NCBI GenBank assembly: GCA_965226745.1
Contig: CBDDDS010000005.1
Span: 18,389-82,388, forward strand
Direction: 5' to 3'
Source of the DNA: Dehalococcoidia bacterium
Lineage (GTDB): Bacteria > Chloroflexota > Dehalococcoidia > Lucifugimonadales > SAR202-VII-2
Length of the DNA: 64,000 bases
Shown here: one piece after another, positions 1 through 64,000 of the stretch
Layout of the letters: every line of letters starts with the position of its first letter
Position numbering within the stretch: the stretch's first letter is position 1
Notes under the pieces: model-generated
Told to the model about the DNA's origin: nothing
Seen by the model: only the letters and a program-made list of their open reading frames with translations
Database searches by the model: none
Position numbers and translations under genes: made by a program

Positions 1-409
1 GAAACGCGGGAACGCCAATGTACATCCCAAAGCCAAAGACCAGGCCAAAGAAGCTGCCCAGGTAGACCACTGCCAGAAGAAACGCGAACCAGGGCGTCGG
101 CTCCTCCGGCTGCGCGCCCTGCTGCCCCGCTCCCTCGCTGAGTTGCTCGCGCCAGGCGGCCTCCCGCTCCTCCGTGGCCGCCAGTCGCCCGGCCTGTCGC
201 CACACAATGGCCAGTATGATGAACGCTGCGCTCAGGCTGGCGACAATGAGCGGCAGGGATTCATTCCTGAAGCGGGGGTTCGTCGCCGCCAGCAGAAAGC
301 CCAAGGCCATCAGGAGAAACAGCAACTCGAAGACAATCGGCCCTCGCAACATGCGCCGCAGTGGCGGCCACACTCGCCGAAGCAACGTCCCCGCGGTTGG
401 TTGATTCAT
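1..409 (-). CDS. small integral membrane protein, possibly a TctB-type small subunit; partial, 3' end lies outside the window
   Basis: The reverse-strand ATG at 409-407 overlaps the tctA stop as ATGA. The frame stays open to the window edge. The translation MNQPTAGTLLRRVWPPLRRMLRGPIVFELLFLLMALGFLLAA...WFAFLLAVVYLGSFFGLVFGFGMYIG has at least 3 hydrophobic helices. It is absent from the ORF track because it runs off the edge. Confidence 0.45.
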   Translation of the reverse strand, partial: MNQPTAGTLLRRVWPPLRRMLRGPIVFELLFLLMALGFLLAATNPRFRNESLPLIVASLSAAFIILAIVWRQAGRLAATEEREAAWREQLSEGAGQQGAQPEEPTPWFAFLLAVVYLGSFFGLVFGFGMYIGVPAF

Positions 410-1965
410 CTCGGGGCCGCCTGTCCATCCTGCGGCCGCGCCCCGCGCAGCTTCTTGAACACGGACGCCAGCCGCAGGGAGATCACGGCCAGTGTGAGGC
501 TGAACAGGGCTAGGGAGATGCCGGAGTTGAAGAAGACGGTGTAGCTTCCCCGCGCGCTTTGGATCGCCGTGTAGTAGCTCTGCTCGGCAATGTTGCCGAG
601 GATGAAGCCGATGACCACGGCGATGACCGGGAAGCCGTGGCGCCGCATCATGTAGCCGAAAATCGCCGCTGCGAAGGTGGCGGCGGGGTCCCAGATGTTG
701 CCGGAGATGGACAGGACCGCCGCCAACGTGAACACCAGAATGATGGGGGCGATGTAGCGCGTGTCTATCCGCGGCACCTTGCTGATCAGCGGAACGGAGG
801 CGATCGCCAACATCGACGTGACCAGGTTGGCTGCCACTATCCCCAGGATCAGCACCCAGGCCAGGTCGATGTGGTCCCTGAGGAAGAAGGGACCGGGCTG
901 CACCCCGTACAGTATCAGCGCCCCCAGAAGGAGGGCCATCTCTCCGTTGCCCGGCAGCCCGAAGGTGAGCGTGGGCAGCAGCGCCCCACCCTCCTTGCCG
1001 TTGATGGCGCTGTCCGCGGCGACCAGACCCTCCGGCTCGCCCTTGCCGAACGTCTCCGGGTGACGGGAGCTGAGCACCGCGGCGTCATAGGCCACGAACT
1101 GCGCCACCACACCCCCAACTCCCGGAATGATGCCGATCAGCGTCCCGATGCCCGAGCTCCGAAGCAACGTGACCGGGTACCTGAAGGGCACCAGCATCCC
1201 TTTGAGGGCCTCCTTCATGTCGGCCAGCTTTGCGCCGCCGGCAACCTGAGCGCCGCTCGCGCCCTGGTTGCCGGAACTCTTCCGGGTGATGCCGTCCACC
1301 ATATACCCGATCGCCTCGCTGCCCACCAGAAACCCTATCAGTATCGCAACGAGGCTCAGCCCATCCAAAAGGTAGATGCTGCCCATGTTGAACCGGGGCG
1401 CCGCCAGCTGCGAGCCCCCGATCCCTATGAAGGTCAACAGAATGCCAAAGATGCCCGCGGCCAGGCCCTTGATCATGCTGCCCTGCAGGGCCAGCGCCAG
1501 AGCAACCAGCCCGAAGATCACAATCCATAGCTTCTCCGCCGGGCCGAAGGCCAGCAGGATGGGCAGGATCAGAGGAATGACCACCAAAAGCACCGCCACC
1601 CCAAAGAGCGCGCCCAGCATCGAGGCGCTGGCGGAAATGCCGAGGGCCCAGGCCGCCCTACCCTGGCGCGCCAGAGGGTAGCCATCAAAGCAGGTAGCCG
1701 CGTTCTGCGCCGACCCCGGAATGTTGAGAACGATTGAGGTGATCGAGCCGCCCTGCCCACCAGACCCCACCAGTCCCGCGAAAAGGTACATCGCCTTCGT
1801 GGGGTCCCACCCGAACGTCAGGGGCAGCATCAGCGCCATAGCGTTGATCGGCCCAAGCCCGGGGAAAATACCGAAGACCCACCCAATCAGGATACCGGCG
1901 AAAAGGAAGACGAGGTTGTCCAGGGAGGACAGTTGGCCCAGGCCATCCAGGAAAGCGGAGTACAT
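406..1965 (-). CDS. tctA: tripartite tricarboxylate transporter large permease TctA
   Basis: 519-aa polytopic membrane protein. The N-terminus MYSAFLDGLGQL...GIFPGLGPINAMALMLPLTF and the overall length are typical of the TctA family. Confidence 0.9.
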   Translation of the reverse strand: MYSAFLDGLGQLSSLDNLVFLFAGILIGWVFGIFPGLGPINAMALMLPLTFGWDPTKAMYLFAGLVGSGGQGGSITSIVLNIPGSAQNAATCFDGYPLARQGRAAWALGISASASMLGALFGVAVLLVVIPLILPILLAFGPAEKLWIVIFGLVALALALQGSMIKGLAAGIFGILLTFIGIGGSQLAAPRFNMGSIYLLDGLSLVAILIGFLVGSEAIGYMVDGITRKSSGNQGASGAQVAGGAKLADMKEALKGMLVPFRYPVTLLRSSGIGTLIGIIPGVGGVVAQFVAYDAAVLSSRHPETFGKGEPEGLVAADSAINGKEGGALLPTLTFGLPGNGEMALLLGALILYGVQPGPFFLRDHIDLAWVLILGIVAANLVTSMLAIASVPLISKVPRIDTRYIAPIILVFTLAAVLSISGNIWDPAATFAAAIFGYMMRRHGFPVIAVVIGFILGNIAEQSYYTAIQSARGSYTVFFNSGISLALFSLTLAVISLRLASVFKKLRGARPQDGQAAPR

Positions 1966-2234
1966 GCAACGTTGCCTTCGAACTCGCCGAGGAGTCTCCG
2001 AGGGGCTGCGGGGCGATAGTATCGTCGCCTTTTTCGCCTGTCAATACTGGCACTGCGACTTATTGCACAATCACGATGGGCGCTGTAACTGATGTCGTTA
2101 CGCCAATTGCTCCTCGCAGCGGATTGACACAGTTTGGGAGGCAGGCGTATCTTTGGGTCGGCCCTTCCCTAAGCAAGCCCAGCGCCCTTGGAGATCGGCT
2201 CTACGAGACCCTAACCCGGCTGTAAGGAGGCGAC

Positions 2235-2741
2235 ATGGTAGAGGGGAGCTCTGCATCTCAGCGGCTCGGTCCGGCGCCCCGAAGGTGGCTCAGGCCCAGG
2301 TTGCTCATCGTCGCGGGGCTGGCGGTGGCGGCCCTGGGGTTGTTGGGCAGCATAGCAACGCAGGAACTAACGGATTCGCCATCCGGCGCCAGCGTCACAA
2401 CCGTTCCCACCGTGGTGTCCCTGGCCGGCTCGAGCAATGTCCTGGTGACCGGGTCCGGTCTGGAGCCGGGCACTGTCATAAGCGTTCTGGTCAAAGACTC
2501 CTTCGGCCTGTTCAGCAACGTCACCGGCCTGATGAGCCCCAATGTCATCACGGTGAACGACGACGGCGCATTCGCCGCCACCTGGGCGCTTGGCAGATGG
2601 ACGAGGGTGAGCCAGGAAGGGTTGTTGTCGCTTCGCATCGTGGACGAAGACTACCAGGTATTGGCAACGGCGCCCCTTCTCTTCTGCAATCCCACTGAAT
2701 CGGAGAGCGCGTTCTGTGGCGAAGATTTCCTTGGGAAGTAG
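2235..2741 (+). CDS. hypothetical membrane-anchored or secreted protein
   Basis: RBS TAAGGAGG lies just upstream of the ATG. There is an N-terminal hydrophobic anchor LLIVAGLAVAALGLLG followed by a beta-rich region. No family recognised. Confidence 0.5.
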   Translation: MVEGSSASQRLGPAPRRWLRPRLLIVAGLAVAALGLLGSIATQELTDSPSGASVTTVPTVVSLAGSSNVLVTGSGLEPGTVISVLVKDSFGLFSNVTGLMSPNVITVNDDGAFAATWALGRWTRVSQEGLLSLRIVDEDYQVLATAPLLFCNPTESESAFCGEDFLGK

Positions 2742-2821
2742 CCTGGATGGGCGGGGCCCAGAACCCACCGGAAAAGGCTCCTCACGTCTTGTTCGGATGT
2801 ATCAGCTTATAGGAGGCTGAA

Positions 2822-3991
2822 ATGCGGAAGCCCGTCAACCTGCTTTTGCCACTGCTTCTAGCGGTTGGGCTCGTTATCGCCGCCTGCGGCAGCAGCGACC
2901 CCACGGCCACAACGCCCCCCGCTGAAACCATGGCGCCCACCATGGCCCCCACGACGGCGCCCACCATGGCCCCTACGATGGCGCCCACGGAGCCTAGCCA
3001 GCCGGGATCGACGGCGGCCCCACCGACGGCGGTCCCCGCAGCGACCGCCCGGCCAGCGCCGCCGGCGACGCCCACCCTGGTTCCAACGCCGCAGATTAAC
3101 TACCCGGAGAGGGCCATTACCTACATCGTTCCCTCCACGCCGGGAGGCTCCTTCGACACCCTCAGCCGAGCCATGGTTCGCAGCTTCAGCGAGATCCTCG
3201 GCGTCCCCGTCGTCATCAAGAACGATCCCAGCGGGGGCGGACTGGTTGCAGAGAAGCAGATCTACGACTCCGGCCCCGAGGGCTATACGATTGGCATGGT
3301 CGACGTCGTGGGCAAGCTGGGCCTGAATCTCGTCCAGGACCTCCCCTACAACCCCAGCGCCCTCCAGTACATCGGCAGAATCAACGCCGGGTTCAACGCA
3401 ATGGCCACAGGAATCAACAGTCCCTACGCCACGCTGGAGGATTTGCAGAACACGGTTGAGTCGGTGCGATGCGCAAACATTCTCGGCTTCAGCACCGTGA
3501 CCATTCAATGCGTCATCCTGACCCAGGCCCTCGGCATCCCCATGACCATCGTCAACTTCCCCGGTCCCATCGAGGCCATTCAGGGCGTGATCCGCGGCGA
3601 CGCCGACATATCGCCCCTGGGACTCGCTCTTTGGCTGGGGTTCATCGAGGCCGAGCAGGCCAGGGCCCTGCTCGTGTGGGGACCCGAGACCGACCCTCGT
3701 CTGCCCGAAGTCCCTGCGCTTGATGCCGTCGGACTGCAGCACCTGGCCCCGTTCATGGTCCAGCGCGCCGTGGCCGCAAGCCCAGAACTCCCGCCAGAGC
3801 GGCTCCAGATTCTCAGGGACGCCCTGGAGCGGGCGATCGCAGGACCGGAGTTCCAGGCATTCCTTGACCAGCGCCAGTTCGAGAAGAACTTCATGCGGGG
3901 CAACGAGTTCCAGGCCTTGGTGCAGAATGAACTCCTTCCTCTCCTGAACGAGAACATCGACGTCCTAAGAGAGATAGCGTCCGGAGGCTAA
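2822..3991 (+). CDS. tctC: Bug/TctC-family tripartite tricarboxylate transporter substrate-binding lipoprotein
   Basis: RBS AGGAGG. Signal peptide ending LVIAAC, then a MAPT-repeat linker, then YIVPSTPGGSFDTLSRA, which is typical of Bug/TctC binding proteins. Confidence 0.85.
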   Translation: MRKPVNLLLPLLLAVGLVIAACGSSDPTATTPPAETMAPTMAPTTAPTMAPTMAPTEPSQPGSTAAPPTAVPAATARPAPPATPTLVPTPQINYPERAITYIVPSTPGGSFDTLSRAMVRSFSEILGVPVVIKNDPSGGGLVAEKQIYDSGPEGYTIGMVDVVGKLGLNLVQDLPYNPSALQYIGRINAGFNAMATGINSPYATLEDLQNTVESVRCANILGFSTVTIQCVILTQALGIPMTIVNFPGPIEAIQGVIRGDADISPLGLALWLGFIEAEQARALLVWGPETDPRLPEVPALDAVGLQHLAPFMVQRAVAASPELPPERLQILRDALERAIAGPEFQAFLDQRQFEKNFMRGNEFQALVQNELLPLLNENIDVLREIASGG

Positions 3992-4205
3992 GGGAGCTCA
4001 TACGGCGGGCGTGGGACGCTGCGTTTGACCTCGTCCCACGCCCGTCGCCGCGTCATACGGCGCGGTGGCCGGCGCATTCCACTGAGGCACGCCAAGGCGA
4101 GCCAGCCTACAGTGGATCGCCTTGCCCGCGGCCATGAGAGGCGGGATATCCCTGGCTTGGCGCTCCATGTAGGAAACCCCGGCCAGGGGAATCTCAGGAG
4201 ACCTC

Positions 4206-5129
4206 GTGCAGCGCTACATAGCCGGAAGAGTCTTCCAGAGCCTGATCACCCTGCTCGTCGTCAGCGTGATTGTCTTTGCCCTGGGCCGCATGATGGGGAA
4301 TCCTCTTGACGTGCTGCTGCCCATAGACGCCTCCCCAGAACTTCGTCAACAAGAAACCGAGCGGCTGGGCTTGAACGAGCCTTTCTTTGTTCAGTACGGC
4401 CTGTTCATCAGAGACCTGGCCACCGGCGATCTGGGAACCTCCATCCGCTCCAAGCAGCCTGTCTTGGACCTGCTGGTCTCCCGCCTGCCCGACACCCTGC
4501 AACTCGTGGGCCTGGCAATGGCGATCGCGCTGCTTGTCGGTTTCCCTCTGGGCGTGCTGGCGGCGACGCGCAAGGGAGGCGTCTGGGACCTCGGCGCCCG
4601 CGTCGTGGCCCTCTTTGGCCAATCCATCCCATCCTTTTGGGGTGGCATCATGCTCATCCTCATATTCTCGGTGACCCTGGAGCTCTTGCCCGTGGGACGG
4701 AACCAGGGCTTTCAGTACACTATCCTCCCAGCCGTGACGATAGCCTTTTTTGGCTTCATCATGGCCGGACTGGTGCGTCTGCTCCGAGGTTCCATGATCG
4801 AAACGTTGGACAGCGAATACGTCAGATTTGCCCGGATAAAGGGAGTGTCGGAGCGGGTTGTTGTTTGGAAGCACGCCCTCAAGAACGCTCTCATTCCCGT
4901 TGTCACCTTCCTTGGCTTCTACTTCGGCATCCTCATTGCGGGCAGCGTCGTTGTTGAAACGGTCTTCGCCTGGCCCGGCGTCGGCCGGCTGGCCTACGAG
5001 GCCGTCCAGTGGCGGGACTACCCAGTCATCCAGGGCGTGGTCCTCCTGATCTCCGGCTTCATCCTGCTCTCGACTCTGGCGGTGGACATCCTGTACGCCT
5101 ACCTGGACCCAAGAATTCGATTCCGATGA
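4206..5129 (+). CDS. ABC transporter permease, DppB/OppB-like
   Basis: GTG start after AGGAG. The N-terminus MQRYIAGRVFQSLITLLVVSVIVFAL and six TM segments are typical of the peptide/nickel ABC permease family. Confidence 0.9.
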   Translation: MQRYIAGRVFQSLITLLVVSVIVFALGRMMGNPLDVLLPIDASPELRQQETERLGLNEPFFVQYGLFIRDLATGDLGTSIRSKQPVLDLLVSRLPDTLQLVGLAMAIALLVGFPLGVLAATRKGGVWDLGARVVALFGQSIPSFWGGIMLILIFSVTLELLPVGRNQGFQYTILPAVTIAFFGFIMAGLVRLLRGSMIETLDSEYVRFARIKGVSERVVVWKHALKNALIPVVTFLGFYFGILIAGSVVVETVFAWPGVGRLAYEAVQWRDYPVIQGVVLLISGFILLSTLAVDILYAYLDPRIRFR

Positions 5130-5161
5130 CAATGGCATAGCGACGACGCGATAAAGGCATC

Positions 5162-6061
5162 ATGAACACACTACAACAGCCCAACTACGCCCCGTCTCTC
5201 TTGCGGCCTGTAGGCCGGGCGACCGCCCAACTCAGACGGTACCCGGTCATTCCCCTGTTCATCCTCGGCGCCTTCGTGCTCATGGCCGTGTTTGCGGATT
5301 GGCTGGCCCCCCACTCCCCGACCACCGGACCCCTGCGCGACCGGCTGACACCCCCCTTCTGGCTCGAGGGCGGAAGCGCCAACCACCTTTTGGGAACGGA
5401 CAAGGTGGGCCTCGACATCCTGAGCCGCATCATATTCGGCGCCCGCACGTCTCTAGCCATCGGGGGGGTGGCGGTGGCGGTGGGCGGCATCGTAGGGACG
5501 GTGCTGGGCCTCGTCACCGGCTACTACGGCCGGTGGCTGGACGCCATTGTCATGCGCATTACGGACGCGATGCTCTCCCTTCCCATCATCCTCATTGCCC
5601 TGCTATTCGCCGTAAGGCTGGGCGCCAGCTTCCAGACGCTGATCATCGTCCTTGCTCTGGTCCTCTGGGCCCGATTCGCCCGGCTGGTCCGGGGCGAAGT
5701 CCTCACCTGGAAGGAGCGGGAATTCGTAGCCCTGGCAAGGACCGCCGGCAGCTCCACGTTGCGCATCATCGTCCGCCATATCTTTCCCAACGTACTGAAC
5801 CCGCTTGTTGTCCTGGCGACGCTCCAGCTTGGCTGGGTCATCACCGTAGAGGCAGGGCTCAGCTTCCTTGGCGCCGGCATCCCGCCATCCTCGCCGTCTT
5901 GGGGCTCCATGATAGCCGGAGGACGGGAGATCGTCGGGACCGCTTGGTGGATTACCGTCTTCCCAGGCATTGCCCTCATCTTAGTGGTGCTTTCCTTCAA
6001 TCTCTTGGGCGACTGGCTGAGAGACTTCCTCGATCCCAGGACGAGGAATATCGCGCGCTAA
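5162..6061 (+). CDS. ABC transporter permease, DppC/OppC-like
   Basis: 299 aa. Contains the EAA-loop region ...ARTAGSSTLRIIVRHIFPNVLNPLVV... typical of DppC/OppC. Confidence 0.9.
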   Translation: MNTLQQPNYAPSLLRPVGRATAQLRRYPVIPLFILGAFVLMAVFADWLAPHSPTTGPLRDRLTPPFWLEGGSANHLLGTDKVGLDILSRIIFGARTSLAIGGVAVAVGGIVGTVLGLVTGYYGRWLDAIVMRITDAMLSLPIILIALLFAVRLGASFQTLIIVLALVLWARFARLVRGEVLTWKEREFVALARTAGSSTLRIIVRHIFPNVLNPLVVLATLQLGWVITVEAGLSFLGAGIPPSSPSWGSMIAGGREIVGTAWWITVFPGIALILVVLSFNLLGDWLRDFLDPRTRNIAR

Positions 6062-6192
6062 TTGTTCCCTCCGCGGCTTGGGTCGTGGTATCGTACCCGC
6101 GGTCCATATGCTAAGAGTCTAAGGGGTTCCCCACGTAGAGGAACCCTTCTAGGATCGCTGCTTGCGAGTCAGCCCAGCCCCAGAAGGACTTC

Positions 6193-7272
6193 TTGGGAGG
6201 TCGAATCATGCTAGCGCCTGTCATCAGGTTTCGCTGGATCGTCGCCGGGACGCTCGCGCTCGCTGCCCTCATTGCTGCCTGCGGGTCCGACCCGACGCCG
6301 ACTCCTACTCCTACACCAACGCCGACGAACACCCCCACTCCAGTCCCGACGGCCACTCCCACTCCGACCGCTACTCCCGCTTCTTCCTCGACCCAGCTTG
6401 CGGCCAACCTGGAAGACTTCGTCGTCACCGCGTCCACTACCGGCAAAGATCTGATGGACGCGCTCTCTGATGAGGAGACCTCCTGCATACAGGCCGCCTT
6501 CGGCGACTCACTGTATCAGATAATACTCGGCACACCGCTCCTGATGGCAAGCGCCAATGCTGCGGCAGCGGCGCCCATTTTTGGATGCCTCAAGACCGAC
6601 AACATCGTGCTCATCGGCGTCGCGTTCCTCGATGCCCAAGCGGGCGGATGGACCGAGGAATCTCGCAAGTGCATCACCGAAGTTGGCTTGGGGCACCCGG
6701 ACGCGGTCTACGTCAGGCTTGGTCTGGCCTTGGGGCCGGATCCCATCGACGCCGCTGAGACCCTTGCCCATAACGTGGAGATTTATGAATGCCTGACCAA
6801 TGAGGAGAAGAAGGCTTTCACAGTGAGCCTCTGGACGGGCCTCGACAGGAACGCTGCCGCCACCGGGGCTGACATCGTCGCCCTTCTCTCCGAGTCCGAG
6901 GCTGCCTGCGTACGCGACGGCCTCTCCGAGGAACAATTCGCGACCATGGTTGGTGCTCAGCCTCTGGGGGCCCTGACCATCGGAAGCACCGTCGCCCACT
7001 GCATTGAACCGGAGACCACCCTCAAGATATTCGCCAACGGCATACAGTGGGCCATCGGCAGTGTGACGGAAGAGACTCTGAGTTGCCTCGAAGACTTCGC
7101 CCGGGAGAACCCGGTCTTCATCGCACTCCTCGCATCCGGCTTGCAGGGCATAGAAGCAATGCCCGCAGATGAGTTCCTCGAGGTCAGCAACTCTGGCTCC
7201 CAGCAGTACGCCTGTATGACTGAAGAAGAGTTGCTGCGAGTTCAGGAGGCTGCCACGGCCGCTATGCAGTAA
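6193..7272 (+). CDS. hypothetical lipoprotein with a PT-rich linker and repeated Cys-containing helical modules
   Basis: Signal peptide ending LIAAC, then the linker GSDPTPTPTPTPTPTNTPTPVPTATPTPTATP. Recurring motifs are EETSCIQAAF, SRKCITEVG, SEAACVRDGLSEEQF, ETLSCLEDFAREN and QQYACMTEEE. No family recognised. Confidence 0.6.
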   Translation: MGGRIMLAPVIRFRWIVAGTLALAALIAACGSDPTPTPTPTPTPTNTPTPVPTATPTPTATPASSSTQLAANLEDFVVTASTTGKDLMDALSDEETSCIQAAFGDSLYQIILGTPLLMASANAAAAAPIFGCLKTDNIVLIGVAFLDAQAGGWTEESRKCITEVGLGHPDAVYVRLGLALGPDPIDAAETLAHNVEIYECLTNEEKKAFTVSLWTGLDRNAAATGADIVALLSESEAACVRDGLSEEQFATMVGAQPLGALTIGSTVAHCIEPETTLKIFANGIQWAIGSVTEETLSCLEDFARENPVFIALLASGLQGIEAMPADEFLEVSNSGSQQYACMTEEELLRVQEAATAAMQ

Positions 7273-7323
7273 GGGGGGCTACCTCGATTTCCGGAGGGCT
7301 CGAAGGCCAACTCGACCGGATCG

Positions 7324-7817
7324 GTGGAGTTCTACAACTGCCTGACCGCTGTGGAAAAGGTGGGATTTCTGGTGAGCTTCCAGGCCGAGGTGAACAGCAA
7401 CACATCCACCGAGCGCGGCGTCATCGCTGTGCTCCCCGAATCCGAGGTTGCATACGCGAAAGCCTCTCCGAGGAGCAGTACGACATGCTTCTCGAAACCA
7501 CGATCCATGAAGCCTTCAGGACGACAGAGTCGCTGTCCAACTGCATCACCCCGGAGGGTTACAGTGAGGTCTTCGTCGCCATCACCGCATCACAAGGCGG
7601 CGGGCTGAGCGATGAGTCCCTTAGCTGCGTCGCGGACTTCGCTAGAGCGCACCCGCACTACGTTGCACTGATCAATCCCGACTCCTACGACCTTTCGGCA
7701 ATGACGCCGAGCGACTTCGTTGAGATTGCCGACGACGGCCTGAGGTTGTGGGACTGCCTGGCCGACGAGGAAATCCGGCGGATGCAGGGAGTCTCTTTGG
7801 GCGCCCTGGCGGGGTAG
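7324..7817 (+). pseudogene. frameshifted partial paralog of the 6193-7272 lipoprotein (C-terminal half only)
   Basis: VEFYNCLTAVEKVGF...LPESEVAYAK aligns to VEIYECLTNEEKKAF...LSESEAACVRDGLSEEQF. The homology continues in another frame as LSEEQYDML...SLSCVADFARAHPHYVALI...WDCLADEEIRRMQ. An apparent 4-nt deletion near 7455-7465 removes the Cys codon. There is no signal peptide. Confidence 0.55.
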
Positions 7818-8027
7818 GCGCTGCCCGCCTCGGAGCAGGGCTGCGCTCGCGGTCACGCCGGTGGGCCTAAGCGTACTGTACTGCGAATCTTCGTTACAGG
7901 CGCGAGGCGGGAAGAATCCGCCCATCCCCTTTCCCCTCGTACCCGAGACTTCTGCATCACTCCTGCGCCGAGGGGGTCGCTAACGAAAGCCTGGTTCCCC
8001 CGGTGCGCGGAACACCCCGCCGCTTGC

Positions 8028-9005
8028 TCAGGGCCTGTCGAAAAGATGGCAGGCCACGTCGCGCGTCGTTGTAAGCGCCTTGAGCGCCGGCTCAACCTCC
8101 GAGCATATGGCCATGGCGAAGGGGCAACGCGTATGGAAGCTGCATCCTGAGGGCGGATTGATGGGGCTGGGGACCTCTCCCTCCAACGGGATGAAGTCGC
8201 GGCGCTGGTCAGGGTGGGCTGGTAGGGCGGCTGAGAGCAGCGCCTGGGTATACGGGTGCTGAGGGTCTGCGAACATCTCCTCAGCGGGACCAGTCTCCAC
8301 AACCTTCCCCAAATACATCACGGCCGTTCGTTCACTTAGATGCCGGGACGCCGCCAGGTCATGGCTTATCAGCAAGTAGCTCAAATCGAGTTGGTCCTGA
8401 AGGTCCCTGAGCAAATTGATGATCTGGCTCCGCACCGACACGTCCAGCGAGGCCACCGGCTCGTCCAGGACAATGAGGTCCGGGTTGAGCGTAAGCGCCC
8501 GCGCAAGCGCCACTCGTTGACGCTGCCCGCCGCTCAGTTCGTGGGGATATCGTTTGGCAAAGTTCCCGTCCAACCCCACGTCCCGCAGCACCTGGAGCAC
8601 CCGGTCCTTTCGTTCGCTCTTCGACATCGTGGAGTTCACGTCAAGAGGCTCGCTGACGAAATGTTCAACCCGCATCCGGGGGTTCAGCGAGCTCGAAGGG
8701 TCTTGAAACACAGGCTGCACCGACCTTCGATACTCCTTGCGGTCGTCTCCCCTCAGTTCCAACAGCTCCTTGCCCTGAAACTTGATGGAGCCGGACGTCG
8801 CCTCCTCCAGGAGGAGCACCAGCTTGGCGGTGGTGGTCTTCCCGCACCCGGATTCCCCCACGATGCCCAGGGTCTCCCCACGCTCCAGGGAGAGGTTCAC
8901 GCCATCCACGGCCTTGATCCATCCCGTGACCTTGGAGATCAGGAAACCCTTGGTGACGGGGAAATGCTTCTTGACGTCAGTGAGCTTGAGCAGTGTTTGA
9001 GCCAT
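8028..9005 (-). CDS. ABC transporter ATP-binding protein, DppF/OppF-like
   Basis: Walker A GESGCGKTT, signature LSGGQRQR, Walker B LIVLDEP, and the C-terminal oligopeptide-type extension ...CSFHTRCPFA. Confidence 0.9.
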   Translation of the reverse strand: MAQTLLKLTDVKKHFPVTKGFLISKVTGWIKAVDGVNLSLERGETLGIVGESGCGKTTTAKLVLLLEEATSGSIKFQGKELLELRGDDRKEYRRSVQPVFQDPSSSLNPRMRVEHFVSEPLDVNSTMSKSERKDRVLQVLRDVGLDGNFAKRYPHELSGGQRQRVALARALTLNPDLIVLDEPVASLDVSVRSQIINLLRDLQDQLDLSYLLISHDLAASRHLSERTAVMYLGKVVETGPAEEMFADPQHPYTQALLSAALPAHPDQRRDFIPLEGEVPSPINPPSGCSFHTRCPFAMAICSEVEPALKALTTTRDVACHLFDRP

Positions 9006-10044
9006 CGCGTCCTTTGACGTGAAGCCAGCAGGCGGCTCTGTGCCCCTCCCCCTCCACGGCCACCGTCGGTGGATAGTCGGACCGGCAGATCTCCATGACC
9101 CTGGGGCAGCGCGGGGCGAAGTGGCATCCCTTGGGCAGGTCGTAGAGGTTCGGAGGCTCGCCCTTGATCGGAGTGAGCCGACCCCGAGGCCCAGTGACGC
9201 TGGGTATCGATTGCAACAGGGCCTCTGAGTATGGATGCGACGGCGCCTGGAACAACCGCCTCACTGACGCCTCCTCCACTATTCTGCCTGAGTACATGAC
9301 CGCCACCCGGTCACACATGTTGGCAACGATTCCCATGTCGTGGGTGATGAACAGTATGGCCACGTTGGTCCTAGCCTGGATCTCCTTCAGCAGCCGCAGG
9401 TACTGGGCCTGGATCGTGACGTCCAGTGACGTCGTCGGCTCGTCGGCGATCAGAAGCATCGGCTCCGCCGAGAAGGTCGCCGCCCCCACCACCCGTTGCC
9501 GCATCCCGCCGCTGAACTGATGGGGGTAGCTGTTCAGGCGGGACTCTGGGTCCGGTATGTTCACCGCCCGGAGCCACTGCAACACCCGGCCCATAACGCC
9601 ACCCTCCGGCGCCAGATGGTGAATACGGATCGGTTCCGCCACCTGGTCGCCAATCGTGAAGACGGGGTTCAGGGTGGTCAGGGGGTCCTGGGGAATCATG
9701 GACATTCGTCTTCCCCGGTACCTACGCATCTCGCCGGGCGGCAGCCCCACCAGGTCGCGCCCTTCGAACAACACCTGTCCTCCCACAATGCGCCCCCCAG
9801 GCTTGGGAACGAGGCCGAGAACCGACAGCGCCGTCATACTCTTTCCGCTCCCGGACTCTCCCACCAAGCCAACGGTTTCACCATGGTTGATGGTGAACGA
9901 GACGCCGTCAACGGCCTTGGCAATGCCCCACCGCGTGGAGAAATGCGTTCGCAGGTCCTTCACCTCCAGCAGCGGAACGCTGCCGAGGGCGTTATTAGGG
10001 CCTACTGCGTCGGAAATGGTGTCTGATTGGGTGGCCATGGGCAT
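8977..10044 (-). CDS. ABC transporter ATP-binding protein, DppD/OppD-like
   Basis: Walker A GESGSGKSM, signature FSGGMRQR, Walker B LLIADEPTT, and the C-terminal CHFAPRCPRV motif. It overlaps the downstream ATPase gene by 29 nt. Confidence 0.9.
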   Translation of the reverse strand: MPMATQSDTISDAVGPNNALGSVPLLEVKDLRTHFSTRWGIAKAVDGVSFTINHGETVGLVGESGSGKSMTALSVLGLVPKPGGRIVGGQVLFEGRDLVGLPPGEMRRYRGRRMSMIPQDPLTTLNPVFTIGDQVAEPIRIHHLAPEGGVMGRVLQWLRAVNIPDPESRLNSYPHQFSGGMRQRVVGAATFSAEPMLLIADEPTTSLDVTIQAQYLRLLKEIQARTNVAILFITHDMGIVANMCDRVAVMYSGRIVEEASVRRLFQAPSHPYSEALLQSIPSVTGPRGRLTPIKGEPPNLYDLPKGCHFAPRCPRVMEICRSDYPPTVAVEGEGHRAACWLHVKGRDGSNTAQAH

Positions 10045-10172
10045 CAGCGTAGCGGCGGGCGATGGGAAACGATTGCTTGGCGTGCCGGCGGCCCTCGCTG
10101 GACTGAGGCGCTCAATCCAGCGAGGGCCGCCGGTGCAATGATTCGTAGCGTCTGTTCAGGCCCCGCCTTCGG

Positions 10173-11900
10173 CTACTTGGGCTCCGCTGCGGCGAAACTG
10201 CGGGGCAGGTATCCGCGGTGGTTCCGCACCATCGACATGTCCGCCACGCTGTTGCCATACCCCCACAGCGGCCCATCCACAGCGACCAGAGGCAGGCCCC
10301 GGAAGTCGTCGTAGATCCTCTGGTAGGCCTCTTTGACCAACCGGGCAATCTCCTCAACCGTGGTTGCCTCTGCGGCCGCTGTCGCCAGGTCATCAATGTT
10401 GGCGGCCTGCTGGTTGTTCTTGCCCTGTATCGACCACCATATCCGCAGGTCGTCCAAGCCGTTCAGGCGGGATGCGGTTGGGAAGAAGGTGGCCGCCCCC
10501 ACTATCGCTGGGTCTTGGGGGAAGCTCAACCACTGGGGACGGTGCGCCCCAATGTCGGTGGGCTCGATGTTCGACTTGACCCCAATCGCTTCCCAATAGC
10601 CGGCAACGACCTGTGAGACGTCCAGATGGGGCCAGGCGCCAACAGCCAAGGAGTATATCTTGATAGTGAATCCGTCGGGATACCCGGCCTCCCGCAGAAG
10701 CTCCTTTGCCCTCTCAGGGTCATAGCCATAGGGCTCCAAGTTCTCTGGGAAACCAATCGCTAGGGAGGTGATCGGATAGACGGCCACCGGCTCGGCCCTG
10801 CCTAGGAACAACGCCTCCGCCATTTCTTCCTTGTTGATGGCCAAATTCAGCGCCTCTCGCACCTTGATGTCCCCAATGGGGCCCGGGTCGGCGAAACCCT
10901 CGCCATCAAACCCGGGCTCTCCATAGTAGGAGCCCCACAGGTGGTAGCGAAGGACGGTGGGCTGAGGGTCTGACGCTATCTTGAAGCCCGACGCCGCAAG
11001 ATCCTCCGCCTGATCCAGTATGATTTCGGCCACATCGACCTCGTTGCGCTTGAGCATCGCCACCCGGGTCGACGACTCCGGCACCGCTATCAGCTCCAGC
11101 CGGTCAAAGCCGGGCCTAGGGCCCCAGTAGTCCTCAAAGCGCTCAAACGTAATCGAGTCCCCGAAGTTGTGCTCCACGAAGCTGTAGGGGCCCGTGCCGA
11201 CAGGCGCCTGCTCGAAACCGTCCCACCCAACCTGGCCAATGTAGTCCTTGGGCAGAATGATGCCCTCGATGCCCGGCTGCTGAGAGACATCGAAGGGAAG
11301 CGTGGGCCAGACCCCATCGGTGTGAATGATGACCGTGTGCGGGTCCACAATCTCCACGTCAAGGATATCCTTGGAGAACTGCGCCTTCCGGGAGCTGGAA
11401 GCCTCGTCGCGCGGCCAGACTTCCAGCATGGTGAACCGCAGGTCCTCGGCAGTCATGTCGTCGCCGTTGTGGAACTTCACACCCTGCCGCAGCTTGATTT
11501 CCCACGCCGTGCCGTCGCCCACCTGCTCCCAATTGGTCGCCAGCTCAGCATGAAGTTGCCCGTCAGGGGCGATGTACGTCAGCCAGTCCCACAGAGGGCC
11601 AACCAGCCCCACCGACGCGGCAATCGACGCTGCGCTGGGGTCCAACCGCTCTGATCCGAAGTTGGCTGTGGCGAACCTCAGCACTTTGGGTTCGCTCGAA
11701 GTGGGCGCCATTGTAGGGGCCATAGTAGGAGCCATCATCGGCGCCATGGTCGGGTCCATCGTTGTGCCGCCGCCAGACTCGGTGGGCGCCGGGGGGCTTG
11801 TGGGCGCGGGCGTTGCCGTCGGGTCGCTGCATGCCAGCCCGAGTCCCAGGCTCAAAACCAGGAAAAGCGCTAACAATGCGGGGGACAAGTATCGCTTCAT
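10173..11900 (-). CDS. ABC transporter substrate-binding lipoprotein, family 5 (DppA/OppA-like)
   Basis: Start moved to the ATG at 11900, preceded by GGGAGGA. Signal peptide MKRYLSPALLALFLVLSLGLGLAC, then the linker MAPMMAPTMAPTMAPT, then a family-5 SBP body (...LRFATANFGSERLDP...). Confidence 0.9.
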   Translation of the reverse strand: MKRYLSPALLALFLVLSLGLGLACSDPTATPAPTSPPAPTESGGGTTMDPTMAPMMAPTMAPTMAPTSSEPKVLRFATANFGSERLDPSAASIAASVGLVGPLWDWLTYIAPDGQLHAELATNWEQVGDGTAWEIKLRQGVKFHNGDDMTAEDLRFTMLEVWPRDEASSSRKAQFSKDILDVEIVDPHTVIIHTDGVWPTLPFDVSQQPGIEGIILPKDYIGQVGWDGFEQAPVGTGPYSFVEHNFGDSITFERFEDYWGPRPGFDRLELIAVPESSTRVAMLKRNEVDVAEIILDQAEDLAASGFKIASDPQPTVLRYHLWGSYYGEPGFDGEGFADPGPIGDIKVREALNLAINKEEMAEALFLGRAEPVAVYPITSLAIGFPENLEPYGYDPERAKELLREAGYPDGFTIKIYSLAVGAWPHLDVSQVVAGYWEAIGVKSNIEPTDIGAHRPQWLSFPQDPAIVGAATFFPTASRLNGLDDLRIWWSIQGKNNQQAANIDDLATAAAEATTVEEIARLVKEAYQRIYDDFRGLPLVAVDGPLWGYGNSVADMSMVRNHRGYLPRSFAAAEPK

Positions 11901-12254
11901 TGCATCCTCCCTAGTCATGGTTCCTTGACACAGTCCCGCATGGACGCGGACCGCCGCGATGGCTGCAAGAGATGGTTATGGCAGCCAGCATAGCACGCGG
12001 TTAGTGAAGGTCAATCCCCGCCGCCGCTGAGGCGCTCTATTTTCGTCAACCTCTTTCCATTGTTCCACCGGTTTCGTAGTCGATGCCCAATCCAACATCC
12101 GCCTTCACGGAGCGGCGCCAACCGCGGTACCATCAGGCCCAGCGGCTCAAGCCGTTCTCCGCCGGCTCGCCTGCCCACGCGGCCCGCACCGCAGCCAACG
12201 TTGCCGGCGGCGTTGCACAATCTCAAAGCGGCATTTCGCAAAAGAGGGGGCGCC

Positions 12255-13025
12255 GTGGCTTCACTACTCGAATCGAAGGTCGTTGTCGTGACGGGAGGCG
12301 GCCACGGCATTGGCCGGGCCTACTGCTTGGCTATCGCTCGCGAAGGTGGCCGCGTCGCGGTTGCCGACATCGACGTGGCCGCCGCAGAACGGGTCGCCCG
12401 GGAGGTTGGAGAAGCCGGGGGCGAGGCCCTCCCCCTACAGACCGACGTCGCCAACTTGAACAGTTGTGTGGACATGACGCAGCAAACCGTCACCCACTTT
12501 GGCCAAATCGACGGGCTGGTCAACAACGCCGCCATTTACCTCACCATCCCCGCCCCCCGCGGCGCCTACGACGAAATCACGGAAGAGGAATGGGATCGCA
12601 CCATGGCCGTCAACGTCAAGGGGGTCTGGCTCTGCTCCCGAGCCGTCGCCGCGGCGATGAAGGAGCGGAACCAGGGAAGCATCGTCAACGTGTCCTCCAA
12701 CGCCGCATTCAACGGCACCGCAGGGCAACTGCCGTACACGGTTTCCAAGGCAGCCGTTCTGGGCATCAGCCGGGCCATGGCCCGCGAGCTCGGCCAGTTC
12801 AATATCAGGGTCAATTCCATATGTCCCGGGCTTACCCTGAGCGACGAAGACCCCACGGAGGAAACCATCCGGGCGCATGAGGCGATGAGCCAATCCAGCT
12901 TCATTCTCAAACGGGTCGCCTACCCCGATGACATCGTGGGAACGGCCCTCTATCTACTCTCCGACCTCAGCTCCATCGTCACGGGACAGGCCATCCTGGT
13001 CAACGCCGGGCGGCTGCTGCGTTGA
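12255..13025 (+). CDS. SDR-family oxidoreductase
   Basis: GTG start after AAGAGGGGG. Cofactor motif TGGGHGIGRA and catalytic YTVSKAA. The N-terminal extension in the ORF track is Arg/Pro-rich and judged non-coding. Confidence 0.85.
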   Translation: MASLLESKVVVVTGGGHGIGRAYCLAIAREGGRVAVADIDVAAAERVAREVGEAGGEALPLQTDVANLNSCVDMTQQTVTHFGQIDGLVNNAAIYLTIPAPRGAYDEITEEEWDRTMAVNVKGVWLCSRAVAAAMKERNQGSIVNVSSNAAFNGTAGQLPYTVSKAAVLGISRAMARELGQFNIRVNSICPGLTLSDEDPTEETIRAHEAMSQSSFILKRVAYPDDIVGTALYLLSDLSSIVTGQAILVNAGRLLR

Positions 13026-13162
13026 ATTCGTAGCTTGGGAAAGGTTCTCCCAGGCAGGATTGCGGCCCTTGAGGCTGAATAGGACTGTTGCCGGGCATCA
13101 ACGACCATATGTCGAGAGCCTTAGCGCGACCGGGTTGCGAACTATAGCCTCGCTCGCGCCGC

Positions 13163-14983
13163 TCAGGCGCCGCCTTCCAACAAGGTCACAGGCCCCTCGG
13201 CGCCGGCTGGAACCGCCACTTCTCGCATCGCATGGCGCACGGCCCTAGTGGCGTCCTCATCGACGTCGAGTGTTTCCGGGTCGATGACTACGCCGTAGTC
13301 GCTGTGGGCGCCCGCGAGCGAAAGGTATTCGTCCAGCACGTCCTCTCGCACCATGGCAGGGTCCCGCTCTAGTGGGTCACCCCAACCGCCGCCGCCGCCC
13401 CGGGACGTCTGGACTGCGTCTTCGTTATCCAGCCAGCGTTCCAAGGACTCCCCCCCAGCCAGGTGCTCGGAGGCGCCCCCTTTGTAGAGGAATTCCGCCT
13501 GGTTGGGCCTGCCTGCGACACCGCCGCAGAGAGGCGGGCAAGGATGCCTGCCGCCCCAGACCATGTAATTGGCCAGAGCCGTGTGGCCCAAGATCTTGAT
13601 GACCGTCCGGGTTCCTGGACCGCCCCGCCATTTGCCAGGTCCACAGGAGTCGGTCATAAACTCCCGCTGCTCGACGCGGTGAGGGTAGTGCGTCTCGTAC
13701 ATTTCCGCAGTCGTGTAGGCCATGCCGCCCCGCATCCCTGAGCCGCCTCCCCACCCATCCAGACCGTATGTGCCGCCGGGTCCGGCGGCGTTGGTCACAA
13801 AGGGGTGAGCCACATAGCGGTTGCCGGACCGCGGATCCGTGCCCGAAATGACGCCCTTGACCCGGGTGTCCCAAGGATGCCCCACCTTCTCCGGCACAGC
13901 CTGAGACAAGGCCAGGGTCAGAGCCTGAGCGATCTCGGCGCCGGGGTGGAGGGTGCAAAGGCCGGTGGGCGACCCATCGGTCGGATTCAACAGCGTGCCC
14001 TCAGGGAGTATGGTGGTGACTGCCCGGAAGATGCCGTCGTTCTTGGGGATCGTCTCGTCCAGTACGCTGCATAGAGCGATAAACGCATAGCTGAGGGTGT
14101 TGCCGGCGCCGCTGTTCGCGAACCCTCTGGTTTGTGGGTCGGCGCCGCTGAAGTCCAAGACCAACCTGCCCCCGTCTATAGTAACGTCGACCTGTACCTT
14201 GAGATCCCACTCGTAGAACCCGTCCGAGTCCATGTAGGCGACGCCCCTGTACGTGCCGTCCGCCCAGGACTCCACCTCTGCAGTAAACAGCCTCTCGGCG
14301 TAGTCGAGCGCGTATTCGCAGGCGTCTTTCACCGCCTCGAACCCGTACTTCTCGACGAGGCCGCGAATGCGCGTCTCCGCCACCTGGCAGGAAGCGATCA
14401 TGGCGCTGACGTCGCCGATGGTCCAAGCCTTGAAACGGGTGTTCCGAACGACCCAGTCGAAACGGTCCCCCCGGAGTTCACCGCCCTCGCAGAGCTTGAA
14501 GGGGGGAAAGCGGACTCCCTCCTCGAAAATCTCGGTGGCGGCGGGATACATGCCTCCTGGGCGAGCGCCTCCTCCCGCGCCGTCCGGAAGGTGCGACCTC
14601 ACTGAGACGATGAACGCCAGGCTGCCGTTGTGGAACACGGGTAAAGCGATGGTGGTGTCGCCCAGGTGAGAGCCACCCGAGAAGGGATCGTTGTTGATGA
14701 ACAGATCGCCTGGGCTGATGTCATCAGGGAATTCGTCGAGGATGGCTCTCACGGAGTGCTTGATTGCGGCCATCAGCACCGGCGAACCCAACCCTTGAGC
14801 GATGGCTCGGCTCTCGCCGTCCAAAATGGCTGTGGAGAAGTCCCGGCTCTCGTTGACGATGGGAGAGCGGCTGGTCCGCTCCATGGAGACGGTCATCTCC
14901 AGGGCGGCCGTGTTCAAGGCGTTCCTGATAATCTCCCGATCGATGGCGTCCGCGGGCACAGTTCCACCTCCTAGCATCCTCAA
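13163..14983 (-). CDS. hydantoinase B/oxoprolinase-family protein
   Basis: 606 aa. The N-terminal ...DREIIRNALNTAALEMTVSMERTSRSPIVNESRDFSTAILD... and the Gly-rich C-terminus ...SRGGGGGWGDPLERDP... are typical of HyuB/OplaH B-type proteins. Confidence 0.85.
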   Translation of the reverse strand: MRMLGGGTVPADAIDREIIRNALNTAALEMTVSMERTSRSPIVNESRDFSTAILDGESRAIAQGLGSPVLMAAIKHSVRAILDEFPDDISPGDLFINNDPFSGGSHLGDTTIALPVFHNGSLAFIVSVRSHLPDGAGGGARPGGMYPAATEIFEEGVRFPPFKLCEGGELRGDRFDWVVRNTRFKAWTIGDVSAMIASCQVAETRIRGLVEKYGFEAVKDACEYALDYAERLFTAEVESWADGTYRGVAYMDSDGFYEWDLKVQVDVTIDGGRLVLDFSGADPQTRGFANSGAGNTLSYAFIALCSVLDETIPKNDGIFRAVTTILPEGTLLNPTDGSPTGLCTLHPGAEIAQALTLALSQAVPEKVGHPWDTRVKGVISGTDPRSGNRYVAHPFVTNAAGPGGTYGLDGWGGGSGMRGGMAYTTAEMYETHYPHRVEQREFMTDSCGPGKWRGGPGTRTVIKILGHTALANYMVWGGRHPCPPLCGGVAGRPNQAEFLYKGGASEHLAGGESLERWLDNEDAVQTSRGGGGGWGDPLERDPAMVREDVLDEYLSLAGAHSDYGVVIDPETLDVDEDATRAVRHAMREVAVPAGAEGPVTLLEGGA

Positions 14984-15015
14984 TCGCTACAGTACCACAC
15001 CCACGACGCCCAATC

Positions 15016-16020
15016 TCACGCCGAGTCACCGAATCGCACCTTGTCAAGCCGCTCGAAGTCGTGAATCGACTCGATCCAGCGGATCGTGCCCGAACGCGAC
15101 CGCATGACCAGCGACTGCGTCCGCGCTCCGTTCCCGAAGTACCTCACGCCCTTCAGCAGGTCCCCGTCGCTGGCGCCCGTGGCCGCAAAGAAGACGTCCT
15201 GGCCGCTGACCAACTCCTCCGTGCTGTAGACGCGCCCCATGTCCAAGCCGGCGTTCGCAGCCGCCCGCCGTTCGTCGTCGTTACGGGGCCACGCCTTGCA
15301 CTGGATTTCGCCGCCGGTGCAGCGGATCGCCGCAGCCGTTATTACCCCCTCCGGCGTCCCTCCAATGCCCATGAGTACATCAACACCCGTATCTGGCAGC
15401 GCGGCCGCTATGCCGGCGGCCACGTCGCCGTCGGTAATCAGCTTCACCCTCGCCCCGGCAGAGCGAATCTCCTGCAACAGCACCTCGTGCCGAGGCCGGT
15501 CGAGGGCCACCACAGTCAGCTCATTGACCTTGCGGCGCATGGCCCCGGCGATGTTCCGCAGGTTGTCGCCAACCGAGGCGTTGATGTCTATGGCTCCTCG
15601 GGCTTCCGGCCCGGCGACGATCTTGTCCATGTACACGACCTCCATCGGACAGTTCATCGCCCCGCGGGCAGCCAGGGCCACGACGGCGATGGCCCCCGGC
15701 AGTCCCTTGGAAAGCAACGTCGTGCCGTCAATGGGGTCCACGGCAATGTCCACCGCCGGCGGAGAGCCGGTGCCCAGGACTTCCCCGTTGTACAGCATCG
15801 GCGCCTGGTCTTTCTCCCCCTCCCCGATGACAACAACGCCGTCCATCGCCACTGATCCCAGCGTGAACCGCATGGCGTCCACGGCGGCTTGGTCCACAAG
15901 CTCCTTGTCCCCCAGCCCCATGTAGCGCGTCGCCGAAAGAGCTGCAGCCTCCGTAACCCGCACCAGCTCCATGGCGATGTTCCGCTCGATGGGCGTTCGA
16001 GACCAGGCTGTTCCAGCCAT
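15016..16020 (-). CDS. glpX: class II fructose-1,6-bisphosphatase GlpX
   Basis: Start moved to the ATG at 16020, preceded by AAGGAGGA. ELVRVTEAAALSATRYMGLGDKELVDQAAVDAM, DPIDGTTLL and GGTPEGV are typical of GlpX. Confidence 0.9.
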   Translation of the reverse strand: MAGTAWSRTPIERNIAMELVRVTEAAALSATRYMGLGDKELVDQAAVDAMRFTLGSVAMDGVVVIGEGEKDQAPMLYNGEVLGTGSPPAVDIAVDPIDGTTLLSKGLPGAIAVVALAARGAMNCPMEVVYMDKIVAGPEARGAIDINASVGDNLRNIAGAMRRKVNELTVVALDRPRHEVLLQEIRSAGARVKLITDGDVAAGIAAALPDTGVDVLMGIGGTPEGVITAAAIRCTGGEIQCKAWPRNDDERRAAANAGLDMGRVYSTEELVSGQDVFFAATGASDGDLLKGVRYFGNGARTQSLVMRSRSGTIRWIESIHDFERLDKVRFGDSA

Positions 16021-16295
16021 ACCGTTCCTCCTTGCCGACTCGGTTGCACCCGCAGTGCGGCCTCCCCCGGCTCTTCTGCATAGCCCCGGCCACGGCAGTC
16101 TAGCAGACGCGGCCGACCCGCCCCCCGGAACCCCTACCCCCTTTACGCGTCGTGGCCTCATGTGCTATACTAATGCAACCGTAGACCTCACGTGTACTTG
16201 TCGTTCCTGCCCTGCGTATTTAGCCTCGCTAACTTCTCTGGCAACGGCGCCCTTGCACAGGAAGGCTCGGAATCTTGCTGGCAAGGAGTGCCACC

Positions 16296-16607
16296 ATGCG
16301 TATCTATGTCGGGAATCTGTCCTACGAGACCCAGGATGCTGATCTGGAGCGGGCCTTCGCCGCCTACGGCGACGTCGAGTCGGCTCAGGTCGTCACTGAC
16401 CGCTACTCCGGCAGGTCCAAGGGTTTCGGCTTCGTTGAGATGCGGGATCTCGCCCAGGCCCAGGGCGCCATCACCGGAATGAACGGCAAGGATCTCTCAG
16501 GCCGCAGCCTCACCGTCAACGAGGCCAAGCCTCGCGAGCAACGGTCCAGCCCCGGAGGCAGCGGAGGCAGCGGAGGCAGTGGAGGCAGCGGCCCTCGCCG
16601 CTGGTAG
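16296..16607 (+). CDS. RRM-type RNA-binding protein with a Gly/Ser-repeat tail
   Basis: Start at MRIYVGNL (RNP2) after AAGGAG. RNP1 is KGFGFVEM. The C-terminal tail is GGSGGSGGSGGSG. Confidence 0.85.
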   Translation: MRIYVGNLSYETQDADLERAFAAYGDVESAQVVTDRYSGRSKGFGFVEMRDLAQAQGAITGMNGKDLSGRSLTVNEAKPREQRSSPGGSGGSGGSGGSGPRRW

Positions 16608-16626
16608 TTTTCACCGTCTCGCAGTA

Positions 16627-16663
16627 GAGGAAGGGGCCCTGCATTAGGGCCCCTTCCTCTTTC
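16627..16663 (+). terminator. intrinsic terminator downstream of the RRM protein gene
   Basis: 13-bp perfect stem GAGGAAGGGGCCC / GGGCCCCTTCCTC with loop TGCATTA, followed by TTTC. Confidence 0.6.
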
Positions 16664-16781
16664 AATGCCCCCTCTGCTACGCTGGCCGCAGTTGGCCCAC
16701 GACGTGACAACAAGGTACCCCTCGGGCAACAATAAGCGCGTCTTGACGCTGCGAGCGTTGCACCCCTGAACGGAGGACATC

Positions 16782-17603
16782 ATGCCGGAACGCCGCCCCA
16801 GGTTGGAGGGAAAGGTCGCCATTGTCACCGGCGCAGGCTCCAGCGGCCCAGGCATCGGCAACGGCAAGGCCACTGCCATCCTCTTCGCCAGGGAAGGCGC
16901 CAAGGTGCTTCTCGTTGACGCCCTCACAGACCGCGCCCAGGAAACCCTGGCCGCCATCCTACAAGAGGGCGGCGACGCATCGGTCTTCCAGGCGGACGTG
17001 ACCTCGGATAGCGACTGCCGCAGCCTCGTCGAGGCCGCAATCGAGCGCTACGAACGGCTCGACATCCTGGTCAACAACGTGGGCATCTCCAAGCGCGGGT
17101 CCGTCCTCGATGTCACGGAGGAGGAGTGGGACCGCGTCATGGCCGTCAACGTGAAGAGCATGATGCTCACCAGCCGCCACACCATCCCCCGCATGATGGA
17201 GACCGGAGGCGGCTCGATCATCAACATATCGTCCACTGCAGGCCTGAGGGCGCATCACAGCACGCCCTACACTGCCTCCAAGGCGGCCGTCATTGGCCTG
17301 ACCTTCTCCATGGCCGCAGACCACGGCCGGGACAACGTCAGGGTGAATTGCATCGCCCCCGGCCTTGTCTACACGCCTATGGTGGCCCCGCGCATGGACG
17401 GCGCCCTCCGCGACCGGCGCCGCGACGCTTCTCCCCTCGGCGCCGAGGGAACCGGATGGGACATCGGCTACGCCGCCCTCTACCTCGCCAGCGACGAGGC
17501 CCGCTGGGTTACAGGGGTTGTCCTTCCGGTGGACGCCGGCCTCACCGTCACCACGCCCATCACCAACGAGCCTGCCGGACAGCAGGAGTGGAACAAGGGC
17601 TGA
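16782..17603 (+). CDS. SDR-family oxidoreductase
   Basis: RBS GGAGGA. Cofactor motif TGAGSSGPGIGNG, NNVG, and catalytic YTASKAA. Confidence 0.85.
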   Translation: MPERRPRLEGKVAIVTGAGSSGPGIGNGKATAILFAREGAKVLLVDALTDRAQETLAAILQEGGDASVFQADVTSDSDCRSLVEAAIERYERLDILVNNVGISKRGSVLDVTEEEWDRVMAVNVKSMMLTSRHTIPRMMETGGGSIINISSTAGLRAHHSTPYTASKAAVIGLTFSMAADHGRDNVRVNCIAPGLVYTPMVAPRMDGALRDRRRDASPLGAEGTGWDIGYAALYLASDEARWVTGVVLPVDAGLTVTTPITNEPAGQQEWNKG

Positions 17604-17680
17604 TGGCTAGCCGTCCCGTCGCTGCTCCCGTACCCGGGGGCAGGCTAGGAAGGGGGTCTTGTCCCCCACCGGCGCTACAA

Positions 17681-18001
17681 TTAGACGCCCGGCGCCCTGT
17701 ACGAGCCCCGCTTCTGCACAGCCTCGTCCACTTCCTCCGCCGTGACGAGCACCGTTGTCTTCACCCCTATCCCACCTGCCGCCCCCGCCGTCAGCGATGC
17801 TGCAACAGCGCTGGCGGAATCCGGGAAGTCGGCAATCAGAACAAAGTCGCTGTCGCCGAAGGCGAAGTAAAACGCCTCCACCTTCCCGCCCAGAGACTCC
17901 ACCAATTGAGTGACCGCCCCCCTCCGGCTGGACCCACCCTCCCCCATGAGACCCTGCGCGCCGCTGACCGTGTAGGTAGCTTCGAGCAGATACTTTGCCA
18001 T
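17681..18001 (-). CDS. GYD domain-containing protein
   Basis: 106 aa. MAKYLLEATYT... and ...FYFAFGDSDFVLIADFPD... match the GYD-family pattern. Confidence 0.75.
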   Translation of the reverse strand: MAKYLLEATYTVSGAQGLMGEGGSSRRGAVTQLVESLGGKVEAFYFAFGDSDFVLIADFPDSASAVAASLTAGAAGGIGVKTTVLVTAEEVDEAVQKRGSYRAPGV

Positions 18002-18157
18002 TGCGCCGCTCCTGTGACCGTGAATTGCGAATCGTCGGCAACATAAGGCCGTCCCGCCGCCATGTCAACGGAATCCAGCGCCTCCGTGGTGTAAAATACC
18101 GCTCATGGTCGCTGCCGTCACAGGGAAAGACGCAACACCCGCCGGGAACACTCCTCG

Positions 18158-19417
18158 ATGACTTCGGCCGGGCCTGCAAGGTCATCGGGAGGCGCCGGAG
18201 ACGGCTTCACCCGGTTGGGCAACACCCATCTGCTGTTGGCCTACGTCGCAGGCACATTCAGTTTCAGCTTCGCCCTGATTGTCACGTTCCTCCTCCCCCT
18301 GCGAGCGCGGGAGTTGGACATGCCGTTGGTCCTCATTGGCTTCCTCATCGGCGCCGGCTCGCTCGTTGCCGCCGTTACCAGCATCCCGTCCGGAGCACTG
18401 GCGCAGCGCATAGGCCCGCAGCGCGTGTTCGTCCTAGGGGCCGTCCTGTGCACCGCCCTTGCCGCCGTCATGGGCCTCACGACCAGCTACGTGGTCTTGT
18501 TCCTCATTCAATTAGGTTTGGGGGCGGCCAGGACTTCCGCATGGGTCGCCATCCAGACCTACATCACCAACGTTGGCCACCCCTCCCAGCGCGTCACCAT
18601 CACGGGACGCTTCAGCTTCGCCACAAACGTCGGGACCATGGTGGCCCCGTTGCTCATCGGGCCAGCAGCCCAGTTCATGGGCTATAAGGACGGCTTTTTC
18701 TTCATCGCCGCCGTCGCCCTGTTTTTTGTTGTGATTGGCTTGGTGCTCAAGCCAATCACCCTGCCCCGCGCCGCGCCCAACAGCACCCAGGGGTCCTCCG
18801 CTGGCTTCTCCGCGGCCTACCACCAGGTCCGTCTCGTGGGGATACAGATCGCCGTCATCCTCACCTTCGTGCGCGTCTGGTACCAGACCACCTGGACCGC
18901 CTTCTTCCCGCTCTTTCTCATCGAGGGCGGCATGCCCGAGGGAGTGGCCGCCACCGTAATCTCCAGCACCTCAGTCGTGGCGACGGTGACGGCGCTCGGC
19001 GCAGGCAGGGCCGCCAAGCTTGGCAGCCGTCCCGCGGTCGCTGGGGGCTCCCTTGCGATAGGCGCTCTATCCCTGGTCATCTCCCCGCATCTCACGGCGA
19101 TACCCCAGGTGTACCTCATATCGCTGCTGTACGGCGTCGGCGTGGGCATCAGCCTCCCCCTGCTCCTCGCCATGTTCAGCGAGGAGGCCCCACCCGGCGG
19201 GCGCGGTGTGGCCATGGGGGTGCGCACGAGCGGCAATCAGGTGGCGGCCCTGACCGCCCCCTCTGCCAGCGGGGTCATCATCACTGCGGTTGGAATAACC
19301 CTCGGCTTCCTGGCCAGTGGGGGCGTCGCCCTGTTGCTCGTAGCCGTTGCGCTGGGTCTGCACAGAGGCAGAACGCGCCCGCAGCGGCCAGCCTCCCCGG
19401 AACCCGGCTCACTCTAG
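18158..19417 (+). CDS. MFS transporter
   Basis: 419 aa with about 12 hydrophobic segments and a two-fold pseudo-repeat architecture. The start codon is uncertain. Confidence 0.8.
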   Translation: MTSAGPARSSGGAGDGFTRLGNTHLLLAYVAGTFSFSFALIVTFLLPLRARELDMPLVLIGFLIGAGSLVAAVTSIPSGALAQRIGPQRVFVLGAVLCTALAAVMGLTTSYVVLFLIQLGLGAARTSAWVAIQTYITNVGHPSQRVTITGRFSFATNVGTMVAPLLIGPAAQFMGYKDGFFFIAAVALFFVVIGLVLKPITLPRAAPNSTQGSSAGFSAAYHQVRLVGIQIAVILTFVRVWYQTTWTAFFPLFLIEGGMPEGVAATVISSTSVVATVTALGAGRAAKLGSRPAVAGGSLAIGALSLVISPHLTAIPQVYLISLLYGVGVGISLPLLLAMFSEEAPPGGRGVAMGVRTSGNQVAALTAPSASGVIITAVGITLGFLASGGVALLLVAVALGLHRGRTRPQRPASPEPGSL

Positions 19418-20620
19418 CGCCCCATCCTCCACCAGCCGGTCGAAGCGCTCCTGCGACATCCCCAGCAGTTGTCGCAGCGCGTATTCCGTGTGCTCCCCCA
19501 GAAGCGGCGCCCGCCGATAGTCCGGCCGGGTCTCCGAAAGCGTGAAGCAGTTCCCGTCCATGGCGTAGGCCCCAATCTCAGGGTGAGCAAGAGTTGCGAA
19601 ATGCCCCCGCTCCCTGAGCTGAGGGTCGGCGAAGAGGTCAGCGCAGCTCTGAACGACGCCCGCGGCGACGCCCCCCTCCTGGCACCGGGCCATGACCTCT
19701 TGAGCCTCCAGCCCCGATGTCCACGCCCCCACGGCTTCATCCAGGGCATCCTCGTTGGCCTTTCTGGCCACAAGCCCCGCGAAACGAGGCGCCCGCGCCA
19801 GTTCCGGATGTCCCATGATCCCAGCCAGCGAGGCCCATTGCTCGTCGTTGGCGCAGGCGATAGCGCACCACCGGTCCTCGCCGCTGCAGGGGTATACGCC
19901 GTGCGGGGCCATTGCCGGATCCCGGTTGCCGTCTCTCGTCCCCACCCTGCCGTTGACGGTGTAGTCGAGGATCGCTGGCACCAGAAATTGCAGCGACGCC
20001 TCCAACTGCGACATGTCCAAGTGCTGCCCCATGCCCGTCTCCCTCCTCGTCTCCAGGGCGGACGTTATGGCCGCCACCGCCACGTGGGGAATCACGAAGT
20101 CCGTGTAGGCGCCGTAGGGACTCACCGGCGCCCTGTCGGGCCAGCCGGTGTAATGCGTATGGCCCGAGATGGCGGTCAACACCGGCCCAAACCCCGGCTG
20201 CGCCTCGTAGGGCCCGCCGCGGCCCATCATCGAGGCGCTGAACATCACCACCCCCGGGTTCACCTGAGAAATATCCTCATAGCCGAGCCCCCACCGCTCC
20301 ATTGTCCCCGGCGTGAAGTTCTCAGCCACCACGTCCGCCCACGACGTCGCCAGCTCAAAGGCCACTTCCCTCGCCGCTGGATGGGCCATGTTCAGAGTGA
20401 GGCTGAGCTTCCCGCCGTTGTAGTTGACCCAATACCCGCTGCGATTGACCCCCGGACGGCCCCCGGCGAACGGCAGGCCGCTGCGGATGACGTCGGGCCG
20501 ATGCCGGGACTCGACCCGCACCACGGTCGCCCCGAAATCGCTGAAGTACCGTGTCGTCATCGGGCCCACGGCCACCCAGCAGAAGTCGAGCACGTTCAGC
20601 CCCTCGAATGCCCCTGCCAT
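19409..20620 (-). CDS. CaiB/BaiF family III CoA-transferase
   Basis: LNVLDFCWVAVGPMTTRYFSDFGATVVRVES at the N-terminus and ...RRAPLLGEHTEYALRQLLGMS... at the C-terminus are typical of family III CoA-transferases. Confidence 0.85.
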   Translation of the reverse strand: MAGAFEGLNVLDFCWVAVGPMTTRYFSDFGATVVRVESRHRPDVIRSGLPFAGGRPGVNRSGYWVNYNGGKLSLTLNMAHPAAREVAFELATSWADVVAENFTPGTMERWGLGYEDISQVNPGVVMFSASMMGRGGPYEAQPGFGPVLTAISGHTHYTGWPDRAPVSPYGAYTDFVIPHVAVAAITSALETRRETGMGQHLDMSQLEASLQFLVPAILDYTVNGRVGTRDGNRDPAMAPHGVYPCSGEDRWCAIACANDEQWASLAGIMGHPELARAPRFAGLVARKANEDALDEAVGAWTSGLEAQEVMARCQEGGVAAGVVQSCADLFADPQLRERGHFATLAHPEIGAYAMDGNCFTLSETRPDYRRAPLLGEHTEYALRQLLGMSQERFDRLVEDGALE

Positions 20621-20623
20621 CCC

Positions 20624-22032
20624 CTAGATCACTCCCCGTCCACGCAGCCCGTCGAGGTCGGCGGCCGTCAGTCCCAGCGACCCGTACACCTCCTCGTTGT
20701 GCTCGCCAAGCCTGGGCGCCCTTCTGGCGACGCACATGGCCCCAGCGCTGGACCGCGCCCAGGGCCCTAGCAGGCTGCGGAAGAAAGGTAAGGCGCTCAG
20801 TCGCAGTGTATGGAGCCTCAACTGTCTCGGCGGCATTCGGCATGTGATAGGCCAATTCGAATAATTCGTTCAGAACACGCGATAGGACGGCGTTTATCGT
20901 CGGACAGTTTTTGGCCCTGGGTAGACAGCAGAGTTTTTCCGCAGCCTGCTAGAGTTGTCATCGGCGCGCCGTCGGGGCCATCTACTTGGCGAAAGAAGCC
21001 GCGGGCCGCAAGCTGTGGATACTCCAGCACGTCAGCCGGGTCGTTGACCGGAAACAGCAGGATGCGCCGCTCCAGGGCCTCCGCCGACAGATAGCGTTTG
21101 CTCTTCGAGCGAAAGAAGAGGCCCAGGGCCTTGTCCATCGCCTCCATGAGCGCGTCGGGCGCCTGTCCGAACCCGAACTCCCCGAAGTCCGCCTCCCTCA
21201 GCGCAGGCTCCCCGAATCCCTCCTCCTCCATCCAGCGGCACAACGCCGCCATCGTCCGGCCTCCGGTCTTCCCGCCCGGCTGCAGAAAGTTCACGTAGCC
21301 GTCGGCGCACTCCCAATTGACCCGCATCTTCTTGCCCCCACCGACCTGACGGAACGGCCCGCTGCGCTCTAGCACGGTCCCCTCCATGTACCAGAACTGG
21401 GGCGCGTGAGCCAGCGTCCGGGCCATCGCCTGCTGGCACGACACGTCTGCATGTTGGCCCCGCCCCGTCTGCACACGCTGTTGGAAGGCAACCATCGCCG
21501 CCGCCGCTCCCGCGGCACCCCCCAGCAGCCAGAACTGGGGAATGCTGACCCTCAGTGGTGGCCTGTCCGCATCGCCGGTCAGGCGCATGAACCCGCCCAT
21601 AGCCGCGCCCGTCAGGTCCGTGGCGGCCAGGCCGCTGTGGGGGCCATCCTGCCCAAAGGGCGTAATGGACACGTAGATCAGGCGGGGGTTCGCCCGGTGC
21701 AACTCCTCATATCCAAGCCCAAGGCCGGCGAGGTAGCCGGGCCGGAACGACTCGATGAAAAAGTCGGCGGCGCCCACGGCCTTCAGGAGCAGCTCCCGCC
21801 CAGCTTCCTGCTCGATATCGAGGGTCACGCCCCGTTTGTTGCAGGCGTAGGCCTGCCAGAACAGGCTGTTCTCCGGCCCCGGGTCGTCTTGGAAGAAAGG
21901 GCCTTGGCGTCTGGCGGGGTCGCCCCAGGGAGGCTCGACCTTGATCACATCGGCGCCAAGGTCTCCCAAGACGCGGCCGCAGAAGATCCCGCGGTCGTCG
22001 GCCATGTCAATAACGCGGTAGCGCGAGAGCAC
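20624..22032 (-). pseudogene. CaiB/BaiF family III CoA-transferase interrupted by a MITE-like insertion
   Basis: The 404-aa ORF (20818-22032) reads into lower-GC DNA and stops. The conserved C-terminus LGPWARSSAGAMCVARRAPRLGEHNEEVYGSLGLTAADLDGLRGRGVI lies in another frame (20624-20836). Deleting 20768-20949 joins the two parts in frame. Confidence 0.75.
20767..20952. mobile_element. MITE-like non-autonomous element with its duplicated CTAG target
   Basis: CTAGCAGGCTGCGGAA at 20767-20782 is the exact reverse complement of TTCCGCAGCCTGCTAG at 20937-20952. The interior is visibly AT-richer and has no transposase ORF. CTAG is present at both ends. Confidence 0.7.
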
Positions 22033-22035
22033 GCG

Positions 22036-24042
22036 TCACCCTTGAGGACGCCGAGTCTTGTTGGGCAATCCCAAGGCGGCTTGCCGTCTGGGACCTAGAA
22101 CCGCGCCCCATAGGACGGCGCCGATGAACAAAACGCAACCGGTGAAGGCGAAGATTAACGCCTGGGTCTTGACCCCCGAGAAGAACGCCCGCACGGCGGT
22201 CTTGCCCACATCGAAGGCCTTATCCGTCAGAACCACCTCCACGCCTTCGGGGTCTTGACCCTCTTTGATCTGTTCCAGGCCCCGGTCCAACCCCGGCTCA
22301 GCAAAGGAGCCGTAGAGGGGGCCGGTAGCTAGGAAGAGCAAAAGTCCAGCGAAGGCCAGGGGTAGGGCCGCCCACGCCAGCCGGGTCCACCATCGCCGTC
22401 CGCCCAGAAACCCAACACCCGCCAGCAATATGCCCCAAACTACGTATACAACGAACTTGAAGTTGTCGAATGTGTTCAACGCCGACCGCGCCGCATCGAG
22501 GCTGTCCAGCGCTTGGGGGTCTTCCCTCGCTAGATCTTCTCGAAGGTCGGACGACGAATAGGAGATGCCGTCGCGAAGGACTTCCCGAAAATCCTGAAGC
22601 TGGCGGAACTCATCCCCGCTCAGTTCCCTGCGGAGGAAGTTCTCATCAATGACAACCCCTCCGGCGACGGTCTCCCAGAACGAGTCGAAGGCTTCCGCCG
22701 TTTCTGGGGTAAAGAACGCTTTGAGGTCTGCGTCCGTAAAAGTATAGACATCCGGGAGATCTTGGCCAATGGAGTCCCGTATCAGGTCCTCCAGGTCGGT
22801 GTTGAACGCCTCAGCGACGGCGCTCACCGCTACGCCATCCCGCAGTATCGCGAGGCTGAAACCGGCGGCGCTCTCCAAACGTTCCCAGGTCCATCCGGCG
22901 TCTAGCGGCATCCCTAGGGCGACCGTCACTTCCTCGAGGCCGAACGCCGGTATTTGACAGGAGGGCAACGTCCCCTGCTGAATGCTCGCTGCAATGTCCA
23001 CCGCCTGGGTAACGGAGCACGCTGGATACGCGGCGAAGACTTCCGCCAGTTTCCGGTCCGCCAAGTCGGTCAACTCCTGGAGAGCGATCTCGGTGCGCTT
23101 GGCCAGAGGCGCCGTGATGGCAAAGGCATCCACGTCCCCGGCCGCGTAGGCCACGAATTCGCCCAGCGACGCTTCTACGTGTTCCTGGATCCACTCCGGG
23201 GGCACAGCCAGCCTGACCGCGTCGATGACTTCCTGCGACTCGATGGCAACGCCAATGGGCAAGAGCGTCACCCGGTCGAGGTTCTCCTCCACGGCCTCGC
23301 GGGCCACCTCATTCGCCATGCTGTCATAGGCCTCTACCCGCTCCAGGAGTCCCTTCATCGCCGGCTCGGCGCCGCGCAGCCTGTCCGCCAAGGGAATCGT
23401 GATGCTGAGGTCATCGGACTCGTAGGTCAGGTAAGCCAACACCTCGTCCACTGCGCCCTCCAGTTGACCCTCGAGCCAATCCGGAGGCGCAATTTGTTGG
23501 GCGGTCCAGGCCAAGTCCTCGCCCTGGAGCGTGACGCCCAGTGGAAGTTGGCCGAACTCCTCAAGCGCTTGGTCAGCCTTGTCTTCAAACGCTTGACTGG
23601 CCGTGATTTCGTAGACGCCGGAGCTCCGCGCCAGGACTTTGATGGCGTCGGTGGAGCCCAAGAGCCGTTCCTTGACAGGTATGGCGAATGCAAAGTCGTC
23701 CGTACGGCCGCCGACGTAAGGCAATACCTCGCTGACGGCGAGCTCCACGTTGGCTTGGAGCCACTCGGGAGGCAGGATATCCCTGGCGCTCGCGATCATG
23801 GCCTCGGCGTCCAGACGGATCCCGAAGGGTAGGTCTTCCAATTCCTGGATTTGCTCTTCAGCCGCGAGCACGGCCACGTCGTCGTAGAGGAAGGTGAAGA
23901 AGTCCGCCTGACGAAGCTGGTCGTTGATGAAGTCAGGCGACAGAAGCGTTGCGTTGACTCGCAGGAGCAACATCGAGCCTACGAACAGGCCAATGAAAAC
24001 GATAGAAAGCCCAACGGCAAAGCCGTGTCTCGCCCTGAGCAT
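22036..24042 (-). CDS. hypothetical membrane protein with three internal repeats of about 95 aa
   Basis: There is an N-terminal TM segment and C-terminal TM segments. The repeated module is LP(F/L/I)G..L......(I/L)..PP(E/D)W(L/I)...(V/L)E..(V/L).E(V/F)(L/V).Y......D.(F/L).(F/I)(A/T)(I/A)P(V/L)..R. It lies 3 nt upstream of the CoA-transferase gene. No family recognised. Confidence 0.65.
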   Translation of the reverse strand: MLRARHGFAVGLSIVFIGLFVGSMLLLRVNATLLSPDFINDQLRQADFFTFLYDDVAVLAAEEQIQELEDLPFGIRLDAEAMIASARDILPPEWLQANVELAVSEVLPYVGGRTDDFAFAIPVKERLLGSTDAIKVLARSSGVYEITASQAFEDKADQALEEFGQLPLGVTLQGEDLAWTAQQIAPPDWLEGQLEGAVDEVLAYLTYESDDLSITIPLADRLRGAEPAMKGLLERVEAYDSMANEVAREAVEENLDRVTLLPIGVAIESQEVIDAVRLAVPPEWIQEHVEASLGEFVAYAAGDVDAFAITAPLAKRTEIALQELTDLADRKLAEVFAAYPACSVTQAVDIAASIQQGTLPSCQIPAFGLEEVTVALGMPLDAGWTWERLESAAGFSLAILRDGVAVSAVAEAFNTDLEDLIRDSIGQDLPDVYTFTDADLKAFFTPETAEAFDSFWETVAGGVVIDENFLRRELSGDEFRQLQDFREVLRDGISYSSSDLREDLAREDPQALDSLDAARSALNTFDNFKFVVYVVWGILLAGVGFLGGRRWWTRLAWAALPLAFAGLLLFLATGPLYGSFAEPGLDRGLEQIKEGQDPEGVEVVLTDKAFDVGKTAVRAFFSGVKTQALIFAFTGCVLFIGAVLWGAVLGPRRQAALGLPNKTRRPQG

Positions 24043-24298
24043 TGCATGTTACCGGGAAGGAGGGAGCATCGTCTCTTGCGGCGCGCTTGCCAAGCCACGA
24101 CTGGAAGCGTCGGCCTACGTTAGCCCGCAAGTGGCGCCATGTCAACGCGGGCCGCCCTGCTCCGGAATCCCACTCGCCAGCCGTGGGCCAAGCCCCCCCC
24201 CCGACCCCGTCCATCGTTGACACCCACCGCCGAAATGGTGTGAAATGCGAACCGCCAGCGGGCCTGTCTATGCGCTTCACCGGGCGGAGGGTTCAGCC

Positions 24299-25372
24299 AT
24301 GCCAACACCGAAGGTCTTCGTGTTTGCCCCGGCAGACAACAGCGGCGAGTCCCATCGCATGCTGGAGGCCGCCGGATGTCAGCTCGCGTTCGGCAAGAAC
24401 GCCTGGCTCACCCCCCAGGGCAGCAACGAAGAGGAAATGCTCGAGATGGCCCAAGGGGCCGACGCCCTCATCGGCACGTCCATTCGCAGCACCCCGATAA
24501 CCCGCAGCATCATGGAGGCGTCGGAAACGCTGCGCATCGTCGCCAAGTACACCATTGGGGTTGACGACGTGGACCTTGACGCCGCAACCGAGTTGGGCAT
24601 CCTCGTTACCCACGCCCCAACGGAAGCCAACTGGGGGGGCGTCGCCGAGGGCGCCGTGGGCATGATGCTCAACCTCCTGAAGAAATTCCCGCAGCGGGAC
24701 AAGTCCGTCAAGAGCGGCGGTTGGCGCCGCGACGACCTGATGGGAACCTACGTCGGCGCCCGCGCCGACGGCTACGGCGGCATCACCATCGGTATCGTCG
24801 GGCTGGGCCGCGTCGGCAGCCGATTCGCCCATCTGCTATCCCCCTGGAAGGCGCGCCTTATTGCCTGTGACCCCTACCTCCCCGACGAGCGCTTCGCCGA
24901 GCTTGGCGTGGAACGCGTCGATTATGACGCCGTCCTGCGCCAATCCGACGTCCTGTCGTTCCACGTTACGTTGACGCCCGAGACCCACCATATGCTCGGC
25001 CTCGCCGAGATTCGGAAGATGAAGCCCTCCGCCGTCCTCATCAACACCTCCCGCGGCGCCGTCGTCGACGAGGCGGCCCTCATCCAATCCCTCGACGAGG
25101 GCGTCATCGCCGCCGCCGCCCTGGACGTCATGGAAGAGGAGCCGCCGCATCCCGGCAACCCGCTCCTCAAAATGGGCGACAATGTCCTCTTATCGCCGCA
25201 TATGGTCTCCGCCAATCAGGACTCCTCCAGCGGCCACCTCGGCCCAGGCATCAGATGGGCCACCGACGCCGTCCTCAGCGCCCTCCGCGGCCGCGTCCAC
25301 GACAACGTCTTCAACCAAGAAGTCATTCCCCGCTGGCTGGAGCGGTTCGGGAAAAGGGACCTGCTGGGCTAG
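24299..25372 (+). CDS. D-isomer-specific 2-hydroxyacid dehydrogenase family protein
   Basis: Start moved to the ATG at 24299 after GGAGGG. NAD-binding motif GIVGLGRVGSRFA, plus NTSRGAVVDEAAL and ...LSPHM.... Confidence 0.85.
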   Translation: MPTPKVFVFAPADNSGESHRMLEAAGCQLAFGKNAWLTPQGSNEEEMLEMAQGADALIGTSIRSTPITRSIMEASETLRIVAKYTIGVDDVDLDAATELGILVTHAPTEANWGGVAEGAVGMMLNLLKKFPQRDKSVKSGGWRRDDLMGTYVGARADGYGGITIGIVGLGRVGSRFAHLLSPWKARLIACDPYLPDERFAELGVERVDYDAVLRQSDVLSFHVTLTPETHHMLGLAEIRKMKPSAVLINTSRGAVVDEAALIQSLDEGVIAAAALDVMEEEPPHPGNPLLKMGDNVLLSPHMVSANQDSSSGHLGPGIRWATDAVLSALRGRVHDNVFNQEVIPRWLERFGKRDLLG

Positions 25373-26169
25373 GGCGCTGCCGAGGATGGCGAGGCTTCGC
25401 CATTGGCCACTTCTCCGTCAGGAAACGCATATCTCAGTGTTCTGAGGTGATTCTTCAGGCGCTTGGCCATTGGCCGCATCGTTGCCGCTGTTACGCTGGC
25501 TGAGAAGACGCCCCCTATGACCGGGACCACCTTGGCCACTCCTCCAGCAAATCCCCGTTTCGTAACAGAGACCCCGATCCACTTGCCTACCTGCTTCACG
25601 ATGGGATAATACCAAGTCTTCGTGAGCGCCTGCCGCGGGAGACGCCGGACAGTCTGTTCAGCGAACCGCTTAGCCAATTCTGCCAATGTCCCCTTAGCCA
25701 TCGCGGCACCCAACATTGCCCCGATAAGCAACGTTAGCTGAAGCTCTGTTTGCTCATCGACCTCGCCTTCTTCAAGCAGGTCGGGCCAACCGTACAGGTA
25801 TGCCAGCTTCTGGGCCATAACCAGTGCGTGCCAGTAGAACTGCGCCATATCGGCAGGGATTGTCCCTGCCATGGCAAATCCGCCCGGCACGCCAGCGGCA
25901 AACGACGCCCCGGATGCCAAGAGCACGTGCCGCCTAATGCAGTCATCCGCCAACTTGTCGATAAGGTCAGGCGATATGCCCGCCGAGGCAGGCCTGCTCA
26001 GAATCGCTTGCAGGACCTGCTGGTTATTGCAATGGCTCTTGAGTTGGGATGCGAGATATGAGGCTCGGTCCAACTTGGCGCCGGGGAGAGCCATGGACGC
26101 CATCAGTATTCTCTCCCACACTTTCTCGCCTCTGGATCTTGCCGGTAGGTGCTCGGATGTCATGTTCAC
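25369..26169 (-). CDS. EcsC-family protein
   Basis: ...ASGASFAAGVPGGFAMAGTIPADMAQFYWHALVMAQKLAYLYGWPDL... matches the EcsC pattern. The GC content is lower than that of the neighbours. Confidence 0.6.
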   Translation of the reverse strand: MNMTSEHLPARSRGEKVWERILMASMALPGAKLDRASYLASQLKSHCNNQQVLQAILSRPASAGISPDLIDKLADDCIRRHVLLASGASFAAGVPGGFAMAGTIPADMAQFYWHALVMAQKLAYLYGWPDLLEEGEVDEQTELQLTLLIGAMLGAAMAKGTLAELAKRFAEQTVRRLPRQALTKTWYYPIVKQVGKWIGVSVTKRGFAGGVAKVVPVIGGVFSASVTAATMRPMAKRLKNHLRTLRYAFPDGEVANGEASPSSAAP

Positions 26170-26220
26170 GGTCTCCTTGGATGTGCTTGCGGGAGTATAC
26201 TCGCGAGGAAGGGGATCTCA

Positions 26221-26262
26221 CCCTTCCCCCGCAGCCAGGGGCAGGTTAGGTTAGGATGGGGG
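26221..26262. repeat. REP-like intergenic repeat, variant copy
   Basis: CCCTTCCCCCGCAGCCAGGGGCAGGTTAGGTTAGGATGGGGG shares the CCTTCCCCC / GGGGCAGG / GGTTAGGATGGGGG blocks with the other copies. Confidence 0.5.
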
Positions 26263-27262
26263 CCGCGCAACAACTGGGCGCGCCAATGATCTATGCCACC
26301 CAAGGCGAGTACGCGCCTATGCCAACAATCCAATTCGGCGTTCAATACAATGGCATCGCCATGGCCGGCCTGGAGAACCCTCTGGACTTCGCCGAAAGGA
26401 TGGAAGGCCTGGGTTACCGCTCCTTCTTCGTCCCGGATATCGAAACCCTGCCGGTGCTCGACCCCCTGGTCCTGCTGGCGGCCGTGGCCCAGCGCACCCG
26501 CCGGATGCGGCTGGGCACTGGCGTCCTCGTCCTTCCCTTCCGCAGCCCATATCAGTTGGCCAAGGCCGTCGCCTCCCTCGATGTCCTTTCCCAGGGGCGC
26601 GTTGTGCTTGGCGTGGGGTCGGGCGGCATGTTTCCCAAGGACATGGAGGTGGAGGGCGTTCGGATGGAAGACCGCCGGTCATTGACCGACGAGCGCCTAG
26701 AGCTCGTCCGGCGGCTGCTTTCCGAAACGAGCGTCACGCATTACGAGCGTTCCACCACATGGACGACGCGACGTTGCAGCCGCGCCCTGCGCAGCAGCCC
26801 AACCCGCCGATCTGGACGGGCGCAATGTGGAACAATGGCTTCGCCAGGCACCCTCTTGAGCGGACGGCGCGTTGGGCCGACGGGTTTCACCCCAACGGTA
26901 TGCCTGCGCAGGCCTACGCAGAGGCCAAGGACATCATCAGCGAGTCGGCAGCCTCCCTCGGCCGGGACCCCGCTGCCCTGGAATGGTCCTGCAACATCTA
27001 CCTCTGCATGGGGCCAACGAAACAGGCGGCATTCCAGGAGGCCGAGAGGGCCATGGTCCAACGATACGGCGGCGACGCCTGGGACATTGACCCCGCGACC
27101 CTCATCCTAGGACCCGTCAGCGAGTGCGTGGAGACCATCGAGGAGTTCGCCGCCGCCGGCGTCACCCACTTCACCATCAACCCTCTCTGCGAACAGCCCA
27201 CCCTGGTGGCGAACTTCGAACAGTTTGCCGCCGAGGTCATCCCACACTTCGAACGCCGTTAA
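26256..27262 (+). pseudogene. LLM-class flavin-dependent oxidoreductase with a -1 frame break (or an assembly error)
   Basis: The N-terminal part (...FFVPDIETLPVLDPLVLLAAVAQRTRRMRLGTGVLVLPFRSPYQLAKAVASLDVLSQGR...) is in frame 0. The C-terminal part (MDDATLQPRPAQQPNPPIWTGA...THFTINP...) is in frame 2. The switch lies at about 26745-26752 (..THYER|FHHMDDA..), which is consistent with one missing nucleotide. Confidence 0.7.
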
Positions 27263-27271
27263 CGAGGCACT

Positions 27272-28276
27272 ATGAGATTTGGGGTCTTCGATCACCTGGA
27301 CCGGAATGGCCTGCCGCTCCACGACTACTACGAGACGCGTCTCAGGCTCATTGAGGCGTACGACCGCCTCGGCTTCCACGCCTACCACGTCGCCGAGCAC
27401 CACTCGACCCCCATCGGCATGGCCCCCTCCCCAAGCGTCTTCCTCTCGGCCATTGCCCAGCGCACCAAGCGGCTCCGCTTCGGCCCAATGGTCTATCCCT
27501 TGCCCCTCTACAACCCGCTGCGCCTCCTAGAGGAAATCTGCATGCTGGACCAATTGAGCGGCGGGCGCTTGGATCCCGGCCTTGGGCGCGGCTCGTCCCC
27601 GGTGGAAATGGCCTTCTACGGCGAGGAGCCCGGCAGGGCGCAGAGCCTGTTTGCAGAGGCTCTCGAAGTCTTGCTCATGGGACTGACGAAGCAGACGCTC
27701 GACTTCCACGGCGAACACTACGCCTTCGACAAGGTCCCCATGGAGCTCCAGCCATTCCAGAAGCCCCATCCCCCTCTCTGGTACGGCGTTCACTCCCCGG
27801 AGAGCGCCGAGCGGGTGGCGCGCCAGGGATTCAATTGCATCAGCCTCGACGCCCCCGCCGACGCCGCCCTGTGCTACGACCGCTATCGCGATGTCTGGCG
27901 CCAGGAGCGCGGAGCAGAGGCCGAGCTGCCGCTGCTGGGCATTGGCCGCTTCATCGTCGTCGCCGAAACCGACGCCGCTGCGATGGACCTGGCGCGACGG
28001 GCCTACCTCAAATGGCATGACAGCTTTACCCTGTTGTCCCGCACCTACAACAGGCCGGCAACACACCCTCGCCCCCAAGACTTCGACACCGTCTGCGAGG
28101 TCGGCCAGGGCATCGCCGGCTCGCCCGCGACCGTAGCCGCCGCGCTGCGCGTCCAGGTTGACCAGACAGGCGCCAACTACATCGTTGGCCAGTTTGCCTT
28201 CGGCGACCTCGCCTTCAACGACATCCTCGCATCCGTCGAACTGTTCGCCAACAGCGTGGCGCCAACCTTCCCATAG
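27272..28276 (+). CDS. LLM-class flavin-dependent oxidoreductase (luciferase-like monooxygenase)
   Basis: MRFGVFDHLD...AYHVAEHHSTPIGMAPSPSVFLSAIAQRTKRLRFGPMVYPLPLYNPLRLLEEICMLDQLSGGRL is typical of the LLM fold. Confidence 0.85.
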   Translation: MRFGVFDHLDRNGLPLHDYYETRLRLIEAYDRLGFHAYHVAEHHSTPIGMAPSPSVFLSAIAQRTKRLRFGPMVYPLPLYNPLRLLEEICMLDQLSGGRLDPGLGRGSSPVEMAFYGEEPGRAQSLFAEALEVLLMGLTKQTLDFHGEHYAFDKVPMELQPFQKPHPPLWYGVHSPESAERVARQGFNCISLDAPADAALCYDRYRDVWRQERGAEAELPLLGIGRFIVVAETDAAAMDLARRAYLKWHDSFTLLSRTYNRPATHPRPQDFDTVCEVGQGIAGSPATVAAALRVQVDQTGANYIVGQFAFGDLAFNDILASVELFANSVAPTFP

Positions 28277-28399
28277 CCGCGAGATGCCTGCTCCCCTCCC
28301 GCCGCTGCCCACCTGGGCCATTGACGGGATTGGACGGCGGGGCTACATTTCCCCCAACACGCTCTATCGACTCCGTTCTTGGCCAAGGAGGCTGTCATC

Positions 28400-29473
28400 A
28401 TGCCCACAATCGACGCCGATGCCCACGTCATCGAAACAGAGGAAACCTGGAGCTACGTTCTCCCGGAGGACAGCCGGTACACCCCCATTGCCGTCGACCA
28501 GCGCAATGGCCCGTTCTCCTTCTGGCGCATCGAGGACAGGACGTACCAGCTTCAGAACATCGGGCCCAACACCACCAAGGAAGCCCGTGAGATGACCGAC
28601 ATCGACGGCCGTCTCGCCCACATGGACGAGCTCGACGTCAACGTTCAGATCCTCTACCCCACCCTTCTCCTCCGCGCCCTCACCGACCGGGCGGCCGTTG
28701 AGCTCGCCATCACCCGGGGCTACAACCGCTGGCTCGCCAACATCTACGAGCGCGGCAAGGGCCGCCTGCGCTGGGCCGCCGTCCTCCCCTACATGACCCT
28801 CGACGCCGCCATTGAGGAGTTGAAGTTCGCCAAGGACCACGGCGCCTGCGCCTTCATGATGCACGGCACCGAGAACTTCCGCCTTCCCACCGACTCCTAC
28901 TTCTTCCCCCTCTATGAGGAAGCCGAAAAGATGGATATGCCGGTGTGCATCCACGCCGGCACGGGCAGTCTCCAGGTCTACGACTACTTCGCCACCGACG
29001 TGTTCACGCGTTTCAGGCTCTCCGCCATCGGTGTTTGCGGGAACCTCATCTACTCGGGCATCCCCAAGAACTTTCCCAACCTCCGCTGGGGCTTCATCGA
29101 GTTCACATCGGCCTGGCTGCCCTTCATCCTCGGCGACCTCGTCATCCGCGCTGAAGCCGAGGTGGCCCTTCAGAAGCAGGTCCCGGACCACCCCATCTTC
29201 TCCCAGGTCGGCATTGCCCCCAAGGGTATGGGAAGCACCCAGACCATGCTCGGCGACAACAACATCTACGTGGCCTGCCAGACCTCGGACGACTTCCCTT
29301 ACGTCCTCGCCTGCACCGGCGACGACAACCTCGTCATAGGCACCGACTACGGCCACGCCGACTACTCCAACGACATCGAGGCCATGCACAAGATGGCGTC
29401 CGGCGGCCTCATCAGCGAGGAGACCGCCCGCAAGATTACCTTCGACAACCCCGCCAAGCTCTACGGCCTGTAG
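28400..29473 (+). CDS. amidohydrolase-2 family metal-dependent hydrolase
   Basis: Start moved to the ATG at 28400 after AAGGAGG. N-terminal IDADAHVIE and C-terminal GTDYGHAD are typical of the PF04909-type TIM-barrel hydrolases/decarboxylases. Confidence 0.85.
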   Translation: MPTIDADAHVIETEETWSYVLPEDSRYTPIAVDQRNGPFSFWRIEDRTYQLQNIGPNTTKEAREMTDIDGRLAHMDELDVNVQILYPTLLLRALTDRAAVELAITRGYNRWLANIYERGKGRLRWAAVLPYMTLDAAIEELKFAKDHGACAFMMHGTENFRLPTDSYFFPLYEEAEKMDMPVCIHAGTGSLQVYDYFATDVFTRFRLSAIGVCGNLIYSGIPKNFPNLRWGFIEFTSAWLPFILGDLVIRAEAEVALQKQVPDHPIFSQVGIAPKGMGSTQTMLGDNNIYVACQTSDDFPYVLACTGDDNLVIGTDYGHADYSNDIEAMHKMASGGLISEETARKITFDNPAKLYGL

Positions 29474-29488
29474 GACCGGACGCCTTTC

Positions 29489-30412
29489 ATGGGTGAACGC
29501 CTCAAGAACAAGGTCGCCATCGTCACCGGCGGAGGCCGCGGCATCGGCCGCGGCCTCGCCCTGCTCTTGGCCCAGGAAGGCGCAAGCGTCGTCGTCAACG
29601 ACCTCGGCGCCGCCGTGGACGGCGCTGGCGCAGACGCGGCCCCCGCCGATCAGGTCGTTGAAGAGATCCGGGCCGCGGGCGGCCAAGCCGTCGCCAACCA
29701 CGATTCCGTAACGTCCAGTAGCGGCGCCGAGAACATCACCGCCACGGCTCTCAACACCTTCGGCCGCCTCGACATCGTGATGACGCCGGCGGGCATCCTT
29801 CGCGATCGCATGATCTTCAACATGACGGAAGAGGAATGGGACGCCGTCATCGCCGTCCACCTGCGAGGAACCTTCAACGTCGTCCACCATGCAACCCGGA
29901 TCTTCAAGCAGCAGGGCGCCGGCTGCTTCGTCACCTTCACGTCAACCTCCGGCGTCGTTGGCAACAGCGGCCAGGCCAACTACGGGGCCGCCAAGGCCGG
30001 CATCGTTGGCCTCACGAGAACGATGGCCCTGGAGCTGGGGCCGCTGGGCGTCCGGTCCAACTGCATCTGTCCCAGCGCCGGCACCCGAATGACCCAGAGC
30101 GTCCCCGCCGAGGCCGTCGACCTCCGCGTCCAGCAGGGCATCCGCGGGGCCATGGACGCCGCCGACTATGTCAACGCCGCGCCGGAGGACATAGCCCCCT
30201 TCGCCGTCTGGCTGGCCACCGATGCCGCCCACAACGTCAGCGGCCAGGTCTTCTACGTCCGCGGCGGCCTCGTCAGCCTTATGAACTCCGAGGACAGCGC
30301 CAAGGTGCTCCACAGGGAGGGCCGCTGGGAAGTCGATGAGATAGCGGCGGCGTTCCCCCACACCCTGGGCCTGGAACTCTTCAACCCCGCCCCCGCCAAA
30401 GAGCAAAGCTAG
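29489..30412 (+). CDS. SDR-family oxidoreductase (long form)
   Basis: Cofactor motif TGGGRGIGRG and catalytic YGAAKAG. 307 aa. Confidence 0.85.
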   Translation: MGERLKNKVAIVTGGGRGIGRGLALLLAQEGASVVVNDLGAAVDGAGADAAPADQVVEEIRAAGGQAVANHDSVTSSSGAENITATALNTFGRLDIVMTPAGILRDRMIFNMTEEEWDAVIAVHLRGTFNVVHHATRIFKQQGAGCFVTFTSTSGVVGNSGQANYGAAKAGIVGLTRTMALELGPLGVRSNCICPSAGTRMTQSVPAEAVDLRVQQGIRGAMDAADYVNAAPEDIAPFAVWLATDAAHNVSGQVFYVRGGLVSLMNSEDSAKVLHREGRWEVDEIAAAFPHTLGLELFNPAPAKEQS

Positions 30413-30452
30413 CCGCATCCCGGCGGCACGCCACGCGAAAGTCGCATCCCAG

Positions 30453-30506
30453 CCTTCCCCCGAGTACGGGGGCAGGGACAGGGGGATTAGCCGGGGGAAG
30501 GTTAGG
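30453..30506. repeat. REP-like intergenic repeat: forward unit plus an inverted half-unit
   Basis: CCTTCCCCCGAGTACGGGGGCAGGGACAG at 30453-30481 is followed by CCGGGGGAAGGTTAGG at 30491-30506, which is the inverse of CCTAACCTTCCCCCGG. Confidence 0.7.
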
Positions 30507-30561
30507 CCTTTGATTGTATGCTCGTAACGATTATCAGCCGGACTTCGGGGTTTGCAGGCAC

Positions 30562-30619
30562 GGAGCCGTTACGATTCGTTACGGAGCAGTTACTAGTCGT
30601 TACGGAGCCGTATGGCTCC
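30562..30619. repeat. 21-bp tandem repeat (about 2.7 copies) with GTTAC phased every 10-11 bp
   Basis: Units are GGAGCCGTTACGATTCGTTAC, GGAGCAGTTACTAGTCGTTAC and GGAGCCGTATGGCTCC. GTTAC occurs at 30568, 30578, 30589 and 30599. The last unit forms the hairpin GGAGCC-GTAT-GGCTCC. Confidence 0.65.
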
Positions 30620-30851
30620 AAAGAGCTTGTCTCGCAACGGCATTCGCTCTGGTCCCACCATTCCTCGGACGGTTGTGCGCCTGGGGGAACATCCCTCAGC
30701 GCCCCTGCCACAGGGGCATTCTCTACGGATTCCCCCAGTATAAATGTATGCGGCAGGCTCCAAGGAAGAGAAGCGGGCCGGGGGCCCACTTCGTGGGGAT
30801 ACTATAGCACAATCGTTCGCATTTGGCAAGTAGGGGAGGGGCAGAGGGGAA

Positions 30852-30891
30852 CCCCTTCCTAACCTTCCCCCGAGTACGGGGGCAGGGACAG
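30852..30891 (+). repeat. REP-like intergenic repeat, full unit
   Basis: CCCCTTCCTAACCTTCCCCCGAGTACGGGGGCAGGGACAG is 39/40 identical to the copy at 35173-35212. Confidence 0.8.
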
Positions 30892-31096
30892 AGCTACTCC
30901 CGGCGGGGGCTGCGCCCCCTGCACCCTGCTCGGGGACGGCGGGCGCGCCGTTTTCTCACCTTGGCGCGTCTGGACGCTTCCTTGCCTGCCCCCCACCCCG
31001 CCCCTCTCCCCCGGCTAGGCGTTGACGCGTCCGCCGACCATGCATATTATGCAGGCAGCCGAATGGCAACCCCGCCATCAAACACCGGAGGAGTCC

Positions 31097-31891
31097 GTGA
31101 CCACGACGCCCGCCAACTTCGTTGAAGAAACCCTCGACATTGCCGGCGTATCCCTCCAAATGCGGCGCGGCGGCGCCGGCGACCCGCTCCTCATCCTTCA
31201 CAGCGAATTGGGCGTTCCAGGCTGGCTCAAGGCCCACGAGCTCCTCGCCGAGCGTTATTCTGTCTACGTCCCCTCTCTCCCAGGGTTCGGCGCATCATCC
31301 CAGCCGGAAATGCTGATGTCCGTCCGCGACCTGGCCGCCTGGGTCTCTTGGTTCGTGCGGGACTACGGCCTTCCCACGCCGCTCAACGTCCTGGGCTTCT
31401 CTCTCGGCGGCTGGGTCGCCGCCGAACTCGCCACCATGAACAGCGCCATCTTCAAGAAGATGGTCCTCATCGGCGCCGCCGGCATCAAGCCCCAGCAGGG
31501 CGAGATATGGGACTACTTCATGAACTCCAGCCGGGAAGCCTTCGAGCAGTGCTTCTACACCCGCGACTCGGACGAATACCTGAAGTACTACGGCAGAGAC
31601 TGGAGCCCCGAAGAGGGCGACCAGATAGAGACCAACCGCGAAGGGGCCATCCGCTACACCTGGCGCCCCTACATGCACAGCATCACGCTGCCCGCTCTGC
31701 TGCCCGCCATCGCCACGCCAACCCTTCTGGTCTGGGGAAAGCAGGACGCCCTCGTCCCCATCAGTAGCTGCGAGCTCTACCAGCAGGGAATCCCCGGCGC
31801 CCAGGCCGCCATCATCGAGGACTGCGGACACATGCCCGAGATGGAAAAGCCGGAGGAGTTCGCCAACGCCGTTCTGAATTTCCTCGGCTGA
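31097..31891 (+). CDS. alpha/beta-fold hydrolase
   Basis: GTG start after GGAGGAG. Contains the nucleophile elbow GFSLGGW, and a late His in IEDCGHMPEMEKPEEF is typical of MhpC/BphD-like hydrolases. Confidence 0.8.
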   Translation: MTTTPANFVEETLDIAGVSLQMRRGGAGDPLLILHSELGVPGWLKAHELLAERYSVYVPSLPGFGASSQPEMLMSVRDLAAWVSWFVRDYGLPTPLNVLGFSLGGWVAAELATMNSAIFKKMVLIGAAGIKPQQGEIWDYFMNSSREAFEQCFYTRDSDEYLKYYGRDWSPEEGDQIETNREGAIRYTWRPYMHSITLPALLPAIATPTLLVWGKQDALVPISSCELYQQGIPGAQAAIIEDCGHMPEMEKPEEFANAVLNFLG

Positions 31892-31983
31892 CCCGCCGCG
31901 CAGCCGCAATCCCCGCGGGGCTGGCGGCAAGCATCGAGCGTCCTCCCCTCCGCCAAAGGAGAGGGGACCGGGAGTAACGAACC

Positions 31984-33219
31984 ATGTTCATCGGTCATTT
32001 CACGGAAGAGCCCTGGCAGAAGGAGGACTGGCCCGTCGAATGGGGGTCCGGCGTGGTGCAGGTGAGCAACCGCGAGTACGACCCCATGCGCGCCTCTCAT
32101 TTGTACAACCGCTACCTCGACGAGAAGGTTTACGCCGAAGAGATGGGCTTCGACGGCATCATGCTCAACGAGCACCACAGCGCCCCCTTCTGCATGAACA
32201 GCGTCGCCAACGTCCAGGCCGCCATCCTGGCGAGGATCACCACCAAGGCCAAGATCCTCCTCCTGGGTAACATCCTGCCCATCCACGACGACCCCCTCTG
32301 GCTCGCGGAACAGTTGGCCATGATCGACGTGATTTCACGGGGGCGCCTCATCCCAGGCGTCGTCCGCGGCGGCGGCAGCGAGAGCCTCGTCCACAACACT
32401 CCACCGCATTTCAATCGCGAGCGCTTCGAGGAGGCCCACGACTTCCTCGTCAAGACTTGGACAACCCCCGGCCCCTTCCGCTGGGAGGGCAAGCACTTCC
32501 ACTACAGGTACGTCAACCCCTGGGCCGTCCCCATGCAGAAGCCCTACCCGCCCATCTGGGTCCCCGGCACCGCCAGCAAGGAGACCGTGGAATGGGCGGC
32601 CCAGCATCGCTATCCCTACATCATGCTGGCCAGCCAGATCGACCTCACCCAGCAGATGTATCAGGTCTACTACGACACCGCCAGGGAGGAGGGCTACGAG
32701 GCCGGGCCTCAACACCTCGGATTCATGTTCTTCTGCCACGTCGAAGAAACAGACGAGAAGGCAATGGAGGTTGGCCGCACGCTGACGATGGGCGTCCGCA
32801 GCCCCTTCGATCCCGGCGTGGAGCGGCCCCGGCCCTGGATCATGAGCCCTCCGGGCATCAGCACCGGCAGCGCCCGCGCCCTCCAGCGTCGAATGCTCGC
32901 CGTGGACTCCACCGGCCACACCCACGCCGGCGCCAGAGCATCCTTCGAAGACCAGGTGGCCACCCACGGCATGATCGTTGGCACCCCGGACACCGTCATG
33001 ACCAAGATTCGCTACATCATGGAAACGCTCCGTCCGGGAACCATCATCTTCCGCACCGGCGACGGCGCCATGAGCAACGAAGCCCAGATGCGCACCCTAA
33101 AGCTCATGGGTGAGGAGGTGCTTCCCAGGATGAGGGAGACGGCCAAAGAGCTGGACCTGCCCGGCCCCTACGACGTGGACCCCATGACCAACAAGACGCT
33201 CGCCGCCGTCGCTTCATAG
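31984..33219 (+). CDS. LLM-class flavin-dependent oxidoreductase, long (411 aa) form
   Basis: [12 protein letters not shown]...[63 protein letters not shown]. It is a tandem paralog of the next gene. Confidence 0.85.
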   Translation: MFIGHFTEEPWQKEDWPVEWGSGVVQVSNREYDPMRASHLYNRYLDEKVYAEEMGFDGIMLNEHHSAPFCMNSVANVQAAILARITTKAKILLLGNILPIHDDPLWLAEQLAMIDVISRGRLIPGVVRGGGSESLVHNTPPHFNRERFEEAHDFLVKTWTTPGPFRWEGKHFHYRYVNPWAVPMQKPYPPIWVPGTASKETVEWAAQHRYPYIMLASQIDLTQQMYQVYYDTAREEGYEAGPQHLGFMFFCHVEETDEKAMEVGRTLTMGVRSPFDPGVERPRPWIMSPPGISTGSARALQRRMLAVDSTGHTHAGARASFEDQVATHGMIVGTPDTVMTKIRYIMETLRPGTIIFRTGDGAMSNEAQMRTLKLMGEEVLPRMRETAKELDLPGPYDVDPMTNKTLAAVAS

Positions 33220-33273
33220 CGGTCCAACAGACGAGCAACGACACACTCTGCCGCAAGCAAAGCGAGGTAACCC

Positions 33274-34509
33274 ATGTTCATCGGCCACTTTACTGAGGAA
33301 CCCTGGCAGGTGGAAAACTGGCCCGAAGAATGGGGGCCGGGCATCATCAAGGTCAGCAATAGAGAGTACGACCCATATCTGGCCGCCGACCTCTATAACC
33401 GCTACATCGACGAGAAGCTCTATGCCGAGGAGATGGGCTTCGATGGCCTGATGCTCAACGAGCACCACAGCGCCCCCTTCTGCCTCAACGGGGTCGCCAA
33501 CGTCCAGGCCGCCATCCTCGCCCGCATCACCAAGAAGGCCAAGATCCTGCTGCTCGGCAATGTGTTGCCAATCCACGACGACCCTCTCTGGCTCGCCGAG
33601 CAGTTGGCCATGATCGACGTCATCTCAGGCGGCCGCCTCATCCCCGGCATCGTCCGGGGCGCCGGCAGCGAGAGCATCTCTCACAACGCCCCGCCCCACT
33701 ACAACCGCGAACGCTTCGAGGAGGCCCACGACTTCCTCATCAAGACCTGGACAACCCCAGGCCCCTTCCGCTGGGAGGGCAAGCACTACCAATTCAGGTA
33801 CGTGAACCCTTGGGCCGTCCCCATACAGAAGCCTCACCCGCCAATCTGGGTCCCGGGCACCGCCAGCAAGGAGACCGTGGAGTGGGCCGCCAAGCGCCGC
33901 TACCCCTACATCATGCTCTCCACCCAGGAGGAAATTACCCGCCAGATGTACCAGGTCTACTACGACACCGCCAGAGAGGAGGGCTACGAGGCCGGCCCGC
34001 AGCACCTCGGCTATATGTTCTTCCTCCACGTCGAGGAGACCAGAGAAAGGGCAATGGAGGTGGGCCGCACGCTGACGATGGGCGTCCGCAGCCCCTTCGA
34101 CCCCGGCGTACAGAAGCCCATCCCCTGGATCCTCAGCCCCCCGGGCATGAACAGCAAGGGCGCCAAGGCCATGCAACGCCAGATGCTCGCCTTCGACTCC
34201 ACCGGTCGCACCAGGGCGGGCGCTCTGGCCTCCTTCGAAGACCAGGTCGCAACCAATGGCATGATCGTCGGCACACCGGATGAGTGCGTGGCGCAGATAC
34301 GGCGCATCATGGAGTACCTCCGCCCAGGCATCATCATCTTCCGCACCGGCGATGGCGCCATGAAGCACGAGGACCAGATGCGGACGTTGAAGCTCATGGG
34401 CGAGGAAGTGATGCCGGCCATGCGCGACATCGCCAAGGAGTTAGACCTCCCCGGCCCCTACGACGTCGATCCCACGCCCAGCGAGGCCGTGGCCGTCGCA
34501 ACGTCGTAA
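33274..34509 (+). CDS. LLM-class flavin-dependent oxidoreductase, long (411 aa) form; tandem paralog
   Basis: It has the same length as 31984-33219, is colinear with it, and is highly similar along the whole protein ([12 protein letters not shown]...RTGDGAM...[11 protein letters not shown]). Confidence 0.85.
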
Positions 34510-34655
34510 CACCGGCATTGCGACGGGGCGGCAGGCCCAATCCCGTCCTGCGCGTCATCCGCCGCCCTCCCGCCGGCCGGGCTAACCCGGCATTGCCAGC
34601 CAGCCGGCGGGGCGGTACACTCCCGCACACCATCGCGTCAGTCAAAGGAGGAGCC

Positions 34656-35093
34656 ATGCCCCTCAACGTCGGCGACCAGGCCCCCGACTTCACCCTGCAG
34701 GGAACGGGAGACGTGGAATACACCCTCTCCAGCTATCGCAATAGCAAGAGCGTCGTGCTTGTGTTCTATCCGGGCGACGACACACCTGGTTGAACGCGCC
34801 AACTGTCGGCCTTGCGTGATGACAAGGCCCAGCTCGACGCAGCGGACGCCGTTGTCTTCGGCATGAACCCGGCGTCGCTCAGTTCCCATGACAAGTTCTC
34901 GACCAAGTACAACTTTCCCTTCGCCCTGCTGGTCGACCATGATGGCGCCGTGGCCCACTCCTACGACGCTCTTAAGGAAAACGGCAAAAGCATCCAACGA
35001 ACGGTCTATGTCGTCGACAAAGACGGCAAGATCGCCTTCGCCCAGGAGGGCATCCCCCCGGACAGCGACATCCTAGCGGCGCTCACCGGTTAG
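34656..35093 (+). CDS. bcp: Bcp/PrxQ-family peroxiredoxin with in-frame UGA (probable selenocysteine) at the peroxidatic position
   Basis: RBS AAGGAGGA, ATG at 34656. [14 protein letters not shown]...[12 protein letters not shown]-[TGA 34791-34793][26 protein letters not shown]... is colinear with the Bcp motif FYPxxxTPGCT....LRD. The upstream and downstream ORFs are in the same frame. Confidence 0.8.
34803..34832 (+). promoter_or_regulatory. candidate bacterial SECIS hairpin
   Basis: CUG(34803-05)/CAG(34830-32), a UC bulge, the 7-bp stem GGCCUUG(34808-14)/CAAGGCC(34823-29), and the loop CGUGAUGA. The loop starts 24 nt after the U of UGA and contains GU. Confidence 0.55.
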
Positions 35094-35172
35094 GGGCGCA
35101 CCCCAAGGACCTTGTCTCATGCGCGAGGCGGGCCAATCCTCTCCTCCCTCGCTTCCGGGGCAGGGACGGAGC

Positions 35173-35212
35173 CCCCTTCCTAACCTTCCCCCGAGTACAG
35201 GGGCAGGGACAG
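35173..35212 (+). repeat. REP-like intergenic repeat, full unit
   Basis: CCCCTTCCTAACCTTCCCCCGAGTACAGGGGCAGGGACAG. An extra half-unit GGGGCAGGGAC lies just upstream at about 35157-35167. Confidence 0.8.
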
Positions 35213-35244
35213 AATGGGAGTCAGCCTCGCCAGGAAGGTGAATC

Positions 35245-36006
35245 ATGGCCCATCTCGAGGAATACGCCGACAAGTACAAGACCATCCAAATGGAGCGGCG
35301 CGAAGGCATCCTCCAGCTTACCTTCCATACCGATGGCGGCAGCCTGGTCTGGGGCGGCGACCCCTCGCCGCACATGGAGTTCGGCTACGCCTTCGCCGAC
35401 ATCGCCAGCGACCCTGAGAACCGCGTCATCATCATGACCGGCGCCGGCGACGACTACTGCGCCCAGATGGCCCTGCGCGGCGGGCGGAGGTCGCCGCAGA
35501 CGTGGGACAAGACCTACTGGGAGGGCAAGCGATTGCTCATGAACCTCCTCGAGATCGAGGTCCCCATCATCGCCGCCGTGAACGGCCCTGCCCTCGTCCA
35601 TGCCGAGATCCCCCTGCTCAGCGACATCGTCCTCGCAGCGGAGAGCGCCGAATTCCAGGACGCGCCGCACTTTCCCAGGGGAACCGTCCCCGGCGACGGC
35701 GTCCACGTCGTTTGGCCGCTCCTGCTGGGCCCCAACCGGGGCAGGTATTTCCTGCTCACGGGCCAAAAGCTGTCAGCCCAAGAGGCCCTTGCCCTCGGCG
35801 TCGTCAGCGAGGTGCTGCCCAAGGACCGTTTGATGGCGCGGGCTTGGGAGCTTGCCCAACAGCTTTCGCAGCAATCAACATTGGCTCTGCGCTACAGCCG
35901 CGTCGTGTTGACGCTTCACTTGAAGCGATTGCTCCAGGACATGCTCGGCTACGGGCTGGCCTTGGAAGGGCTAGCCATGCTGGGTAGACAGGAGGAGTCG
36001 GGCTAG
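35245..36006 (+). CDS. enoyl-CoA hydratase/isomerase (crotonase) family protein
   Basis: ...VIIMTGAGDDYCA..., ...VPIIAAVNGPALVHAE... and ...LLTGQKLSAQEALALGVVSEVL... are typical of the crotonase fold. Confidence 0.85.
   Translation: MAHLEEYADKYKTIQMERREGILQLTFHTDGGSLVWGGDPSPHMEFGYAFADIASDPENRVIIMTGAGDDYCAQMALRGGRRSPQTWDKTYWEGKRLLMNLLEIEVPIIAAVNGPALVHAEIPLLSDIVLAAESAEFQDAPHFPRGTVPGDGVHVVWPLLLGPNRGRYFLLTGQKLSAQEALALGVVSEVLPKDRLMARAWELAQQLSQQSTLALRYSRVVLTLHLKRLLQDMLGYGLALEGLAMLGRQEESG
35922..36006 (+). repeat. 85-bp direct repeat, copy 1 (the functional 3' end of the crotonase gene)
   Basis: GAAGCGATTGCTCCAGGACATGCTCGGCTACGG...GGCTAG is repeated at 37465-37549 with about 8 mismatches. Confidence 0.85.
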
Positions 36007-36255
36007 GGCGCCGCTGAACAAACCCGCAGATCGATCGCGCTCCCTATCCGGCTATGCCGTAGTGCATGAACCTATGTAGACTATCCCGAACAGGCTACGG
36101 AACAAAGGGGCTCGCGGCGATGAGGACTACCGCATTTCCCATCCGAGTGACTCTATCGGAGCCACCGTTATGAACTACAGCGATGGGCCATTTTCGGATT
36201 GCTCTCCCAGCCCCCTGGATACCATGGCTATCTACGCTCTGTACCAAAACATCCC

Positions 36256-37452
36256 ATGACAACCAGGTCGAGCATAGCCAGGATGCTTCTCGCCGCTCTC
36301 TTGATCGCGGTGACCTTGGCGCTTTCCGGAACAGCGTGTGGTAGTCTTGGTCAAAGGCTTGGCGGACTCGTTGGTCGAGAACATTTTGGACCTAGTTGGA
36401 CCGCAGACGGAGAAAGCATAGTATTTGGCTATCGTTATGGGGCCTCCGGTGTGGGTGTGGGGGAAGTAGATAGCATATACTTGGTCAGCTCCGACGGCGC
36501 CGGGCTGAGGAAATTGATTCCACAGGACGCTCAGCCGGATAACGCGGCTGCATTTGATTATTCTCCAGATATAGCAGGCTCTAAGATAGCTTTCGCCACG
36601 CTACGGTACGTCAAAAGCGGTGATAGGGAATATGAGATCGCCACTGCGAACCTCGACGGTTCCGACTACAGGAGACTAATCGACAGCAACGGTTCGGACC
36701 TAGCCCCGGCATGGTCACCGGACGGCAAGCATATCGCCTTTGTCTCAAACCGAGCTGGATTCGCCTCCAAGGAGAATGATCAGGTTAGGGAAGCTTCTTT
36801 CAACGTCTATGTTATGGACGCGGATGGCTCGAACGTGTGGCCGATGGCTCCCAGAGTCTTCATCTCACTCTACCAGCCTCCCAGCCCGCCTAAGTGGTCC
36901 CCCGACGGCGACTACCTCGCCTTCCGAAGCGGATACCACCTGTACACCGCGCGCTTCGCGGGCGTTCCTAACTTTCTCGGTCTGACTAGGACCGATCCGG
37001 CCTGGTCTCCGGACGGCCAATGGATCGCGTTCAGCCATAGAGAGCCTATCCCGGAGACTGCGATGGCCGCAACGATATACATCACGAGGCCCGACGGTTC
37101 GGAGGCGCGCAGGGTGGTCCATTTGCCTGGGGGAAATCCCCAGAACCTGTCCTGGTCTCCCGACGGTTCTGCCTTGCGCTTCTCGTCTGATATCGGGGGT
37201 TACAAAGAAGTCATACATCGGATCGGGATCGATGGCTCGGGCCTTCAGCAGATCGCGGAGATCGATTACGGATCCCAGATCGCCTGGTCCCCTGATGACA
37301 GCAGGATTGTTGTATCCCGTATTGGGGCTACATTTTACTATTCAATAGAACCCCGAGATGCGTTGCTGTACACCATGGCGTCAGATGGATCGGACAGGCG
37401 CGTGCTGGTGCGGGTGGGTGATTTCGGCGCGGAGGCAGCGAATGGCGGATGA
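36256..37452 (+). CDS. PD40/TolB-like beta-propeller repeat protein, probable lipoprotein
   Basis: Start moved to MTTRSSIARMLLAALLIAVTLALSGTAC. Contains multiple WSPDG-type repeats (PAWSPDGKHIAFVS, PKWSPDGDYLAF, PAWSPDGQWIAFS, LSWSPDGSAL, IAWSPDDSRI). The GC content is lower than that of the flanks. Confidence 0.75.
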   Translation: MTTRSSIARMLLAALLIAVTLALSGTACGSLGQRLGGLVGREHFGPSWTADGESIVFGYRYGASGVGVGEVDSIYLVSSDGAGLRKLIPQDAQPDNAAAFDYSPDIAGSKIAFATLRYVKSGDREYEIATANLDGSDYRRLIDSNGSDLAPAWSPDGKHIAFVSNRAGFASKENDQVREASFNVYVMDADGSNVWPMAPRVFISLYQPPSPPKWSPDGDYLAFRSGYHLYTARFAGVPNFLGLTRTDPAWSPDGQWIAFSHREPIPETAMAATIYITRPDGSEARRVVHLPGGNPQNLSWSPDGSALRFSSDIGGYKEVIHRIGIDGSGLQQIAEIDYGSQIAWSPDDSRIVVSRIGATFYYSIEPRDALLYTMASDGSDRRVLVRVGDFGAEAANGG

Positions 37453-37464
37453 TAGAGGTCTCCA

Positions 37465-37549
37465 GAAGCGATTGCTCCAGGACATGCTCGGCTACGGCCT
37501 GGCCGTAGAAGGGCTGGCCATGCTGGGCAGGCAGGAGGACTCAGGCTAG
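37465..37549 (+). repeat. 85-bp direct repeat, copy 2 (displaced crotonase 3'-end fragment)
   Basis: It encodes KRLLQDMLGYGLAVEGLAMLGRQEDSG* against KRLLQDMLGYGLALEGLAMLGRQEESG* in copy 1. Most differences are synonymous. No upstream gene body is attached. Confidence 0.85.
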
Positions 37550-37568
37550 CAGTGACGCCGGCAAGGCC

Positions 37569-38807
37569 CTACCCGCCCGGCGAAAAGTCCCGCCACGTCT
37601 CCAGCACCGCCCTGATCTCCGCCATGCCGGGACTCTCGCCCGGCTCCGAGAACGGACTGCGCAGAATGCGGTCCCACTGGCCCCAGAACACCGTCTCAAC
37701 CTGAACGTCCAGGGATTCATTGTCGACGGCGTCGCGGATGACGTTCATTGGGTCGCCGCCATCTTCGGCAACGGCCATCTGCTCCTTGAGCAACCGGCGG
37801 TACATGATGATGCCCCTGTCGGATTCCCCCAAGTTCTCCATCGTCCGGTCCATGATCGGCCCTTGAAGCAACGCCACCATGTAGTCCTGGCTGGTCGTAT
37901 GCGTGGTGATGAACTTCCCGTCCTCGTCATAGATCGGCACGTGGCGGTGCGGCGTCACGTCCTGCTTCGGCGCCGTGGCCCCCGGAGCAGGCTTGAAGAT
38001 GCTGTACCAGTAGTGGCGCGTATGGACGTCGTCCACGGGAACACGGATTTGCAGCCCCTCCTTGATCTGGTCCCCAATGTAGAGCGTGTTGGGAAACAGC
38101 ACCGGGTGCCCCGTTCGCCATTCGTCGTCGTCCTCCGTCTGTCCGTCCAGCAGCCGGCGCTTGATGATGCCGTGCCTGAACGGGTCGAACCCAATCCGCT
38201 GATGCTTCCGCGGCTTGTAGCGGTCGTCCTTCACCTGGCTGCCGAAGTACCCGTGAAGCCACTCCACGTGGGTGGGGTCCATGGAGTTCTCCATCAGTTG
38301 CAGCCAGTTGCACGGCAAGTCCGTAATCCCGATGTCCCGTACGTCGTTCGTCCCAAGCAGTGGTCGCCAGCGAGGCAGAAGCGGCGCGGGCTCAGGGCCA
38401 ATGTAGCCCCACACAAGCCCGCCGAACTCCTGCACCGGGTGGCCCGTGTTGTCGAATTCGCGGCTGGGCGGCCCGGCGTCGCTCTCCAACGGCCGGTCCA
38501 CGCACCGGCCCTCCGCCGTGAACTTCCAGCCGTCTATAATGCAGCGTATGCCGCCCTCCTCCACGAACCCTCGCACCAAGTCCATGCCGCGGTGGGTGCA
38601 GTACCGGCCCAGAAGCCCCAGCTTGCCGGAAGGCTCCTGGAAAAGGACGAAATCCTCCCCCAGCAGGCGCACGGGCAGCGTTCGGGACTCCCTGTTCAGA
38701 ATCTCGCCGTAGGCGGCAATGGGGAACCAGTAGCAGCGCATCAGGCCGCCCATCGGGGTTCCCGGCCCCACCTCTGTCAGCAGCTTGTTTTCCTCAGCGT
38801 TCAACAT
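37569..38807 (-). CDS. Rieske-type non-heme iron oxygenase alpha-subunit-like protein with an atypical Rieske motif
   Basis: Start moved to MLNAEENKLLTEVGPGTPMG. The Rieske region is CTHRG-x15-CIIDGW, where the expected second His is Asp. The mononuclear-iron motif DPTHVEWLH is present. Confidence 0.8.
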   Translation of the reverse strand: MLNAEENKLLTEVGPGTPMGGLMRCYWFPIAAYGEILNRESRTLPVRLLGEDFVLFQEPSGKLGLLGRYCTHRGMDLVRGFVEEGGIRCIIDGWKFTAEGRCVDRPLESDAGPPSREFDNTGHPVQEFGGLVWGYIGPEPAPLLPRWRPLLGTNDVRDIGITDLPCNWLQLMENSMDPTHVEWLHGYFGSQVKDDRYKPRKHQRIGFDPFRHGIIKRRLLDGQTEDDDEWRTGHPVLFPNTLYIGDQIKEGLQIRVPVDDVHTRHYWYSIFKPAPGATAPKQDVTPHRHVPIYDEDGKFITTHTTSQDYMVALLQGPIMDRTMENLGESDRGIIMYRRLLKEQMAVAEDGGDPMNVIRDAVDNESLDVQVETVFWGQWDRILRSPFSEPGESPGMAEIRAVLETWRDFSPGG

Positions 38808-38973
38808 GATCAATTCCTTTGCCTTCCGGCCCTCGGTTGGAGGAAGCGGCCAGGCCATTGTAGCAAAGAAGGGACGGGAAGCCAGTGCTTCCGCCTGCCA
38901 TGGCCCGGCATCGGCTGCTCTTTTGGTATGCTATCCTGAGCCTGACATACCCAACACTCCCACAAGCGAGCCC

Positions 38974-40827
38974 ATGTACGTCGTTGGCACGGCAGGCCAC
39001 GTCGACCACGGAAAATCCACGCTCGTCAAAGCCCTCACCGGGATGGACCCCGACCGCCTTCAGGAAGAGAAGCAGCGCGGCCTCACCATAGACCTCGGCT
39101 TCGCCTGGCTCGAGCTTCCATCCGGCCGCGAGATCAGCCTCGTTGACGTCCCCGGCCACGAGCGGTTCATCAAGAACATGCTCGCCGGCGTTGGCGGCAT
39201 AGACCTCGCCCTCCTCGTCATAGCCGCCGACGAATCGGTCATGCCCCAAACCAGGGAACACCTGGCCATCCTCGACCTCCTCCAGGTGCGACGCGGGTTG
39301 GCCGTCGTCACCAAGCGAGACCTCGTCGACGACGAGATCCGCGACCTCGTTATCGAAGAGGTCGCCGACGTTCTGCGCGGCACCGCCCTGCAGGGCATTC
39401 CCATCCTCGCCGCGTCCGCAGTGACCGGCGAGGGCATCCCCGAGCTGCTCAAAACCCTGGACGAGCTTCTGGAGGAAACCCCGGTGCGGGCAGACAGGGG
39501 CCGGCCCCGCCTGCCGGTGGACCGCTCCTTTACCATGACCGGCTTTGGCGCCGTCGTCACTGGAACCCTGATCGACGGCTCTCTCTCCGTAGGCCAGGAG
39601 GTCGAGGTGGCCCCCAAGGGCCTCACCGGGCGCATCAGAGGCATCCAGACCCACAAGAAGAAAGTCGACGCCATCCAGCCCGGCAACCGCGCCGCCATCA
39701 ACCTCTCCGGCCTCTCCCACGACGACCTCGAACGCGGCGACGTCCTGGCGCTCCCCCGCCACCTCAAGCCCTCAACCGCCATCGACGTCCGGCTCAGGCT
39801 CATTCCCAGGGCGCCCCACGGACTGCGCCACAACGTCGGCGTTACGTTCCACACCGGCAGTAGCGAGAGCCCCGCCCGCGTGCGCCTGCTGGAGCGGGAT
39901 GCCGTTGAACCCGGCGAGGAAACCTGGGCTCAGATCAAGCTGGAGCACCCAACCCCCGTTCTGCGGGGCGACTTCTTCGTCATCCGCTCCGCAGACGCCA
40001 CGCTCGGCGGCGGGACCGTGACCGAGCCGCACGCCAAGCGCCGCCGACGCTTCCATCCCCCCACCCTCCGCCGCCTGGAGATCCTCGCCAACGGGACCCC
40101 GCGAGACCTTGTGCTCCAGGCCCTCGAAACCAGCCAGCCCAGCAGCCTCAAATCCCTGGCGCCCGCCGCCAACCTCTCCCTCGAAGAGGCCCGGCGCGAG
40201 ATCGACGGCCTTGTGAACGACGGCTCGATGGTTGCCCTTGGCGACCCTCCCAACGCCGTCTACTACACCTCCCCGGGCTGGCAGTCCCTCGCAGCCAAGG
40301 CCGCTAGCGCCCTCGCCGAGTTTCACCGGGAGCACCCCGTCCGCAGGGGCCTGCCCAAGGAGGAGCTCCGCAGCCGCCTCGCCCTCACCTCCGCCACGTT
40401 TGCCCAAGCCCTGGCCCTCCTTGGCGCCGAGGCCCAACTGGCCGAAGACGGCGCCCTGGTAAAGCTGGCCTCCCATCAGGTCCGGGTCAACCCGGAGGAC
40501 CGCCAACGCATGGAGCGGTTCGTCAAAGAGCTCCAGGCCGCGCCATTTGCTCCGGCGCCCCAAACGGCCCTGGACGCCGACCTCCTCAACGTCCTCGTGG
40601 ACGAGGGTACAATAGTCCGCGCGTCGGACCAGGTCGCCTTTGACGCCGTCGCCTTCCAGGAAATGGTCAACCTCGTGGTCGGGCGCACGAGGGAGCAGGG
40701 CAGCATCACGGTGGCCCAGGCGCGCGACCTCCTCGGCGCCAGCCGCAAATACGTCCTCGCTCTGCTGGAATATCTCGACGAGCAGCGAATCACCCGCCGC
40801 AACGGCGACGAACGGATTTTGAGATAG
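38974..40827 (+). CDS. selB: selenocysteine-specific translation elongation factor SelB
   Basis: Start at [46 protein letters not shown] (G1-G2 motifs). DVPGHERF and TKRD are present. The C-terminal winged-helix region ...[27 protein letters not shown] is typical of the SECIS-binding domain. Confidence 0.9.
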
Positions 40828-40829
40828 CC

Positions 40830-42002
40830 GTGGCCCTCGACTTCCTCAAGGTCGCCTCCCAAGTCGAGGCCATGGCCGATCAGGTTGTGGCCCGCGCCCC
40901 CCAATGGGGCCAACAGCTTGACCGCGCCATCCAGGAGTTGCGCCAAACGGAATACATAGCCCTGGAGAGCAAACGACGCCGGGCCAAGACAACGTTCCTC
41001 GTGCCGGGCATCACCGGCCCGCTGTCGCTGCAGGTCCCCTGCCCACCCCTGCCCCCGGATTTCGCCGCCCTCGCCGCCGACGGCTCACACATCGACGTCA
41101 GCCGCCACGCCGCCGCCCGCTACTTCCTGATAAACATCGGCGGCGTGGAGCTTCGCTACGGCTCGGCCCCCGGCGCCCGGCTGGAGAGCCACCCCCGCCT
41201 CTACACCGACCCTGAAGACATGGCCGTCACCGACCCCCTCGATGGCCTGCGCCCCCAGCTCATCCAGGGGCAGTTGCTGGGGCTCATGCGGGGCATCCAG
41301 GAGCTCCAAGCCCTCGCCGCACTCGCCCTCGTGGACGGCTCGTTGATTCTGCTGAGTCTCCTCGGGCAAACCTTTCCCGACTACGTCAAACGCAAGCTGT
41401 TGCAGGAGCAGTTCTTGCCCGCTCTGGCCCAGCTCCGGTCGCTGGCCGAAAGAAGGCCCCTGGCCGTCGCCGGCTACATCAGCCTTCCCAACAGCGCCGA
41501 GGTCGTCAATGCCCTGCGGGTCTCCCTCTGCCCCTATGACCCCCCCAACTGCGACGCCCATTGCCGCGCCATCCGCCCGGGTGACCGCCCCTGCGATCCC
41601 GTCGACGGCCTGCGCGACAGGGAAGTCCTGGCGCGCCACCTCGCTGAGGGCGAGCGCTCCGGCGTCTTTTCCAGCCAGTCCTCGGTCGTCCAGGACTGGT
41701 ACGGGGAGCACGAGGTGTGCTTCTTCTACGTCAACGCCGGCAACGAGATTGGCCGCGTAGAAGTCCCCGCCTGGGTCGCCCACGAGGAAGACCTCCTCTC
41801 GCTCACCCACGCCCTCGTGGTCGATCAGAGCAGACGGGGCCTTGGCTACCCCGCCGCCCTCTCCGAGGCTCACGAGCAGGCCGTAGTTACGGGCCGCGAC
41901 CGCCAGGAGTTCGCCCGGCTGGTGGAGGAGTCGCTCCAACGGCGGGGGCTTGCGCCCTCCACTTCGGAGAAAGACGCGTCGAAGAGGCTCAAGTGGCTAT
42001 GA
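40830..42002 (+). CDS. nurA: NurA-domain 5'-3' nuclease
   Basis: The GTG start lies 2 nt after the selB stop. ...ALAADGSHIDVSRH..., ...LALVDGSLILLSL... and the length of about 390 aa match the NurA pattern. Confidence 0.75.
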   Translation: MALDFLKVASQVEAMADQVVARAPQWGQQLDRAIQELRQTEYIALESKRRRAKTTFLVPGITGPLSLQVPCPPLPPDFAALAADGSHIDVSRHAAARYFLINIGGVELRYGSAPGARLESHPRLYTDPEDMAVTDPLDGLRPQLIQGQLLGLMRGIQELQALAALALVDGSLILLSLLGQTFPDYVKRKLLQEQFLPALAQLRSLAERRPLAVAGYISLPNSAEVVNALRVSLCPYDPPNCDAHCRAIRPGDRPCDPVDGLRDREVLARHLAEGERSGVFSSQSSVVQDWYGEHEVCFFYVNAGNEIGRVEVPAWVAHEEDLLSLTHALVVDQSRRGLGYPAALSEAHEQAVVTGRDRQEFARLVEESLQRRGLAPSTSEKDASKRLKWL

Positions 42003-42580
42003 ACATGGGCCTCCGCGTCGGCGAAGTCATCGAGGCGTCCACGGATGCGTTCACTGCTCAGGCGTACCGCCTCTACGAAGCGCCCCCCCTCGGCACCCTC
42101 GTCCGCGCCGGCAGCGATCCGCCGGTCTACGGCGTCGTCTGCTACACCACCACCCGCGGCATCGACCCCGGCCGGCGCCCCATCGCCAGAGGCGAACACC
42201 TCCCCGACGAGGCGGCGGTCTACCAGGACAACCCCCAGCTCGAGCACCTGCTGAAGACCGAGTTCAACGTCGTCATCATCGGGCACCGCGAGCAAGACGT
42301 CATCCGGCATTACCTGCCGCCGCAGCCGCCCCGTATCCACGCCTTCGTCCACAGGTGCTCCCCGCAGGAAGGGCGCGACGTCACCGGGAACCTGGGCTTC
42401 CTGGAGCTGCTCCTGAACTCCCGCGCCTCCTCCGACGACGCGCTGGCCGCCCTCGTCCGCGAGGCCGCCCGCTGCCACGACGACCCTCAGGCCTTCCTCG
42501 TGCGCGCCGGCAAGGAGCTGGTGGTACTGCTCCAGGGCCAGGGCATCAGGCTCAACGGCCTCCTCCGGAGACTGGCGTGA
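41999..42580 (+). CDS. hypothetical protein, possible stand-alone HAS-barrel-like protein
   Basis: The ATG overlaps the nurA stop as ATGA. The pattern LRVGEVIEASTDAFTAQ...PLGTLVRAG...VYGVVCYTTT...FNVVIIGH...PPQPPRIHAFVHRCSPQE resembles the N-terminal barrel of HerA. No family confidently recognised. Confidence 0.55.
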   Translation: MNMGLRVGEVIEASTDAFTAQAYRLYEAPPLGTLVRAGSDPPVYGVVCYTTTRGIDPGRRPIARGEHLPDEAAVYQDNPQLEHLLKTEFNVVIIGHREQDVIRHYLPPQPPRIHAFVHRCSPQEGRDVTGNLGFLELLLNSRASSDDALAALVREAARCHDDPQAFLVRAGKELVVLLQGQGIRLNGLLRRLA

Positions 42581-42659
42581 CCCCGCCGTTGCTCAGGACG
42601 CCACGGCGGGTCGGATGGCAACCTCCCCCCGCTGGAGGCCGCGTGAACCAGGAGGGCCA

Positions 42660-44318
42660 ATGAATCAAATCAATCAATGGGATGGCAACCAGGCCCGCCC
42701 CCTCGGCGTCGTGGTCGCCGGCGCCCTTTCCCAGGGCGTCGAGGTCAAGCTCGACCCCGATACCTCCGTGGAGGCCATCAAAGCGGGGACCTTCGTCACC
42801 ATCCAGGGCGCTCAGCACCGCTACTTCGGCCTTGTCACCGACGTAACGTTGCAATCCCTCGACCAGCGTATGCAGATGTCCCCGCCCGACCTGTCCAACC
42901 CCCTCATTGCGCAGGTCATGCAGGGCGCCGGCTTCTTCGGCGTCATGTCCGTCAGGCCGGAGGTCACCATCACCGGCGACGCCTCCTCCATGCTGGACGG
43001 CCCCCAGCCGGCCAAATCAGTCCCCTCCCACTTCTCCCGCGTGTTCACGGCCTCCGAGCAGGACATCGCCCTCGTATTCGGAGAGGAGGACGAGAAGCAC
43101 TTTCACATCGGCACGCCGCTGGACATGGAGACCAAGGTCTGCCTGGACCTGGAGGCCTTTTCCCAGCGCAGCAACGGCATCTTCGGCAAGAGCGGCGCCG
43201 GCAAGAGCTTCCTCACCCGCCTCATCCTCGTGGGCCTCATACAGAGCAACGTTGCCTCCACCCTCGTCTTCGACATGCACGGCGAGTACGGCTGGGAAGC
43301 GCGCGACCCCGAACGCGGCCGCACCGTCAAGGGCCTCAAGCAGCTCTTCCCGTCCAACGTCGCCGTGTTCTCCCTCGACGAGGAAAACGCCCGCCGCCGC
43401 AACCTCTCCCCCGACCACCTCGTCCGCATAGGCTACGGCGAGATCGAACCGGAGGACATCGAGCTGTTGGCGGGCACACTCAACCTCACCCCAATCCAGA
43501 CGCAGGTCGTGCCCCAGATAGCCCGCCACTTCAACCGCAACTGGCTGAAGGGCTTTCTGGACTTGCCCCGCGACGGACTCTCCGAGCTGGCGACGCAACT
43601 GAACGCCCACGAAGGAACCCTGGGGGCGCTGCGCCGCAAGCTGGCGACCCTGGAGCACATGCAATTCCTCACCGCGTCGGACGCCGGCGGCGAGGAGGCC
43701 ATGCGCCGCATCCTCGAGTACCTCGACCGCGGCATGCACGTCGTGCTGGAGTTCGGGCGCTACGGCAGGGACATCACCGCCTACGTCCTCGTGGCCAACC
43801 TCCTCTCCCGCCGCATCCACGAACGCTACGTCCGCCGCACCGAGGAGTTCATGGGGCGCGCCGGCCAGATGCCCCAACCCCTGGTCATCGTCATCGAGGA
43901 GGCCCACCGCTTCCTCAACCCCGGCATCGCCCAGCAGACCATCTTCGGCAACATTGCGCGGGAGATGCGCAAGTACAACGTGACCCTTCTCGTCGTCGAC
44001 CAACGCCCAAGCGGCATCGACGACGAGGTCATGAGCCAGATCGGCACCAAGATATGCTGCCTCCTCGACAACGATCGCGACGTCGACGCCGTCCTGACCG
44101 GCGTTTCAGGAGGGCGCGAGCTGCGGCGCGTGCTCTCCAGGCTGGAAAGCAAGCAGCAGGCGCTCATCTTCGGGCACGCCCTGCCTCTGCCGTTGGTGGT
44201 GCAGACCAGGGAGTACGGCTCCGCCGATTCCTACGCCCAGCTCCAGGGCTTCCGCCATCAGAGAGACCTTGCCCAGCAAATGGACCGGGACGCCGACGAC
44301 CTCTTCGGAGAGCGCTGA
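42660..44318 (+). CDS. herA: HerA/FtsK-superfamily ATPase (HerA-like)
   Basis: Start moved to the ATG at 42660 after AGGAGGG. N-terminal barrel (PLGVVVAGALSQGVEVKL...GTFVTIQG...YFGLVTDV), Walker A GKSGAGKSF, Walker B LVIVIEEAHRF, and LLVVDQRPS. Confidence 0.8.
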   Translation: MNQINQWDGNQARPLGVVVAGALSQGVEVKLDPDTSVEAIKAGTFVTIQGAQHRYFGLVTDVTLQSLDQRMQMSPPDLSNPLIAQVMQGAGFFGVMSVRPEVTITGDASSMLDGPQPAKSVPSHFSRVFTASEQDIALVFGEEDEKHFHIGTPLDMETKVCLDLEAFSQRSNGIFGKSGAGKSFLTRLILVGLIQSNVASTLVFDMHGEYGWEARDPERGRTVKGLKQLFPSNVAVFSLDEENARRRNLSPDHLVRIGYGEIEPEDIELLAGTLNLTPIQTQVVPQIARHFNRNWLKGFLDLPRDGLSELATQLNAHEGTLGALRRKLATLEHMQFLTASDAGGEEAMRRILEYLDRGMHVVLEFGRYGRDITAYVLVANLLSRRIHERYVRRTEEFMGRAGQMPQPLVIVIEEAHRFLNPGIAQQTIFGNIAREMRKYNVTLLVVDQRPSGIDDEVMSQIGTKICCLLDNDRDVDAVLTGVSGGRELRRVLSRLESKQQALIFGHALPLPLVVQTREYGSADSYAQLQGFRHQRDLAQQMDRDADDLFGER

Positions 44319-44384
44319 AGCCCCGTCCCTGCCTGGTCGTACTCCCCCCAGGTGCGTCGCTACTACAGGCACCGAACAGAGAAG

Positions 44385-44425
44385 TCCCACCCCTGCCCCC
44401 TAGTACGGGGAAGGTTAGGATGGGG
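44385..44425 (-). repeat. REP-like intergenic repeat, inverted orientation
   Basis: GTCCCACCCCTGCCCCCTAGTACGGGGAAGGTTAGGATGGGGG is the reverse complement of a variant of the CCTAACCTTCCCC..GGGGGCAGGG unit. Confidence 0.7.
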
Positions 44426-44573
44426 GTCCCTCCCCTGCAATGCAGCAAGCCTCGGATGGCTGTAATCCCCGCCAGCGCGATCGCCTAGGAGCAAAGGGTT
44501 GCCAAGGTGAAAGCCAGTCGCTACATTCGGCGGCCATAGTGTCCATTACATTGGGAACGAGGAAAGGTAGGTA

Positions 44574-46130
44574 GTGGAAGGCAACGCCCGAATTTGGATT
44601 CTCTTCGTCTTTATCGTCTATTTTATCGTGCTTATTGGCATTGCCCTTTTTCGCCGCCGCCAGATGGATGACATGTCCGACTATGTACTGGTGGGGCGGA
44701 AGATGGGCGTCTTTACCTCCGCCCTGAGCGCCGGCTCCTCGACGGCTAGCGGGTGGACGATGCTGGTCTTCCCAGCCTTGGCCTTTGCCGCCGGATTGAT
44801 GCACCTCTGGACGGTCGTAGCCCTCGTCCTGGGTAGCTGGCTCTCCTGGACCATACTGGCCCGCCGGCTGCGCCGCTACACCATCGCCACCGATAACTCC
44901 CTGACGCTGCCGGAGTTCTTCGAGAAGCGCTTTGGAGACAAGACCGGCGCGCTGCGTACTCTGACCGCGGCCATCAGCCTGTATTTCATCACCCTGTACG
45001 TTTGCTCCGGCTTGATTGCCGGGGCCAAGTTGCTGGAAGTAGTTTTCGACCCGGACCACTCCGGCGCCGGCCATGACCTGGGTGTGCTGATAACCCTGGT
45101 CGCTATAGTGTCCTACACCTTCATTGGAGGCTTTCTAGCCGTATCGCGCACCGACGTCTTCCAGGCGCTGATAATGCTGGCCGGCTTCATCATCATCCCC
45201 GTAACCCTGATTGCGACCGTCAGCAATCCCTTTCATGGTCTGGAATCGACCGCCTCCGGGTTCTGGAACCCCTTTACCGATGCCAGCAACGAGGCCTTGG
45301 GCGTGATGTTCTTTCTCTCGTCCATCGGCTGGGGGCTGGGCGCCTTCGGCGCCCAGCGAATGCTTTCCCGGTTTATGGCGGTGGAACGGGAACGGAACCT
45401 GAACCGGAGTCGCGACATTGGCGCGTTCTGGGCAATGCTCATCTTTGGCTTTGCGCTGCTTATGGGATTGGTGGCGGCGCCGGCCTTGGCGGACCGGGGT
45501 GTAGCGCTGCCCGATGCGGAGAGGCTGTACCTGGTTGTCGCCAACGTCTTCTTTCATCCGGTGGTTTCCGGCCTGCTGCTCACTGCCGTTATTGCGGCGG
45601 TAATGAGCACTGCCGACTCCCAATTGCTGCTCGCATCGGCAGTGGCAACCTACGATGCGCCCTTCAACAAGAAGCTGACCTACTCAATGCGCGCCCAGTC
45701 CCGGGTGTGGATGAGCCGGGCAATGCTGCTCCTCATCGGCGTAATCGCCGCCATAATTTCCATCATCTCCCCGGAGTCGGTATTCGCTATGGTGTCGCTT
45801 GCCTGGGGCGGCATGGGCGCGGCCTTCGGTCCGGCGCTGATTTTGGCCCTCTACTGGCGCCGCTTCAATGCCTGGGGGGCGCTGGCCGGGGTTGTGTCCG
45901 GCGCCCTGGTTTCCACCGCGTGGTGGCTGATGGGACTAGGCTACGAAGGAGCCAACCTGTTGACCGACCTCTTGGGGTTCAGCGCAACGGTCTCTTATCT
46001 GAATGAGATCGGAATCTGGAACATCAACCCGGCTACGACCGGCTTCGTAGCGGCGACCCTGTTCGCCGTAGTGGCCACCCTGCTGACGCCTGCGCCGGCC
46101 CGGAGGTGGAGGAATTGTTTGACCGGGTGA
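44574..46130 (+). CDS. sodium:solute symporter family transporter (PutP-like)
   Basis: GTG start. ...DYVLVGRKMGVFTSALSAGSSTASGWTMLVFPALAF... closely follows the SSS/PutP N-terminal signature. About 13 TM segments. Confidence 0.85.
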   Translation: MEGNARIWILFVFIVYFIVLIGIALFRRRQMDDMSDYVLVGRKMGVFTSALSAGSSTASGWTMLVFPALAFAAGLMHLWTVVALVLGSWLSWTILARRLRRYTIATDNSLTLPEFFEKRFGDKTGALRTLTAAISLYFITLYVCSGLIAGAKLLEVVFDPDHSGAGHDLGVLITLVAIVSYTFIGGFLAVSRTDVFQALIMLAGFIIIPVTLIATVSNPFHGLESTASGFWNPFTDASNEALGVMFFLSSIGWGLGAFGAQRMLSRFMAVERERNLNRSRDIGAFWAMLIFGFALLMGLVAAPALADRGVALPDAERLYLVVANVFFHPVVSGLLLTAVIAAVMSTADSQLLLASAVATYDAPFNKKLTYSMRAQSRVWMSRAMLLLIGVIAAIISIISPESVFAMVSLAWGGMGAAFGPALILALYWRRFNAWGALAGVVSGALVSTAWWLMGLGYEGANLLTDLLGFSATVSYLNEIGIWNINPATTGFVAATLFAVVATLLTPAPARRWRNCLTG

Positions 46131-46160
46131 CCGGCCCCGCTGCCGCTTAGGGGGAATCCT

Positions 46161-46186
46161 CACGTCCCTGCCCCCACGAAGGGTAG
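46161..46186 (-). repeat. REP-like intergenic repeat, truncated copy
   Basis: CACGTCCCTGCCCCCACGAAGGGTAG contains the GTCCCTGCCCCC block and a shortened partner arm. Confidence 0.45.
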
Positions 46187-46192
46187 ATGTGG

Positions 46193-47149
46193 TCACAGCC
46201 CCTTCCCCACCTCCGCCAGCAAACGGACCGTTCGGTCCCACGACGCGTCGGGGTCCGGCCCCACCGGGATGATGTCGGCAATCACCTCGCCCATGCCCCA
46301 ATCGAAAAGCTCCTTCACCCGCAGCGCCACGTCCTCCTCCCCTCCGGAGATGGCCAGCGCGTCCAACATAGCGTCGGTCCACTGCCCCGTCTGCTCCGCC
46401 TCCGGAAAGCCCGCCTCTGCGAGCATCCGGGCGTAGAAGGGCCGCGTCGGATAGTGGGCCAGGTACTCGCGCACGACCCGGCGGACTTCCTCCCGGTCCT
46501 CGTGCACCACCACCGGCATGTGGGCCACCAGAGGCGGCGCCTCCCTGCCCGCCTTCTCCGCGCCTCGCCGCATCGCCGGCAACGACTCGTCGCGCAGGTA
46601 TTCGTAGGGGCTCACCCAACTAATGGCGCCGTCGGTCAGCTCTCCTGACAGCGCATAGGAGCCCGGCCTCAACGCCGAAATCATGATGCCGATGTCCGGC
46701 GCCGGGGCTTCCAGCGCCCCGTGCGCGTGATAGAACTCCCCGGAGAAATCTACCTCTCCCTCCGTCACCGCCGTCCGCATGATCTGGACGTACTCCCGCA
46801 GGCGCGACAGCGGCTTCACCCACTCGTAGTGGTACACCGACTCCACACTGGGCTGGTGGCTTGGCCCAAGTCCGATGCGGAACCTCCCGGGCGCCAGGTT
46901 CGCAATTGCAATTGACTGCTGCACGGCCACCAGAGGATGCCTGGGGTAAATGGGCGTAATGGCCGTGCCCAGCATGATGGACTCCGTCCGGGCCGCCGCA
47001 GCCGCCAACACCGTGAGGCCGTCGGGCCGCATCCCCCCCGTCGTCAGCCAGGCCGCCTGGATGCCCGCCTGTTCTAGGGCCTCCACACGAGCCACCATCT
47101 CCTTCGTATCGCCTCGCATGGCTGCAACGCCGACGCGCTTTGGGTACAT
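46193..47149 (-). CDS. LLM-class (probably F420-dependent) oxidoreductase
   Basis: ...EALEQAGIQAAWLTTGGMRPDGLTVLAAAAARTESIMLGTAITPIYPRHPLVAVQQSIAIANLAPGRFRIGLGPSH... is typical of LLM F420-type reductases. Confidence 0.8.
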   Translation of the reverse strand: MYPKRVGVAAMRGDTKEMVARVEALEQAGIQAAWLTTGGMRPDGLTVLAAAAARTESIMLGTAITPIYPRHPLVAVQQSIAIANLAPGRFRIGLGPSHQPSVESVYHYEWVKPLSRLREYVQIMRTAVTEGEVDFSGEFYHAHGALEAPAPDIGIMISALRPGSYALSGELTDGAISWVSPYEYLRDESLPAMRRGAEKAGREAPPLVAHMPVVVHEDREEVRRVVREYLAHYPTRPFYARMLAEAGFPEAEQTGQWTDAMLDALAISGGEEDVALRVKELFDWGMGEVIADIIPVGPDPDASWDRTVRLLAEVGKGL

Positions 47150-47204
47150 CGATTCCCCCTTGATTTGGGTTCTTGACTTGGGTTGCTGGCCAAACCTGCG
47201 CTTC

Positions 47205-47240
47205 CCCTCCCTGCCCCCATAGTCGAGGGAAGGTTAGGAA
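47205..47240 (-). repeat. REP-like intergenic repeat, inverted orientation
   Basis: CCCTCCCTGCCCCCATAGTCGAGGGAAGGTTAGGAAGTG. Its reverse complement, CACTTCCTAACCTTCCCTCGACTATGGGGGCAGGGAGGG, matches the family unit. Confidence 0.7.
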
Positions 47241-47473
47241 GTGTCCCAACCTCGCCGCCGCCCCTAGCCTACTGGCCGCGCTGACCGCAGTGTAGCAGCA
47301 AGCGCCCAGCCTATCCACGCACGGGATTCGTTCATGGATTATCAGGGCCTTCGAACGCCGCCCCCGCTCACCGAGGGATGAAACATGCTCTACCCTGCAG
47401 CGAAGCATGCAGATGCTTTCAGCGCGGGTCTACTCATTGTTGTTCACTTCCTCTACCTAGTCGAAGCTGGGGT

Positions 47474-47749
47474 CTACCGGGGCGCCAGTAGTTCGCCGTA
47501 CCCGAGTTCGACTCGGCCGTCATCGACGTGTCTGAGCAACACGCGGATGTCAGAGCCATCCGGCGCCAACGTAACCAGCCTATCGAACGGGATGTACACC
47601 GCGATTCTGCTTCCATCAGGCGACCATGACGCGTAGCCCGGGGGTATGCCATAGTCCGAAAAGGAGATGAAGCCTGAGCCATCAACGTTCACCACGTGCC
47701 TCCCGTCGAGCAGCACGCTGCTTCCGTCCGGTGACACGCTGAGTTCGCT
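47474..47749 (-). pseudogene. PD40 beta-propeller gene fragment (C-terminal ~90 aa) truncated by the IS
   Basis: SELSVSPDGSSVLLDGRHVVNVDGSGFISFSDYGIPPGYASWSPDGSRIAVY...LVTLAPDGSDIRVLLRH... begins exactly at the left end of the IS. The upstream part of the tracked ORF is antisense to the IS. Confidence 0.6.
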
Positions 47750-47782
47750 TGACCTGCTCCCCGAAAACCGGTCCACGGATAA

Positions 47783-48082
47783 TTGGAGTCCTCCGGTCAA
47801 ACAGAGGAGGACAGCATGCGGAGGAGCAGGTTTACGGACGAGCAGATCATCGGGGTCCTGAGGGAGGCGGACGCGGGAGTGCCGACGGCCGAGGTATGCC
47901 GCCGACATGGTGTCTCACCGGGGACCTTCTACAACTGGAAGGCGCGGTTCGGCGGGATGGGCGTGAGCGAGGCGCGACGGCTGCGCCATCTGGATGAGGA
48001 GAACCGGAAGCTGAAGCAGCTGCTGGCGGAGGCGACGCTCGACAATCACGTCTTGCGGGAGCTGCTCCGAAAAAACGCATGA
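47783..48082 (+). CDS. IS3-family transposase OrfA (HTH)
   Basis: [48 protein letters not shown]...[14 protein letters not shown] is the typical IS3 OrfA HTH plus leucine zipper. Confidence 0.85.
48070..48076 (+). promoter_or_regulatory. candidate -1 programmed ribosomal frameshift site (A AAA AAC)
   Basis: The X XXY YYZ heptamer is in the OrfA frame, just before the OrfA stop. OrfB is in the -1 frame. OrfA TGA and OrfB ATG overlap as ATGA. Confidence 0.6.
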
Positions 48083-48918
48083 CGCCTGCAACGCGACGGG
48101 AGACCATGCACCGTGTCCAGGAGCGGTGGGGCTTCAGCGAGCGTCGCGCCTGCAGGCTGATGGGTATCCACCGATCGGTGGCCCGCTATAGGCGGGTGGG
48201 CAGCGACGCACCCGAACTCCTCAAGCGACTGCGCTCGCTCGCCGCGGAGCGGCGGCGCTTCGGGTATCGCCGGTTGTGGGTGTTGTTGCGCCGGGAGGGG
48301 TTCGGCGTGAACCACAAGCGGGTCTACCGGCTCTATCGGGAGGAGGGGCTGTCCGTCCGGCGTCGGAAGCGCAAGCGGATGGCGGGCATCGCTCGCGTCC
48401 CCACGATGGCGCCCGAGCGCCCGAACCAGCGGTGGTCGATGGACTTCGTGTCCGATGCGCTCGCCAGTGGCCGGCGGATACGAGTGCTGACGGTGATTGA
48501 CGACTTCACTCGGGAGAGCCTGCCCATGGAGGTGGACACGTCGTTGCCCGGCCTCCGCGTGACAAGGGTGTTGGACAGGCTGGCCATCGACCGTGGCCTG
48601 CCGGAGCTGATCACCGTAGACAACGGCCCTGAATTCGCCGGGAGGATTCTGGACGCTTGGGCGTATGCACATGGGGTGCATCTGCACTTCATCGATCCGG
48701 GCAAGCCCGTGCAGAATGCGTACATCGAGAGCTTCAACGGGCGGCTTCGCGACGAGTGCCTCAACGAGCACTGGTTCATGAGTCTTCCTGCGGCCCGGAA
48801 CATCGTCGAGCGCTGGCGGGACGACTACAATGCTGTCCGGCCCCACAGCGCACTGGGCAACCGGACGCCCGAGGAGTTCGCACAACAGGTGGCTAGGAAT
48901 ACGCCGGTCGGACTCTAA
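48079..48918 (+). CDS. IS3-family transposase OrfB (DDE/rve integrase core)
   Basis: [10 protein letters not shown] (D), [12 protein letters not shown] (D) and [23 protein letters not shown] (E) give the rve-type catalytic triad context. Confidence 0.9.
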
Positions 48919-48950
48919 GAATACTTGGACCTAATTCAGGGGGCAGGTCA

Positions 48951-49401
48951 GCCGGCAGACGACTACATATACTTCATAGGGTGGCGCTATTCAGGCGGAT
49001 TGTTGAGGGTCACCCTTAATTCTGTTCGCAGCGACGGCTCTGATGAGCGCGAGCTCGTCAACCTCACTGATTTTCGCGAAGCCGACCAACTCAGCGTGAG
49101 GGAGATCAGCCTGTCACCCGACGGTAGCAGCTTGCTGCTCGACGGGAGGCACGTGGTCAACGTTGATGGCACAGGCTTCATCTCCCTTGGGAACTATGGC
49201 TTAGGCCCAGGTTATGCGTCATGGTCGCCTGATGGGAGCAGAATCACAGTGTACTACAACCCGAAGGTGGACGGGAGGTTGATCTGGAGGAGCATTGCGC
49301 TGGTTACGTTGGCCCCGGATGGCTCTGATGTCCGCGTGTTGCTCAGATACGGTAAAGACGGGCTCGAACTCGGGTACGGCGGACCACCGAATCCTCGGTA
49401 G
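48951..49401 (+). pseudogene. PD40 beta-propeller gene fragment (N-terminally truncated by the IS)
   Basis: ...PADDYIYFIGWRYSGG...ISLSPDGSSLLLDGRHVVNVDGTGFISLGNYGLGPGYASWSPDGSRITVY...LVTLAPDGSDVRVLLRY.... The reading frame enters from inside the right IS repeat, and there is no signal peptide. Confidence 0.6.
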
Positions 49402-49480
49402 ACCCTAGCGCCGGCACAGCTCCCGGACGTTTGCTCCCTATCGCAGCGCAAGTGCGACGAACTCATGCTTCAGGGACATC
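49402..49480 (-). pseudogene. remnant of an IS481-like transposase 5' end
   Basis: The reverse strand reads MSLKHEFVALALR*GANVRELCRR*. This resembles the MS.K.EFV.LA.EGANVS.LCRRFGIS N-terminus of IS481-type transposases but has two in-frame stops and no downstream body. Confidence 0.35.
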
Positions 49481-49609
49481 GCTGAGGACTCCTTCCAGGG
49501 TATGGCGCACCTCCTGCCGCCCGGTTGGCGGACACAAGGTGTAAACCATGTCCCCGAACAGGTGTAAAGGATGTCCCAGGTCTGTACAGGGGGGCGGGGG
49601 GGGGCAACG

Positions 49610-50083
49610 TCATCTCCTCCGTCGCCGCTGATGAGGCTTATGCCGCCGCCGGCCAAAACCAAGTCCTCGGACGATGAGTGTTACCAGCACTTTCCCCAGG
49701 CCCTTGCCCACGACCTTGGCTACCCGCCCGAACGAAGCCGCCTTCTCGCGGCGCCAGTATGGGATTGGGTTAAGGCCGGTGAGTGCCTGGAAGCGCGGCG
49801 AGCGCTGGTCGCGCAAATTCTTCAGTGCAGCTTCGAAACTCGCTGCGTCTGCGCGGGTTGAGAACTTACGAGAGGTCCAAACACGTTTGGGGTGTCCTCC
49901 AGCGGTGGACGGAACCTCACCCTTCTGATGTGCTCGTATCCGCTCTCTGAGGTTCCCAGTATGGCCAACGTAATGGCCATAGTCGGTATTGAGCACGTAG
50001 ACAAAGTATTTTCGGTTAGAGATAGCAGCGTCGCGCTCGTCTTGCTCGCGTCCCAGGTCCTCCGGTTCATGCCAATTCCTCAT
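49610..50083 (-). CDS. GIY-YIG nuclease domain protein with a basic C-terminal tail
   Basis: Start moved to the ATG at 50083. KYFVYVLNTDYGHYVGHTGNLRERIRAHQ... matches the GIY-YIG core. The locus has lower GC content. Confidence 0.6.
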   Translation of the reverse strand: MRNWHEPEDLGREQDERDAAISNRKYFVYVLNTDYGHYVGHTGNLRERIRAHQKGEVPSTAGGHPKRVWTSRKFSTRADAASFEAALKNLRDQRSPRFQALTGLNPIPYWRREKAASFGRVAKVVGKGLGKVLVTLIVRGLGFGRRRHKPHQRRRRR

Positions 50084-50247
50084 TCTTCCCCTACCCTGTC
50101 CATCGCCAGGTGAAGGCGTCCTCGGTCTGCCGCTGCCAGCCCGGCAGGGCGTGGGCGTAGATGTCCTTTCCCGGCCTGTTCGAGTTGGCCTCAGGCTTTG
50201 AGTCCCATGAGGAAGACGCGGAGACTCGAGCCTCACCCCTACGGAGG

Positions 50248-51501
50248 CTACGCGCCCTCCAGGGACGAGGCTAGGCCGCCAGCCGGCTCACTCTCAAGGG
50301 GCGCGTACTCCGCGTTGCGAAGCCGCTCCCGCACCTCCTCGGCATGGGCGTCGTTCCTCGTCTCCAGGGTAAGCTGGATCTCCACCTGGCCCAAGTGCAC
50401 CGATGGGGCATGCCTGAGATGGCCTATGTCCAGCACATTCGCCTCGGCGCCGGACACGATGTTGAGCAGATGATTCAGCTGACCGGGGCGGTCCTCCACC
50501 ATGATGCGCAGCACGAGGTAGCGACCTGCGTGGGCCAGGCCGTGCTCCATGACCCGCGCTATCAGGTGTGTGTCCACGTTGCCACCGCTAAGCACCACCG
50601 CCACCCTCTTCCCTGCGACCTCGATTTTGCCTCCCAGCACGGCCGCAAATCCGACCGCGCCGGCCCCTTCCACGAGCAGCTTGCCTCTCTCCAAGAGCAG
50701 CATCATGGCCTGCGTGATTTCATCTTCCTCAACCACGACCATGTCGTCCACGTAGCGTGAAACCAGGGGAAGGGTGATCTTGCCAGGCGTGCCCACGGCA
50801 ATGCCATCGGCCACAGTGGGCTGCCCCTTCACGGTCACGCGCCGGTTGGCCTTGTACGAATCGACAACGGCGGTGGCTGCCGCAGCCTGCACTCCTATCA
50901 CCCTGATTCCAGGCGCCGTCTCCTTTATGGCCAGGCCGATACCCGATATCAGGCCTCCCCCTCCCGCGGGCACTACGACCGCGTCCAAGTCCTCCACCTG
51001 CTCAAGCATCTCCAGGCCGATGGTCCCCTGCCCCGCAACTATTGCCGGGTCGTCGAAGGCGGGGATGAAGGTCATGCCGTTCTCCCGCATGATGCGCCGG
51101 GCGTGTCTCTGCGCCTGGTCGAAGTCATCGCCCTGGAGGAGCACCGTTGCGCCATAGCCCCGGGTGGCCTCCACCTTGGGGAGGGAAGCGCCCGTGGGCA
51201 TTACGATGGTGCATGGTATGTCAAGATTGGCGGCCGCCAAGGCGACTCCCTGGGCGTGGTTGCCGGCGCTGGCGGCAATTACGCCCCTGGCCTTCTGGTC
51301 CGGAGTCAAGGCGGCGATTTTGTTGGCGGCGCCTCGGACCTTGAAAGAGCCCGCCCTCTGAAGGTTCTCGGCCTTCAGGAAAAGCTCACACCCCGCCATC
51401 TGGCCCAGGGAGCGCGCAGGCAACATGGGAGTCCTGAGCGCCAGGTGAGCGATAGCGCTCTGGGCCCGGCGGACGTCCTGCAGAGTTACAGACGGCCTCA
51501 T
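50248..51501 (-). CDS. ilvA: threonine ammonia-lyase (threonine dehydratase)
   Basis: ...FLKAENLQRAGSFKVRGAANK... (PLP Lys), ...GNHAQGVALAA..., ...VPAGGGGLISG..., and a single C-terminal ACT-like domain. Confidence 0.9.
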   Translation of the reverse strand: MRPSVTLQDVRRAQSAIAHLALRTPMLPARSLGQMAGCELFLKAENLQRAGSFKVRGAANKIAALTPDQKARGVIAASAGNHAQGVALAAANLDIPCTIVMPTGASLPKVEATRGYGATVLLQGDDFDQAQRHARRIMRENGMTFIPAFDDPAIVAGQGTIGLEMLEQVEDLDAVVVPAGGGGLISGIGLAIKETAPGIRVIGVQAAAATAVVDSYKANRRVTVKGQPTVADGIAVGTPGKITLPLVSRYVDDMVVVEEDEITQAMMLLLERGKLLVEGAGAVGFAAVLGGKIEVAGKRVAVVLSGGNVDTHLIARVMEHGLAHAGRYLVLRIMVEDRPGQLNHLLNIVSGAEANVLDIGHLRHAPSVHLGQVEIQLTLETRNDAHAEEVRERLRNAEYAPLESEPAGGLASSLEGA

Positions 51502-51627
51502 CTTCGACCCCCTGTGGCGAGTGGTGCGACGCGGTGGAGACGTTGGCGCGGCCTAAGCCGCTTGCTCACCGCTGCGATGCTCTGGCCCCAACCCGCCTTC
51601 ACGGCGCGTTGGGCGCGAGCCTCCGCC

Positions 51628-53235
51628 CTAGTGAATACGCTTCTCCATGCCCTGCCACTCCCTATCCCTAAGCACGTACTTCTGGATTTTGCCTGTGGCC
51701 GTCTTGGGCAGGTCGCCGAATTCCACGTACTTTGGGGCCTTGAAGTGGGCGATGCGCTCCCTGGTGAAGCTGATAACATCCTCGGCGGTGATTGCCGCCT
51801 CGGGCCGGGGAATCACGAAGGCCTTGGGGACCTCGCCCCAATGCTCGTCCGGGACGCCAATGACACATGCCTCCAGCACCCCGGGGTGCTCCATGATCAC
51901 CTTCTCCACCTGCTGGCTGGAGATATTCTCGCCGCCGGAGATGATGATGTCCTTGGCCCGGTCCTGGAGTTCTATGTAGCCGTCCGGGTGCCACACCGCC
52001 AGGTCCCCAGAGTGGAACCAGTCCCCGTGGAACGCCGTTGCCGTCGCCTCCGGGTCCAGGTAGTACCCCTGCATGACGTTGTTGCCCTGCATGACCACTT
52101 CGCCGATGGTCTGGCTATCCCGCGGGACGTCGTTCATTTCCGAGTCCACGACCCTCAGCCCAGTGCCGGCGATGATGTACGGCGCCCCCTGCCGGGCCTT
52201 GATGGAAGCCAGCTCGCCGGAATCCAGGCCCTCCCAGTGCGGTTGAGCAGCGCAAATCGTGTGGGGGCCGTAGGTCTCGGTCAGGCCGTAGATGTGCTGG
52301 ATGGTCGCCCCCATGCCCTCCATCGTCCGGATGACCTGCGGGGCGGGCGGAGCGCCCGCCGTGGCGATGGTCAGGCCAGTCAGGTCCTGTCCCTTGGCCG
52401 CCGGAGAGGAGTACATGGAAACGAGCACGGTGGGAGCGGCGCACATGTGGGTGATCCCCCGCTCCCGTATCAGGCGATAGACCTCTTCCACCTCCACCCG
52501 CCGCAGGCAGACGTTCGTCCCGCCCACCGCGGTGACCGCCCACGTGAAGCACCAACCGTTGGCGTGGAACATCGGCAGCGTCCATAGGTAGGAGCTGCGA
52601 GGCGTGAGACCCATTTCCAGGCACTCGCCGAGGGCGTTCAGGTAGGCGCCCCGGCCTGCATACTGCACCCCCTTGGGCGCGCCGGTTGTGCCCGACGTGT
52701 AATTGATCGTGATGAGGTCCCACTCGGAAACCACACCGTCCCCAGCCGCGCCCGGCGGGGCCGAGGCCAGGAACGACTCGTAATCGGGGCCGGGGATGTC
52801 ATCTGCCTTGGGGGCCGCGTCGACGACCTGCACATAGGTCTTCACCGATAGCACCTGCTCCCGGAACTCCCTCACGACGGGCGCGTACTCGGAGTCGAAG
52901 ACGAGGGCCTTGGCCTCGCAGTGGTCCAAGATGTAGGCGATTTCGGCGGCGGACAGCCTGTAATTCAGGGCCACGAGAACTGCGCCGATGCCCATCGGAC
53001 CAAAGTGGGCTTCCAGCATGGCCGGAACGTTGGGCAACAGGAACGCCACCCGGTCTCCCCGGCCAATGCCGGCCTGCCGAAGGGCCCCGCCCAGCCTGTG
53101 CGCCCGCTCCGAGAACTGGCTGTAGGTGAATACCTGGTCGTTGTAGACGATGGCCGGCTTGTCCGGATAGACGAACGCGCTCCGCTCCAGAAAGTCGACA
53201 GGGCTGAGCGGCCTGCTGAACACCTTGTCCGTCAT
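51628..53235 (-). CDS. AMP-dependent acyl-CoA synthetase/ligase
   Basis: Start moved to the ATG at 53235 after GAGGAGG. AMP-binding motif YTSGTTGAPKGV, plus ...YGLTET..., ...GDLAVWHPDGYIELQDRAKDIIISGGENI... and ...KTATGKIQK. Confidence 0.85.
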   Translation of the reverse strand: MTDKVFSRPLSPVDFLERSAFVYPDKPAIVYNDQVFTYSQFSERAHRLGGALRQAGIGRGDRVAFLLPNVPAMLEAHFGPMGIGAVLVALNYRLSAAEIAYILDHCEAKALVFDSEYAPVVREFREQVLSVKTYVQVVDAAPKADDIPGPDYESFLASAPPGAAGDGVVSEWDLITINYTSGTTGAPKGVQYAGRGAYLNALGECLEMGLTPRSSYLWTLPMFHANGWCFTWAVTAVGGTNVCLRRVEVEEVYRLIRERGITHMCAAPTVLVSMYSSPAAKGQDLTGLTIATAGAPPAPQVIRTMEGMGATIQHIYGLTETYGPHTICAAQPHWEGLDSGELASIKARQGAPYIIAGTGLRVVDSEMNDVPRDSQTIGEVVMQGNNVMQGYYLDPEATATAFHGDWFHSGDLAVWHPDGYIELQDRAKDIIISGGENISSQQVEKVIMEHPGVLEACVIGVPDEHWGEVPKAFVIPRPEAAITAEDVISFTRERIAHFKAPKYVEFGDLPKTATGKIQKYVLRDREWQGMEKRIH

Positions 53236-53534
53236 GAACGCCTCCTCAACCGCGCTGGCTGCCCGCCGAGCGTCCGCCCGGCGGCGCGGCTGTAGTATAA
53301 GGCCAAGGAGCGGGAACAAACGAGCGTTGTCAGAAGCCTCGCGGGCAAGAGCGCTGCCCCGGGCGGCGGCGCGGCGATGGGCGGTTGCTTGGCGTCGCCC
53401 TACCGCTCCGGCGCATGGGAAGTATCGGTAGCGCAAAGGTCGAACGAGAACGCGGTTCCCACGCCAATCGCGCACTCAGCCCAATCGGACCCATGGGCCA
53501 TCGCGAGCTGGCGGGCTGCGGTTAGGCCCCAGCC

Positions 53535-55229
53535 CTAGGAGATCCCAACAACCTCGGCTATGACCTCATCCGCCAGCCCGTACACGTCCTTCGCCGCCTG
53601 GGCTGAGATGAAACCGGCTTCCAGGTCCTCAATGACCCGCTCGCGGTCCCGCTCCTTGGGCGACCCCACGCCACCGCCGCCGCCGGGCTCCAGACGAAGC
53701 ACATCGCCGTTGCCGACCGCCAGGCCAGAGACCGGATGGTCATACTTCTGCTCGTCGGCGGCGCCGGGATTGACGAAGACATAGCCCAGTTTCCCTTCAT
53801 CGCCTCCCGCCACTCCCGAAGAGGGACGCCGCGCCGACCCGCCCGTGAACTTCGAGTTGCCCTGGATGAGGTAGTCCCTGCGGTAACCCAAGCCGCCCCG
53901 GAACTTGCCGGGGCCGCCGGAGTCCGACACCACCTCGAAATTCAGTATCTTAATGTCGAACTCCGACTCCACAATCTCAACGCTGGTGAATTTGGCTCCG
54001 CCGCTCCAACCGTGGCCGGAACCGGACCAGCCGTCCCCGCCGTCGTGCGCAGGGCCCCCGGGGGACAGCAGCTCGTACTGGACGTAGGGCCGGCTGCCCT
54101 CCGACATGTGGCTGATGATGGTCGAGCATTGCTGACCGGAGTACGCGATGATCGGACGCCCCGCCGCCTGGCTCACCGCCGAGTACACCATCGTGGAGAC
54201 GCCGGGCATCGTCTGAGAGTAGTACCCCACCGGAGCGGGAAACATCGGGTCCAAAATGCTGCCCTCGCGGAAGCGGCACTCCACGGTGTCGGCCAGCGCG
54301 TAGTTGTTGGGCATCGAAGGGTCTATCACCGCCAGCACTGCATGATAGGCCACTCCCCTGGCGAAGGGGGGCCGGATGTTGATGGGGCCCGCGCTCTGGT
54401 CGCCGGAAGCGGAGAAATCCAACACGACCCGTTCCCCCTCCTTGATCACGGCCACGTGGAGCTTGATGTAGACGCCTGGATTCACGATGTCCTCGATGGA
54501 GCCTTCCATCTCCGTGACTCCGTCCGGCCAGGAGGCCACCTCCTGGCGAATCCGATCCGCAGTCCGGGACGCGATGTGCTCGAAGGCCGAAAGCACCACG
54601 TCCTTGCCGTAGTTGTCCATCAGGTCCTGCAGCCGCTGCACGCCCATCGTCTGAAGCGCCCCCGCCTGCGCGCCGAGGTCGCCCAGCACAAGGTGGGGCG
54701 TCCGGCTGTTGGCGGTGAGGAAATGCTCCGTCTCCTTCACGCGCTTGCCCTTGCTCAGGAACTTCACCGGCAGGATATGCAGACCCTCGCCGAACACGTC
54801 CCTGGCCTGGGAGTTGCGGCTCCCCGGCGATACGCCCCCAATGTCGCTCTTGTGGCCCATGCTGGCAAAGAAGGCCACAACTTCCCCGTCATAGAAGGCC
54901 GGGGCCACCACCACCATGTCCATGGGATGCGGCACCCCGCTGTAGTAGGGATGGTTGCTCAGGAAGCAGTCGCCTTCCTCCATCTCATCCATGTCGTAGA
55001 ACTGGAGGACGCCCTTGACGCAGTCGGGGTAGGCGCCCAGGTGCGGCGGCAGCCCGGAGTACTGGCCGATCACCCGGCCCTGCCTGTCCAGGATGCCGCA
55101 ACTGAAGTCGTGCGACTCCCGGATGATGGTGGAGAAGCCCGTTCGAAGCACCGCCACTTCCATCTCCCGCACTATGCCGTCAAGACGAGCCTGGATGACT
55201 TCCTGGGTGATCACGTCTACGTCAACCAT
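53535..55229 (-). CDS. hydantoinase B/oxoprolinase-family protein
   Basis: ...REMEVAVLRTGFSTIIRESHDFSCGILD..., ...NHPYYSGVPHPMDMVVVAPAF... and ...EPGGGGGVGSPKERD.... It is a paralog of 13163-14983. Confidence 0.85.
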   Translation of the reverse strand: MVDVDVITQEVIQARLDGIVREMEVAVLRTGFSTIIRESHDFSCGILDRQGRVIGQYSGLPPHLGAYPDCVKGVLQFYDMDEMEEGDCFLSNHPYYSGVPHPMDMVVVAPAFYDGEVVAFFASMGHKSDIGGVSPGSRNSQARDVFGEGLHILPVKFLSKGKRVKETEHFLTANSRTPHLVLGDLGAQAGALQTMGVQRLQDLMDNYGKDVVLSAFEHIASRTADRIRQEVASWPDGVTEMEGSIEDIVNPGVYIKLHVAVIKEGERVVLDFSASGDQSAGPINIRPPFARGVAYHAVLAVIDPSMPNNYALADTVECRFREGSILDPMFPAPVGYYSQTMPGVSTMVYSAVSQAAGRPIIAYSGQQCSTIISHMSEGSRPYVQYELLSPGGPAHDGGDGWSGSGHGWSGGAKFTSVEIVESEFDIKILNFEVVSDSGGPGKFRGGLGYRRDYLIQGNSKFTGGSARRPSSGVAGGDEGKLGYVFVNPGAADEQKYDHPVSGLAVGNGDVLRLEPGGGGGVGSPKERDRERVIEDLEAGFISAQAAKDVYGLADEVIAEVVGIS

Positions 55230-55412
55230 TGATTTCCTCCGCGTTGTCTTTTCGCTGCCGCTTGGGGCCGGTCAAGTCCCGCCCTCGTCCCCCACCTCGC
55301 TCCGCCCCGGTTTCCCGGATTGTACCAGAACACCCCCCGCGCGTTCGCTGGACACGCGCGGGGCCGCTCACTATGATGACCTCAACCGCCTTGCAGCTAA
55401 GATCGGAGGCGT

Positions 55413-56456
55413 GTGCTCATCGACTGCGATACCCACTTTCTGCCCCGTTCCTGGCTCGACCGCGTCGATCCGGCCCTGATCGGCGGCGCTATCGCCATCG
55501 AGTGGAACGGCGGGGACGGCGCGTTCTACCGCCACGGCCGGCGCGTCATGAACTTCGAGGAAAGCGTCTGGAACCTGGAGAAACGCATCCCCAGCATGCA
55601 GCAGGATGGGTTCGACCTCCAGGTGCTCATCCCGGAAAACCGGCCCCTCATCTACGAAACGGAGCGCGACCTGGGCTGCGCCCTTGCCAGGGCCTACAAT
55701 GACGCCGCGGCCGAGGACCTGAAGGCGGGCGGCCCGTTCTACGGCGTGGCCTGGGTGTATCTGCCGGACACGGAAGAAGCCATCGCCGAGATGGTGCGGG
55801 CCGTGACCGTCCTCGGATTGAAGGCCGTCAAGCTCATGGGCGGCTACAACTCCGTCCACCTGGGCAGCCCCGAGTTGCAGCCCTTCTACGCCAAAGCCGC
55901 CGAACTGGACGTCCCCCTGCTGCTCCATCCACCCGCCCGCACCTATGACGACCAGCCCATCAACCCGTTGCTGGCCGGGGCATCCAGCTTCCCGCCGGAG
56001 TACTGGTTCCTGTCTTCGGCCTACGGGTTCCCGTTCACCTACATGGTGGCCATCGCCAACCTCATCTTCAGCGGCGCCATGGACCGCTTCCCCACCCTCC
56101 GTTTCGGCTTCTTCGAGGCCGGGGCTGAGTGGGTGCCGTATGCCATGGACCGCCTCGATGTCTACTACGACGACCACTACCGCCGCGGAACCGAGGTGGT
56201 GACCAGGCTCAAGCACACGCCATCGGAGTACTTCTCCAGGTTCTACGTGGCTGTGCTGTCGCGTGAGCGGCGCCTCCCTGCCCTGCTCCAGCAGCTACCG
56301 GACCACCGCCTTATCGTGGGCAGCGACTTCCCTCACCAGGACCCCAGCGGCACCTGGCCAAACACCCTCGCGGAGCTTCGCGCCATGGACGGTTTCGCTC
56401 CCGGAGACCTTGACGCCATGCTCGACGCCAACCCCCGCTCCTTCCTCGGTCTGTAG
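55413..56456 (+). CDS. amidohydrolase-2 family metal-dependent hydrolase
   Basis: GTG start after GGAGG. N-terminal LIDCDTHF and C-terminal GSDFPHQD. Confidence 0.8.
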   Translation: MLIDCDTHFLPRSWLDRVDPALIGGAIAIEWNGGDGAFYRHGRRVMNFEESVWNLEKRIPSMQQDGFDLQVLIPENRPLIYETERDLGCALARAYNDAAAEDLKAGGPFYGVAWVYLPDTEEAIAEMVRAVTVLGLKAVKLMGGYNSVHLGSPELQPFYAKAAELDVPLLLHPPARTYDDQPINPLLAGASSFPPEYWFLSSAYGFPFTYMVAIANLIFSGAMDRFPTLRFGFFEAGAEWVPYAMDRLDVYYDDHYRRGTEVVTRLKHTPSEYFSRFYVAVLSRERRLPALLQQLPDHRLIVGSDFPHQDPSGTWPNTLAELRAMDGFAPGDLDAMLDANPRSFLGL

Positions 56457-56546
56457 CGCCGCAGAGCGCCGACGGCAGGGCGACGCCCCCGCAGTCGCGG
56501 GGGCGTTAGGATGCCGGGCGCCCGACAACCTCTCTGGGGACTACGG

Positions 56547-64000: not shown

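Follow-up and report, generated by a model that had tools for sequence, protein, structure and literature searches.

A 178-bp MITE With IS5-Family Ends in a Family III CoA-Transferase Gene of a Dehalococcoidia Bacterium

Results

Organization of the Locus

The window (the whole stretch of DNA that was analyzed, 64 kb in length) contains two adjacent paralogous genes for family III CoA-transferases, the second of which is intact, while the first is split by an inserted segment (Table 1). The longer part of the split gene is a 404-aa open reading frame (ORF) made of 361 native residues and a 43-residue tail encoded by the segment, in which its stop codon lies. The shorter one is a 70-aa ORF whose ATG start lies inside the segment; it shares the frame of the orphaned C-terminus and its native stop codon, which stands 3 nt ahead of the start of the paralog. 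Both ORFs were found as a preliminary description of this DNA had reported them. As also proposed there, removal of 182 nt (20768-20949) gave an open frame of 408 aa, in which ...GAPMTTL is joined to GPWARSS..., and five equivalent 182-nt deletions all yielded this same protein. The insertion point corresponds to codons Leu361-Gly362.

In line with the family III CoA-transferases (CaiB/BaiF/Frc), the repaired protein gave a full-length match to Pfam CoA_transf_3 (PF02515; 270.6 bits, model positions 4-366), and the truncated ORF matched model positions 4-341 of 366 only. No NCBIfam equivalog reached its cutoff against the repaired protein. The family-invariant residues G362, R377, P379, G382, E383, and H384 are all located within the orphaned 47 codons, so that the disrupted CoA-transferase gene has most likely lost its function.

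TABLE 1. Coordinates of the features at the interrupted locus (positions in the window).
Feature	Position	Strand	Evidence or remark
Intact paralogous CoA_transf_3 gene, 403 aa, 28% identical	19409..20620	-	Immediately downstream of the split gene
70-aa ORF, 23 element-encoded residues followed by the orphaned last 47 codons	20624..20836	-	Contains RRAPRLGEH
Target-site duplication, copy 1 (CTAG)	20767..20770	.	Direct CTAG on both sides, flank analysis of the family, single CTAG in L122
MITE body, 178 bp	20771..20948	-	Absent from orthologs; 98-99% identical copies at unrelated loci L120, L021, L003, L121
MITE orientation relative to the IS	IRL-like end 20948, IRR-like end 20771	-
IRR-matching terminal repeat CAGGCTGCGGAAGAA	20771..20785	+	15/15 vs. 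last 15 nt of the IS in L118 and L112
IRL-matching terminal repeat CAGGCTGCGGAAAAACT	20932..20948	-	17/17 vs. first 17 nt of the IS in L118; 16/16 vs. L112
Target-site duplication, copy 2 (CTAG)	20949..20952	.	Direct CTAG on both sides, flank analysis of the family, single CTAG in L122
Truncated family III CoA-transferase ORF, 404 aa	20818..22032	-	ORF list; Pfam CoA_transf_3

The interior of the inserted segment has a GC content of 52%, vs. 64% window-wide, and the 178-bp element harbors no transposase gene, its ORFs being of at most about 60 codons and devoid of Pfam match, in accordance with its first description as an AT-richer segment without transposase. The sequence CTAGCAGGCTGCGGAA at 20767-20782 is found as its exact reverse complement at 20937-20952. 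This is the sole perfect 16-nt inverted repeat with a spacing of 30-400 nt in the window, and first-order Markov simulations gave a mean of 0.025 such repeats per window. On the + strand, 20767-20785 reads CTAG and then CAGGCTGCGGAAGAA; with CTAG counted in, the inverted repeat reaches 19 nt at 95% complementarity, with one mismatch (20767-20785 / 20934-20952). The 16-bp terminal repeats first described were thus indeed present and perfect, but their outer CTAG belongs to the target duplication (see below), and the repeat itself spans 12-17 nt. Inside the duplication, it is perfect over 12 nt and imperfect over about 15 nt, the element termini being CAGGCTGCGGAA(A/G)AA. For the same reason, the inserted segment stands as described, while the size of the element proper is reduced from the 186 bp initially attributed to it to 178 bp. 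Within the element, a scan for promoters and terminators also picked up a single weak promoter-like site and a single small terminator-like hairpin, both antisense to the gene, which were not considered meaningful.

Intact Orthologs and Unoccupied Sites

The best database match of the repaired protein was P0001 (408 aa, 97% identity), encoded at L001, a locus that is collinear with the window for more than 20 kb and shares 95-96% nucleotide identity with it. At the insertion position, the 182-nt insertion is the sole difference between the two. The 90%-identity cluster of this protein comprised nine intact 408-aa members on other contigs, and the 404-aa form was found in the window genome only. 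In L001, the uninterrupted site reads ACC CTG GGA, a synonymous variant (CTGG). In another ortholog, L122, it reads ACC CTA GGG CCT, an unoccupied site with a single CTAG, compared with ACT CTAG (178 bp) CTAG GG CCC in the window, where a direct CTAG stands on both sides of the element, as had been noticed in the preliminary description. The comparison with orthologs suggested there thus yielded empty sites, and none of the orthologs kept the segment as coding sequence. The insertion is private to the window genome among the sampled relatives.

Copies of the Element in Other Genomes and at Other Loci

The element is multicopy. No second copy was found within the 64-kb window, but the 3.33-Mb contig to which the window belongs holds one about 2.6 Mb distant (L120, 98.9% identical, flanked by CTAG/CTAG), which was found via P0298, a protein of this contig with an element-encoded stretch. 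In other Dehalococcoidia assemblies, copies were identified in L021 and L003 (98.9% and 97.8% identity, respectively, across the whole 178 bp) and in L121, which holds two near-identical copies (within 97.8-98.9%), each flanked by CTAG; L029 and L099, compared over their full length, are more distant (about 71%). An end-to-end alignment was obtained for eight Dehalococcoidia copies, whose flanks are unrelated. With the six-frame peptides of the element as query, at least 68 predicted proteins with element-encoded stretches, as tails or leaders, were found in public assemblies. The search for further copies thus answered the reservation, expressed at the outset, that a single-copy segment without any empty site would not be a mobile element.

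More distant relatives have the ends in common. A scan of GTDB genomes for CAGGCTGCGGAA-N140-170-TTCCGCAGCCTG detected at least 106 loci, of which those listed comprised about 80 in Acidobacteriota, 10 in Bdellovibrionota, 9 in Dehalococcoidia/Chloroflexi and 7 in Alphaproteobacteria/proteobacteria, these counts being minima. MITE subfamilies with unrelated interiors thus share their 12-nt ends in at least four phyla. A 26-mer specific to the subfamily of the window gave no match in a scan of JGI metagenomes.

The inserted segment therefore displays the characters by which MITEs are recognized: small size, no transposase, inverted repeats, a target duplication with an empty site, multiple copies, and ends shared with an autonomous IS (see below).

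Such a configuration may alternatively be an assembly artefact, a repeat having been mis-joined into the gene in a long-read metagenome assembly while the true gene is intact. The truncated protein has one record in ENA and one in NCBI, which are copies of a single contig and, since they represent one assembly, bring no independent read-level evidence; moreover, a 1-nt indel 6 kb away, probably a homopolymer error or a lesion in a pseudogene, indicates that small long-read errors are possible. Such an artefact is nevertheless very improbable here. Mis-joins do not make target-site duplications, whereas the boundaries of the element are exact and a 4-bp sequence, single-copy in the empty site, is perfectly duplicated. 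An insertion of 182 nt is, in addition, unlike small indel errors, and the same architecture was observed in independent copies, both in other assemblies and on the same contig.

We give equally little credence to the idea that the segment is tolerated or functional, being intron-like, recoded, or part of a deliberately split gene whose C-terminal 47 residues are expressed from the internal ATG, so that the enzyme remains active in two parts or the downstream paralog stays translationally coupled. The frame and the native stop codon of the 70-aa ORF, described above, are in line with such a split, as is a gene without further decay. However, the shared frame is a one-in-three chance, no convincing Shine-Dalgarno sequence precedes the ATG, and the same ATG leader, MPPRQLRLHTLRLSALPFFRSLL, also heads obviously spurious ORFs beside other copies (L021, L003). 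The absence of decay is expected of a recent insertion. The segment is missing from all orthologs, and its 178 bp are below the size of group I or group II introns. A scan of 20500-21200 against Rfam at a permissive E-value returned only chance matches to miRNAs and pseudoknots, and the RNA-element and intron ideas were dropped.

Length and Sequence of the Target-Site Duplication

At the window site taken alone, duplication of TA and duplication of CTAG are inseparable, since CTAG is palindromic. We therefore compared the flanks just outside CAGG...CCTG in the 104 family members for which both flanks were available among the GTDB matches listed. Identical pairs of 4 bp were found in 47 of the 104, and a further 29 pairs were one base apart. 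By contrast, there were only 4 identical pairs of 2 bp, 1 of 3 bp, 2 of 5 bp, and none of 6 bp, and shuffled pairing gave 9.6 identical 4-bp pairs, with a maximum of 20. The 47 identical tetranucleotides were CTAG (11), TAAA (10), TTAA (7), TTTA (5), CTAA (3), TTCA (3), TTAG (2), TGAA (2), and others (4). Over the more than 100 elements listed, the duplications of the family are of 4 bp and mostly of the YTAR/TNNA type. As for copies of the Dehalococcoidia/Chloroflexi type, including that of the window, 10 of 13 are flanked by CTAG/CTAG, the other three having YTAR with one mismatch. This peak of flank identity at 4 bp identifies the CTAG of the window as a 4-bp target duplication and sets the limits of the element proper (Table 1); it also excludes a TA duplication of the IS630 type.

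An Autonomous IS5-Family Partner With the Same Ends

The autonomous parent type with the same ends, the search for which had been recommended, was found in L111-L118, as a full-length IS of 1343-1348 bp (about 1.34 kb; at 1436-2778 in L118) with CAGGCTGCGGAAAAAC as left end (IRL) and CAGGCTGCGGAAGAAT as right end (IRR). These eight full-length loci amount to seven separate IS insertions, of which two are neighbors in inverted orientation, and a single sample contributed six of the places. The IS is flanked by CTAG/CTAG in L112, L113, L117, and L118, by CTAA/CTAA in L116, by TTAG/CTAG in L111, and by TTAA and CTAG in the adjacent inverted pair L114/L115. One end of the window MITE is identical to IRL along 17 nt, and the opposite end to IRR along 15 nt. 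Past these 15-17 terminal nucleotides, its interior showed no similarity to the sub-terminal regions of the IS, so that an origin by internal deletion cannot be claimed.

The partner encodes a 367-aa transposase with Pfam domains DUF772 and DDE_Tnp_1, which in P0135 scored 259.8 bits against the IS5-family model NCBIfam NF033581 (cutoff 140) and remained below the cutoff of the IS1182 model (223.7 vs. 270). An IS with the same IRL and IRR is also present in a Dehalococcoidia chromosome (L057), where it starts, after TTAG, with CAGGCTGCGGAAAAACTCT and is separated from a MITE by 135 bp; its transposase has abundant homologs. In Falsiroseomonas (L016), a 1499-bp unit with CAGGCTGCTGAA ends encodes a 376-aa DUF772 and DDE_Tnp_1 protein, and a plasmid of Methylocella tundrae carries a related IS, annotated as "IS5 family transposase" and flanked by ctag/ctag. 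Plasmid homologs of the partner transposase carry this same annotation and no other.

Within the 64-kb window itself, no IS5-type transposase with these ends was found. Among the long-range terminal-repeat pairs of the fetched loci, L016 and L057 were the only real IS copies, most of the others (L054, L105, and others) being rejected because they enclose ordinary genes or nested MITEs and no transposase. An IS5-like element beside the L001 ortholog (820-1794) was also considered as a parent and discarded, as its ends are of the GAGACCTTTG type and its transposase shares just 25% identity with the partner family.

The presence of the same ends, together with CTAG and CTAA duplications, on IS5-family elements settles the choice between IS5 and IS630 in favor of IS5. 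The ends derive from the IS5 family, IS5 group, as judged from the transposase model and the target. IS630 elements target CTAG, and the least probable of the alternatives is an IS630/Tc1-mariner-type MITE inserted at the TA inside CTAG with only TA duplicated, which would make a 180-bp element bounded by GCAGG...CCTGC and presuppose an IS630-type partner having TA duplications and the same GCAGGCTGCGGAA ends; this is incompatible with the direct TAAA, TTTA, TTCA, TGAA, and TTAA found beside CAGG...CCTG, as it imposes a fixed G/C terminal base, and the full-length elements with the same ends encode DUF772 and DDE_Tnp_1 (IS5 family), not DDE_3/IS630. Of the two transposition types first put forward for CTAG or TA targets with duplications of 2-4 bp, IS5, with 4 bp, is thus retained, and IS630 is set aside in view of flanks such as TAAA/TAAA and TTCA/TTCA and of the IS5-family partner.

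Discussion

Mechanism and Age of the Insertion

This work indicates, with a probability that we estimate at about 0.93, that a 178-bp MITE with the ends of an IS5-family IS was mobilized in trans and integrated, with duplication of the target, at a CTAG of the CoA-transferase gene, the gene being most likely inactivated. From a mechanistic point of view, an IS5-family DDE transposase supplied in trans would bind both ends of the MITE, a staggered 4-bp cut would be made at CTAG, and integration of the element would double this tetranucleotide. The reading frame now enters the element and stops after 43 foreign residues, leaving the last 47 codons orphaned.

The insertion looks recent on the basis of sequence comparison. 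Between the repaired gene and L001, dN/dS was 0.096 and dS was 0.125, neighboring genes having dN/dS values of 0.04 to 0.42, and the repaired gene contains no further frameshift or stop. Such a low dN/dS, in the absence of additional lesions, suggests that the insertion post-dates most of the divergence from L001. From the 98-99% identical copies and the presence/absence polymorphism, we infer recent mobility of the element itself. IS5-type elements and their MITEs may be currently active in these uncultured Dehalococcoidia, where they would create strain-level presence/absence polymorphisms and chimeric ORFs. The finding is a clear but ordinary mobile-element insertion, and it leaves the current understanding of transposition unchanged.

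Consequences for the CoA-Transferase Genes and Their Annotation

The 404-aa and 70-aa gene calls represent one CoA-transferase split by a mobile element and should be annotated as a disrupted gene, not as two genes. The insertion may, through polarity, also alter the expression of the paralog that lies downstream. This paralog is, from its adjacency, a possible partner subunit of the disrupted enzyme. Indeed, two paralogous genes lie side by side here as in the two-subunit family III CoA-transferases BbsE/BbsF, and some of the homologs are named BbsE by JGI, so that the products of the neighboring CoA_transf_3 genes might assemble into a BbsEF-like heteromer. If the pair does constitute such a two-subunit enzyme, the whole enzyme would be affected by the insertion.

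Relation to Known Elements

The partner IS resembles E. coli IS5 in its transposase, which has an InsH-type N-terminal domain (DUF772) and DDE_Tnp_1, and the IS5 group in its size of about 1.3 kb, its single ORF and its imperfect terminal repeats of about 16 bp. Its CAGGCTGCGGAAAAAC ends differ, however, from the GGAAGGTGCGAATAAG ends of E. coli IS5, and among its hosts here are Dehalococcoidia and Acidobacteriota. Moreover, what the window holds is a 178-bp non-coding derivative and not an IS itself. IS5 duplicates Py-T-A-Pu, most often CTAG (PMC5493358), and the present family likewise shows a 4-bp duplication of this type with CTAG preferred, although its Acidobacteriota copies often duplicate TAAA, TTTA, TTCA or TGAA instead of strict YTAR.

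Like the MITEs described in other prokaryotes (the IS-related ones of Pseudomonas syringae and Porphyromonas gingivalis, Correia, RUP; for a review, PMC10969869), the window element is small, has inverted repeats and a target duplication, and lacks a transposase; it also shares with them a high copy number, ends common with an autonomous IS, and frequent fusions with ORFs. A strong predicted hairpin, with a z-score of about -4 for the window element, is a further likeness. By contrast, Correia and RUP have TA duplications and belong with other IS families, and the window element constitutes a sequence family different from these MITEs. A literature search for the terminal strings returned only unrelated coincidences with primers. 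As measured against the searchable literature, the MITE family may thus be undescribed. From a practical point of view, CAGGCTGCGGAAAAAC ... TTCTTCCGCAGCCTG ends between repeated YTAR provide a simple signature with which to mask a widespread repeat of soil and sediment metagenomes.

Hairpin-Loop Insertions of the Acidobacteriota Relatives

Among the matches listed, 21 of 104 insertions, belonging to Acidobacteriota copies of the family, lie between perfect or near-perfect 8-bp inverted flanks and therefore occupy the 4-nt loops of GC-rich hairpins. Unoccupied hairpins having these loops were found near Acidobacteriota copies. IS1397 and ISKpn1, of the IS3 family, insert into REP or palindromic sequences, and the hairpin-loop insertions of the Acidobacteriota relatives resemble this behavior, whereas the insertion in the window interrupts coding sequence, not a hairpin. 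We advance, as a tentative proposal that is rather unlikely to hold, that the window element is a member of a large and apparently uncatalogued MITE superfamily, mobilized by a single IS5-group lineage, whose 12-16-nt ends would be near-constant in Chloroflexota, Acidobacteriota, Alphaproteobacteria, and Bdellovibrionota, and whose Acidobacteriota members would favor the 4-nt loops of GC-rich hairpins, including those inside other copies. Integration would then be guided by DNA structure, and not by sequence alone. The breadth of the family and the hairpin-loop insertions in Acidobacteriota are the only mildly unusual aspects of these observations, and they concern the relatives of the element, not the window.

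Hairpin-loop insertion by relatives of the MITE

Inverted flanks of 8 bp, with at least 7 of the 8 positions matching, were found at 21 of the 104 MITEs sharing the same ends, against 3.4 expected (among the matches listed, loci L003-L108). These copies were mainly from Acidobacteriota, but also included one from Chloroflexi (Table), and a typical arrangement was GGCGGGGC-TTTA[element]TTTA-GCCCCGCC. Such inverted flanks around the 4-mer duplication indicate that each of these MITEs inserted into a GC-rich hairpin, within its 4-nt loop. Unoccupied hairpins whose loops were the same (TTCA, TGAA, TTTA, TAAA) were common in these loci, and some of these empty hairpins lay inside other MITE copies, giving rise to nested insertions. 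At a few copies (L031, L040, L048 and L090), the 4-mers were inverted rather than direct.

Consequences of insertion for coding sequences

Copies of the window-MITE subfamily were often fused into, or adjoined, defence-type genes, as seen among the 68 predicted proteins carrying MITE-encoded stretches (P0241-P0308) and at locus L121. These genes included six restriction-modification specificity subunits (PF01420), AAA_15/AAA_21/OLD-TOPRIM ATPases and a DpnII-MboI neighbour. In L121, two MITE copies lay 650 bp apart in a defence-type gene region. The MITE also contains an outward-reading ATG (window 20834-20836), which gives an identical 23-residue leader, MPPRQLRLHTLRLSALPFFRSLL, to ORFs reaching past the IRR-like end (right terminal repeat). 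Chimeric gene calls arise repeatedly from this MITE-borne leader. In the Dehalococcoidia MAG locus L003, the same MITE sits exactly at the TAG stop codon (4458-4460) of a 475-aa ORF, where the CTAG duplication restores the stop, so that the insertion is silent there.

Regarding the partner IS, the full-length IS5-family element with the same ends, two complete copies in head-to-head orientation were separated by only about 185 bp (L114/L115, ERZ25068511 ctg61043), and that sample held six partner-IS places among the matches listed. Together, these observations indicate a recent burst of the autonomous IS.

Differences between the window and its close relative

In the syntenic comparison with L001, the locus of a close relative, about 940 nt of the window (25375-26314) corresponded to 53 nt (L001 6594-6646). 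This segment, which lies beside a 2-hydroxyacid dehydrogenase gene, represents a gene gained or lost in a strain-specific manner. At about 26746, a 1-nt deletion relative to L001 (GG to G) frameshifts a gene for a luciferase-like monooxygenase (Bac_luciferase), whose L001 counterpart encodes 314 aa; the gene would be a second pseudogene unless the deletion is a long-read homopolymer error.

A different IS5-family element was present at L001 632-2493 and missing from the corresponding region of the window (30425-30985), so that at least two independent IS-type insertions distinguish the two genomes within 20 kb. The window also contains an intergenic segment, about 375 nt long and conserved, that is flanked by direct repeats and for which no Rfam, tRNA or tmRNA match was found. 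It carries tandem CCGTAACG-like motifs as well as a promoter-like TTGCCA-N17-TATAGT, and may be a small RNA not yet characterised or a further repeat element.

Table. Positions of features in the window and in compared loci.
Feature	Locus	Position	Strand	Details
ORF headed by MPPRQLRLHTLRLSALPFFRSLL leader	L021	655-1137		
ORF headed by MPPRQLRLHTLRLSALPFFRSLL leader	L003	4242-4526		
Hairpin-flanked MITE copy	L024	3723-3905		Acidobacteriota
Hairpin-flanked MITE copy	L017	2155-2332		Acidobacteriota
Hairpin-flanked MITE copy	L027	1176-1368		Acidobacteriota
Hairpin-flanked MITE copy	L087	4783-4968		Chloroflexi
ORF in ~940-nt segment without counterpart in L001	window	25369-26169	minus	266 aa
Transposase of L001 IS5-family element	L001	820-1794		324 aa, DUF772+DDE_Tnp_1
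Candidate terminal repeats of L001 IS5-family element	L001	740-768 and 1924-1952		
Intergenic segment with flanking direct repeats	window	30447-30891		repeats 2 x 35 nt, 94% identical

Follow-up and report, generated by a model that had tools for sequence, protein, structure and literature searches.

The 64-kb window, the whole stretch of DNA that we analyzed, carries on its forward strand a predicted selenocysteine (Sec)-containing peroxiredoxin gene, here called prx, and farther downstream selB, which encodes the Sec-specific elongation factor. The features of the locus are:

34593-34621, + strand: weak, consensus-only match to a sigma-70-like promoter (TTGCCA-17-TACACT)
34645-34651, + strand: Shine-Dalgarno sequence AAGGAGG, read off the sequence, 4 nt 5' of ATG 34656
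34656-35093, + strand: predicted Sec-peroxiredoxin gene, entire, from ATG 34656 to TAG 35091-35093; 145 aa, Bcp/PrxQ-like, AhpC/TSA family
34791-34793, + strand: UGA, predicted Sec codon (U46) at the peroxidatic Cys column, P39xxxT43xxU46
34808-34829, + strand: candidate bacterial SECIS hairpin, GGCCUUG-CGUGAUGA-CAAGGCC, 17 nt downstream of the UGA
38974-40827, + strand: selB, Sec-specific elongation factor, 617 aa from the likely ATG at 38974; longest open reading frame from 38785

Two genes for flavin/luciferase-like monooxygenases lie directly upstream of prx. The promoter match is a single site upstream of the gene, compared to 0.1 expected in shuffled sequences, and the Shine-Dalgarno sequence is kept in two close relatives, L001 and L002. 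As originally predicted, the open reading frame track is broken at the TGA and resumes in the same frame, with a 93-aa frame that begins at TTG 34812. No comparable Shine-Dalgarno sequence was found 5' of this TTG, which is the start called for the 3' fragment. In every public assembly examined, the gene is called as two nameless pieces, 45 and 93 aa long.

With the TGA read as Cys, the 145-aa read-through product matched PF00578 from end to end (residues 5-128 on profile positions 1-123/124; E=6e-35; 120 bits, cut-off 26), which agrees with the proposed colinearity with PrxQ. Alignment to solved BCP/PrxQ structures placed the TGA on the peroxidatic Cys, so the earlier claim that the stop falls on the catalytic residue held, and the active-site residues P39, T43, predicted U46, and R115 are all present. 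The closest structures were BCP/PrxQ (E=5e-20 to 1e-13), with AhpE close behind; solved representatives are 5enu, 3drn, Xanthomonas BCP (5iiz/3gkk), and yeast DOT5 (2a4v) for the former and the 1-Cys AhpE of M. tuberculosis, Rv2238c (1xxu), for the latter. The top NCBIfam matches were PrxQ/Bcp models that scored under their cut-offs (NF053650, 78 bits versus 260; NF006960, 77 versus 140), and the protein is therefore best described as a divergent, Bcp/PrxQ-like branch and not as an equivalog. Its nearest Cys-containing relatives, from Acidobacteriota, Gemmatimonadota, and Sumerlaeota, are ~50-56% identical to it. Since TGA terminates 13 of the 30 confident genes in the window, the genetic code is standard, and an alternative code with TGA as a sense codon was ruled out. 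A scan of the window for other TGAs flanked in frame by coding-like GC3 returned only off-frame GC-rich artefacts and true gene ends.

The read-through protein lacks any Cys and has Ser51 at the +5 position, as anticipated by the claim that it has no resolving Cys, and is thus of the 1-Cys (1-Sec) type. The motif that follows the predicted Sec is U46-T-R-Q, with neither UxxC nor UxxS. Among the matches listed, the +5 residue of 101 metagenomic and genomic Sec forms was most often Cys (34), followed by Ser (21), Arg (18), and Gln (12), while Cys forms had Cys (47), Asn (10), or Ser (3) at this position. The idea that Sec always accompanies loss of the resolving Cys was contradicted by L156, L203, and the 34 of 101 listed Sec forms that keep a +5 Cys.

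The TGA is kept in four SAR202 relatives with ~80-97% amino acid identity to the window protein, namely three ENA metagenome contigs and the MAG SAR202-VII-2 (L051). L001 and L002 are ~97% identical to it, and L003 and L051 ~80%. Assemblies made independently from different samples carry the same TGA (ERZ25067264, ERZ26167216, ERZ27247699, ERZ28763718, and GenBank QEVV01000006). All 13 variants in the 90% protein cluster correspond to the same 93-aa 3' fragment, so they appear to be split at one place, and across the two fragments, with 13 and 10 variants, every length equals that of the window's fragment. One concern raised at the outset was that close relatives might carry the same stop with a decayed downstream frame; instead, the frame downstream is intact, has no extra stops or frameshifts, and is under purifying selection. 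Compared to L003 and L051, dN/dS was ~0.06-0.11 upstream of the TGA and 0.10-0.12 downstream, and dS of the prx gene was ~0.9-2.3, near saturation. Outside this clade, TGA was also found in two distant lineages, a Chloroflexi MAG (L004, 56% identity) and a Ca. Solibacter (L064, 47%). The proposed check for Cys/Sec alternation at this column was positive, with TGC or TGT as the peroxidatic codon in 77 of 80 genome homologs and TGA in the other 3.

The candidate SECIS consists of a 7-bp stem (34808-34814 paired with 34823-34829) closed by the 8-nt loop CGUGAUGA (34815-34822), with a dG of -10.7 kcal/mol. The loop opens with CGUGA, starting on the codons of the conserved Arg54-Asp55. The hairpin had originally been described with an additional 3-bp lower stem below a UC bulge. 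The 7-bp stem and the position of the loop, 24 nt after the U of UGA, were upheld, but the lower stem is unconserved, and the CUG/CAG pairing with its UC bulge was rejected as a conserved feature, with its third pair broken in L002, L003, and L051. The suggested fold of 34791-34850 gave a negative result: this 60-nt segment is no more stable than shuffled sequences (z=-0.06), so single-sequence thermodynamics are insufficient for the claim. In this window of 64% GC, ~6% of random TGAs precede an equally stable perfect hairpin, and 3.6% do so when a G is also demanded in the first two loop bases. From the window sequence alone, the hairpin is therefore weakly better than chance, since ~1 in 16 to 1 in 28 random TGAs would be followed by one like it, and the weight of evidence is comparative.

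Among orthologs with the TGA, the hairpin is conserved, as the original prediction required: all 22 nt are unchanged in L003 and L051, and a single loop base differs in L002, compared to ~20-25% nucleotide divergence outside the hairpin. Correspondingly, dS for codons +1 to +14 after the TGA was 0.22-0.36, versus ~1.0-1.1 in the remaining 3' part of the gene. More distant Sec forms have a hairpin in the same register built from other stems, including UGCCCU/AGGGCA in L004, CCAACUG-CGUGA-CAGUUGG in L064, and CCAGUUC-CGGGA-GAACUGG in L156, as well as ~30 metagenomic Sec forms among the matches listed.

This register was examined with a test set beforehand, in which six pairs had to end at a loop located 24 nt from the U. 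All six pairs formed in 34 of the 100 distinct Sec forms among the matches listed and in none of the 60 Cys forms (Fisher p=1e-8), the Cys controls being mostly from one subfamily and the Sec set more diverse. In an alignment of the hairpin, 92% of cells were paired and 5 of 7 pairs changed on both sides; this score was reached by none of 500 shuffles, and slid registers gave at most 57%. Because 8 of the 9 aligned rows came from sequences, or a clade, that passed the pairing test in that register, the paired-cell percentage is partly circular, the Cys forms being the non-circular control. Among the matches listed, best hairpins were also more stable in Sec forms than in Cys forms (mean dG of -8.1 versus -4.7 kcal/mol, p=2e-9), as were the surrounding folds (mean z of -1.12 versus -0.07, p=7e-9), and in 90% of the best Sec-PrxQ hairpins listed, at least one of the first two loop bases was G. 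In the 2005 bSECISearch model, Zhang and Gladyshev reportedly placed the apical loop ~16-37 nt from the UGA, with a G in its first two bases. No Rfam model for a SECIS or tRNA-Sec matched the whole window at gathering thresholds or 34600-35100 at permissive ones, where only spurious matches (E>0.9) were returned.

The original prediction of a selB gene 3.9 kb downstream was confirmed, counting from the prx stop codon, by a TIGR00475 match to the frame at 38785-40827 (334.7 bits; equivalog cut-off, 242), with ATG 38974 as the likely start. The gene is intact, with a dN/dS of 0.09 relative to L051, and its orthologs in L001 and L002 have the SelB beta-barrel and winged-helix Pfam domains. It is syntenic with prx in L001, L002, and L051. 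Linkage to selB was rejected as a general trait of Sec-PrxQ genes; among the loci listed, only the SAR202 ones have selB nearby, and none was found in the flanks of the other ~120. We know of no role for SelB other than Sec delivery. In the 64-kb window, most of the larger coding-like frames were scanned against Pfam/NCBIfam models, which gave no selA or selD, and no tRNA-Sec was detected. The 10 kb upstream of the window likewise contained no Sec genes (selA, selD, or tRNA-Sec), and no tRNA-Sec was found near the prx gene in L001, L002, L004, L051, L064, L156, or L203.

Collectively, the structure of the gene, the conservation of its TGA, selection on both sides of the codon, a conserved and covarying hairpin, and an intact selB argue that 34656-35093(+) is a single Bcp/PrxQ-type Sec-peroxiredoxin gene of SAR202-clade Chloroflexota, a reading to which we assign a probability of roughly 0.88. 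Very probably, the TGA within the frame truly encodes Sec at the catalytic position. From the comparative evidence, we infer that the UGA at 34791-34793 would be decoded as Sec (residue 46) instead of as a stop. The mRNA hairpin at 34808-34829 would act as a bacterial SECIS, to which the winged-helix C-terminus of SelB would bind, bringing Sec-tRNA(Sec) to the ribosome; selenium insertion and the remaining Sec machinery are presumed. Following the mechanism of the Prx family, the U46 selenolate would attack peroxide to form a selenenic acid. Because Ser51 takes the +5 position and Cys is absent from the protein, an external thiol reductant such as thioredoxin, glutaredoxin, or a small thiol would be needed, and the enzyme would be recycled via a mixed selenenyl-sulfide in a '1-Sec' mechanism.

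Some of these observations could also be explained by a pseudogene, in which a TGC/TGT-to-TGA nonsense mutation killed an ordinary Cys-PrxQ and the fragments are its decaying remnants. A single mutation would turn the catalytic Cys codon into TGA, and public gene callers give two nameless products of 45 and 93 aa, but the TGA has been kept despite a dS of ~0.9-2.3, in front of a frame with a dN/dS of ~0.1 and no additional stops or frameshifts. It also recurs in unrelated lineages, accompanied by a hairpin that keeps the register, and the neighboring selB has been maintained, all of which makes a pseudogene very unlikely. Since both fragments are conserved and TTG 34812 is a possible start, they might instead be two separate small proteins, a 45-aa N-terminal and a 93-aa C-terminal one, that form a split, non-catalytic redoxin-fold protein. 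This arrangement is highly improbable: the TTG has no ribosome-binding site and is located inside the conserved hairpin stem, the stretch separating the TGA from the TTG encodes a conserved peptide, TRQLSA, that aligns to Prx helix alpha-2, and the split would remove the catalytic residue from an active site that is otherwise intact (P39, T43, and R115).

The window derives from a metagenome assembly, in which a sequencing or assembly error might introduce a false TGA into a normal Cys-PrxQ gene, although an error that recurs in five independent assemblies, with 13 and 10 fragment variants of the same lengths, is scarcely conceivable. Alternatively, the UGA may be recoded to a residue other than Sec, either through hairpin-stimulated decoding by near-cognate Trp, Cys, or Arg tRNAs or through Cys insertion via the Sec pathway under selenium shortage. 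UGA codons of the Sec pathway can be decoded at a low level as Cys or Trp under selenium limitation, which we count in favor of such recoding; in its favor, too, neither the 64-kb window nor the 10 kb upstream yielded selA, selD, or tRNA-Sec. We nonetheless regard it as unlikely. An intact SelB is kept under purifying selection, TGA serves as an ordinary stop in other genes, and the UGA coincides exactly with the redox-active Cys position, at which alternation of Sec and Cys is a selenoprotein signature. The geometry of the hairpin, with its loop 24 nt from the U and a G at loop position 2, fits the bSECISearch rules and matches about one-third of the other Sec-PrxQ genes among the matches listed.

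If prx is a Sec-peroxiredoxin gene, SAR202 joins the users of selenocysteine, and part of the clade would therefore have a selenium requirement. SAR202 is an abundant dark-ocean clade of Chloroflexota known for oxidative catabolism, and our literature search found no paper that pairs it with selenoproteins. A broader but doubtful reading is that, within SAR202, a narrow group VII-like subclade retains the whole Sec-decoding apparatus largely or solely for this selB-linked, Cys-free 1-Sec PrxQ. As part of that reading, Sec may have been selected because selenenic acid resists irreversible over-oxidation, which could benefit an aerobic deep-ocean heterotroph with many peroxide-leaking flavin and luciferase-like monooxygenases. 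In a separate part of this reading, location of the Sec-PrxQ loop on conserved Arg-Asp codons would mean that the protein and RNA motifs are co-constrained, and this might account for repeated Cys-to-Sec conversions in the family.

The loop register on the Arg-Asp codons provides a simple, specific rule for finding Sec-PrxQ genes. Many such genes from soil and marine metagenomes are likely to suffer the same fragment split, and because they are called as fragments, both peroxide defense and selenium dependence would be under-reported. The main value of the finding is an annotation fix for a known type of selenoprotein, and it leaves the understanding of how Sec-peroxiredoxins or SECIS elements work unchanged.

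The candidate SECIS resembles bacterial elements of the E. coli fdhF type in being a stem-loop that lies within the coding region directly 3' of the UGA and has similar loop geometry. Unlike the fdhF element, it has no sequence similarity to that SECIS and no Rfam match, and the loop of Sec-PrxQ genes is anchored on conserved Arg-Asp codons (CG[U/G]GA), with a co-varying stem formed by the flanking codons. At the protein level, the product shares with Bcp/PrxQ enzymes, a subfamily that includes E. coli Bcp, a monomer-sized chain of 145 aa, the FYPxxxTPG(C/U)T signature, and the conserved Arg in RTVYVVD, but it has predicted Sec in place of the peroxidatic Cys and Ser where atypical 2-Cys Bcp has its resolving Cys at +5. 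It also lacks the UxxC/UxxS motif of the Prx-like thiol:disulfide oxidoreductase selenoproteins (PMC13188914).

According to PMC13188914, PrxU of Eubacterium acidaminophilum is a biochemically characterized Sec-peroxiredoxin (Sohling et al. 2001), and it is the experimental precedent in bacteria for Sec at the peroxidatic position of an AhpC/TSA fold. PrxU belongs to another Prx subfamily, represented by the 233-position AhpC/Prx1-type model NF040737; the window protein scored 51.3 bits against this model (cut-off, 270) and is thus not a PrxU ortholog.

The closest counterpart is the Sec-containing Prx family (TxxU, PF00578), a bacterial selenoprotein family catalogued since 2001-2008 (PMC1794560, PMC2398784, PMC5029168, PMC13188914). 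The Prx family was included in the selenoproteome survey of Zhang et al. 2006 (PMC1794560), the 2008 GOS survey recorded 253 of its Sec sequences (PMC2398784), Peng et al. 2016 found Sec-Prx in 78 organisms (PMC5029168), and the family is covered in a 2026 review (PMC13188914). The statement that such proteins were known from surveys was therefore borne out, as they are both long catalogued and abundant. A metagenome scan for FYP-x3-TPG-TGA-AC returned at least 120 matches, nearly all of which read through to a full PrxQ-like domain. The window gene resembles this family in its PF00578 domain, with predicted Sec at the T-x-x-U of PxxxTxxU, in its abundant Cys homologs, and in the candidate SECIS hairpin directly after the UGA. 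What distinguishes it is its SAR202 host lineage, the Ser at +5 and complete lack of Cys in the SAR202 clade, and a synteny with selB that, among the ~120 loci listed, is specific to that clade.

The original prediction read an in-frame TGA in a Bcp/PrxQ-like peroxiredoxin gene (prx) as a selenocysteine (Sec) codon at the position of the peroxidatic cysteine. The mechanical ORF list splits prx at this TGA, with a 93-aa ORF resuming in the same frame from TTG 34812. The following features were read at the locus.

34645-34651, + strand, AAGGAGG ahead of the prx ATG
34656, + strand, prx start ATG, in frame with the TGA and TAG
34791-34793, + strand, in-frame TGA of prx
34808-34829, + strand, prx hairpin GGCCUUG-CGUGAUGA-CAAGGCC, loop beginning 24 nt after the U of UGA
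35091-35093, + strand, prx stop TAG
38974-40827, + strand, selB, from its likely start ATG to the ORF end (TIGR00475, 334.7 bits; cut-off 242)

With Cys in place of the stop, the 145-aa product matched Pfam AhpC-TSA (PF00578) across the whole model (E=6e-35), and its top NCBIfam matches were the PrxQ and Bcp models, both under their equivalog cut-offs. The closest solved structures were BCP/PrxQ proteins (5enu, 3drn, Xanthomonas BCP, and yeast DOT5) and the 1-Cys AhpE, and in alignments to both types the stop coincided with the peroxidatic Cys, as predicted. The active site consists of P39, T43, U46 (the predicted Sec residue), and R115. The predicted absence of a resolving Cys was also borne out, as the protein contains no Cys at all and has Ser51 at the +5 position.

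Homologs from a protein search fell into two clusters of 93-aa fragments, at 95% and 80% identity, and full-length proteins, none of them above 56%. The SAR202 metagenome contigs behind the fragment clusters (L001, L002, and L003) carry the identical split into 45 and 93 aa, and the 13 variants of the longer piece and 10 of the shorter all equal the window's fragments in length. L001 and L002, each about 1 Mb, share the gene order of two luciferase-like monooxygenases, prx, enoyl-CoA hydratase, Rieske oxygenase, selB, and NurA. In a one-genome-per-species scan, the closest genome was 'Chloroflexi bacterium SAR202-VII-2' (L051; 81% identity), and the TGA was present in 4/4 close relatives by aligned DNA (L001, L002, L003, and L051). 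Cys and Sec codons alternate at the peroxidatic column, with TGC/TGT at 77/80 genome loci and TGA at three: L051, a groundwater Chloroflexi MAG (L004, 56% identity), and Candidatus Solibacter of the Acidobacteriota (L064). In L004 (157-1679), a tRNA-Thr/Tyr/Thr cluster and an EF-Tu gene lie ~3.6 kb upstream of the Sec-prx; EF-Tu, rather than SelB, is what the SelB query matches there.

We considered whether the TGA could instead reflect a sequencing error, a reassigned genetic code, or a nonsense mutation of recent origin. Compared with L003 and L051, prx has a dS of ~0.9-2.3, so its synonymous sites are near saturation, while dN/dS is ~0.06-0.11 for the part before the TGA and 0.10-0.12 for the part after it. 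Against these two relatives prx shows no additional stop or frameshift, and the decayed downstream frame that the original prediction had named as a counter-indication was not seen. Of the 30 confident genes in the window, 13 end in TGA; the code is therefore standard. Together, these results rule out all three alternatives.

On the window sequence alone, the 60-nt fold did not exceed shuffled sequences in stability (z=-0.06), and an equally stable perfect hairpin follows ~6% of random TGA trinucleotides (64% GC window, same search range). The single-sequence hairpin is thus weak evidence, and the argument depends on comparative data. In the SAR202 clade, L003 and L051 have the 22-nt hairpin unchanged and L002 differs at one loop position, so the anticipated conservation among TGA orthologs held; ~20-25% of flanking DNA positions differ. 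Codons +1 to +14 after the TGA have a dS of 0.22-0.36, versus ~1.0-1.1 for the remaining 3' part. The predicted 7-bp stem and loop 24 nt from the U are present, but the predicted 3-bp lower stem is broken in L002, L003, and L051 and was left out of the element for this reason. Distant TGA forms have a hairpin at the equal offset, 17 nt after the U, with different stem sequences: UGCCCU/AGGGCA in L004, CCAACUG-CGUGA-CAGUUGG in L064, and CCAGUUC-CGGGA-GAACUGG in the metagenome locus L156.

Scanning metagenomes for FYP-x3-TPG with TGA-AC directly after it gave at least 120 matches, and nearly all of those listed read through into a full PrxQ-like domain. We compared 100 distinct Sec forms with 60 Cys forms. 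Over the 45 nt after the codon, the fold z-score was -1.12 for Sec versus -0.07 for Cys forms (p=7e-9), and the best perfect hairpin was -8.1 versus -4.7 kcal/mol (p=2e-9). The window's own spacing, with the loop starting precisely 24 nt from the U, was found in 31 Sec and 0 Cys forms (no p value), and all 6/6 pairs formed in the pre-specified register of the window hairpin in 34 versus 0 (Fisher p=1e-8). In these 6/6-register Sec forms the loop opens with CG[U/G]GA, the Arg and Asp codons of a conserved (F/L)RD motif, and the stems, drawn from the codons beside it, are highly varied (11 different 5' arms). Among nine aligned sequences with 8-nt loops, 92% of cells were paired, a percentage that is partly circular because 8/9 rows come from sequences or the clade passing the register test; both sides had changed in 5/7 pairs, 0/500 shuffles reached the observed score, and sliding the partners gave at most 57% pairing. 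The Sec-versus-Cys contrast is an independent control for this result. Across L084-L203, a set of metagenome loci, the motif's Arg codon is CGU/CGG in half of the Sec forms, placing the CG[U/G]GA loop 24-28 nt after UGA; CGC dominates in the Cys forms (43/60). A second Sec group (43/100, CGCGA) appears to use another hairpin, with a loop start 20 nt from the U.

The expected selB downstream of prx is full length, and SelB beta-barrel and winged-helix domains are present in its L001 and L002 orthologs. The gene evolves under purifying selection (dN/dS 0.09 versus L051), and in L051 it lies 2.5 kb downstream of prx. No selB was found in the flanks of the remaining ~120 listed Sec-PrxQ loci; among the loci listed, the selB-prx linkage is specific to the SAR202 clade. 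tRNA-Sec, selA, and selD were found neither in the 64-kb window and 10 kb upstream nor near prx in relatives. Directly after selB are a NurA nuclease gene (40830-42002, PF09376), starting 3 nt past the selB stop and also following selB in L001 and L002, and a HerA-like ATPase gene (42615-44318).

Elsewhere, the window shows the oxidative catabolism rich in paralogs that typifies SAR202, with several luciferase-like (FMN/F420) monooxygenase paralogs at 31984-34509 (two in tandem, directly upstream of prx), 27272-28276, and 46193-47149, alongside amidohydrolase_2, hydantoinase B, CoA-transferase III, and Rieske genes. Another luciferase-like ORF (26256-27262) has a normal start and then becomes Arg/Ser/Pro-rich and low in complexity, with ORF 26759-27262 carrying on in a different frame; a frameshift in the gene or an error in assembly may account for this. 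A TolB-like beta-propeller gene (36199-37452; GC3 0.62 versus ~0.86 in neighbours) between enoyl-CoA hydratase and Rieske oxygenase is probably a strain-specific insertion; it is not in syntenic L001, where the two flanking genes adjoin. An IS-type transposase (48079-48918; HTH_21 and rve integrase core) separates opposed ORFs 47474-47908(-) and 48925-49401(+), which hold near-duplicate beta-propeller-like segments ('SPDGS...HVVNVDG.GFIS...YASWSPDGSRI'). Minus-strand phage-like genes directly follow tRNA-Asn (57848-57922), including a prohead serine protease (PF04586, ORF 60661-61317) and large portal/terminase-resembling ORFs (59291-60334 and 62805-63989); 57848-64000 resembles a prophage, or what is left of one, with this tRNA as its integration site.

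Collectively, TGA conservation, selection, the hairpin comparison, and selB support the original prediction, and we place the probability that the prx TGA is a Sec codon in a Bcp/PrxQ-like peroxiredoxin at about 0.88. Comparative data suggest that Sec would be inserted at U46 in a SelB/SECIS-dependent manner. Following the Prx mechanism, the U46 selenolate would reduce peroxide and form a selenenic acid, to be resolved by an external thiol because +5 is Ser51 and the protein has no Cys; the window protein is thus a predicted 1-Sec enzyme. Ser occupies +5 in 7/7 TGA forms from protein similarity (five SAR202 including the window, L004, and L064). Cys is kept there in L156 and a second metagenome locus, L203, and in 34/101 metagenomic and genomic Sec forms overall, which rules out loss of the resolving Cys as a general rule for Sec forms.

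The main value of this result is corrective, as public assemblies carry a split prx gene and record both window fragments as unnamed proteins. It also makes a small ecological point, predicted selenium use by a SAR202 subclade, and offers a practical rule for the SECIS register of the Sec-PrxQ family. A link between SAR202 and selenoproteins was not found in the literature searched, where the closest remark concerns sponge symbionts, whose bins from various phyla have selA and selB together. Selenoprotein surveys list Sec-containing Prx (PF00578, TxxU) among the bacterial families (PMC1794560, PMC2398784, PMC5029168), with 12 sequences in a 2006 genome survey (PMC1794560), 253 in GOS marine data in 2008 (PMC2398784), and 78 organisms in a 2016 genome survey (PMC5029168). 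PrxU of Eubacterium acidaminophilum, cited in a 2026 review (PMC13188914), is a member with biochemical characterisation. The window protein is not an ortholog of PrxU (51 bits; cut-off 270), nor is it one of the UxxC/UxxS 'Prx-like' proteins. It has the defining features of the TxxU family that can be read from the locus, and prx is a further member of this already known kind of Sec-Prx.

Follow-up and report, generated by a model that had tools for sequence, protein, structure and literature searches.

In a stretch of Dehalococcoidia DNA, the gene between a nurA-family nuclease gene and a herA-type ATPase gene encodes a protein, called X here, that by its predicted structure is a stand-alone, ATPase-less paralogue of the N-terminal HAS-barrel of HerA with an added C-terminal helical bundle. 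The barrel copy, and the position of its gene immediately before herA in all the related genomes that were examined, make X a probable, so far undescribed subunit of the NurA-HerA repair machine. NurA-HerA is an archaeal-type DNA-end-resection machine, and to our knowledge work on the bacterial form has so far been confined to the two-protein complexes of Deinococcus and Thermus. The HAS-barrel was reportedly defined by Iyer et al. in 2004, a paper outside the coverage of our literature search; within that search, neither a third NurA-HerA component nor a stand-alone HAS-barrel protein was described.

Layout of the locus

The window is the whole 64,000-nucleotide stretch that was analysed. The genes of interest lie head to tail in the order selB, nurA, X, herA:

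selB, ending with TAG at 40825–40827, plus strand: SelB, of unambiguous identity
nurA, 40830–42002, plus strand: NurA-family nuclease of 390 aa, with a GTG start at 40830
X, 41999–42580, plus strand: 193-aa protein, predicted to be a stand-alone HAS-barrel paralogue with no ATPase domain
X–herA spacer, 42581–42659, plus strand: 79 nt, with a Shine-Dalgarno-like AGGAGGG at 42650–42656
herA, 42660–44318, plus strand: HerA-type translocase ATPase of 552 aa, probably carrying an N-terminal barrel of its own and presumed hexameric from its family

The coordinates and junctions that an earlier note on this DNA had given for nurA, X and herA all agreed with the sequence. The nurA GTG follows the selB stop after a gap of 2 nt, and the ATG of X at 41999 overlaps the nurA stop codon (TGA, 42000–42002) as ATGA; a second in-frame ATG of X is found at 42005. 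X stops with TGA at 42578–42580 and herA starts with ATG at 42660, leaving 79 nt where the note had counted 80, and the AGGAGGG that it had read as herA's own ribosome-binding site is present. An alternative in-frame ATG of herA lies at 42615, and homologues align from about residue 4–15 of the product that starts at 42660. The RNA fold of the spacer was no better than that of shuffled sequence (z −0.03), and promoter and terminator scans within selB to herA gave nothing above chance. X lies in another reading frame than nurA, which led us to reject the idea that the nurA TGA is read through into X as selenocysteine.

The nuclease and the ATPase

The nuclease had been recognized by its AADGSHID and VDGSLILL motifs, both of which are present in the translation, and the identification was borne out by Pfam PF09376 (68.3 bits against a cut-off of 21, E 9.8e-19), with protein residues 81–353 matching profile positions 4–254 of 254. 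Homologues of NurA align from residue 1. Across 26 orthologues D84, E158, D169, H327, H348 and E349 are invariant and a clade-specific Cys cluster (C234/C241/C245/C255) is conserved. The invariant D/E/D/H residues are putative catalytic residues, and judged by sequence they would be equivalent to those of the solved NurAs. No relative of this NurA was found in the PDB by sequence.

The identification of HerA was borne out as well: the Walker A (GKSGAGKSF), Walker B (LVIVIEEAHRF) and VVDQRPS motifs on which it had been based are present in the translation and the HerA central domain DUF87 (PF01935) matched with 111 bits against a cut-off of 23.2 (E 1.2e-31). GKSGAGKS and VIVIEEAH are invariant within the clade. 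The protein is distant from the HerAs studied so far: against the NCBIfam HerA equivalogs for double-strand-break repair or antiphage function it reached at best 80–88 bits versus cut-offs of 800–970, so that it belongs to a separate HerA clade. Solved HerAs were matched only distantly (best 8wiv, E 1e-19), and phmmer with the window HerA did not match D. radiodurans HerA at E ≤ 1e-3.

The earlier view that this HerA keeps its own barrel is in line with its more than 8,000 homologues (~57–64% identity), most of which have both the HAS-barrel profile PF09378 and PF01935. The window HerA itself scored 22.3 bits against PF09378, under the 25.2-bit cut-off. AF2 modelled it with low confidence (pLDDT 60), giving a beta-rich N-terminus at pLDDT 65–83. 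If HerA has its own barrel, a second barrel ring has no obvious need.

X is a predicted HAS-barrel protein without an ATPase domain

X is a real coding gene under purifying selection and not a chance ORF, because 1,625 homologues were found at E ≤ 1e-3, its dN/dS is 0.08–0.44, and 16 columns are invariant even though the aligned sequences are only ~50% identical. The family comprises 1,062 clusters at 50% identity, yet X matched no model in Pfam, NCBIfam or PADLOC. The earlier proposal of a third component stood up to these analyses: no unrelated family matched X, X is kept beside herA and coding constraint is present.

The AF2 model of X (pLDDT 91.9, pTM 0.85) consists of a beta-barrel at about residues 6–119 followed by a helical bundle at 122–192, and contains no ATPase domain. 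When this model was compared with the PDB by Foldseek, as the earlier note had suggested, the top 50 matches were exclusively HerA chains (E 5e-7 to 2e-4, probability 1.00, query-normalised TM-score 0.41–0.47, 127–191 aligned columns). The closest were 4d2i and 9x1m (E 5e-7 to 9e-7), and the NurA-HerA complex 7f6d was also matched. At the level of sequence, 19 of 49 family members matched PF09378, all of them below threshold (best E 1.4e-5), and no other family recurred. An alignment of X residues 3–133 with residues 11–144 of the cognate HerA by hhalign was colinear over ~120 columns (E 1.2e-4 to 4.3e-4, probability ~30%), a significance that needed larger alignments than an earlier run with small ones, in which X and the HerA N-terminus did not match significantly (E 0.077). 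The order of secondary-structure elements is the same in the models of X and HerA, the latter being of low confidence. A sequence-profile search of X against the PDB gave a chance match only (E 0.67), and Foldseek against the viral structures of BFVD gave nothing at E ≤ 1e-3.

From the AF2 fold, the all-HerA top 50 and the colinear hhalign match, X is modelled as a paralogue of the HerA barrel, in agreement with the HAS-barrel-like pattern that the earlier note had seen in the middle protein. The sequence link between X and HerA is weak, and the paralogy is drawn chiefly from the predicted structure. When the C-terminal helical domain was compared with HerA, no part of HerA matched significantly (E 0.23), and the domain is unlike anything known. 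Two loops are conserved specifically in the X family, one at T52–L85 (DPGRRPIARG, an acidic stretch and then NPQL..LL) and one at L106–C120 (LPPxPPRIHxFVxxC).

Some family members seemed to carry additional regions, but none proved to be a true fusion. The apparent NurA-X fusion P0207 (372 aa) is an artefact of a 2x-coverage contig with fragmented genes, the extra region of P0034 is a spurious low-complexity match, and that of P0222 comes from a chimeric short contig.

X and herA form the invariant unit

In loci chosen through X, herA lies directly downstream of X in all 78 that could be measured, the two genes overlapping by 4 nt in 52 and being spaced within 20 nt in 66; the 79-nt spacer of the window is missing in most other genomes. 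Conversely, X was directly upstream in 4/4 loci chosen through HerA. Of the 48 loci with full flanks, 37 (77%) have nurA within 5 kb upstream of X, without any change of orientation or gene order; in the window and several other lineages the two genes overlap. In the other 11 loci nurA was not within 5 kb, and the gap between nurA and X is often filled by variable, unrelated genes, up to 4.3 kb. The invariant unit is therefore X-herA, with nurA more loosely linked; the tight nurA-X-herA triad that had been proposed from the window stands for X and herA (78/78), whereas nurA is often separated or absent within 5 kb.

Because nurA is absent within 5 kb in 11/48 loci and often separated from X, X may serve HerA independently of NurA. 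On a separate, rival reading, X and HerA would pump DNA or another substrate in transfer, segregation or some other role, and NurA would be merely a frequent neighbour. One locus (L094) has an HNH gene instead of nurA upstream of X, and Thermus relatives of HerA also take part in DNA transfer (PMC5365140, PMC5448004). We give this rival reading little chance, since nurA keeps its upstream place and orientation in 77% of the full-flank loci and overlaps X in several lineages, NurA keeps invariant residues that look catalytic from their sequence, and in the remaining genomes nurA may lie elsewhere.

A genome scan with an 11-sequence alignment found X in at least 396 species genomes, the best 80 of which were all Dehalococcoidia/Chloroflexota; the taxonomy of the family is taken from these 80, and the matches at E 1e-10 to 1e-3 that were left out may include non-Chloroflexota. 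Synteny of the X locus with selB and other core genes recurs. In the window the flanking genes are metabolic, with selB and a sodium:solute symporter (SSF) gene standing next to the locus. Other loci have different company: HicB-like genes near X in L001–3 and L094, an AAA plus small-partner gene pair in L049, and MqsA-like and DUF4258 genes in L095. In L091, X-herA adjoins Mre11/SbcD-like and Rad50/SbcC-like genes; tblastn with these two placed them in none of the other 94 of 95 loci, nor in the window.

HerA-family ATPases with effectors on their barrel face are established defence modules. The earlier note had accordingly offered a defence system as one option, which here would be an anti-phage HerA-plus-effector system like SIR2-HerA or DUF4297-HerA, with NurA as the effector and X as a sensor or adaptor. 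Structures of such systems are among the Foldseek matches of X, among the PADLOC models the window HerA is closest to one for a defence HerA (PDLC04105, E 3e-38), and neighbours of toxin-antitoxin or defence-like type occur in some loci (L001–3, L094, L049, L095). However, neither X nor NurA matched a PADLOC model, HerA, at ~87 bits, stayed far below the cut-off of 800 for the NCBIfam antiphage HerA equivalog, and none of the adjacent genes encodes SIR2 or DUF4297. Conservation of the genes is class-wide at ~50–60% identity with recurrent core-gene synteny, not patchily or on islands, and the GC content of the locus is similar to that of the surrounding neighbourhood. When X was searched by tblastn against collections of phages and plasmids, no match was obtained. 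A defence system is thus improbable. The housekeeping flanks of the window and the absence of X from the phage and plasmid collections favour a vertically inherited DNA-end-processing machine over it.

A possible role of X

On balance, and by somewhat more than an even chance, we regard the locus as the form that the NurA-HerA DNA-end-processing machine takes in Dehalococcoidia, with X as a conserved third protein that acts as an adaptor, collar or gate. In most genomes X would be co-produced with HerA through translational coupling, and its barrel would assemble on the HerA hexamer, at or beside the N-terminal crown, which, going by the solved complexes, would be the face where DNA exits and the NurA dimer docks. 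Placed there, X could be the adaptor, collar or gate between translocase and nuclease while HerA drives duplex DNA into NurA, to be resected there, and the loops T52–L85 and L106–C120 would be the likely contact or DNA-lining surfaces. We infer physical binding of X to HerA, with its site and stoichiometry, and the role in repair.

A more specific arrangement is conceivable, albeit doubtful: X as a new subunit of an FtsK-HerA motor, forming a second six-membered crown or a mixed collar at approximately 6:6:2 X:HerA:NurA, with NurA docking on X instead of HerA. If this were so, Dehalococcoidia would have an end-processing architecture unseen in the solved archaeal or Deinococcus complexes.

Alternatively, X could be a regulator or assembly factor that mimics the HerA barrel and is not a structural subunit. 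It might cap the interface at which the barrels of HerA protomers meet and thereby control hexamer formation, or compete with the HerA crown for NurA and keep the complex off until DNA is damaged. X is homologous to exactly that domain of HerA which makes the ring contacts and docks NurA (PMC9960219), it is without an ATPase domain, and it evolves faster than HerA between close relatives (92% versus 98% identity to L010). Moreover, HerA probably keeps its own barrel, so that X would be no substitute for a lost domain. On the other hand, the 4-nt overlap in 52/78 loci suggests approximately equimolar output, as one would expect of a constitutive subunit more than of an inhibitor that acts by titration. 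We consider a regulator unlikely, though less so than a defence system.

If the three-protein machine, which we prefer, is correct, structural and mechanistic models of nuclease docking on the HerA barrel crown would need extending, and a function would be given to about 1,000 clusters of "hypothetical proteins". Most Dehalococcoidia, a group that includes SAR202, are uncultured, and they abound in oceans, sediments and aquifers. For work on crown assembly and partner recruitment, questions that bear on HerA-based anti-phage systems as well, a free HAS-barrel protein would be a natural tool. Since NurA, X and HerA are all small and soluble-looking, the three-protein idea is directly testable.

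Comparison with known systems

The locus resembles the NurA-HerA units of Deinococcus and Thermus, including the nurA-hepA duet of Thermus (PMC5448004), in that the nuclease gene comes first and the HerA gene second, with stop and start codons that overlap or nearly do so, among unrelated housekeeping genes. HerA would likewise have HAS-barrel, RecA-like and helix-bundle parts, and the barrel ring would be the NurA-docking face; in D. radiodurans, whose NurA-HerA structures are 7F6D and 7WRW/7WRX, this ring is both the DNA exit and the surface on which NurA docks (PMC9960219). Unlike those two-gene units, a 193-aa protein, predicted to be a barrel paralogue, always lies here directly upstream of herA. 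The window HerA is also too distant for phmmer to find its D. radiodurans counterpart, and the window NurA differs in having a conserved Cys cluster and no sequence-level relative in the PDB.

The archaeal HerA-NurA complexes of Sulfolobus (4D2I) and Thermococcus (9X1L/9X1M) provide the best structural matches of X, and the motor-plus-nuclease logic of the archaeal herA-mre11-rad50-nurA operon is expected to be alike here. The Mre11/Rad50-like neighbours in L091 echo that operon and also Oceanithermus (PMC5448004), whereas all the other loci, the window included, differ from the archaeal cluster in being without them. For archaeal operons, the literature searched describes no separate barrel protein.

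In the anti-phage HerA systems (SIR2-HerA/Nezha, DUF4297-HerA and TdpAB), the partner encoded by the adjacent gene binds the N-terminal barrel face of HerA, and it is HerA chains of these complexes that appear among the Foldseek matches of X. In contrast to SIR2, DUF4297 and TdpB, X is a predicted barrel paralogue without a recognisable enzymatic domain, and its distribution is class-wide and syntenic, not island-like. A further parallel is found in F1-ATPase, where the N-terminal beta-barrel crown of the alpha and beta subunits, the "AS" in HAS-barrel, holds the hexameric P-loop ring together. By analogy, X would belong to the same class of barrel fold, but the F1 barrel is always fused to a nucleotide-binding domain, whereas X is free.

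Organization of the locus

The 193-aa open reading frame that we call X lies between nurA and herA, downstream of selB.

Features of the locus (source in brackets)
40825-40827, + strand: TAG stop codon of selB (junction sequence)
40830-42002, + strand: nurA, GTG start at 40830 and TGA stop at 42000-42002 (ORF map, junction sequence)
41999-42580, + strand: X, whose ATG at 41999 overlaps the nurA stop as ATGA (ORF map, junction sequence)
Between X and herA, + strand: 79-nt spacer with AGGAGGG at 42650-42656 (sequence)
42660-44318, + strand: herA, ATG at 42660 (ORF map, junction sequence)

Every coordinate that the earlier note had assigned to this coupled triad agreed with the ORF map and the junction sequences, and all the motifs it had quoted were found in the translations. 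Its naming of the outer genes is also borne out by Pfam (NurA, E 9.8e-19; the HerA central domain DUF87, E 1.2e-31). The Pfam assignment of SelB was unambiguous, the HAS-barrel match of HerA in the window was sub-threshold, and X had no match in Pfam, NCBIfam or PADLOC. The NurA proteins of the Dehalococcoidia clade carry a conserved Cys cluster, CPx6CDxxCx9C, at residues 234–255. C234, C245 and C255 do not vary among 26 orthologues, 20 of which also have C241; the pattern suggests a Zn or Fe–S site, which to our knowledge has not been described for NurA.

Elsewhere in the window, a 63-aa ORF (37358-37549) closes with a nearly identical copy of the C-terminal end of an enoyl-CoA hydratase, whose gene is at 35245-36006 (...LQDMLGYGLA(L/V)EGLAMLGRQE(E/D)SG). 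A PD40/TolB-like gene (36199-37452) in a lower-GC stretch (0.588) separates the two copies, and the region 35245-37549 has the appearance of an insertion in which the hydratase gene had its 3' end duplicated. An IS3-family element (within 47474-49401; HTH_Tnp_1 ORF 47783-48082, rve integrase ORF 48079-48918) has a PD40-repeat ORF fragment on either side; the two fragments are similar and point in opposite directions (47474-47908, −; 48925-49401, +). Just past the element, a gene at 49610-50236 (−) encodes a 208-aa GIY-YIG domain protein with an Arg- and Pro-rich N-terminus.

X is a conserved protein family

X is a real protein family under constraint. A collection of 5.8 billion proteins contained 1,625 homologues at E ≤ 1e-3, nearly all of them 190–215 aa long; the named ones, from Chloroflexota/Dehalococcoidia MAGs, are annotated as "hypothetical protein". 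An exhaustive profile search gave 1,062 clusters (50% identity), of which 270 reached E ≤ 1e-30. In an alignment of 49 members that share about 50% identity with the protein of the window, 16 columns are invariant and gather in two motifs, T52–L85 (DPGRRPIARG, an acidic stretch, then Y..NPQL..LL) and L106–C120 (LPPxPPRIHxFVxxC), and dN/dS against four orthologues was 0.08–0.44. When one genome per GTDB species was scanned, relatives of X were present in at least 396 genomes, the best 80 of which were all Dehalococcoidia/Chloroflexota except one bin labelled Deltaproteobacteria. The closest relative is on a Dehalococcoidia MAG chromosome (92% identity for X, 98% for HerA), followed by a SAR202 MAG.

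herA always follows X, and nurA is linked more loosely

Gene linkage was surveyed by tblastn and ORF extension at 80 genome loci. In each of the 78 loci where it could be measured, X was directly followed by herA, with a 4-nt overlap in 52 and a separation of 20 nt or less in 66; reciprocally, starting from four HerA homologues, X was directly upstream in each case (hmmsearch E 1e-79 to 1e-89). Of the 48 loci with a full 5-kb flank, 37 had nurA upstream of X and read in the same direction, at distances ranging from a 10-nt overlap to 4.3 kb, and the genes between nurA and X were unrelated and variable (LOG-like proteins, lipoproteins, an AAA-ATPase pair, a 293-aa unknown protein). The other 11 full-flank loci had no nurA within 5 kb, and were flanked by genes for a thiamine-pyrophosphate enzyme, superoxide dismutase, LiaF and a thioesterase. 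Since herA is always directly 3' of X while the linkage of nurA varies, the invariant module is X–herA, and the fully overlapping triad of the window is one among several arrangements. Given the looser linkage of nurA, it is also possible, though unlikely, that X–HerA is a translocase that works independently of NurA.

Individual loci showed other layouts. In L095 (45-4471) the unit has four genes: a 293-aa ORF, for which no Pfam family is recorded, stands between nurA and X, herA comes last, and the starts overlap or abut the preceding stops; DUF4258 and MqsA-like genes are found downstream. In L094 (3782-6710), the gene directly upstream of X–herA encodes a 168-aa HNH endonuclease and not NurA, and herA is followed by a HicB-like gene and an AAA_15/AAA_21 ATPase pair. 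Between nurA and X, L049 (3031-4842) has genes for an AAA-type ATPase of 424 aa (MAIRKISISNFKGFKDL...) and a partner of 177 aa, whose sequences suggest a defence pair of the OLD or DUF4276 type. In a SAR202-like lineage (L001–L003, e.g., L001 4296-4799) a 167-aa ORF without a Pfam match overlaps the nurA start, and in L004–L009 the 268–383 nt between nurA and X contain no called gene. One apparent natural NurA–X fusion (P0207, 372 aa; L090 3450-5367) is most likely a frameshift artefact, because it lies on a long-read contig of 2x coverage on which nurA and herA are fragmented.

X resembles the N-terminal domain of HerA

The AF2 model of X was confident (pLDDT 91.9, pTM 0.85) and consists of a beta-barrel (residues 6–119), with an inserted loop and two short helices at 55–84, and a C-terminal five-helix bundle (122–192). 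In a Foldseek search of the PDB, the top 50 matches were all HerA chains (E 5e-7 to 2e-4, 127–191 aligned columns), including Sulfolobus 4D2I, Thermococcus HerA–NurA 9X1L/M and Deinococcus 7WRW/7F6D as well as SIR2–HerA, DUF4297–HerA and TdpAB complexes. The query-normalised TM-score of ~0.45 fits a superposition of the barrel half only, and no likeness of the helical bundle was detected in a sequence-profile search against the PDB or in comparison with HerA.

Below threshold, 19 of 49 family members matched the Pfam HAS-barrel, the N-terminal beta-barrel of HerA, and no other family recurred. By hhalign, with alignments of 252 X and 121 HerA sequences, X 3–133 was colinear with residues 11–144 of its own HerA (E 1.2e-4 to 4.3e-4), sharing the motifs YGVV..v.T.S.DP, NP.L and PxP...H.FV..(C/S)..E(V/I), and the order of secondary-structure elements was the same in the AF2 models of X and of the HerA N-terminus. 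From these four lines of evidence, X is an ancient paralogue of HerA's N-terminal domain that lacks the ATPase. The basic-then-acidic loop is longer in X than in HerA and highly conserved. HerA probably retains its own barrel, since PF09378 is present in most HerA homologues.

DNA-end processing is favored over defence

In every neighbourhood examined the flanks were housekeeping genes (selB/selA, hemN, secDF, fur/feoB, ilvD, MR_MLE, RecQ and others); in the window they encode enoyl-CoA hydratase, a Rieske oxygenase, SelB, a sodium:solute symporter (SSF) and a luciferase-like monooxygenase. The synteny with selB recurs in lineages only ~50% identical, and the GC content of the locus is like that of its neighbourhood. 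tblastn did not find X in 50,697 phage and 72,556 plasmid records, and neither NurA nor X matched a PADLOC model. At only one of 95 loci (L091 6001-12353), X–herA is followed by genes for a Metallophos protein (Mre11/SbcD-like, 403 aa) and an SMC_N/AAA_23 protein (Rad50/SbcC-like, 855 aa), a neighbourhood like the archaeal operon and that of Oceanithermus (PMC5448004). The flanks, the synteny, the GC content, the absence from phages and plasmids, the lack of a PADLOC match for NurA and X, the low NCBIfam scores of HerA and L091 lead us to favor a vertically inherited role in DNA-end processing, and make it quite unlikely that X–herA/nurA is a defence system. HerA of the window scored far below the NCBIfam cut-offs of both the repair and the antiphage equivalogs, and therefore belongs to a separate HerA clade; it is only distantly related to every solved HerA.

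Possible role of X

In the D. radiodurans complex the DNA exit pore is made of six HAS-barrels, and the basic NurA dimer docks on their acidic surface (D78, E80, D81; PMC9960219). We infer the role of X from this arrangement. X is a copy of exactly this NurA-docking domain and would be made together with HerA. In the simplest model it joins the HerA crown, either on top of it or next to it, and there would mediate, extend or gate the passage from motor to nuclease. Its conserved basic loop, RRPIARG, is a candidate DNA contact and the acidic stretch after it a candidate NurA contact. In the main rival model X would be a regulator or assembly factor that imitates the barrel and thereby caps protomers or competes with HerA for NurA.

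Comparison with known systems

Full-text literature searches gave no description of a free-barrel component of NurA–HerA, although an earlier passing mention is possible, and the HerA and NurA clades here have no close solved relatives; the finding of X is a solid, testable lead. The system resembles NurA–HerA in its working and holds bona fide NurA and HerA family proteins. The Deinococcus and Thermus NurA–HerA systems consist of two genes, and the archaeal ones of a four-gene operon that includes Mre11–Rad50. The conserved free barrel protein, a probable subunit, sets the system apart from all characterised versions.
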